DNA of 32,000 nucleotides from NCBI RefSeq assembly GCF_900079115.1, contig NZ_LT549890.1, positions 1,650,001 through 1,682,000 on the forward strand, in the 5' to 3' direction. This stretch comes from Saccharolobus solfataricus. Lineage in GTDB: Archaea; Thermoproteota; Thermoprotei_A; Sulfolobales; Sulfolobaceae. Both the position numbers and the translations under genes were made by a program. The notes beneath the pieces are model-generated. The model saw only the letters and a program-made list of their open reading frames with translations. It was not told where the DNA came from and searched no databases. Shown here one piece after another: positions 1-32,000 of the stretch (within the stretch, counting starts at the first letter, position 1; every line of letters begins with the position of its first letter).

Positions 1-200
1 CCAAACTCCTCAATCTCCTCTTTAGTGTTATCCTTAACCTTACTACATACATAATCACATATAACATCAACCCAGGCACGATCTGGGTAAAGTTTCTCAT
101 TTATCTTTATTTCTTTACCTTCAATTTTCACATTATTTAGGAAATACTGATAGTAATCATTATTAAACTCCTTTTTCTCTTTACATTTTTCAATAACCAT
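1..200 (-). CDS. hypothetical protein, N-terminal part only (runs off window edge)
   Basis: The reverse complement of 1-200 reads [67 protein letters not shown] with no stop before the edge. Its ATG (198-200) overlaps the TAA (200-202) of the upstream DxTHG gene as TAATG, which suggests coupling. No domain recognised. Confidence 0.3.
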   Translation of the reverse strand, partial: MVIEKCKEKKEFNNDYYQYFLNNVKIEGKEIKINEKLYPDRAWVDVICDYVCSKVKDNTKEEIEEF

Positions 201-925
201 TAGGGGGCATTTAACTTTAACGACTTAATTATAATCCTCTTTATAGGATCATCGCTTAACCCAACATTTATCTGAGTTAAATCAAAAGTATTCTTTTTCT
301 CTTCCCTCTTAAATATCTCCATGTAAGTATACTCTTTATAGAGATTCGTTGGTACATAATTTATTACCTTAAATTTAAGATCTAATAATGAAGTGAGATT
401 ATACAAAACACGAAAAACTATTATTGGCAAATAATTTACTCCATGTGTAGTATCTAAAACTATTTCATCATCATCAGCATCCTTCAATTCCTCATAAAGC
501 TTCTGAACTAGAAGTGTTTCTACAATATAAGCATAAAGGTATGAAGGTAACTCCCTTTCTTTTAACTCGATCTTACCGTAGTTAAAATCATTTATCTTAC
601 CTACAGCTGGAATCACTATGATACGCGTTTTATTAGCAGCTTCCTTATTAAGAGCATTTTCCACTATACAACTTATGTATTCTTTCACTTTATTTACCCA
701 GCTTTCGTAGTCAGATGGTGTTTTCAGCTTTGAACAATTCTCAGCAACTTTATTCTTCGGCTTAGACTGTGGAGTAAGGACAGAATCTTGCACTATTAGA
801 ATAATTTTTGAAGCGTTGTCGTAAGTAGATATCGTGCTAAAGCTTTTAATCTCCTTATCAGGACGCTTATATTCTACTTCAAACCAACCTGAAGGATCAC
901 CCCACGTGGAAACGTAAACTACCAT
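200..925 (-). CDS. CRISPR-associated DxTHG-motif protein (CARF-like, Csx1/TM1812/MJ1666 superfamily)
   Basis: 241-aa ORF. The motif [10 protein letters not shown] matches the [VIL]-D-x-[ST]-H-G signature of the Cas DxTHG family. The N-terminus [11 protein letters not shown] is typical of these Rossmann-like CARF proteins. Assigned from the motif only. Confidence 0.55.
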
Positions 926-1131
926 ATAAATAAACTAGAATAGCGAAAAATAAATATTGTACTGTCAAGAAATTGCGTATTACTGATAGTGAGCTTTACC
1001 TTTCATGAAACAGTCCCTGCTCATTTTCTCTCCATAAGTTTTATTTGAGCGAATTGAGGGAAATGCTTACTAATACTACAAGCTTGGAGTACCGTTTATG
1101 GAGGAGGTTATGTCAGAGTAATCATTAAAAA

Positions 1132-1563
1132 CTACTTTTGTTTATAGTCCTTTATATGAATTACGAAAGGTAATTCTTTGACTTTTCTAATAAGTCTTTC
1201 ATCAGCAGTATAAACTTTCTCGTTGAGAACCTTACCCAATGCTATATATGCTGCATCATATATTGTTATACCGTATCTAAGAGATAAGGAAACCATTTCG
1301 TCCAATATATTTTCGAATCCGTAAAGCGTTATCTGAAAATCGGATAAAATTTTCCCTACCTCTTCCAGTTCCTTTTCTCCCAGACTATAAGTATACTTTA
1401 ACCCGTTTAGCACTTCAAAGGGAAGAATACAAGGTGCTAGTAAATCCTCTAAGCCTTTCACATATGCCTCCTTAAGAATTAACGCTTCTTTACTATAATT
1501 CTCATTAACAAACCATTTTATTACAACTGAAGCATCTACAACTGCCAATTCTTGTCTCTCCAT
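1132..1563 (-). CDS. vapC: PIN-domain toxin VapC
   Basis: 143 aa. The N-terminal VVDASVVIKW acidic motif and the C-terminal TADERL region are typical of a PIN domain. It overlaps the upstream small antitoxin ORF by 28 nt. Confidence 0.85.
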   Translation of the reverse strand: MERQELAVVDASVVIKWFVNENYSKEALILKEAYVKGLEDLLAPCILPFEVLNGLKYTYSLGEKELEEVGKILSDFQITLYGFENILDEMVSLSLRYGITIYDAAYIALGKVLNEKVYTADERLIRKVKELPFVIHIKDYKQK

Positions 1564-1814
1564 TCCCTTATAATTTCTTCCGAACTCTTACCGCCATAAT
1601 TTAAGAAAAATTCATAAGATCTAACTGAAGCCTCAGCAATCTTCTTATAATCTTTTCTTTTTCCTTTTCTCTTCTCTTCTTCTTCCTCAATTACCTCTTC
1701 TATCTTTCTCCTTATTATCTCACTCCAATTTATATAACTCAACTCATCCATCTTCTTCTTCAACTTCTCATCTATTCTTATACTAATTATAGGCATATGT
1801 AAAAAATATGACAT
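1536..1814 (-). CDS. vapB: ribbon-helix-helix (CopG-like) antitoxin VapB
   Basis: 92 aa. MPIISIRIDEKLKKKMDEL is an RHH beta-strand/helix start, so the likely true start is Met7 at 1796. A charged linker follows. Operonic with vapC. Confidence 0.7.
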   Translation of the reverse strand: MSYFLHMPIISIRIDEKLKKKMDELSYINWSEIIRRKIEEVIEEEEEKRKGKRKDYKKIAEASVRSYEFFLNYGGKSSEEIIREWRDKNWQL

Positions 1815-2177
1815 TCGTATATTATAAAATTTACGTATGCGTAATAAATGTATTATAACTGCTTAAGATTTCGTCTTCTTGCAATTACACAACATTTACA
1901 AAAGGTAGGAAAGCATAGTCCCTTCAAGCAGAGAATTCCCGCTATAAAAATCTTTCCGTATTTATGCATAAGGTAACTCTAGCTTCTCACTTTCGCTAAA
2001 GGTTTGATAAGGGGTTAAGGGTGAAGGTAAGGAGTCAGGATAACGGGCTGGAATATAAACCTTAGAAAGGGAATAAAGACTGTAACACATTTGCATAATT
2101 TTTAAATACTTTTAATCATTTCACAATATGATCTTTATTATGATTATGTTTATATATTATTTCCTCTACATTATAAA

Positions 2178-2453
2178 TTGATGAACTCCATACTGATGAC
2201 GGGCTATGCTCACGAGAGTAGGGGTATTAAAGTAGTTAAGGTTACTGCTAGGTATTTGGACGCTGGCGACGTTTTATTAGAGAGGGATTCGATAGCACCT
2301 CTCAACTTAGCGACAAATACGGATGAGAGGGTAGTGGTGTTTCCCTCGACTAGCCCCAATGAGTTGAGGGTGAGTGTGTATGAGCCCTCAAGAGGGGTGC
2401 CCGTGACGGAATTAGAAGTGGTTAAAAGTAAGCAGAAGTTACGCCACGGGTAA
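2178..2453 (+). CDS. hypothetical small protein
   Basis: 91-aa ORF, somewhat GC-richer than its flanks. No recognisable motif. Confidence 0.3.
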   Translation: MMNSILMTGYAHESRGIKVVKVTARYLDAGDVLLERDSIAPLNLATNTDERVVVFPSTSPNELRVSVYEPSRGVPVTELEVVKSKQKLRHG

Positions 2454-2740
2454 ACACTGATTTAAATAACTGTAAGATTTTCTTTTCAGTTAGACCTAAC
2501 AGTAATCAATGGGACAGAAGAAGTATAACAGATCGCAATTACAACGAGATTAAGGATTATAAACTCAAAATAAAAGCGGCTTCACGCAACGCTAATGGTA
2601 TAGAATTGTCCTATAGAGTTAAGGAGTTTATAAAGGAATGTATTAATTATTATAAAAAGACAAATAAGGAAGAAGAAAATCGATAAACCTACTTAGTTTC
2701 TATCTCAACTCAAAAACCAACTACATATACACCTACTCCT

Positions 2741-3792
2741 CTATTCTCCTATTTTTTCTTCCATCAATTCCTTAATCCTCATTGCATGATTCTTCCAACT
2801 TAACTCCTTAGCTATCTCCCAAGACCTAATACTCATTTCCTTCCTCAATTTCTCGTCCTCCAAAATTTCATTAATCCTATCAACAGCTTCTCCCCAATCC
2901 TTAACAACGTATCCATTATCCTTAATCAGTTCCTTACTCCCTAAACCATCATTTACTATAATTGGCAAACCATAAGACATAGCCTCTAAAACCCCATACC
3001 CGGGCCCTTCTCATTAAATCCAAACCTTATTAAAACAGATGCTCTATTATAGAGATTTTGCAACTCCTCCTCCTTTAAAGGACCAGTTACAATAACGTCT
3101 CCGTATTTTCTTTTAAACTCCTCCAGTGTATCTTTCCTAGCCCACGAACCAGCCATTATAAGTTTCCCCTTAATCCTCTTAGCTATTTCTCCGTAAATTT
3201 CCGGCCTTCTTCCCTCATCCCATAATGATACGGCTAGAACAATCCTTTCCCTATCTAAGTTTATTCTCTCCTTAGGATAACACCCCGGGTAAACAACCTC
3301 AGCTTTAAAACCGTGAGATGATAATATTTCAGCATTCCACCTACTATTAGTTATAATAACCCTACTGTGAGACAAAACAATCTTCTCTAAATATCTGGGT
3401 AAAAACCACTTAACACTCCTTGAGTCTAAGGAAGTCTCATGAATGTAAACACCATAGTCCTCTTTATATTTCCTCCAACGCAAATAACCAGTTAAACCAG
3501 AAAATTGATCATGAAACAATGCCGGGCCTTTAATTAAATCCCTAGCCTTAATTATCCTATCTAAATCTACAGTAGCCTCATCACCCCTATGACCAGCGTA
3601 AATAGACGTTATGAAACGATATATTGCCTTAGATTTACCTTCAAAGAGAACTTGCAAATTAACGTTAGATAAATCGTAATATGTTCTAGCCCTCCTATAA
3701 ACAATAAGCTTAGAGCCCGGTATATTCCTAGCTTCTTCTAATGCAACCCTTGTTACTCCGCCAGTCCATAAAATCCTAAGAACAATATCCAT
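2741..3792 (-). pseudogene. GT4 (group 1) glycosyltransferase, split by a frameshift
   Basis: The 268-aa ORF ends ...FGFNEKGPGMGF*. One frame over, the sequence reads GYGVLEAMSYGLPIIVND..., the canonical E-x7-E / LEAM motif of GT4 enzymes, and continues as the 79-aa ORF. The frame change lies in or near the CCCGGGCCC run at about 2998-3007. Confidence 0.8.
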
Positions 3793-4428
3793 TAAAAAGA
3801 TAAAAGAACCGGGCCTTAAATTTTCTATTGCTTACGTGGTTATTTAAATTCTAATACACAGACCTTTTATTAACCATTCTACACAGGAGAGAAGAACAAA
3901 TTGTATTGATAGTCTCAGTTGATACTTTACTAATTCAACTTATATTGCCATCAAAACTCTCTATGAGCAGCATGATATTTTAACATATTTATTAACATGA
4001 GCAATACGTCACAACTATTTTCTTGGTCTAATTTTTTAATCTCATCTTCTATTTGCTCATATTGAAGGTATATAACCTCAATTTCATTTAACTCCTCAAG
4101 ATTAACTTTTACATTAGAAACATTAATGAGATAACTATAGTCTTTTTCATAATAATTGCAAAGGAGTAAAAGGGTTATTAATGGAGGAATGTTGGAAATA
4201 AGTGGGTTAAGGGATTTAACTGGCTATTCTTTGTATAGACAAAAGCTATTTCTCTTCGCACTTATTAAGAAATTGACTATATTTCTTAGTCTTAACCATG
4301 TTGACGATTGAGTCTTAATCTTTTCAATAATTGTTGTAGCTATGTCATTAACAGAACTAGGAATTATCACATAATAAAGTGCTAGGAAAAATTGATACTT
4401 AATAAGATGATCATTGTAAATTCTACTT

Positions 4429-4623
4429 CTAATATCTTAGCTGAGGATTATTGCATTTGTCTAATAAAATTTCAATAAGACATTTACTTATCTCTTCAAT
4501 TGCGGAAAGAAGCAAGAAAACTAAAAGATTGTTACTGATATTAATCTTCTTTTTTCCTTCTTGGTAGAGTTTATAAAAATCTTCACTATTCTTTTTTATC
4601 CTTTTTCTTAAATCCTTACCCAT
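4429..4623 (-). CDS. hypothetical 64-aa ORF (weak)
   Basis: Overlaps the end of the 148-aa ORF by 16 nt. Further unlisted ORF fragments lie downstream at 3960-4430, so it may be part of a decayed gene. Confidence 0.2.
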   Translation of the reverse strand: MGKDLRKRIKKNSEDFYKLYQEGKKKINISNNLLVFLLLSAIEEISKCLIEILLDKCNNPQLRY

Positions 4624-5054
4624 CTTCCGTTCCTTTTCTCACAAGAAAGGAGTATAGCCTCACCTTTCTCAATGAGTTTTCCGACAGAATAACCTGCTAA
4701 TCCAGAAAGAACTGCTATAAGCAAACCTACATCAAGCCTCTTAGTTGATCCTCCACCTACTATACCTCCCACTGTTGCACCTACTCCAGCTCCCTCATAC
4801 TCATAAGTAATAACACTTGAAACGATTATTCTTGTAACCATGACTCCTATTCTTGAGAGTAGTTCGTCAATTTCCTCACACTGCATTATTCTAACATTAT
4901 CAGGAGTTCTGAATGAGAGTGAAATCTTATAACCTTTCTTGCTTACTCTAACATCGTCATCCAGATTGCTTAAAAGAGACTTTAAGACATTCTTAATATC
5001 AGCTTCTCTCAACGTAGAGTAACCATCAATAATATACCTTATATGTTTTTTCAC
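4608..5054 (-). CDS. hypothetical protein with a glycine-zipper hydrophobic segment
   Basis: 148 aa. GAGVGATVGGIVGGGS followed by LLIAVLSGLAGYSVG looks like a glycine-zipper membrane segment. No family recognised. Confidence 0.4.
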   Translation of the reverse strand: MKKHIRYIIDGYSTLREADIKNVLKSLLSNLDDDVRVSKKGYKISLSFRTPDNVRIMQCEEIDELLSRIGVMVTRIIVSSVITYEYEGAGVGATVGGIVGGGSTKRLDVGLLIAVLSGLAGYSVGKLIEKGEAILLSCEKRNGRWVRI

Positions 5055-5340
5055 ATTATTTTTTCTTCTTTCCTAGCTTAAATATATTCATAAACTTAAA
5101 CGAGTCATAATCTTCTGAGAACTCTATCAAGTCTATAATGCGACTGACTTTGTATTGCCTTAGCACTTAAATTAGTCATCCAAGAATGTACGAAACTTGA
5201 AACTAAATATTCTTAATTATGATTATCAACTAAAAAGAGGTATTTTTAACGTAACGTGAAAGACTGAAGGTATCTTCATATTGAACTTATTAGCACTTAT
5301 CAAACGCCTAATAACTTTTGTTAACTACTAATCAGTCAGT

Positions 5341-6160
5341 ATGAGAATTCTGCTGATTGGTGCATCGGGACAACCTGGAGTCGAACTTTCAAACATAACT
5401 CTCTAAAAAGTACGAGGTTATAAAAACTTACAATTCTTCTGAAATTCAAGGTTACAAATTAGACATCACTGACTTTCCACATCTAGAGGACTTTATAATA
5501 AAGAAGAGACCAGATGTAATAATAAATACTGCTGCAATGACTGACGTAGATAAATGCGAAATAGAAAAAGATAAGGCTTACAAAATTAATTCACAAGCAG
5601 TGAAACACATTGTAAGGGCTGGGAGGGTAGTTGATTCATACGTAATTCACATAAGTACTGATTACGTATTTGATGGAAATAAGGGAAATTATAAAGAAGA
5701 TAATATACCTAATCCCATAAACTATTACGGCTTAAGTAAGCTTTTGGGAGAAATATTTGCCTCATCATATGACGAAAGTTTGATAATTAGAACTTCTGGA
5801 GTATTTCGAAACAAAGGATTCCCAATCTACGTCTATAAAACACTAAAAGAAGGTAAAACAGTGCTTGCCTTTAAAGGCTACTATTCCCCAATCTCCGCGA
5901 GAAAACTAGCTCTTGCAATAGATGAGCTTTTAGATTTGAGAAAGACAGGAATAATCCACGTAGCTGGAGAAAGAATATCCCGTTACGAATTAGCTATAAA
6001 GATTAAGGAAAAGTTCAACCTACCCGGAGAAGTTAAGGAAGTTGATGAGATAAAGAGCTGGATAGCTAAGAGACCCTACGATTCCTCATTAGACATTTCT
6101 AAGGCTAGGAAATTACTTACAATAGATTTTTACACACTGGATTTAGAAGGGATGATTTAA
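5341..6160 (+). pseudogene. rmlD: dTDP-4-dehydrorhamnose reductase RmlD, N-terminus detached by a frameshift
   Basis: 5341-5406 encodes the Rossmann start MRILLIGASGQPGVELSNITL*. The next frame continues SKKYEVIKTYNSSEIQGYKLDITD...AAMTDVDKCE into the 207-aa ORF, which has STDYVFDG and YGLSK motifs. The shift lies at the ctctaaaaag A-run, about 5398-5410. Confidence 0.8.
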
Positions 6161-6162
6161 AA

Positions 6163-7197
6163 ATGGAGGCAGTAATCTTACACGGAGGACAAGGAACTCG
6201 TTTAAGACCATTAACTCATACTGGTCCTAAGCAATTAATAAAAGTTGCAGGAAAGCCAATATCCCAGTGGGTTTTAGAACAAATTAGGGATTCTGGAATT
6301 AAAGATATATTACTAATTTTAGGAGATAATACTCCTACACGTGTTGTAGATTACTACGGTGATGGGAGCAAATTTGGAGTAAACATTACTTACGTTTATC
6401 AAGGGAAAGCAAGGGGTTTGGCTGACGCAGTATATAGGGTTAAGGATTTGGTATCTGAGAAATTCCTAGTGTACTTAGGTGATAACTTAGTCTTTTATGA
6501 TCTGAGGAAGTTTCTATCCTTTAAAGGATCGGCATCAATTCTTTTAGCTAAGGTTGATAATCCTAATCGTTTCGGAGTTGCAGTAATAAATGAGAATAAA
6601 GTGATAAGATTAGTTGAAAAGCCTAAGGAAAAAATTTCCGATTTAGCTTTGGTAGGGGTTTACGGTTTTACAGATGAAATTTTCGAAGTAATTGAAAAAC
6701 TAAAACCTAGCTGGAGAGGAGAATTAGAAATTACTGACGCAATTCAAGGTTTGATAAATGAAGGTAAGGAAGTAAACTACGAAATTATACAAGGTTGGTG
6801 GAAGGATACTGGAACTCCTAAGGATATCTTAGAAGCAAACTCCTTCTTACTGGATAGGTATGCTGAAAGGAAGATTGAAGGTGAAGTAGAAAATTCGACA
6901 ATAGACGGTAGAGTTATATTGGAGAAAGGAGCTGTAGTAAAAAACTCCGTAATTAGAGGCCCAGCTTACATAGGTAAGGATACTAAGATAATTAATTCTT
7001 ACATAGGACCTTTCACTTCAATAGGGGATTTAAGTGAAATATCCGGCAGCGAGATTGAGTACAGTGTAATCCTCGATAACGTTAGGATTAAAGGTGTTTC
7101 ACTAATGGATTCTCTAATTGGAAATAATTCAACTGTAGAAAAGGGTACTAAATGGCAAAAGTTGATAATAGGTGAGAACTCATCGGTGATAATATGA
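6163..7197 (+). CDS. rmlA: glucose-1-phosphate thymidylyltransferase (long archaeal form with a C-terminal left-handed beta-helix)
   Basis: The motif GGQGTRLRPLTHTGPKQL is the nucleotidyltransferase signature. The C-terminus has hexapeptide-like repeats. It sits between rmlD and rmlB and overlaps rmlB by 4 nt. Confidence 0.85.
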   Translation: MEAVILHGGQGTRLRPLTHTGPKQLIKVAGKPISQWVLEQIRDSGIKDILLILGDNTPTRVVDYYGDGSKFGVNITYVYQGKARGLADAVYRVKDLVSEKFLVYLGDNLVFYDLRKFLSFKGSASILLAKVDNPNRFGVAVINENKVIRLVEKPKEKISDLALVGVYGFTDEIFEVIEKLKPSWRGELEITDAIQGLINEGKEVNYEIIQGWWKDTGTPKDILEANSFLLDRYAERKIEGEVENSTIDGRVILEKGAVVKNSVIRGPAYIGKDTKIINSYIGPFTSIGDLSEISGSEIEYSVILDNVRIKGVSLMDSLIGNNSTVEKGTKWQKLIIGENSSVII

Positions 7198-8132
7198 TAA
7201 TTATAGGCGGTGCTGGTTTCATAGGTTCAGCGTTTGTAAGGGAGGTTAATAAAAGAGGAATTAAACCAATAGTAGTGGACTTATTAACTTATGCTGGAAG
7301 GAAGGAGAACCTCATAGGTACGGAACATGAGTTTATAAGGGCTGATGTGAGAAGTGAGGAAATTCATGATATAGTTAAGAATTCTGATATAGTTGTAAAT
7401 TTTGCAGCCGAAACTCACGTTGATAGGTCTATTTATAGGCCTCAGGATTTCGTAACTACTAATGTGTTAGGAGTAGTGAACTTACTGGAGGCTGCTAGAA
7501 AATATGATTTTAAATATGTTCATATTTCAACAGATGAGGTTTACGGTGAGGAGTGCGCAGATGAGGATTCGCCTTTACAACCTTCTTCTCCTTACAGTGC
7601 CTCAAAAGCTTCTGCTGATTTATTCGTTAAGGCTTACGTAAGGACTTACGGAATTAAGGCAATTATTGTAAGACCTTCTAATAATTACGGACCTAGACAG
7701 TTTCCTGAGAAGCTTATTCCAAAAGTTATCATAAGAACTTTTCTAAACATGCACGTTCCAATTTACGGTGATGGTAGAGCTGAGAGAGATTGGATTTACG
7801 TTGAGGATACTGTTAGAATAATATATGATATTATGGAGAGAAGTGAGTGGAGGGGAGAAGTATACAATATACCCGGAGGGCAAAGGTATAGCGTTCTTGA
7901 CGTGATAAAGATCATAGGGGAGATAATGGGGAAAGAGGTTAAAGTTAAGTTCGTTGACGATAGGCCGGGACATGATAAAAGATATTGCATGACTACGAAG
8001 CTTAAGTATGAGGTTACACCGTTAAAGGAGGGGTTGAGAAAGACTGTGGAGTGGTATTTGAATAATAGATGGTGGTGGGAGGATTTAATAAAGGATAAGT
8101 TCTTTACTGAGGATGAACCTTGGAAGAAATAA
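7194..8132 (+). CDS. rmlB: dTDP-glucose 4,6-dehydratase
   Basis: GGAGFIGSAF Rossmann motif, ISTDEVYG, the YSASKASAD catalytic YxxxK, and DDRPGHDKRY. 312 aa. Confidence 0.92.
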   Translation: MIIIGGAGFIGSAFVREVNKRGIKPIVVDLLTYAGRKENLIGTEHEFIRADVRSEEIHDIVKNSDIVVNFAAETHVDRSIYRPQDFVTTNVLGVVNLLEAARKYDFKYVHISTDEVYGEECADEDSPLQPSSPYSASKASADLFVKAYVRTYGIKAIIVRPSNNYGPRQFPEKLIPKVIIRTFLNMHVPIYGDGRAERDWIYVEDTVRIIYDIMERSEWRGEVYNIPGGQRYSVLDVIKIIGEIMGKEVKVKFVDDRPGHDKRYCMTTKLKYEVTPLKEGLRKTVEWYLNNRWWWEDLIKDKFFTEDEPWKK

Positions 8133-8835
8133 TTTACTTTACATCAAGTGATTGTGTTGAGTAATGATCAGTCTTTTTCTTAGTTAATGTAAAAAGAAAA
8201 CTGTACTTGCTAAAATATATCTGTTTACTTCCATTGTTAGTTCATTTTTTAACGTCTTAAATTATACTTTCCGAGATTTAAAAGGGCAAGATTTCCTCCT
8301 AGTAATTTTAGAAACGTCTCATTTTAAACCATAACTAAGTGTTTAATTAGAAATTTTACGTGTTGGCTCAAAGCCAGAAGATAATTGTTTTGTTCATTAT
8401 TTCAATTTTCTCAGATCTTAATCTTGTTAAATTTAAAAATTAAGCGCTGATTTAAAAGTAAGCTTAACGTATTCTCAACTAAAAATTGAAGAAATCTATC
8501 AAATATCAAACCAGATAACATATATATGTTCAGTATATATGCCCGTCTTTTTCACTGCGTAATAAAAATTCTTCTCGTTTCCCAAGATCTGTGAACTATA
8601 TTCGTTTCAAATTATTCTAATATGCTATGATTTTGTGAATCTCATCTCAATTATTCAATTTCTTGTTAAATAGTCTATAAGATATCTTTCCTAGAAATAA
8701 TTTGGTGTAAATTTTATTTGCTAAAGATTTATGAGCACTCCCTTTAACCAAAACATTTTATGTATTAACTTCCTTTAGTTAGCCTAAAATATTCCAAAAA
8801 TTTTGAAGTTAACAGAAATATAAGAAGACACTAAA

Positions 8836-10242
8836 TTACGTTAGTTTACTTAAAATTTTCGACACGAATTTTAACCCATGTGGCAAGAAACCTTCAATTA
8901 TTTTAACGTCCTCTTCAGTGATTATTTTAAACAGTTTAAACACTAAAAGTATAAGAAGAATTAGGAGAAAATCTAGAAACGGAGGATCTATAGCCTCATA
9001 AATTCCTACTACGGGTATGAGGAAAAGTAAAATTATTTCTTTCCTTCCAGTTGAAAATACCGATGTTCTTATAGAGTAAAATATGATAAAGAGAGAAGAA
9101 ATTGTAGCTACTATAACTTGAGATATAGCACCACCCATTATTCCTATCCTCGGAATTAATAAATAGGAAGTAAGTAAGACTAAACTTCCGTTTAAAATTG
9201 AAAGGATAAGGAAAGGTCTTAAGTTTCTCTTGAACGCTACAATAAAATTCGTAAGAGAACCTATAGGAAACGGAAGAGTAGCCGAAATCAAGAGTAACAC
9301 GAATACTTCTAATCCCTCTTTATAATTAGGAAAGAAATGAATAATTATGATCTCACCTATCGGAATAGAAATTATTACTGTTAGAAAAGTTAAAAGCGAG
9401 AGGAATATAAAAGAAAGAGACGACATCTTCTTTTCATCCTTCCCTAAAGCCTTATAAAATGACGCGGTAGGTAACAAAACCCCACCTAAGGCACCTAAAA
9501 TCATTGAGGGAACACCAGCAACTAAAGCTGAAAACTGATAAATGCCCAGATAATAAGAACCTAGCAAATACGCAGTAGTTACCCTATCCCCTTGGGAGGA
9601 AAGAAAACCAGCAAAAGAAGATAAATAAACAGGTAAACCTTCCCTAAAATGCCTAAAGAGAAAGGCAAAGTCTGGCGTAGGAAGTACTAACCCAACCTTT
9701 TTGCTAATAAATGCGTAATTCATAGATACTGAGAGAATTCCTCCCAAAGTCCAAATTTTAACGAAGAGATATATATTGTGGTAGAGAACAGCGATTATTG
9801 CTATCCCCCATCTTATGACTAGAAAGAAGTTTCCAGTAATTGCAGATTCTGTAAACATATCCATTCCTATCATCACTGCTGTCATTACGCCATTAAGGAG
9901 GTAAAGGAAAAGATAAGGTATTGCTAACTTAACGTAATCTGGAAAAATAAGAAGGATGAGGAAAATCGGTAAAACTAGAAAAGGAAATGAAAGGAATTTT
10001 CCTACTACCTCTTTAGTTATCTCTTTTTTAGCGTAAAGATAAGATATTTCCCTAGTTATTATTTGGCCTGGAATAAAGTAAAAGAAAGTCGACGTTACTA
10101 TCTCAAGTAATTGAACTATCGCAACTTTTCCGAAGAATGCTGGACTAGAAATCTTAGCTGTAATAACGAAGAAAATTAAAGCAATTATTACATTAGTTGT
10201 TGTGACGCTTAGGTTCTTCAATGCATTCTTAATGGGATTCAT
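8836..10242 (-). CDS. polysaccharide/oligosaccharide flippase (Wzx-like, MOP superfamily)
   Basis: 468 aa, hydrophobic throughout with about 12-14 predicted helices. Located in a glycan biosynthesis context. Confidence 0.75.
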   Translation of the reverse strand: MNPIKNALKNLSVTTTNVIIALIFFVITAKISSPAFFGKVAIVQLLEIVTSTFFYFIPGQIITREISYLYAKKEITKEVVGKFLSFPFLVLPIFLILLIFPDYVKLAIPYLFLYLLNGVMTAVMIGMDMFTESAITGNFFLVIRWGIAIIAVLYHNIYLFVKIWTLGGILSVSMNYAFISKKVGLVLPTPDFAFLFRHFREGLPVYLSSFAGFLSSQGDRVTTAYLLGSYYLGIYQFSALVAGVPSMILGALGGVLLPTASFYKALGKDEKKMSSLSFIFLSLLTFLTVIISIPIGEIIIIHFFPNYKEGLEVFVLLLISATLPFPIGSLTNFIVAFKRNLRPFLILSILNGSLVLLTSYLLIPRIGIMGGAISQVIVATISSLFIIFYSIRTSVFSTGRKEIILLFLIPVVGIYEAIDPPFLDFLLILLILLVFKLFKIITEEDVKIIEGFLPHGLKFVSKILSKLT

Positions 10243-10437
10243 TCAGTTTAGTTCTTAAGAGAAAAATATTAAAGCTTTTCTTATAGCCTTACTTTATGGA
10301 TTGGTCAAAGGTATTACTACTTTATGGATTACTTCAAAATTTATCTAAACTAACGATAAATTTATTTTCAATTTAATGTTAGATTTAGAATTTAAGAAAG
10401 CTTAACGAGACTAACATTTAAGAAAATTGAAGGATTC

Positions 10438-10590
10438 GGGCTATTCAAGTGCCTTTTGCGAATCGTAATTTCTAAATAATCCTGTTGTAAATTGGTAATC
10501 GTGTTTCTCTGCTAATTAGTCACCTTCATTTAGTTAATTTTGTAGCAATTTTTGAAATGAAATGAATTCGCAATGGATAACTGAATCGCC
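10438..10590 (+). mobile_element. MITE copy 1 (SM-type, same family as 15491, 17936, 21884, 29084)
   Basis: Its termini GGGCTATTCAAGTGCCTTTTGCGAAT... and ...GAATTCGCAATGGATAACTGAATCGCC are alignable with the other four copies. It is slightly shorter, and no clear target duplication is seen. Confidence 0.6.
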
Positions 10591-10744
10591 TGGAAAACTC
10601 TACAAATTCACACAGTACTTGGCAGATCATTGATAAACTATTCTAGAATATTTTATAATATTAGTAGTAAAGTACGTTTATAATACTAAAACTTTATAAT
10701 TCCAGAAAAATGCTCCATAGGAATGGAATAATATACAAAGCAAT

Positions 10745-12182
10745 CAGTTGTGTTTCACCAATTTTACTAGAAATGATGTAATTTCTATGGTGGGGAAAAT
10801 ATCGAGTTATGGTTGTGAAAATCGGCTTATTTCAACATGATTATCAAAAAATTTTTAGATTAAACGAGAAGCATGGTTAAAAAGGAGTTTGTATATAGAG
10901 GGTAATATCATCTGTTTAGTATTATCAAGCGGGGAGGGGAGGTCTAGGGAGGAGGTGAACAGGAAAGGGTTAAAGCGAGGGACTCCATGACTCCGTTATG
11001 CAAGTTTATGAAACGAGATTCAAAACGGAGTTGAAGTCCCTCGCCAGTTATTTCATCGTCAATAATCTTAACGTTATCTCCCAAGAGTTGGACACGAGGA
11101 TCGCGGACGCAGCTCCGTTCCTGTTGACAGGGAACAGGGGAAAGGAGTACTTGAAGGTCGTTAGGGAAGGAGAGAAGGTGATGAGTCAAGGGGAGAGGAG
11201 CTTCAAGTTCTACCCTCACGTGAAAGTTGAGGGAGAGACTACAATCGTTGCAGTGGACGAGACCGCGATAACCGTGGGGGAGAAGGAGTCGAGGAAGGTG
11301 GAAGGATTTCAACTCTACAACGGGAAGAGGAAGGGAGTTAAGTTGAGGTCCGTGGACTTGGTGTTCCCCTTGAGGTTGTCCCTCCTCGAGGAGATAGCTG
11401 ACTTGAGAAGCGATACTCCCTCCCAGTTCCTGATGAGGGCCGTGAGCGAAGTTGCTCAGCACCTCAAGATAGACTACGTTGTTGCTGACGCGGGTTTCCT
11501 GAACTTGAAGGTAATCAAGGAGATGCCTGTGAAGACCGTGGTAGGAGGTAAGACCAACCTGAAGGGCTTCAAGGAACTCTCCAACGTCTCTCTAACCGAG
11601 AAGAAATGCGAGGTAAATGACAGGGTTTACGTTGCGTATAGGGTCCTGAAGTACAATGACCTTTACTACTATGAAGTGATATACGTCAAGGAGAAACCCA
11701 GGCACTTCATCTTCGTTACCAACTTCAATGGAGATCCCTACAAGCTAGCTGAGCTCTACAGGTTGAGATGGCAGAGCGAAGAGGGCTTCAAGGTCAGGAA
11801 GGCCAGGATAAGGTACGTGAGGAAGTTAACCAACAAGATCTTCCTCTACCTCTATTACACTGTCCTAGATTCAGTGTGGAACCTCGTGAATTACCTCCTC
11901 TTCAACTTCAAGTCCACGAAAAGGAAGCCTCTCTCCTTCGACTCCTTCGTCAGGCTTCTCTAACTTCCTCGGCGTGCAGAGGACGCTCTGCACACCGTTC
12001 TAACCACGTGATAAAAATTCAGATTATCTCCCTTTAATCTGAATCTACACGTTATGTTTATTGCAAATAATGTTAATATGCTATATTTCACTATAATATC
12101 ACTATCTTTCTCTATATCAATTCCCTTTTGAAAGAACTAACACAATATCTTTCAAGTGAGATAATTTGGTGAAACACAACTG
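10745..12182 (+). mobile_element. IS element, ISC1439-type (IS4/ISH-like DDE), 1438 bp
   Basis: Terminal inverted repeats CAGTTGTGTTTCACCAA at 10745 and, reverse-complemented, at 12182. It is flanked by a perfect 9-bp direct repeat CAAAGCAAT (10736-10744 and 12183-12191). The core is GC-rich in an AT-rich host. The name is inferred from size. Confidence 0.9.
10998..11963 (+). CDS. DDE transposase (IS4-like)
   Basis: 321 aa. Candidate catalytic residues lie in VAVDET, VVADAGF and YRLRWQSEEGFKVRK; the last matches the Y-2-R-3-E-6-K signature. Confidence 0.9.
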   Translation: MQVYETRFKTELKSLASYFIVNNLNVISQELDTRIADAAPFLLTGNRGKEYLKVVREGEKVMSQGERSFKFYPHVKVEGETTIVAVDETAITVGEKESRKVEGFQLYNGKRKGVKLRSVDLVFPLRLSLLEEIADLRSDTPSQFLMRAVSEVAQHLKIDYVVADAGFLNLKVIKEMPVKTVVGGKTNLKGFKELSNVSLTEKKCEVNDRVYVAYRVLKYNDLYYYEVIYVKEKPRHFIFVTNFNGDPYKLAELYRLRWQSEEGFKVRKARIRYVRKLTNKIFLYLYYTVLDSVWNLVNYLLFNFKSTKRKPLSFDSFVRLL

Positions 12183-12321
12183 CAAAGCAATTTTGAAAGA
12201 AAAGGTTAGCGGAAAGACACAAGGGGGATTGATTTCCCATATAAGTTCTAGAATTCCTCAATGTCACCTAATTTTTCAAATGAAATGATCGCTATAAATA
12301 TAACTTATCTCCTAAGTTTTC

Positions 12322-13116
12322 CTATTTTCGTGCTTCTATTACACCATTAATTGAAAGATCAAATGGTAATTCATTGTGTTTATAGATCCTTATTTTAGTA
12401 AAACCGTAACTTCGTAATTTTTCAATCAAATAAGTAACATCTCCTAACTTTTTATTGTCAATAACAGTATTGTATTCTATCCTAACTATAGAAAATTTCT
12501 GAATAGATTTATCGTTAATAACGCGGAATTCGCCCCCCTTTATATCTAAATCTAGGATATCAGGTTGAGAGATGTTAAACTCTTCTAAAACAGTAGATAT
12601 GCTTACACTTCTTACTCTTATTCTATCTTTATAACTATCGAAGTAGGAAGTTCCTCCATTACATCTGGTATTAGGAAATTCTATTTCACCATCTTCTCCA
12701 ATCGCCCAATTTCTTAATACTACTCTACTAGCTAATTCTGGATTTAGTTTAAGATTAGTAAGAGCAATATTGTAACAGTCCAGTTGGGGCTCAAAGGCGT
12801 AAACATAAGCTCCCCGTTTTGCATAATATAATGCAGTCTCACCAACGTAAGCTCCAGCTTGAATTATTTTTTTATTTTCTAAATTATAATCTATAAAATG
12901 TATATCATACAAAAAGGTTTCAGAAAAAATTACTGGATCGAATCCCTTTATTGAGAATTTTATTCCAGATGGCGTAATTAAAATATTATATTTTTCATCA
13001 AATTTCCAATTACTTCCAATATCTACACCATATTTATAAGAGAAAAGATAAAGATTTAAAATATCATGAAAGTTATCCCTATCTGTTTTAATACTGAATC
13101 CATTAGGAAAAACCAA
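12322..13116 (-). CDS. FkbM-family SAM-dependent methyltransferase
   Basis: IQAGAYVGETALYYAKRGAYVYAFEP matches the FkbM/Methyltransf_21 core (D/xGAxxG ... xFEP). The start codon is TTG, and the upstream in-frame region has no ATG. Confidence 0.75.
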   Translation of the reverse strand: MVFPNGFSIKTDRDNFHDILNLYLFSYKYGVDIGSNWKFDEKYNILITPSGIKFSIKGFDPVIFSETFLYDIHFIDYNLENKKIIQAGAYVGETALYYAKRGAYVYAFEPQLDCYNIALTNLKLNPELASRVVLRNWAIGEDGEIEFPNTRCNGGTSYFDSYKDRIRVRSVSISTVLEEFNISQPDILDLDIKGGEFRVINDKSIQKFSIVRIEYNTVIDNKKLGDVTYLIEKLRSYGFTKIRIYKHNELPFDLSINGVIEARK

Positions 13117-13392
13117 TTTACCTCTTTCTCTTAGAAAAGTTAAAAAATTATTAAACCTATTTCTTTTACTATGTAATAGGAAGAAATTGAAATATGTTAA
13201 ATAATCACGTCAGTATGGAGATCTCATTCTTCTGAGATAAATGAGGATATTACTTAAATTGAATTTGATCGGTATTATTCAAATAGCATGATATATATTT
13301 TGTGAAAATAATCGTTAATAAATCAGTTTTACACCATAGAAGTTAAATATTAGGAATTAATTTCACGTAGCTGGAAGGAGGTGCATAGGGTT

Positions 13393-14560
13393 AGCTGGAG
13401 TTTAGGGGAATGGCGTCTTCACTTCACGGAACGCATGTTCTTGTTCCACTCTTACCTCCCGATCGAGGAGGTTCGAGAGGGAGACCGAGAACTCCCACAA
13501 CTTGACCTTCCTCCAAGAGCGGATCAAGAACCAGACATTCAAGAGAAGATAGGAAAGCAGAACGAGAACCAATTCCTTCCTCACGTCACAAGTCCTAGTC
13601 TTGATTCTGAACTCCTCAAGGGAGCGGAAGGCGTTCTCTATCCCCCACCTCTCCCTGTACATCTCGGCAAGGACTATGGCATCGTGAAGGTCGATCTCCC
13701 TCCTCACGAGGAAGGCAATAATCTTGCCGTCTTCCTTCCTCAGGATAATGAGATAAGCTCCACTCCCATGTCTCACGCAGAGAAATCCAGTATATCTAAC
13801 TCCGCCAAAACTCACATCCACATCTTGCAACATCCCCTTGTACTTCTTGTACATCTGGGCCTTGGCAGATATGACGAAGTCCAAGCCCAACTCCAAGAGG
13901 TATCTAATCACTTCGTTCACCGCGAACTCCCTGTCCGCGAAGACCATGACGAGCCTCAGCTTGTCCTCCTCCAACTCCTTCACGATTACCTCCATCACCG
14001 CCTTGAAACCTTCAGCTACGTTCTTCACGGTCACTGGGATCACGTCCAGGAAGCTCCTCGTCCTCCCCAGGAGGAAGATCGCAGCTTGAACCAGTCCCCA
14101 CGACGTCCCCTTAGTTGGCTTTATCCTACTCAAGAAACTCTTGTCAGCGTGGTATTGAGGTATGGCATGGAAGTCCACTGCTACCCTCCTGTTCCTGACT
14201 CCCCTTAACGTCATCCTCCCCATCTTCCTCAACGCATCCCTCACGTCCTCAACTTGAACCGCGTTCAACTTTCTCAACGCTCTTCTCCCATCTTTCCCCA
14301 ACCTGCTCAAGTAGCTCCCACTCGCCTTAAGCAAGGCACTGAGGAGTTCCTCAGGGAAAAGTATTTTAGTGAGGACCGAGTAAATTATCTTGAGGCGGAC
14401 CTGGCGAAGTCCCGGTTGAACTTCGCCGGTTTAGTTGTATTCTCATGCTTCATATGTTCAAGTCCGCCCTCGTATATACAAACTTTTTCTACAGAAATTC
14501 TCATCCTCTCAACTTTTTCTGTATTTCATTCATCTCGTTTTTTTACGAGAAAAAAGAGAT
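13393..14560 (-). mobile_element. GC-rich IS element (DDE; ISC1217/ISC1225 size class), boundaries approximate
   Basis: The GC-rich core 13406-14428 is bounded by GTTTAG at 13400-13405 and 14429-14434. rmlB-paralog homology stops near 13392 and resumes near 14565. I could not identify convincing terminal inverted repeats. Confidence 0.5.
13402..14334 (-). CDS. DDE transposase
   Basis: 310 aa with a TTG start; the frame stays open upstream to 14430. It has VFADREF and the C-terminal YRERWGIENAFRSL (YRxRWxIE) motif typical of IS4/IS5-type transposases. Confidence 0.85.
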   Translation of the reverse strand: MLKASGSYLSRLGKDGRRALRKLNAVQVEDVRDALRKMGRMTLRGVRNRRVAVDFHAIPQYHADKSFLSRIKPTKGTSWGLVQAAIFLLGRTRSFLDVIPVTVKNVAEGFKAVMEVIVKELEEDKLRLVMVFADREFAVNEVIRYLLELGLDFVISAKAQMYKKYKGMLQDVDVSFGGVRYTGFLCVRHGSGAYLIILRKEDGKIIAFLVRREIDLHDAIVLAEMYRERWGIENAFRSLEEFRIKTRTCDVRKELVLVLLSYLLLNVWFLIRSWRKVKLWEFSVSLSNLLDREVRVEQEHAFREVKTPFP

Positions 14561-15490
14561 TCCCATACTGACGTGGGATAGGTCCAATTTACAAACCTCA
14601 AGATTTTGTCTCAACGAACGTCTTTGGGACTGTAAATCGTATTAGAGGCTGCTAAAGAATGGTATAACTTTAAGTATGTTCATACTCTCCACTGATGAAG
14701 TATACGGAAGTGAGTGGCCAAGACGAGAACTCATTCCGTAAAACCCATCATCTCCTTATTAGGCGCATCTTTTAAAAAAGCGTCAGCTTTGATCTATTCG
14801 TAAAATCCTACATTAGAACGTTATAATGTTGAGGCATTAATAGTTAGACCTTCAATAACTATGGACCTAAGACAATTTCCAGAGAAATTTATTCCAAAAG
14901 GCTATAATTCGGTACAATTCTAGGAATTTATGTACCAATTTATTTAGTAAGGGAACAAGAGAGGGATTGGATTTACGTAGGAGGATACCTGCTAGGGTAA
15001 TTTCGATTTGATCGAAGTGCAGAGTGGAGAGGTGAAGTGTTATAATATTCCGAGGGATAGGGTTTAAGAACATTCAATTAATAATGGACTGTGAGAGGGT
15101 AATCAAAAAAGAGATTAAAGTTAAGTACGTTTCGGATAGGACCTGGACATGATAGAAGATATTGCATGATAATATACTAACACTAAATTACACTACAACT
15201 CCCCTAAGGGAGGATTAAGGAAAACGTATGATTGCGTACGGCTAATAATAATTGGTGGTGGAGTCGCTAGTTAATGATGAATTTTTCAAATCTGATGAAC
15301 CCTGGAAGGACCTTACGAAGATAAAAGAATACTAACGCACACCACTTTTGAACCCTTTTAACTTCCCCTCTCTAACCAAATAGCAACGGCAATTTTTCTG
15401 GAGAATTGTTCTCATGACCTTATTTAAGTTGTTTAAATATGAATTATTATAATATTGATGATAGTTATTCGATTTTACTCAAATTGGATA

Positions 15491-15666
15491 GGGCGATTCG
15501 GTTATCGATCGCCCGAATTCATTTTATTTTTAAAAATGTTACGAAATTAACTAAATGAAGATCGAAGTAACTGGCGGACATACATGATTACTAATTGTTA
15601 GCATTTTTTATTAAACAATTATATTTAAAATTACAATTCACCAAAGAAAATCCCGACGAATCGCCC
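15491..15666 (-). mobile_element. MITE copy 2 (diverged, about 176 bp)
   Basis: GGGCGATTCGG...GAATTCATTTTATT...ACGAAATTAACTAAATGAAG...CGACGAATCGCCC is alignable with copy 4 in the same orientation. It carries an extra palindromic segment near one end. Confidence 0.6.
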
Positions 15667-15699
15667 TGACTTGTATGAAAGTATTCTCCCGACAAATTG

Positions 15700-15782
15700 T
15701 TTAGCTAAATTCTAGAATAAGATACAAGATTTAGCTAACTTATTCTAATAAAATGAATTTAGCTAACTTACTTCTAATTTTA
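15700..15782. repeat. three direct TTTAGCTAA(A/C)TT repeats with an embedded 9-bp inverted repeat
   Basis: TTTAGCTAA begins at 15700, 15730 and 15758. TAGAATAAG and CTTATTCTA form a 9-bp inverted pair between the first two copies. Confidence 0.6.
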
Positions 15783-15939
15783 TCCTTCCCAATAATCTTT
15801 TAATTGTCCATTAACGAAGATTCTTTGGATATATAAAGTAGACACATTATCTGATAACAAAAAGATTTAAATTAGAATTTTATCTTTTCTTTCTTCACAT
15901 AAGGGATAATTTTACCCATCTTTCTTTTTTCTCATACTC

Positions 15940-16324
15940 TTAATTAATTTCGTCAATATTTTCTTCTTGTACGCCGGGTAACAGTTCGTTTAATAAAGTC
16001 TCGGATAACCAACCCTTATAGTCTTCATCTCGACCTATAACAATTAGAGGTTATAAACACCTATCATCTTCGCATTTTTGGATATATGGGGGATTTGCTT
16101 CCGTATTTGGGGACTCCTTGGCGATATCAGTCTGGTCTTTAATCTTTTATAACCTTCTTCGTTCTCCATCAAATAATTAAGCATACATTACCTTCTCCTC
16201 TCGGTCACTTTTTTCTTTTATAGTTTCAATTATATACTTTTTCATAGAAACTGAAATTTTTTCTCATCATACCCAAAATTCCTTTTAATAGCTCTTTTTC
16301 AGTTTGACCTTCTACAATTATAGC
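15940..16324 (-). pseudogene. degenerate Toprim-like ORF (possible DUF4276/OLD-type nuclease partner of the ATPase)
   Basis: The reverse strand reads (PS)[22 protein letters not shown].., resembling the N-terminal xxVEGxTE motif of Toprim/DUF4276-type proteins. After several stops and frame changes it reads ..KMIGVYNL* / IVIGRDEDYKGWLSETLLNELLPG.. No ATG start. The call rests on short motifs only. Confidence 0.3.
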
Positions 16325-16325
16325 A

Positions 16326-16652
16326 GATGGGGGTCAAAGGGGGCGGAAAACTTCGCCTCTTTGAGGCGGAGATGGATAGCCCCCTTTGTAGAAAAGTTTA
16401 AAAATTCTGACATAGATACACTTTTGATGACAGTTACTGACGGAGTAAGCGTCACCGAGGCACCTCGGTTAAAGCGAGGGTCTATGAGGTACGCCTCTGC
16501 TCCAGACAATGATGGCACAGACGTTAAGTACCATGCGGGGTGGGAGCCACCCTTAGTGCCTGTGGAGCTCCACCCTCTACCAGTTCTCTGGCAAGGTGGG
16601 GCTGTGAAGCAGGAAGCTCCCTCCTTCAGGAGGGGGTAGCTCACTTTACTAC
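16326..16652 (+). ncRNA. candidate structured RNA of unknown class, or a novel GC-rich insertion
   Basis: A GC-rich island in AT-rich DNA, open in several frames on both strands with no protein-like translation. It contains many perfect hairpins. These include a 10-bp stem (16335-16344/16379-16388) enclosing CGCCUC-UUU-GAGGCG. There is a UACG tetraloop hairpin (16486-16497) and a GUGA (GNRA) hairpin (16601-16610). Other stems are GGGUGG-GAG-CCACCC (16538-16552) and a 9-bp stem with a UUCA loop (16617-16636). A UGAUGA...CUGA K-loop-like pair lies at 16425-16440. A closing helix pairs 16388-16397 with 16643-16652. The tetraloop identities favour the + strand. Confidence 0.35.
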
Positions 16653-16670
16653 ACTCACTATATATCATCT

Positions 16671-17618
16671 CTATATGTATCCCACCCAACTTAATGGTTC
16701 GTCTATTTCACTTATTTCTGAAAGTTTGTACTCCCTTGACGTACCTCTCGTAGATAAATATATTATTTTGGCATTACTATCATCAAAGACTTTCGTCATC
16801 ATCTTTATAACCTCATTCGAGTGTGTTGTGAAGACAATTTGTGAATTTTTGCCTTTATCTTTCATTACGTTAAAAATCTCTAAGAGTAAGTCGGGGTGAA
16901 GAGAGTTCTCAATCTCGTCTATTAGAAGAAGATTAGAATATGTTAGGCTATCAATGATTAACTCCTTTTTTAGTAAACCTCTTCCAATTACATATGCTGG
17001 CTTAGTTTCGTTTTCCTTAACATAATGCACTTTATATAAACCCATCTCATCTGGCAAAATTTCAAAATCTGACTTAACTCCTTTTTTCTTTGCAGAACCT
17101 ATTATCCTTTCTGGATAGTCATAAAAATCGAAATAAACTGATAGATACACTGGTAAAAAGTGTTCCATAATTTTATGTCTCTTGATTAACTTAACTTCTG
17201 GTACACGTATAGGAACAGAGATTGTTTCCTTAGCTAGGATTCCACTCGATAAAGATATTGAGGCTATCTTCTCATCTTTTTTAGACTCATCTTTTAATAA
17301 ATAAATATCAATTTTTTCCTTCTCTTTTCTTCTGAACGATAATTTAATTCTCTCTCCGCCATGAAGTCCTAATTCAACTTCAGAATCTGTTAACGATAAA
17401 AATGCTGAAATCATGTCACCTCTGCTGTTAAATGCGTAAATCATTAATGAACTAATATCACTTTCGCTATAGTCAGAGAGGAAAAGCGAGGAGAAAAATA
17501 ATGCTTCTAAAAATGAAGTTTTTCCGGTTCCGTTCCTACCTATTATAGCATTAATTCTCCCCAAATTAACATTAAGTTTCAGACCCCTAAAATTGCCAAT
17601 CGAAATATTTTCAATCAT
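16671..17618 (-). CDS. ABC/SMC-like ATPase (AAA_21/AAA_15-type)
   Basis: 315 aa. Walker A GRNGTGKTSFLEAL, Walker B LLLIDEIENSLHP, and an H-loop-like FTTHS. This architecture is typical of the ATPase subunit of two-gene abortive-infection/OLD-like modules. Confidence 0.8.
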   Translation of the reverse strand: MIENISIGNFRGLKLNVNLGRINAIIGRNGTGKTSFLEALFFSSLFLSDYSESDISSLMIYAFNSRGDMISAFLSLTDSEVELGLHGGERIKLSFRRKEKEKIDIYLLKDESKKDEKIASISLSSGILAKETISVPIRVPEVKLIKRHKIMEHFLPVYLSVYFDFYDYPERIIGSAKKKGVKSDFEILPDEMGLYKVHYVKENETKPAYVIGRGLLKKELIIDSLTYSNLLLIDEIENSLHPDLLLEIFNVMKDKGKNSQIVFTTHSNEVIKMMTKVFDDSNAKIIYLSTRGTSREYKLSEISEIDEPLSWVGYI

Positions 17619-17935
17619 TACTAATGATTTATTTTCTTGCTATAAAAGCATAATGCCTAAAGCTGGGGGTCGGACTTTCATTGAGATTTCATGAATTTGT
17701 ATTCAACCCCTCGTCCTCATACCCCTTATTTTCCTCCCCATGCCGTCTACGGGACTAACTCCCTTCAAGGACATGAGGAGTTTCATCAGGTACCTTCCTC
17801 CCCCTCACATTGCTCACAGAGTTCATTGTGGCACCCTCTAACTTAATGTTAGCATGAAAGTTTATAAATTTTAATGCTTCTAACATTCATATTAAATGAC
17901 ATGAACTTCACGACTTATCGGAAACTGCTGACAAC

Positions 17936-18095
17936 GGCGATTCAAGTCTCTTTTATGTACTGCAATTTCTAGATAATACGTTATAAAAACTTAACGTTAG
18001 TAATCGCGTTCCTGCTAGTTAGTCGCCTTCATTTAGTTAATTTCGTAACAATATTCGAAATAAAGTGAATTCGCAAAAGAAGCCTGAATTGTCCC
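17936..18095 (+). mobile_element. MITE copy 3
   Basis: GGCGATTCAAGTCTC...TAGTCGCCTTCATTTAGTTAATTTCGTAAC...GTGAATTCGCAAAAGAAGCCTGAATTGTCCC is collinear with copies 1 and 5. Confidence 0.65.
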
Positions 18096-18140
18096 GAGTC
18101 CCTAATATTGCGAGGAGAGGATGTGATAACTGCAGTTAAT

Positions 18141-18531
18141 TTATTTTACCCAAATCCTTTCTATTCCATTAATTTTATCGAAATCTGAATCCTCACTTAC
18201 TATCTTTTTTATTGAATTATTTATCATTACAGCTACGTGGAAAGCATCAGACGGTTTTAAAGTCTTACTTATCATTATCCCCTTTGCTTTTTCATAATCA
18301 TGAGAGTTGATTGGCAGTATAATTGTATAAGGAAGTATTATCTTATCTAAGAAATCAATTGTATCCTCAAATTTTACATTATACTTCTTTTTTGATAATG
18401 TAAATAACCTCATCTATAATCAAAGGGTCGATAGATAACCTATCTTCATTCAATAACTTAAGATAAAATTTCTCCACTTCCTAAACTCCTAAATTTAAGT
18501 ATATTAAGAAATTAGCATCGAGGAAAATCAA
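18141..18531 (-). pseudogene. vapC: PIN-domain toxin VapC, inactivated (in-frame TAG plus frameshift)
   Basis: A TTG start overlaps the vapB stop (TTGA). The sequence reads (M)IFLDANFLIYLNLGV-TAG-EVEKFYLKLLNEDRLSIDPLIIDEVIYIIKKEV*. A 1-nt frame change in the A6 run then leads into the listed 90-aa ORF (..LSKKKYNVKFEDTIDFL...SEDSDFDKI), which is the C-terminal half of the PIN domain. Confidence 0.7.
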
Positions 18532-18788
18532 TTATCGAATTCCTCCTCTAAACTAACGTTAATTAAATCTCCAAGTTTAGCCTTATTTGCATATGAGATT
18601 TTAGCACTATGTTCCTCCATCTTCTTTTTTAAGTCATCAAAACTTACCTTTCTTTCAGGCTCAAGAACAATTTTACCATCTTCGACTCTTAGGATTAATA
18701 TATCTCCCTCCTTTATTTCAAGAAGATCCCTAACAGTCTTAGGGATTATTATATATCCTTTCTTTCCAACTTCAATCTTTAGGGTCAA
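18528..18788 (-). CDS. vapB: AbrB/SpoVT-type antitoxin VapB
   Basis: 86 aa with a TTG start. KKGYIIIPKTVRDLLEIKEGDILILRVEDGKIVLEP is a swapped-hairpin AbrB-like fold motif. Confidence 0.8.
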   Translation of the reverse strand: MTLKIEVGKKGYIIIPKTVRDLLEIKEGDILILRVEDGKIVLEPERKVSFDDLKKKMEEHSAKISYANKAKLGDLINVSLEEEFDN

Positions 18789-18839
18789 ACTCTACTCACT
18801 TGAGCTAAACTAGCCAAACTAATATATAAACTTCTCATT

Positions 18840-20278
18840 CAGTGGTGTTTCACCAAATTATTTCATTTGAAAGATATAATATTAGTCCTTTCAAAAAGAG
18901 ATTGATATAGAGAAAAACAATAAAATTATTATGAAACATAACATGTTAAAATAATTTGCAAAAAATATAGCGTACAATTCTAATAATAAGAGGAGAATTC
19001 TGAATTTTTCTCACGTGGTGAAAACGACGTGCATAGTCTCCTCTGAACACCGAGAAAGTTAGAGAAGCTTGACGAATGAATCGAAGGACAAAACCTTCTT
19101 ACACGTGGACTTGAAGTTAAAGAGAAGATGATTCACTAGATTCCACGCAGAATCCAGAACCGTGTAATAGAGGAACAAGAAGATCTTATTACTCAACTTC
19201 CTAACATACCTTATCCTTGCCTTCCTAACCTTAAAACCCTCCTCAACTTGCCACCTCAACCTATAGAGTTCAGCCAGTTCATAGGGATCTCCCTCGAAGT
19301 TCGTTACGAACATGAAGTGCCTCGGCTTCCCCTTAACGTAAACCACATCGTAATAATAAAGCCCTTCAAATTTCAAGACCCTATACGCAACGTAAACCCT
19401 GTCCTTAACCTCGTATCTCTTCTCAACTAATGGAACGTTAGATAGTTCCTTGAATCCCTTCAAGTTCGACTTTCCTCTCACAATGGTCTTCACGGGCATT
19501 TCCTTGATGACCCCTAGGTTCAAGAATCCGGCGTCAGCTACAACGTAATCTATTTCCATGTATTGGCTTACTTCCCTCACGCTCCTGAGTAGGAACTGTG
19601 ATGGACTGTCGCTTCTCAAATCTGCTACCTCCACTAGGAGGGGTAACCTTAAGGGATATACGAGGTCCAAGGATCTCATCTTTACTCCTTTTCTCTTCCA
19701 GTTGTAGAGTAGAAAGCCCTCTGCTTTTTCTTGTTCCTTTTCTCCCACGGTTAATCCGGTCTCATCTACAGCGACTACGTTGATCTCTCCCTTTACTTCT
19801 CTGTAGATTGGGTAGAACTTGAAGGTTCTCTGACCTTTACTAATTACTTTCTCGCCTCGTCTTACTACCTTCAAGTAGTATTTTCCTCTGTTTCCGGTTA
19901 GCAAGGATGGTGCTGCTTTCACTATTTCCGGGTCTAGATCTTGAGAGATAACGTTAATATTGTTTGTTGCTAAAGTTATAGCGAGGGACTTCAGCTCCGT
20001 TTTGGGTAATATCATGGTTTGCATAACGGAGTTATGGAGTCCCTCGCTTTAACCTTTTCTTGTTCATCTCGTCCTTCCACCTACTTTCCTCTATTGATAA
20101 TACTAGACAAATGGTATTACTCTTTATATATAAACTCGTTTTCTGTTAGTTTCTTCAACAAATATGAAAATTTTTTGCTTCTTGTGTTGAAATAAGCCGA
20201 TTTTTCTAACTCCGCTCTGATATTTTTCTCTTCCATAGAAATTGTATCATTTTGAGTAAAATTGGTGAAACACCACTG
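18840..20278 (-). mobile_element. IS element, ISC1439-type, 1439 bp (divergent second copy)
   Basis: Terminal inverted repeats CAGTGGTGTTTCACCAA at 18840 and, reverse-complemented, at 20278. It is flanked by a perfect 9-bp direct repeat CTTCTCATT (18831-18839 and 20279-20287). Both end sequences match the corresponding ends of the copy at 10745-12182. Confidence 0.9.
19059..20024 (-). CDS. DDE transposase (IS4-like)
   Basis: 321 aa, collinear with the ORF at 10998-11963 at roughly three quarters identity by eye. It has the same VAVDET, VVADAGF and YRLRWQVEEGFKVRK motifs. Confidence 0.9.
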   Translation of the reverse strand: MQTMILPKTELKSLAITLATNNINVISQDLDPEIVKAAPSLLTGNRGKYYLKVVRRGEKVISKGQRTFKFYPIYREVKGEINVVAVDETGLTVGEKEQEKAEGFLLYNWKRKGVKMRSLDLVYPLRLPLLVEVADLRSDSPSQFLLRSVREVSQYMEIDYVVADAGFLNLGVIKEMPVKTIVRGKSNLKGFKELSNVPLVEKRYEVKDRVYVAYRVLKFEGLYYYDVVYVKGKPRHFMFVTNFEGDPYELAELYRLRWQVEEGFKVRKARIRYVRKLSNKIFLFLYYTVLDSAWNLVNHLLFNFKSTCKKVLSFDSFVKLL

Positions 20279-21185
20279 CTTCTCATTCAATAAGTGTTGT
20301 AGGTCAACCCTTGAATTATAAAACTCAGATAGTACTTTACGTAAATTCACCTTAAATCATTTAAACCTTAAATCTAACATAGATTCTCTTCAAGAAGATT
20401 TAAATAATCGCAAATACTTCAAGCGTATATAGTATAAATATTCCTTAAATAAATCCTACATTGGAAAAATTAAACGTTATATATTATACGTTATTCTCAA
20501 GAAACTACTACGATAGTGTTTGATGAGTTCTGGACTTACCTTCATGTTAAGCATAGGAAGAGGATGAAGGATTTATGGGTTTGCTAGATGGGATACTTTT
20601 ATTGGGTCTGGGGATAGGAATTATAAGACCTTCATAGGGTTTCACAATATATTAATCCTAAGCTCTTAGGCTTCACCAAAGTGATGGGCAAAAACCATTT
20701 ATCCTTCTTTGCCCCGTTAGCGGGAAAACCCCAATCGGTGGGTAACCTATATATAGGTTAATTAGCTGGGGAGAGTAATACGCCTCAGCTGGGGAAAATG
20801 GTCAAAAAGGTAACTGAAGCCAAGTCTTCGGTCTAGGGCGTGACAAGCCCCTTATATAAAACATATTAGTCAGATCTGCGTAATACAGATCTGAATGGGG
20901 TGTAGGTGTTACCACTAGTATTTTGGAAAAGTTCTTAGACTATGATCTAGTGGTATATCCTTTGCCTAAAGCTATAAACTTTCTGAAAGCACTAACGCTA
21001 ATGAGGCGGAGATGGAAGAACGAGTTTATCCGTGACTCTGATGAAGCCCAAGGGCTGAGGATTAAATATCGTGAAATCCTATGAAGCACAAACCCCAGAT
21101 TGACAATCTTCAATTGGATAGATTCACTGGCGACTATGAGGTTTTTTGGATGAAAGCTTAAATTGCGGAATTCAAGGTTTTATAT

Positions 21186-21644
21186 ATGGCAGATGATATA
21201 TTGTATAGGACTTTGGGGGAGTTATTAAGTAATTACGTTAAAACTTTACTAGAGAAGAGTGGTCAAGGAAAGAGGTTGAGTGAGCAGGAATACTTGATTT
21301 TAATGAACTATTATAATAGTAAGAACATGGATTACGTATTTACAGAGTTAAGAAATATTAGAAACGAGTTGAGAGGAATTATGGAAATTATAGATAGGAA
21401 ATCTAAAGAGGCTATTGACTACGCTGATAAGAGCAGAAAGGAAGCCATGGAGTATGCTGAGAAAAATAAGAAGGAGGTAATAGATTACGTAGATAAGACT
21501 AAGAAAGAAATGTTGGATTATGTGGATAAGAGATTTGAGGCAATAGATAAAAGATTTGAGGCAATAGATAAAAGATTTGACGATTTGAATAATAGAATTG
21601 ACGATTTAAGGGAATTGATTTTAACGTTGGCTAAGAAGACATAA
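21186..21644 (+). CDS. coiled-coil repeat protein (DUF3782-like), apparently a truncated paralog of 29686-30657
   Basis: 152 aa with 11-residue repeats (KEAIDYADKSR / KEAMEYAEKNK / KEVIDYVDKTK / KEMLDYVDKRF) followed by EAIDKRF x2. It ends ..LILTLAKKT* where the paralog continues (..AILRLAKSQKRL) into its nuclease-like domain. Confidence 0.6.
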   Translation: MADDILYRTLGELLSNYVKTLLEKSGQGKRLSEQEYLILMNYYNSKNMDYVFTELRNIRNELRGIMEIIDRKSKEAIDYADKSRKEAMEYAEKNKKEVIDYVDKTKKEMLDYVDKRFEAIDKRFEAIDKRFDDLNNRIDDLRELILTLAKKT

Positions 21645-21883
21645 CTATATTAATTATTATCTAATTACTTCTGACCCCTCTCCGTCCTAAACGGTTAGAC
21701 CCAAAATCATCTTACAAATATAAATTCAGCTAGGATTATCATATTATTTCTTCAAATATAAGAAAATTTTCTCTATTTTTCTTATTATCAATAATCTAAA
21801 ATTTAATTATATGTATCTGATGATATAAATAAAATTGGATTTCTTTGAATTTAATGTCATTTTTCATATATGTTCATACTCAA

Positions 21884-22047
21884 GGGCAATTCACGCTTCT
21901 TTTGCGAATTCACTTTATTTCGAATATTGCTACGAAATTAACTAAACGAAGGTGACTAGCTAGCAGAGACGCACGATTACCAGTATTAACATTTTTATAA
22001 ACACATTATTTACAAATCACAATTCGCAAAGGAAACCAGAATCGCCC
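21884..22047 (-). mobile_element. MITE copy 4, 164 bp, with an 8-bp target duplication
   Basis: Ends GGGCAATTCACGCTTCTTTTGCGAATTC... and ...AATTCGCAAAGGAAACCAGAATCGCCC form an imperfect terminal inverted repeat of about 30 bp. It is flanked by ATACTCAA at 21876-21883 and 22048-22055. From memory, the 164-bp size and 8-bp duplication fit the Sulfolobus SM4 MITE class. Confidence 0.85.
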
Positions 22048-22315
22048 ATACTCAATTAACACTTTTTATATTAGCTATTATAAAAAATATTACTATAGGA
22101 TTGAAATTTTCTATAAATTTTGGTATAATTGAGTAAAATAATCATGTAATGCATGATAATTGGTTATTAACGGAAAGCTATTATTTTTAATAATACGATT
22201 TTGGGTCTACCGATAAGGGGCGAGGCTTGCCTTTCCTTTGTCAGTCTTTCACTTTCTAATCCCGTAATTATATTCAGATTAAACGGCTAGTTATAAAAAC
22301 CTCTAGTCTGATAAT

Positions 22316-22364
22316 ATTTTTACTAAAGACTTTTCGAATAAGAAGACTGTATGAGAACAGTCCC
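22316..22364 (+). repeat. conserved ~47-bp motif, variant copy
   Basis: ATTTTTACTAAAGACTTTTCGAATAAGAAGACTGTATGAGAACAGTCCC can be aligned with the copies at 28942 and 31414. Confidence 0.6.
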
Positions 22365-22392
22365 CCTTAACCTATATGGGTTAAAAAAGTAG

Positions 22393-22908
22393 TTATGTAT
22401 TAACTACAGTGAACTTAGCTAAAGCTTCACTTGAAGGCCCTATGGCTGGAGTATACAACTTTACGTAATATGTACCTGGTGATAGATGAATTGGTATTAA
22501 TAGCTGGAACTGTGCCTCACTTCCTAATATCACTACGAAACCGCTATACCAGTTTACATAGTCTTTCTTATTATTGTTCCATGGTGCTTGTATGACTTTT
22601 ACTGTGTAGTTTGATATCTGTGAGGAGTTAAGATATATATGCCAACTTGAGTTGTAAATCTCCATTAGAGGAGCTGAAGCTGGATACGCATCTGGTCCGT
22701 CTACATCAGTAATATTTAGTATTAGTAACGTACTAGAATTCTCTGGGGATGCACTTATGTATGTTATTTCAAGTTTTGGAAGCTTAGAGTTATTAAATAG
22801 AGGTCCTACAACGTTTCCATATGCCCACTGCCCAGTACCTAATATCCATCCAATTGTTATAATTGCAAATATAATTCCAATAACTATAGTTTTGTCCATT
22901 CCAATCAC
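22393..22908 (-). CDS. doxA: DoxA-like subunit (thiosulfate:quinone oxidoreductase/terminal oxidase family)
   Basis: 171 aa with one N-terminal transmembrane helix and several N-x-S/T sequons. It overlaps the stop of the upstream doxD by 4 nt, the conserved doxD-doxA arrangement in Sulfolobales. Assigned from context and architecture. Confidence 0.6.
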
Positions 22909-23456
22909 CAGAACTTTATTAGGTTCAATAACGGTATCTTTTTAGATAAGGACCAATCACCAAACTTCTTATATAAGTAATAATCTACTCCCCAAACTCT
23001 TCCAGCTGCGGTTAGCATTAGTACTATTGCTCCAGCAGTTAAAAGTGAACCAATTTGCCACTCATCCTCACATGTTGAACCTAACCAATACGCAGGTGCC
23101 ATGCCTATGGCCATTACCGCTGCCCCAAATGCTGAAAGTCTTGTTAAGAACCCTATTATTAAGAATAAACCGACTAAGATTTCTACATAGCTGAAGATTG
23201 TTAGGAATGTTACATCAAATGTCCTATTTTCTAAAGTCATGAGCAGAAAATCCTTAAATGGACCCGCGTGAGGTAAAAAGTTCACTAACTTTCCTCCTAC
23301 AAAGGAACTGGAGTTTGGATCCAGTTTAGCCGGTTTTAATATAGCTTTTCTTATACCTCCATCGAAGAACATCCAACCTACTGCGAACCTTATAGGGAAC
23401 AAGTATTCCTTTCTAGTTAGGTTATCTACGACTTGTTTATTTGCCATCTTTCCCAC
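22905..23456 (-). CDS. doxD: DoxD/DoxX-family quinol oxidase membrane subunit
   Basis: 183 aa with four hydrophobic helices. [16 protein letters not shown] is typical of the DoxX/DoxD N-terminus. The listed start is GTG; an ATG three codons in is more likely. Confidence 0.75.
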
Positions 23457-23477
23457 CTGTTATATGTATATAATAAA

Positions 23478-23518
23478 GTTAAAACTAGTTAAAATATTTT
23501 TCGTTAAAACTAGTTAAA
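23478..23518. promoter_or_regulatory. two 16-bp direct repeats GTTAAAACTAGTTAAA upstream of doxDA (candidate operator)
   Basis: Copies lie at 23478-23493 and 23503-23518, a 25-bp period. Each contains the palindrome AACTAGTT. They sit just upstream of a TATA-like TTTATTATATA element, read on the gene strand, and 22-62 bp from the doxD start. Confidence 0.45.
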
Positions 23519-23660
23519 GCAGTTTTAAATAATAGGTTTTTATTTAAAGTATAATTAAAATAATCATATTTTATAAATTAAAATAAAGTATATAACAGAA
23601 AGGATTAAAAATTATATCCTATAAGAGAGCTTCTGGTATAAAAACCTTTCCATAGAAAAT

Positions 23661-24693
23661 ACTTTGTTGATTCGTTCAATTTGTCTCATTAAAACGATAT
23701 TGTATAACACTAATTTTTCAGTAATTAATATTTATTTCAACGTTCCTCTCAAGCTTACACCCTAATGCCCGGAGCCCTACCGACTACAGAATTCGCCAAG
23801 TTAACCATCCACGCGTAAGCCCAGAACTTGAGCTTAGCCTCAACTACTTGCCCAGCAAAACTTGTCTAACCGATTCCCCAAAAGTACGCTTCACAGAGAA
23901 CAAGGACTCGACCCGCCACCTAACGCCATAACCCTTCTCCTCCCTCCAACGATCATAACCCAACTTCCTAAACTCCCGCACAGCCTTACGTCTAGCAAGA
24001 TGGCGTTTAGTAGAAGCGTTCTTCTTGGGAGGAACTACAACCTCAACTCCGGTCTTGTAAACCTCATTGGCATCATATGTCTTATCTTCATAAAACTTCT
24101 TTCCCTTATCTTGAAGATCCTTAACTGTTTTTACAGCACTTTCAACCTCGTTGCTAGTGACCTCAGCGTTTATCACGTTGAATTCGTTATTGTCCATTAC
24201 TATCTCGATCTTGAGGAATTTTGAATCCCTAGTCTTACCCCACTTGGCAACAATGTATTGTCCTCCCGTGTTTGTGCTAATGCCGGTAGCGTCTGCAATT
24301 ACTTCAAGTTCGTCACTTGCCTCGGGGAAGGTTATGTTCATGTTCCTCACTCTCTCCCATATTGTTGAGTAATCGAGGCTTGTGGGGATGATTTTCAATT
24401 GTTCTAAGGCTCTTAATACTCCTTCTATTGCAAGGTAGGAAGATGTGGAGGAAGGCTAGGAAGTCGTTGAACTCCTTCGGAGCTTTATACTTTGTCCTAG
24501 CGTTCCTGTTCTCCTCTGCTAATAAGTCCCACCAATGTTCGAATACGTAGAAGGGGAACATCAACTTATATCTAGTTATGACGTTCTCGTCGTACTTGCT
24601 CCAGTCCCTCTTGTACTTACTCTTTCCCATAGGTAATACTTAAACGAATAATCTATAAACTTTTTGTACAATTCTGAAGCAATCCACAAAGCA
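23661..24693 (-). mobile_element. decayed IS5-family element (ISC1058 size class), about 1033 bp
   Basis: Imperfect terminal inverted repeats: CTTTGTTGATTCGTTCAATTTGT on the left, and on the right CTTTGTGGATTGCTTCAGAATTGT when reverse-complemented. It is flanked by the direct repeat CATAGAAAAT at 23651-23660 and 24694-24703. Confidence 0.75.
23755..24630 (-). pseudogene. IS5-family transposase with two frameshifts
   Basis: The 105-aa ORF (..FLAFLHIFLP) shifts frame into AIEGVLRALEQLKIIPTSLDYSTIWERV.. (the 184-aa ORF, which has DKTYDANEVY and GYGVRWRVESLFSVKRTFGESVR). A second shift in a T4 run leads into AGQVVEAKLKFWAYAWMVNLANSVVGRAPGIRV*. Confidence 0.8.
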
Positions 24694-24712
24694 CATAGAA
24701 AATCAAGCATGG

Positions 24713-24896
24713 TTAGTAGTTTTAGGAAATTCCCTTATTATAAAAAGTCAAAATATTTATCCATGTATTTATAAATATCTTTCATTGTACTTCTTAATAT
24801 TATAGCTTATCAATAAACATTTCTCATCTAACCGGAAAGATTTATTATATATTTTTAATGTAACGTAAAAGTGTAACGATTTTCCTATAAACGCTA
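24713..24896 (+). repeat. 184-bp direct repeat, copy 1
   Basis: Identical to 25640-25823 except for one C/T difference near the 3' end. AT-rich and non-coding. Confidence 0.95.
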
Positions 24897-24969
24897 ATAG
24901 TACTTTTTAAATAAGATGACTGCAAGAGATCTTCCTTTGGTCTGTATATCTTTATGAAAAGTTTATAAA

Positions 24970-25224
24970 GTGGGAATACAAAATCAACTTATGGGATATA
25001 TAGTCACAGTTGATGAAAGAGGAAGGATTGTAATACCGAAGGATATTAGAGAGAGGCTTAACTTGAAAGAAGGAAGTAAAGTTGAGATAAGTGTGGACGA
25101 AAAGGGAAGGATTATTATTATTGTAAGGAGGATAAGTGTGGACAATATTTATGGAATTGCAGGAAGGGAAAGAGTTAGTATTGAGGAGATTGAGGAGGCT
25201 TTAGGATTTGAAGATAATGATTGA
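24970..25224 (+). CDS. vapB: AbrB/SpoVT-type antitoxin VapB
   Basis: 84 aa. The listed start is GTG; the ATG at 24991 is more likely. VDERGRIVIPKDIRERLNLKEGSKVEISVDEKGRIIII is an AbrB-like motif. Confidence 0.85.
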   Translation: MGIQNQLMGYIVTVDERGRIVIPKDIRERLNLKEGSKVEISVDEKGRIIIIVRRISVDNIYGIAGRERVSIEEIEEALGFEDND

Positions 25225-25603
25225 TTCTAACGTATTTATCTATGTTCTATTTTCTGATCCATCCTATGGGGAAAGAGCTAAGGAGTTATTAAATAAGGCT
25301 GAAAATGAAGATGCTTATTCATCAACTCTCATAATTTCCCAAGTCCTTGCACACTTAGAGAGGAGGAGAAAATCTGAAATTATCCCCGTTTTTATAAATT
25401 ATATTCAACAATCTGGAATAAAAATATTAGAAACCAGGTGGGAAGACGTAATTGAAGCCATAAAGCTTTTGAGGAATATGAATCTGAGCTATAATCTTTG
25501 GGATGATGCAATAATTTCAGCCCAAATAAAGAGGGAAAAGATAGACATAATTTTCTCTAACGATAAAGATTTCGACATTCTTCAAGTTAAAAGAGAATTC
25601 TAA
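25208..25603 (+). CDS. vapC: PIN-domain toxin VapC
   Basis: 131 aa. The MIDSNVFIY N-terminal acidic motif and C-terminal SNDKDFD are typical of a PIN domain. It overlaps vapB by 17 nt. Confidence 0.88.
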   Translation: MKIMIDSNVFIYVLFSDPSYGERAKELLNKAENEDAYSSTLIISQVLAHLERRRKSEIIPVFINYIQQSGIKILETRWEDVIEAIKLLRNMNLSYNLWDDAIISAQIKREKIDIIFSNDKDFDILQVKREF

Positions 25604-25639
25604 GAAAAAGCTGGAAAAATGGGTTAAAATTATTCTCAC

Positions 25640-25823
25640 TTAGTAGTTTTAGGAAATTCCCTTATTATAAAAAGTCAAAATATTTATCCATGTATTTATA
25701 AATATCTTTCATTGTACTTCTTAATATTATAGCTTATCAATAAACATTTCTCATCTAACCGGAAAGATTTATTATATATTTTTAATGTAACGTAAAAGTG
25801 TAACGATTTTCCTATAAATGCTA
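25640..25823 (+). repeat. 184-bp direct repeat, copy 2
   Basis: See copy 1. Its 3' end abuts the GC-rich truncated transposase fragment. Confidence 0.95.
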
Positions 25824-26268
25824 CCTGGAGAGGGCCAGGAAGCTGCTCTCCCTGGGGAGAACCAAGAGGAGGTTCGAGGGAAGGTGGACCAAGAAGAGAG
25901 GGGTCTCGCACTACGGGCTCAAGGCAGTGGCCATGATCTTCGTCTCCCTCTTCGTGAGGTCCATCACGGTGAAGCCAGCCAACTTCTCGGACAAGAGGTT
26001 CAAGTCACCGCTCAAGGGGATTAAGATCGCGGACAAGGGATTCTCTCCCTCCCCGACACAGCTCATAGCGCGGGAGAAGCCCTTCACTACCCTGAGGGCC
26101 CACGTGGAGTTCTTCGGCACCTACCTGAACGCGTTCTGGAGGCCCTACGGGACCACGACCTGGAGGAACGACGTCTTCCTTCACGTCCTGGGAGTGATCT
26201 ACAACATCAAGATGTTCCTCGCGATCCAACGGAGGACTCCTCCAGGACGTAGAGCCGTTCAGCTCTGA
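25822..26268 (+). pseudogene. 5'-truncated IS5-like DDE transposase fragment
   Basis: The frame is open from 25822. It reads YLERARKLLSLGRTKRRFEGRWTKKRGVSHYGLKAVAMIF..TVKPANFSD..IADKGFS..RAHVEFFGTYLNAFWRPYG...VLGVIYNI, with catalytic-core motifs (ANxxD, ADKGF, RxxVExxF) but no N-terminal DNA-binding part. The GC-rich block starts abruptly at 25824. Confidence 0.6.
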
Positions 26269-27160
26269 GACGCGCCTCCTCGCGATCAGGCAACGCTATG
26301 CGCGATAGGTAAATCCTCTCGTCTTGATATTTTTCCATTATAAAGTTTTTCTCGGTTATCCGGGTTTCACCCTTCTGGCAATATTAATATTTATCATTCT
26401 GTTTATCTATTCGTTCAGATAATTACATTCCGGACACTCTCACGTAAGGGATCTATAGTCTTTTTCTTAATAGGCACTACATGCTCCGCCTCTAACAAAG
26501 TGACCGTAGCAGATCGGGATTCTCTGCCACCGTAGGAGCTGCAAAGGGGACTAGAAGGGATTATCAAACTTAGTGGGGAGATGCTGGAAAATGGATGTGC
26601 TTAGGACACTACTAGTTCAACCCAGCATCTCCCCAAAACATATTAGACAAAAAAAAAAGAATTATTAAAGATAAATGGATGTGCTTAGGACACTAAAAAG
26701 GAGGATCAGAAAGCTGATCGAAAAGAAGCCCAAGAACCTAAACGAAACCAAAGCAAGAGGAATATTACTATACTTGAAAGGAATGAACACTAGAAAAATA
26801 GCCAAGATACTACAAGTACACTTGAGCACAGTTTACAGATGGATCAACCAATTCGAGAAAGAAGGAGAGAAATGCCTATGCTACAAGAAGAGAAAAGGAA
26901 GAAACAAGAAGGTAGACGAAAAGGAGATAAAAGTAGAAGAACTTCAAGGTAAAAACATATGGGAAGCAAAGGCTTACATAGAGGAGAAGTTTCACGTTAA
27001 ATTAAGCTATGTAACAGCTTGGAGAATAGCTAGAAAGAGATTGAAAATCCCCTACATAAAACCATATAACAAGAAGAGGCCCTTTAACGCAGATAACATC
27101 TTGAGGGAGAGGTTAAAGGGTGTTATTATACTTCGTCAGACTTTAAAGGGCAAGAAAACT

Positions 27161-27730
27161 TCACTCAGTATTGACGTCCAAAGGTTCACCGCACCTCTTC
27201 ACACTATACGTAAGGTCATTTACTCTCTTGGATATGGAGCGTAGGAACCTCGTTGCATCCCACATTAAGGTCTCGAAGTCCGTGTAAATCTTCGAGTAGA
27301 GCCTTTTCTTGAGGACTGCCCACGGCCCCTCCGCCGGACTCTTATCCGGAGAGTAAGGCGGCAGATAAACAAACTCCACCCCATTTTCCTCAAGGAATTC
27401 CCTCACTTCATTACCGTGTATTCTAGCATTATCCATCACTATCACGGTCTTCTCGTCCTTTATTACCTTCCTCAAGTAGAGTATAATATCTTTTGAGTTC
27501 AGCGAGGGCTTCTTGTATGTCGAATAGGAGAAAGTTATTCCCTCTTTACTAATCGTTATCCCGCCTACTACTGCAAACCTCTTCCTCTTAGGGTTGACCT
27601 TTATCCCTCCTCCGACCTTCATCCAGCCTTTACCCTTGTTTATGTAGGACACGTACGACTCATCGAAGATGTGTACCTTGTACCCTTCTCTTATTTTTTT
27701 AAAAGCTTCTCCCCTTGTTCCTTCACCCAC
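27161..27730 (-). CDS. IS630-family transposase orfB (DDE part, -1 frame relative to orfA)
   Basis: 189 aa. It has HIFDESY, IVMDNARIHG and PPYSPDKSP motifs. It overlaps orfA by 40 nt and is probably expressed as an orfAB fusion. Confidence 0.85.
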   Translation of the reverse strand: MGEGTRGEAFKKIREGYKVHIFDESYVSYINKGKGWMKVGGGIKVNPKRKRFAVVGGITISKEGITFSYSTYKKPSLNSKDIILYLRKVIKDEKTVIVMDNARIHGNEVREFLEENGVEFVYLPPYSPDKSPAEGPWAVLKKRLYSKIYTDFETLMWDATRFLRSISKRVNDLTYSVKRCGEPLDVNTE

Positions 27731-28149
27731 CTTTCTACAGCGTTATCGTCTCTAACGTAAGTTCTCTTTCCTTTCTTGTACTTGAAGCCTAACTTCTTGA
27801 GGACTGGGCTTAAACTCCTCGGGTTGTACTTTATCCCAAATTCCTTGTCAAGTATATACGCTATGAGCTTCAAGGTCCAGAAATCGTAGTTCAAGCCGAA
27901 ATCTCTTGGGCTCTTTTCTAAGATTCGGACGAGCTTTTCCTCGTCCTTCAGTTTCGTGGGTCCCTTCCTCGGCTTAGCGCTCAGGTCACCTTTCCTCAAC
28001 CACTTGTACACGGTAAAGATGGAGACGTCATACTTCTTGGCAACGTCCTTTATACTCATCCCGTTCCTCACATCTTTTACAGCGTTAATCCTCCTCTCTT
28101 CCTCTTGTTTCTTGTTGAGCCTTATACCGTGCATTCTGGATTTCGGCAT
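27691..28149 (-). CDS. IS630-family transposase orfA (HTH part)
   Basis: 152 aa. It has ..MSIKDVAKKYDVSIFTVYKWLRK.. and ends ..GEKLLKK* inside an A7 run. Confidence 0.85.
   Translation of the reverse strand: MPKSRMHGIRLNKKQEEERRINAVKDVRNGMSIKDVAKKYDVSIFTVYKWLRKGDLSAKPRKGPTKLKDEEKLVRILEKSPRDFGLNYDFWTLKLIAYILDKEFGIKYNPRSLSPVLKKLGFKYKKGKRTYVRDDNAVERWVKEQGEKLLKK
27694..27700 (-). other. candidate -1 frameshift heptamer A-AAA-AAA
   Basis: On the gene strand the sequence is CTT TTA AAA AAA TAA. Slipping -1 on A AAA AAA gives ..LLKKIREGYKVHIFDES.., which is collinear with the undivided outer transposase (..LKGVKVFFTDES..). Confidence 0.55.
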
Positions 28150-28941
28150 AACAATTTAGTATTACTCATGAAATATAAATCTTGCTCTTTAAAGTCTGAC
28201 GAAGTATAAGAAGGGTGTTAAGGTGTTTTTCACGGATGAGTCAGGTATTCATCACGATCCTTCCAAGGTTAGGAGATTGGGGTTGTATAATGTTCCCGTT
28301 GATTATCCCAGTAGGAAGCTTAATGTTCTCGCTTCTATTCCCTTGTTTGACGGTGTTCCTTGTTTCATGTTCACCTATTCCAATGTTAATTCCGAGATCT
28401 TTGCTGAGTTTCTTCGCTTGTTTAGGAATTCCGGTCCTATCGTGTTGATTCTTGATAATGCTAAGTTTCACAAGAATGCTTATGTTTTCTCCGTTGCTTC
28501 TCAGCTCGGCATTACCTTGCTTTTCTTACCTCCGTATTCTCCGGATTTGAATCCGATTGAGTTGGTCTGGAAGGACTTGAAGCGCTGGGTTAATACTTAT
28601 TATAATCTTGAGTACACTCTTGATTCGATGGAGGAGGAGTTCTATTATTTGTTTTTGAGGGAGTGTTCTCAAACAGTCATGAAATTCAAAAAACGTTTGT
28701 AAAAATATTGGAGTAGTATGGAAAAACGCTCGTTTAACGTTTAAGATATAGAAATTTGAACAAAGACATTATTTTAGAAAAGCTTATATGCAAGGCTTTT
28801 CGAGATCCATTCTAGTACTACCACAAAAAGATTTCATAACCCTCGCAAATAAACCTTTTTCAGAGGCCGTTTTTCACGTTCTAATTCCTTAGCTACATCT
28901 CAATTAAAACGATTAATTGTGAAAATTTCTAGTTTAATTTT

Positions 28942-28988
28942 ATTTTACTATATAATATCGAATAAGATGACTGCATGAGAACACTCCC
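28942..28988 (+). repeat. conserved ~47-bp motif copy
   Basis: ATTTTACTATATAATATCGAATAAGATGACTGCATGAGAACACTCCC is nearly identical to 31414-31460. Confidence 0.8.
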
Positions 28989-29083
28989 TCATGTTGTAAC
29001 CTTATTCTCTAATTTGTAATAAAATTATATCGTATCGACAGTTCTCTCAATTACTTGTTTTTAGAGGTAGCTAATAGAAATAA

Positions 29084-29248
29084 GGGCGATTTAAGTCTCC
29101 TTTGCGAATTGCAATTTGTGAATAATATAGTTGTAAAAATGTTAATATTGGTAGTCGTGCATCTCTACTAGTTAGTTATCTTCATTTAGTTTATTTCATA
29201 GCAATCTTTAAAATAAAGTGAATTCGCAAAAGAAGCCCGAATCTACCC
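29084..29248 (+). mobile_element. MITE copy 5, 165 bp
   Basis: GGGCGATTTAAGTCTCCTTTGCGAATTGCAATTT...AAAGTGAATTCGCAAAAGAAGCCCGAATCTACCC, with terminal inverted repeats of about 30 bp. It is inserted in the conserved leader upstream of the 29686 gene. Confidence 0.8.
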
Positions 29249-29685
29249 TTAACTCTGTGTGAAAGTGCAACAGATCCATGAAGCACAATATTGGACCCAG
29301 TGACGTTGTCAAAGTTAGGTAGGATCGAATAATTATCATAACTATAATATTTCATATCATACTATTATACGCTAAATTCAATCATAAAGAACAATATAAT
29401 ATATAATAAAGATCGAATAGAGATAATTGTACAGATTCACAATAAAATTTGCCGAAATCGTAACTAAACAATTAAACAAACCAATCAATAAGCGAAGACC
29501 CTAATCCTAGTCAACAAGACCTCAAGGGCATGAAAGAGGTCAAGGAAGAAGACTTATATAGGTGGCTAATAGTAAGCTTAAGATTCACCGTAAGATTTGG
29601 TACCAAACGCACAAATTCTTCCATTTAGTGTAACCTATTTGGATGAGAGTTTGATTTATAAGGTCTTATGTCCATATAAACATAT

Positions 29686-30657
29686 ATGAGTAGTGAAAGA
29701 TTGATTGACGAGATCTTAAAGAACCCACAGCTTATCTCAGCACTGGCCGATAAAGTTTATGAAAAATTAAAGGACGAGATTGTAATAAGAAAATTAGAGG
29801 AAAACACAAAGAGCATTCAAGCCCTACAAGAGGCTATAAAGAGACATGGGGATGCGATAGTTTCACTCCAAGAGGCTGTAAAGTCCTTACAAGAGGAGGT
29901 GAAGAGACAAGGTGAAGCCATTGTATCACTCCAGAAGACTGTTGAAAAACAAGGTGAAGCCATTGTATCACTCCAAGAAGAGGTGAAGAGACATGGGGAT
30001 GCGATAGTTTCACTCCAAGAAGAGGTGAAGAGACAAGGTGAAGCCATTGTATCACTCCAGAAGACTGTTGAAAAACAAGGTGAAGCCATTGTATCACTCC
30101 AAGAAGAGGTGAAGAGACATGGGGATGCGATAGTTTCACTCCAAGAGGCTGTAAAGTCCTTACAAGAAGAGGTGAAGAGACAAGGTGAAGCCATTGTATC
30201 ACTCCAAGAAGAGGTGAAAAAGCATTCTAAAGCTATTCTTAGGCTTGCTAAGAGTCAAAAAAGACTTTCGATTGAGTTGGGTAGTTTCACTTCGAGGGCT
30301 GGTAAGGGGTTGGAAAGAGCCATGCTAAAACTTTATAAAAAGTCTTTAGAATTGCACGGTGTAGATCCCAAGAGAGTTAAACATGGCAATATTGTCGATA
30401 CTGTTGGTATCATAGAGAAGGGTAGGTCCTTTGAGGTTGACTTTTACGAAACTAACGACTACATCTACGTTTTCGAGATAAAGAACTTCTCTGATAAGGA
30501 CGTTATTGACCAAGTTTTCGTAAGGAAGAAGTTGTTCTCGGTCTTGTATAACAAGCCTCTAAAAGTATTTGTTGTTACTAATTACATAGAGAGGGATGTT
30601 AAGGAGAAGCTTGAAAAGGAGGGAGTAGAGATTATTGCCTCCCACGTTATTGACTAA
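29686..30657 (+). CDS. coiled-coil (14-residue repeat) protein with a C-terminal PD-(D/E)xK nuclease-like domain (DUF3782 + DUF1626/PDDEXK_10-like)
   Basis: 323 aa. About ten GEAIVSLQEEVKRQ-type 14-aa repeats are followed by a globular domain with ..SFEVDFYE..YIYVFEIKNF.. (D ... E-x-K). The family names are recalled from memory. Confidence 0.7.
   Translation: MSSERLIDEILKNPQLISALADKVYEKLKDEIVIRKLEENTKSIQALQEAIKRHGDAIVSLQEAVKSLQEEVKRQGEAIVSLQKTVEKQGEAIVSLQEEVKRHGDAIVSLQEEVKRQGEAIVSLQKTVEKQGEAIVSLQEEVKRHGDAIVSLQEAVKSLQEEVKRQGEAIVSLQEEVKKHSKAILRLAKSQKRLSIELGSFTSRAGKGLERAMLKLYKKSLELHGVDPKRVKHGNIVDTVGIIEKGRSFEVDFYETNDYIYVFEIKNFSDKDVIDQVFVRKKLFSVLYNKPLKVFVVTNYIERDVKEKLEKEGVEIIASHVID
29896..30147 (+). 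repeat. 126-bp in-frame tandem duplication (2 copies) within a 42-bp periodic array
   Basis: 29896-30021 and 30022-30147 are identical except at the last base. A further repeat of about 88 bp links roughly 29836 and 30118 with one mismatch. Confidence 0.9.
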
Positions 30658-31135
30658 TTTTTGTTGTAAATTATGAGGGAGAATGTTAATACTAAAGATT
30701 TAAAGAATAGGTCGAATTACTATTTCCATTAAGTTTATAGTCTAGTATTACTATGTAAAAACAATATGAAAATTACGTCTATTGCAATGACCTAATAAAG
30801 CATATGGATCCTACAACTAATCATTCAATTTTCTTTTTAATCTAAGCTTATAAGTAACTTATTGATGGATGATGAGGTATAATAATTTTCTGGAAACACT
30901 ACGGTCTCCCTTAAGTAATACTCTCCAGTTTTACTTCAAGAGAAAATTCAAAATTTCTTGGTATCTTATCTTTTTTAATTTTTGAATAATTTTCTATAGA
31001 CTCGTCCATAGATTCATTCAATTATTTGCACTTGGAACACTCTTTCTAGTGAAGAAGTGCATGAGGGATTTGAGCAAATACTATGAGAACTCAATAGCGG
31101 GATATGAGTTAATGTTTGTTTCTACGTCATATTTA

Positions 31136-31159
31136 TAGTATACTATCCATAGTATACTA
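31136..31159. promoter_or_regulatory. two copies of the palindrome TAGTATACTA separated by TCCA (candidate operator)
   Basis: Copies lie at 31136-31145 and 31150-31159, directly before the ATG at 31161. The first copy overlaps an ATTTATA TATA-like box. Confidence 0.5.
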
Positions 31160-31160
31160 C

Positions 31161-31289
31161 ATGAGTGAACTAATCTCCGTTAGGTTAAAAAAGGAAATAG
31201 TAAAGGAAATTGATGAGATAGTATCTAGAGGGATTTTTCCATCCAGAAATGAAGCGCTAAACTTTCTAATGATACTAAGGTTTAAATGA
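31161..31289 (+). CDS. 42-aa ribbon-helix-helix (CopG-like) protein, probable antitoxin/autoregulator relic
   Basis: MSELISVRLKKEIVKEIDEIVSRGIFPSRNEALNFLMILRFK has the RHH pattern of a beta-strand followed by two helices. It is below the ORF-track length cut-off. A 29-aa ORF follows at 31299, and no toxin gene is present. Confidence 0.5.
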   Translation: MSELISVRLKKEIVKEIDEIVSRGIFPSRNEALNFLMILRFK

Positions 31290-31413
31290 AGTTAATAAAT
31301 GGAAAAACGTTGTAAAAAATCTAAGGAGGTTAAATTCCCAACAATTGAAAAAAGCTTGGAAGACTTCCTTTCAGAAAGGGATAGGTATTGAAATATAGGG
31401 AAAACTTGATGTA

Positions 31414-31460
31414 ATTTTACTATATGACATCGAATAAGATGACTGCATGAGAACACTCCC
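31414..31460 (+). repeat. conserved ~47-bp motif copy
   Basis: ATTTTACTATATGACATCGAATAAGATGACTGCATGAGAACACTCCC. Confidence 0.8.
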
Positions 31461-31595
31461 CACTCTTTAACTGAGAAATTTGAATCAGAACACAAATGAG
31501 TTGGGGGCAACATTTTCATTCATTTGAAACCTAGTTTAAATCCCCTTATATCGCTTTCGCCAAATATTTTAATTGTGTAGTGTTGATATATATTA

Positions 31596-32000
31596 TTATA
31601 TCCCTATATTGAAACTTGGACCACCTTGTTGACCTTGAGGTAAGTATGGCCTTAATGACGCTGCCAACTGTTCAACTGTCAATGTGTGTAACCATACTTT
31701 CCCTGGCCCTTCGATATCTACGAAGAACAGGCCTTCTCCAGAGAATAATATGGACTTTATTCCTCCAACCCGCTGAATGCCATATCTCATACCTTCTTCA
31801 AATGCCATTAAATGAGCAGCTTCAACTTGCAACCTCTCTCCGGGGTCAAGGTATCTCTCAATTAAGCCTCCGTAGGCGTGTAGGAATACATTCCCAGTTC
31901 CCCTAAACTTGGCCAAAAATATACCTTCTCCTCCCAACCATCCTACACTTAGCTTATTTAAGGTAGCATCATAATTTACACCGTTTTCCGCACATAAGAA
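31596..32000 (-). CDS. AIM24/DUF124 (TIGR00266) family protein, C-terminal part; N-terminus lies outside the window
   Basis: GEGIFLAKFRGTGNVFLHAYGG...GEGLFFVDIEGPGKVWLHTL matches the repeated GE-x-F ... G-x-G-x-V pattern of the family. The frame remains open upstream of the listed Met to the window edge (..CAENGVNYDATLNKLSVGWL). Confidence 0.75.
   Translation of the reverse strand, partial: FLCAENGVNYDATLNKLSVGWLGGEGIFLAKFRGTGNVFLHAYGGLIERYLDPGERLQVEAAHLMAFEEGMRYGIQRVGGIKSILFSGEGLFFVDIEGPGKVWLHTLTVEQLAASLRPYLPQGQQGGPSFNIGI

Follow-up and report, generated by a model that had tools for sequence, protein, structure and literature searches.

A GC-rich island beside an ATPase gene of Saccharolobus solfataricus: very probably an ISC1316-type element almost devoid of tnpB, with a likely guide-RNA scaffold

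The locus considered here lies in a stretch of 32,000 nucleotides from Saccharolobus solfataricus (the window, meaning the whole of the DNA that was analysed), and it comprises an intact ATPase gene, the two pieces of a partner gene and, between these pieces, a GC-rich island whose sense strand is the + strand of the window, antisense to both genes. As the initial annotation of this DNA had observed, the island is richer in GC than its surroundings (0.475-0.525 over positions 16300-16700 versus 0.31-0.40 in the flanks), and frames remain open over it on both strands, at 16304-16639 (+), 16318-16689 (-) and 16540-16899 (+). The extent then proposed, 16318-16676, captured a real island, but the true unit is 16322-16644, or 323 nt. 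The features are as follows.

15735-16321, - strand: 3' piece of the partner gene, Toprim-like (IIVEGQTE...LIIDGDEEG...), with many frameshifts in the present record
16318-16321, + strand: target, or transposon-adjacent, motif TTAT, directly 5' of the left end
16322-16644, + strand: whole element, very probably ISC1316-derived and SMN/PATE-like, with bounds from the alignment of an empty site (locus L010) with the filled site
16336-16387, + strand: left-end nested hairpin (outer stem 16336-16344 / 16379-16387; inner stem 16351-16358 / 16365-16371)
16390-16404, + strand: BRE-like purine-rich stretch and TATA-like box TTTAAAAA (16397-16404), the former tnpB promoter
16427-16639, + strand: relic mini-ORF of 70 codons (tnpB start ATG 16427-16429, degenerate zinc-ribbon codons, TnpB tail 16535-16636, TAG 16637-16639)
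16442-16503, + strand: 5' domain of the putative omega RNA, with stacked helices H2 (16442-47 / 16498-503), H3 (16449-56 / 16488-94) and H4 (16459-67 / 16475-82), including the 21-mer GACGGRGTAAGCGTCACCGAG
16537-16637, + strand: 3' domain of the putative omega RNA, with H6 (16537-43 / 16547-53), H7 (16559-63 / 16609-13) around H8 (16567-74 / 16595-602) and H9, and the terminal hairpin H10 (16616-24 / 16629-37)
16640-16644, + strand: right terminus CUCAC (UUCAC in high-GC copies), its last four bases, TCAC, being the presumed TnpA cleavage motif
16645-16664, + strand: flank readable as a guide from its adjacency to the right end, UUUACUACACUCACUAUAUA, whose - strand makes up partner codons 1-8
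16645-16668, - strand: 5' piece of the partner gene, ATG 16668-16666 and codons 2-8 (MIYSECSK), 2 nt past the ATPase stop
16671-17618, - strand: ABC/OLD-type ATPase SSO1737, 315 aa (AAK41935.1), the upstream gene of the two-gene module, intact and outside the element (in P2 as here, it precedes the partner)

The ATPase matches AAA_15 and AAA_21 of Pfam and, among the PADLOC models, AbiLi, AriA, PDC-M38A and MAD3. The partner finds no match in Pfam or NCBIfam, and its matches in PADLOC, to mad4 (E 1e-4) and PDC-M38B (E 4e-3), are weak; together the two genes probably form a defence module. A single gene for a fused OLD-type ATPase and Toprim protein, interrupted by the island, was considered and rejected, as the ATPase homologues all stand alone (approximately 300-316 aa), with the partner encoded separately 2 nt downstream. 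The Toprim-like frame had been described as having no start codon; it does have one, at 16668-16666 on the - strand, on the far side of the insertion and in the same arrangement as in L010 (TAG AG ATG...). The insertion cuts the partner off from its start, the catalytic-looking glutamate of IIVEGQTE lying downstream of the break. The partner had also been called decayed, but its frameshifts occur only in the present record: over 14450-16278 this record carries approximately 140 small indels and substitutions compared to four complete S. solfataricus genomes, with the adjoining sequence 100% identical, and the 3' piece is open in strain P2 and three other genomes. The apparent decay is mostly an artefact of the record, in which the indel-rich stretch is probably an assembly error.

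As to the boundaries of the element, they can be read from orthologous loci. In L010, which shares 96% nucleotide identity with the present locus, and in a further locus (L013), the ATPase and the Toprim-like partner lie 2 nt apart with no island between them, a comparison that had been suggested at the outset and that bears out the suspicion of an insertion into a two-gene module. The empty junction ATTAT|TTTAT (L010) stands against the filled ATTAT|AGCAG...CTCAC|TTTAC, and the alignment leaves no room for a target duplication. The insertion has TTAT directly on its 5' side and falls between the eighth and ninth codons of the 198-aa partner gene, 26 nt from the ATPase stop (25 nt as first estimated, and adjoining AIIVEGQTE, as stated), and when 16322-16644 is removed in silico from the P2 sequence, the 198-aa frame becomes whole again, with 94% identity to its L010 counterpart. 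The same element is found at the same position, identical, in four complete S. solfataricus genomes. Among 20 related copies, whose flanks were read by eye, the 5' motif is TTAT (often TTTAT) in 16 and TTAC in four, 6-9 nt upstream of a G-run, and all copies finish in ...GTAG(C/T)TCAC followed by unrelated sequence. The terminus, ...GUAGCUCAC, is the point where the guide starts in the published guide RNAs of Sulfolobus islandicus TnpB. Terminal inverted repeats are lacking: neither end, AGCAGATGGGGG... or ...GGGGGTAGCTCAC, is the other in inverted form, and a repeat scan of 16200-16800 returned zero inverted pairs linking the two termini. A MITE of the classical kind, which would carry inverted repeats and duplicate its target, was rejected, as the apparent terminal pairing of UAUAGAGAUG with CAUCUGCUAUA uses flank that is present in the empty site too. 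Similarly, the long-range helix once thought to close a multi-hairpin domain (16388-97 / 16643-52) pairs the element with flank past its end, and it is therefore not part of the conserved fold. Neither a further copy of the element nor a tnpA gene was found within the window. A search of the S. solfataricus representative genome with the 21-mer returned no second copy (nor the present locus, presumably masked), and the element appears to be single-copy in this species.

Both ends of the element are homologous to the ends of transposons that carry tnpB. The left 70-85 nt share 74-87% identity with the region just upstream of tnpB in pHGQ25, pNOB8 and the locus L053, and the right 110 nt share 80-87% identity with the 3' ends of annotated TnpB genes (pNOB8, pHGQ25, ATV, and loci L014, L015 and L053). 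One of these, L053, is a TnpB element resident in S. solfataricus; approximately 1,327 bp long, preceded by TTTTAT| and with the terminus GTAGCTCAC|, it matches both ends of the short element, at 80% and 87%. Its protein relatives bear the name 'ISC1316 family', of which two TnpBs (P0073 and P0080) reside in S. solfataricus, and the pHGQ25 protein scores 254 bits against the guided_TnpB model NF040570. At the protein level, translations of the island match TnpB C-termini (PF07282; proteins P0020 and P0021), the match being to the last approximately 35 codons of the + frame, so that the earlier impression that none of the translations resembled protein was mistaken. Subterminal hairpins are present at both ends, the nested hairpin at the left and H10 (16616-16637) at the right, the latter stopping 7 nt before the terminus. 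For the left end, an RNAalifold consensus of 16 sequences, of which three come from outside the short family (pHGQ25 and pNOB8, upstream of the annotated tnpB, and the short element of STSV4), contains 16 pairs, seven of them with compensatory changes, and the nested hairpin is presumed to be the structure that TnpA recognizes on single-stranded DNA. The traits of the IS200/IS605 family are thus found together: no inverted repeats or target duplication, target and terminus motifs, subterminal hairpins, and ends homologous to those of tnpB elements. We consider it very probable that the island is a 323-bp non-autonomous element of this family, a derivative of the ISC1316 type (tnpB-only) that has lost tnpB almost wholly.

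The element is not alone in this condition. A scan of genomes from 185,579 species gave three loci of the short family and a scan of metagenomes gave 28, and at least 20 further copies devoid of tnpB follow one plan: the left-end hairpin, a TATA box, a conserved middle and the right end. Measured from the 21-mer, the left end lies at approximately -65, the TATA box at approximately -45 and the right end at +206 to +233. None of the short copies contains tnpB, and they are set in differing surroundings, with TTAT or TTTAT on the 5' side. They occupy unrelated loci, in Metallosphaera, in one high-GC MAG and in many hot-spring metagenomes, and this recurrence, one of the checks originally proposed, speaks for mobile rather than syntenic DNA. 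The 21-mer is kept in every short copy retrieved and cannot be aligned in the elements that carry tnpB. As the same deletion architecture recurs in at least 20 copies at unrelated loci, the short form must have arisen before spreading. The promoter is conserved as well, with an exact TTTAAA 42-47 nt upstream of the 21-mer in 19 of the 33 copies scanned and the TATA box occupying the same alignment columns, and from this conservation the former tnpB promoter may be expected to drive transcription of the RNA. The supplementary circRNA data give no coordinates at 1.5751-1.5755 Mb of P2. The window copy is without approximately 25-30 nt, the relic DxDYNASLNIL codons, that are retained in the high-GC copies, an internal loss that could impair its RNA.

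The best reading of approximately 220 nt of the element is that of a scaffold of a TnpB guide RNA (omega RNA or reRNA), encoded on the + strand. The folding energy is well below that of shuffled sequences on both strands (z of -5.79 and -6.09, with 0 of 100 shuffles as good). The consensus fold, computed from 16 copies, has 97.5% of its cells paired and double changes at 10 pairs, and the covariation score of 0.218 compares with 0.154 for shuffles (0 of 500 reaching 0.218) and at most 0.095 for slid controls, in answer to the covariation check proposed earlier. Many invariant G-U pairs on the + strand correspond to A-C mismatches on the - strand. In the 3' domain, helices with compensatory changes are seen both in the 16 short copies and in five ends linked to tnpB; the codons of the TnpB tail lie inside the scaffold and the right boundary is common to the copies linked to tnpB, which is the position of an omega RNA. 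In the 5' domain the compensatory changes include A-U to G-C and the reverse (columns 25/82) and U-A to C-G and the reverse (columns 46/58). This domain, with its invariant 21-mer, is common to Saccharolobus, Metallosphaera and a high-GC lineage and is absent from the protein-coding parents; since 16442-16503 cannot be aligned with relatives carrying tnpB, its role in TnpB binding is uncertain. For TnpB7 of S. islandicus, the guide directly follows a conserved UUCAC, and a reRNA of 116-166 nt is sufficient (PMC11043419). The first 16 nt of the putative guide occur once in the window, and TTAT plus this guide would specify the vacant donor site. The description of an unclassified structured RNA thus holds as to structure, by covariation, but not as to its being unclassified or novel. 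Of its details, every hairpin on the original list can be located, but only some are conserved in the 16 related copies, including the nested left-end hairpin and 16616-16637. Many copies have lost the UNCG hairpin (GUGG..CCUC) in favour of a longer-range helix; the GNRA mini-hairpin is missing from the consensus structure, with its stem letters varying elsewhere without visible compensation; and the UGAUGA...CUGA motif of the supposed L7Ae K-loop reads UAAUGG / GCGAUA in the other copies.

Alternative explanations should be weighed against this reading. That the island is a one-off remnant of decay, a full-length ISC1316 copy whose tnpB was later lost by random deletion, leaving an inert fossil, could be argued from the match of both ends to a resident full-length element, from the apparently single-copy state in S. 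solfataricus and from the small additional internal deletion relative to the other short copies. However, the same architecture, with all four zinc-ribbon cysteines gone and the 21-mer invariant, at so many unrelated loci is hard to reconcile with a single accident, and we regard this explanation as improbable. Still less credit can be given to an independent RNA gene of a new class, structural or regulatory (an L7Ae-binding RNA, for instance), that lies between two genes by chance. Such a gene would agree with the strong fold, with the covarying base pairs, with the conserved TATA box and with the Rfam searches, in which nothing relevant was returned for the whole window at gathering thresholds, RNase P RNA and SRP RNA included (the lack of fit to these two RNAs had been noted correctly), and the best match over 16150-16850 at E <= 10 was 16.5 bits (E 3-8), to unrelated snoRNA or sRNA models. 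Against it, the island is missing from the orthologous locus of the 96%-identical relative and splits an ORF, both its ends are transposon ends common to tnpB elements, the K-loop motif is not conserved and the 'closing' helix extends past the boundary. As to the premise that GC-rich islands in such genomes signal RNA genes, the other GC-rich islands of the window are IS elements, and a high GC content is here a mark of mobile DNA too, not of RNA genes alone.

Equally remote is an intron in the partner gene, whether of the archaeal bulge-helix-bulge kind or self-splicing in the manner of an IStron, from which the partner protein would still be made. Exact removal of the 323 nt does restore the frame of a protein-coding gene, but excision of an IS200/IS605 element would restore it just as scarlessly; the best candidate for a bulge-helix-bulge junction has nine of 12 pairs, a value equalled by 87% of random junction pairs, no ribozyme was matched in Rfam, and the conserved RNA with its G-U pairs lies antisense to the mRNA. 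A final alternative is a small protein gene, and annotations to this effect exist, an overlapping ORF of 111 aa in the same frame as the mini-ORF (16304-16639) being recorded as 'hypothetical protein SSO1736' and the 70-aa ORF as a hypothetical protein in other strains. The first approximately 25 codons are intact in most copies, and some of the changes from lineage to lineage affect the third base of a codon. Beyond these codons, however, many copies have frameshifts or stops although their nucleotides remain conserved, so that this is not a conserved coding frame; the variable positions are compensatory partners in helices, and the ORF itself consists of relic tnpB codons joined together. 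We thus hold a functional small protein to be extremely unlikely.

For a derivative of an ISC1316-type transposon, which the island very probably is, a life cycle can be sketched. It would move by single-strand 'peel-and-paste' transposition, with a Y1 TnpA acting in trans and reading the hairpins of both ends along with the TTAT and TCAC motifs. From its own TATA box, an omega RNA of the + strand would be transcribed, with the 3' flank as the guide, and the resident ISC1316-family TnpBs may take up this RNA in trans. After excision, TnpB would cut the vacant site (TTAT plus the guide, TTTACTACACTCACTA), and recombination would put the element back. The product of scarless excision would be ...AATTAT|TTTACTAC..., and with no scar left behind, the partner gene would be whole again once the element was lost. 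A more far-reaching proposal, which we make only tentatively and which may well prove wrong, is that the short elements form a distinct and widely dispersed parasite of ISC1316-type transposons that consists of guide RNA only, each with its own promoter and a remodelled GC-rich 5' RNA domain that may aid in the competition for resident TnpB (homing and retention) and for TnpA (movement), the S. solfataricus copy acting as a reversible off-switch of the defence-like ATPase/Toprim module.

Overall, the 'hypothetical protein' SSO1736 and an apparent mystery RNA very probably gain a concrete identity, and a module of an ATPase and a Toprim-like protein, probably for defence, has been knocked out in S. 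solfataricus by an element whose excision would leave no scar. The short copies point to an archaeal family of omega-RNA elements that lack tnpB but keep a conserved promoter, and these would be natural guide RNAs dependent on TnpB in trans, of relevance to genome editing with thermostable TnpB in Sulfolobales. There is also a caution in this case, that GC-rich, hairpin-dense islands of AT-rich thermophiles can be transposon ends and not housekeeping RNA genes.

Several known systems invite comparison. In Sulfolobus, two mobile non-inverted-repeat (SMN) elements are reported: SMN1 (320 bp), for which the ISC1733 transposase is said to provide mobility, and SMN2, to which the term non-inverted-repeat element is applied and whose mobilization is ascribed to an IS200 transposase (PMC3718332 and PMC3839810, citing Berkner and Lipps, 2007). 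So far as these descriptions go, and by description only, the present element (323 bp) resembles SMN1, whose host is S. islandicus REN1H1, in length; it resembles both in a host group at the genus level, in having no protein gene of its own and in presumed mobilization by an IS200/IS605 transposase; and it resembles SMN2 in interrupting a gene, in its small spurious ORFs and in the lack of terminal inverted repeats. As a difference, the guide-RNA content of the SMN elements went unrecognized at the time of their first description. The direct-repeat status of the SMN elements reportedly goes back to the 2007 study by Berkner and Lipps. SMN1 has reportedly been caught in the act of transposition. 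The family's conserved 21-mer is not found in the S. islandicus representative genome, and for this reason the element probably belongs to an SMN-type family other than that of SMN1, with which it is compared by description only.

Further relatives are the ISC1316-family elements and the reRNA of S. islandicus TnpB7 (PMC11043419), with which the element shares the left-end hairpin, the 3' RNA domain (80-87% identity), the terminal (U/C)UCAC followed by the guide, and insertion beside a T-rich motif, this motif being TTAT/TTAC here versus TTTAA for TnpB7; unlike its relatives that carry tnpB, it has no tnpB and measures 323 bp versus approximately 1.3 kb. The haloarchaeal sotRNAs (RF02656 and RF02657) are likewise sense transcripts over the 3' ends of IS200/IS605 tnpB genes, and thus omega RNAs, but they come from another phylum of archaea, within complete tnpB genes, and no cmscan match to them was seen at E <= 10. 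In bacteria, PATE-like derivatives of IS200/IS605 elements that retain only the omega RNA are known (Dyall-Smith, 2011; Meers et al., 2023, PMC10055086), and since a gene-less derivative of IS200/IS605 is already a known kind of element, the finding is in this sense largely ordinary. Like them, the present element consists of the left and right ends and an omega RNA, with no tnpA or tnpB, and would be expected to rely on TnpA and TnpB supplied in trans. Unlike them, it belongs to an archaeal lineage, that of the Sulfolobales, and possesses a conserved TATA box of its own; its 5' RNA domain, remodelled and highly conserved, does not align with the parental tnpB coding region.

As to the nature of the GC-rich segment at 16318-16676, the raw observation of the initial annotation stands: its GC content is 0.475-0.525, versus 0.31-0.40 in the flanks, several reading frames are open through it, and it folds far better than its dinucleotide shuffles on both strands (z of -5.79 and -6.09). 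The Rfam search proposed there matched no known family in the island, with only noise at E <= 10, the sole gathering-level match in the window being the Sulfolobus sRNA Sso133 (17734-17796, - strand; 56.5 bits, E 1e-8), ~115 nt upstream of the start codon of the neighbouring ATPase gene. However, while none of the translations had been thought to look like protein, a protein database search with them returned TnpB C-terminal fragments, the + strand translation matching the C-terminal tails of TnpB (PF07282).

The ATPase gene (16671-17618, - strand, 315 aa) is SSO1737 (AAK41935.1), with identical coding in strain P2 (AE006641.1, ~1.5755 Mb) and in several further complete genomes, and its homologues are all stand-alone, of ~300-316 aa. 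In the orthologous loci of two relatives, L010 (96% nucleotide identity) and the more distant L013, a partner gene of 195-211 aa, with an N-terminus including MMECAKVFVEGNTE, lies 2 nt after the ATPase gene, and there is no island between the two. On the + strand of the window, the empty site joins CTACGATTAT directly to TTTATCAC, while the filled site reads CTACAATTAT, then the element from AGCAGATGGGGG to GGGGGTAGCTCAC, then TTTACTAC, and the alignment of the two therefore defines an insertion of 323 bp, at 16322-16644, with no target duplication and no inverted repeats between its two ends. The Toprim-like partner ORF had been described as lacking a start codon, but this survives on the far side of the insertion:

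16668-16666, - strand: start codon of the partner gene

In-silico removal of the 323 bp from P2 produces an intact 198-aa ORF, 94% identical to the L010 partner, which, along with the island-free loci, bears out the proposal of an insertion that split a two-gene module. Four complete S. solfataricus genomes carry an identical element at this position. Its origin, boundaries and orientation are firm, as is the disruption of the partner gene.

The partner was also described as decayed. This appearance is due to noise in this record at 14450-16278, where comparison with the four complete genomes reveals ~140 small differences (84 extra bases, 30 missing, ~33 substitutions), frameshifting the partner gene and the neighbouring epimerase/dehydratase gene (350 aa in P2) in this record only. 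The noise begins and ends abruptly, with one difference versus the comparison locus L003 in 12617-14400 on one side and 100% identity in 16279-18841 on the other, and it looks like poor source sequence rather than biology. In P2, the remaining 190 codons of the partner gene are still intact, and as excision would be scarless, judging from IS200/IS605 biology, the gene would be only reversibly inactivated. Five S. solfataricus contigs from different samples, one of a draft genome and four of short reads, end inside the element (16580-16629); these breaks may result from k-mers shared with ISC1316 copies or from poor coverage of GC-rich hairpins.

The ATPase matches AAA_15/AAA_21 in Pfam and AbiLi, AriA, PDC-M38A and MAD3 in PADLOC, and the partner weakly matches mad4 (E 1e-4) and PDC-M38B (E 4e-3), with no Pfam or NCBIfam family found for it; the designation of the interrupted module as a defence-like ATPase with a Toprim-like nuclease is therefore plausible, not established. 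Adjacent genes for an AbrB/MazE-type antitoxin and a PIN-domain toxin (86 and 90 aa; 18141-18788, - strand) are found upstream of the ATPase, making the region a cluster of defence, toxin-antitoxin-like modules and mobile elements. The other GC-rich islands of the window are two IS copies (18841-20279 and 10742-12182; 76% identical mutually, each with a 321-aa DDE_Tnp_1 transposase) and a third DDE transposase ORF (13402-14334). The copy at 18841-20279 is missing from P2 and the other S. solfataricus genomes fetched, and is thus a strain-specific insertion. A repeat of ~135-170 nt in five copies, 74-83% identical (10438-10573, 15514-15649, 17933-18094, 21882-22050 and 29081-29250), is probably a classical Sulfolobus MITE family (SM-type). 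A 184-nt direct repeat (24713-24896 and 25640-25823, 99.5% identity), bracketing ~740 bp and adjoining a very GC-rich segment (25800-26400, GC 0.51-0.57), may represent the ends of another mobile element.

The 323-bp element derives from a transposon of the IS200/IS605 family. Across 16533-16644 it shares 80-87% identity with the 3' ends of TnpB genes annotated in pNOB8, in pHGQ25, in the Acidianus two-tailed virus and in two metagenomic elements, and across 16327-16402 it shares 74-87% identity with the DNA directly upstream of these genes. Cognate TnpB genes are present in S. solfataricus: both ends of the resident tnpB element L053, which terminates in GGGGTAGCTCAC and is preceded by TTTTAT, match the element (80% and 87%), and its TnpB (P0073) aligns with 93% of the pHGQ25 protein at 78% identity. 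The latter protein scores 254 bits with NCBIfam guided_TnpB, and its closest relatives (P0022 and P0023) are named 'ISC1316 family'. At the level of sequence, the defining features of IS200/IS605 elements are all found: along with the absence of inverted repeats and target duplication, these are a conserved target tetranucleotide 5' of the insertion (by eye from the flanks, 16 related copies out of 20 read TTAT and the other four TTAC), a conserved terminal TCAC at the right end, and covarying subterminal hairpins at both ends. Another short tnpB-less element is found in a fragment of Sulfolobus tengchongensis spindle-shaped virus 4 (OP999031.1; L023, ~170-545). It has a TATA box and a left-end hairpin of the same type, differs in its right half, and is overlain by four annotated 'hypothetical protein' ORFs that overlap one another. 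The same left end is present in pHVE14 (L022, ~2490-2553), where the unannotated stretch after it begins like a tnpB gene.

The element belongs to a dispersed family. When its conserved internal 21-mer, GACGGRGTAAGCGTCACCGAG, was scanned over one genome for each of 185,579 species, it matched once in Metallosphaera yellowstonensis and twice in one high-GC MAG, the representative S. solfataricus genome giving no match even for this locus, presumably through masking; a looser pattern recovered 28 metagenomic loci. Essentially all complete copies share a common plan of TTAT/TTTAT, left-end hairpin, TTTAAA box (~45 nt before the 21-mer), ATG, conserved middle and right end (206-233 nt downstream of the 21-mer). 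The short copies have unrelated flanks and contain no tnpB gene. As the high-GC copies keep a relic of the TnpB RuvC-III motif, DIDYDASLNILRGSGWEPP, and have lost all four zinc-ribbon cysteines, the middle represents degenerate tnpB 3' coding sequence, and the tnpB deletion is older than the spread of the family. A conserved protein product is rejected, since between the ATG and the TnpB stop shifts or interruptions break the reading frame of many copies while the nucleotides are nevertheless conserved, indicating that selection is not on protein.

The conserved entity is instead an RNA on the + strand. An RNAalifold consensus from 16 distinct copies contains ten helices, among them:

16442-47 with 16498-503, + strand: helix H2
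16449-56 with 16488-94, + strand: helix H3
16459-67 with 16475-82, + strand: helix H4
16537-43 with 16547-53, + strand: helix H6
16559-63 with 16609-13, + strand: helix H7
16567-74 with 16595-602, + strand: helix H8
16616-24 with 16629-37, + strand: helix H10

By pair counting, 97.5% of cells are paired, with two-sided changes in ten pairs (reached by 3 of 500 shuffles), and the covariation score is 0.218 versus 0.154 for shuffles (none of 500 reaching it) and <= 0.095 for slid controls. Numerous invariant G-U pairs on the + strand would be A-C mismatches on the opposite strand, and five 3' ends linked to tnpB also show H6-H10, with compensatory changes. Of the hairpins initially proposed, the nested one at 16335-16388 is real and conserved, being the left-end hairpin, and the terminal one is likewise conserved, but in many copies the UNCG hairpin (16486-16497) is disrupted (GUGG...CCUC), its bases joining H3 instead. 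Conservation among copies is not borne out for the GNRA mini-hairpin or the K-loop, and the supposed closing helix (16388-97 with 16643-52) joins element bases to the flank past the element boundary. No bulge-helix-bulge motif at the junctions exceeds chance.

For S. islandicus TnpB7, the guide starts directly after a conserved UUCAC, and a scaffold of 116-166 nt is sufficient (PMC11043419). The family right end is UUCAC (CUCAC in the window copy), indicating, by this rule, that the island carries a complete omega/reRNA scaffold. The predicted guide would be the flank from 16645 onward, starting with UUUACUACACUCACUA, a 16-mer unique in the window. What is established for IS200/IS605 elements and TnpB (Meers et al., PMC10055086; PMC11043419) leads us to infer the following mechanism. 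A Y1 TnpA acting in trans would excise and insert the top strand via the end hairpins and the TTAT and TCAC motifs. The + strand RNA would be driven by the former tnpB promoter (TTTAAAAA, 16397-16404) and loaded by a resident ISC1316-family TnpB, which would then cut the vacant donor site (TTAT plus guide) and so favour restoration of the element by recombination.

Elements of this kind are already known. Sulfolobus 'mobile non-inverted-repeat' elements are described in PMC3718332 and PMC3839810, where SMN1 of S. islandicus (320 bp) reportedly requires the ISC1733 IS200/IS605 transposase and SMN2 (pMGB1) interrupts plrA, and PATE elements 'often encode omega RNAs' requiring TnpB in trans (Meers et al., PMC10055086). 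The element agrees with the SMN/PATE kind in every respect that could be compared, for SMN1 in its described features. The S. islandicus representative in the one-genome-per-species scan lacks the 21-mer, which suggests a sister family. The modest added value is in a conserved, putative promoter of its own and in a remodelled 5' RNA domain that sets the short element apart from its tnpB-carrying relatives.
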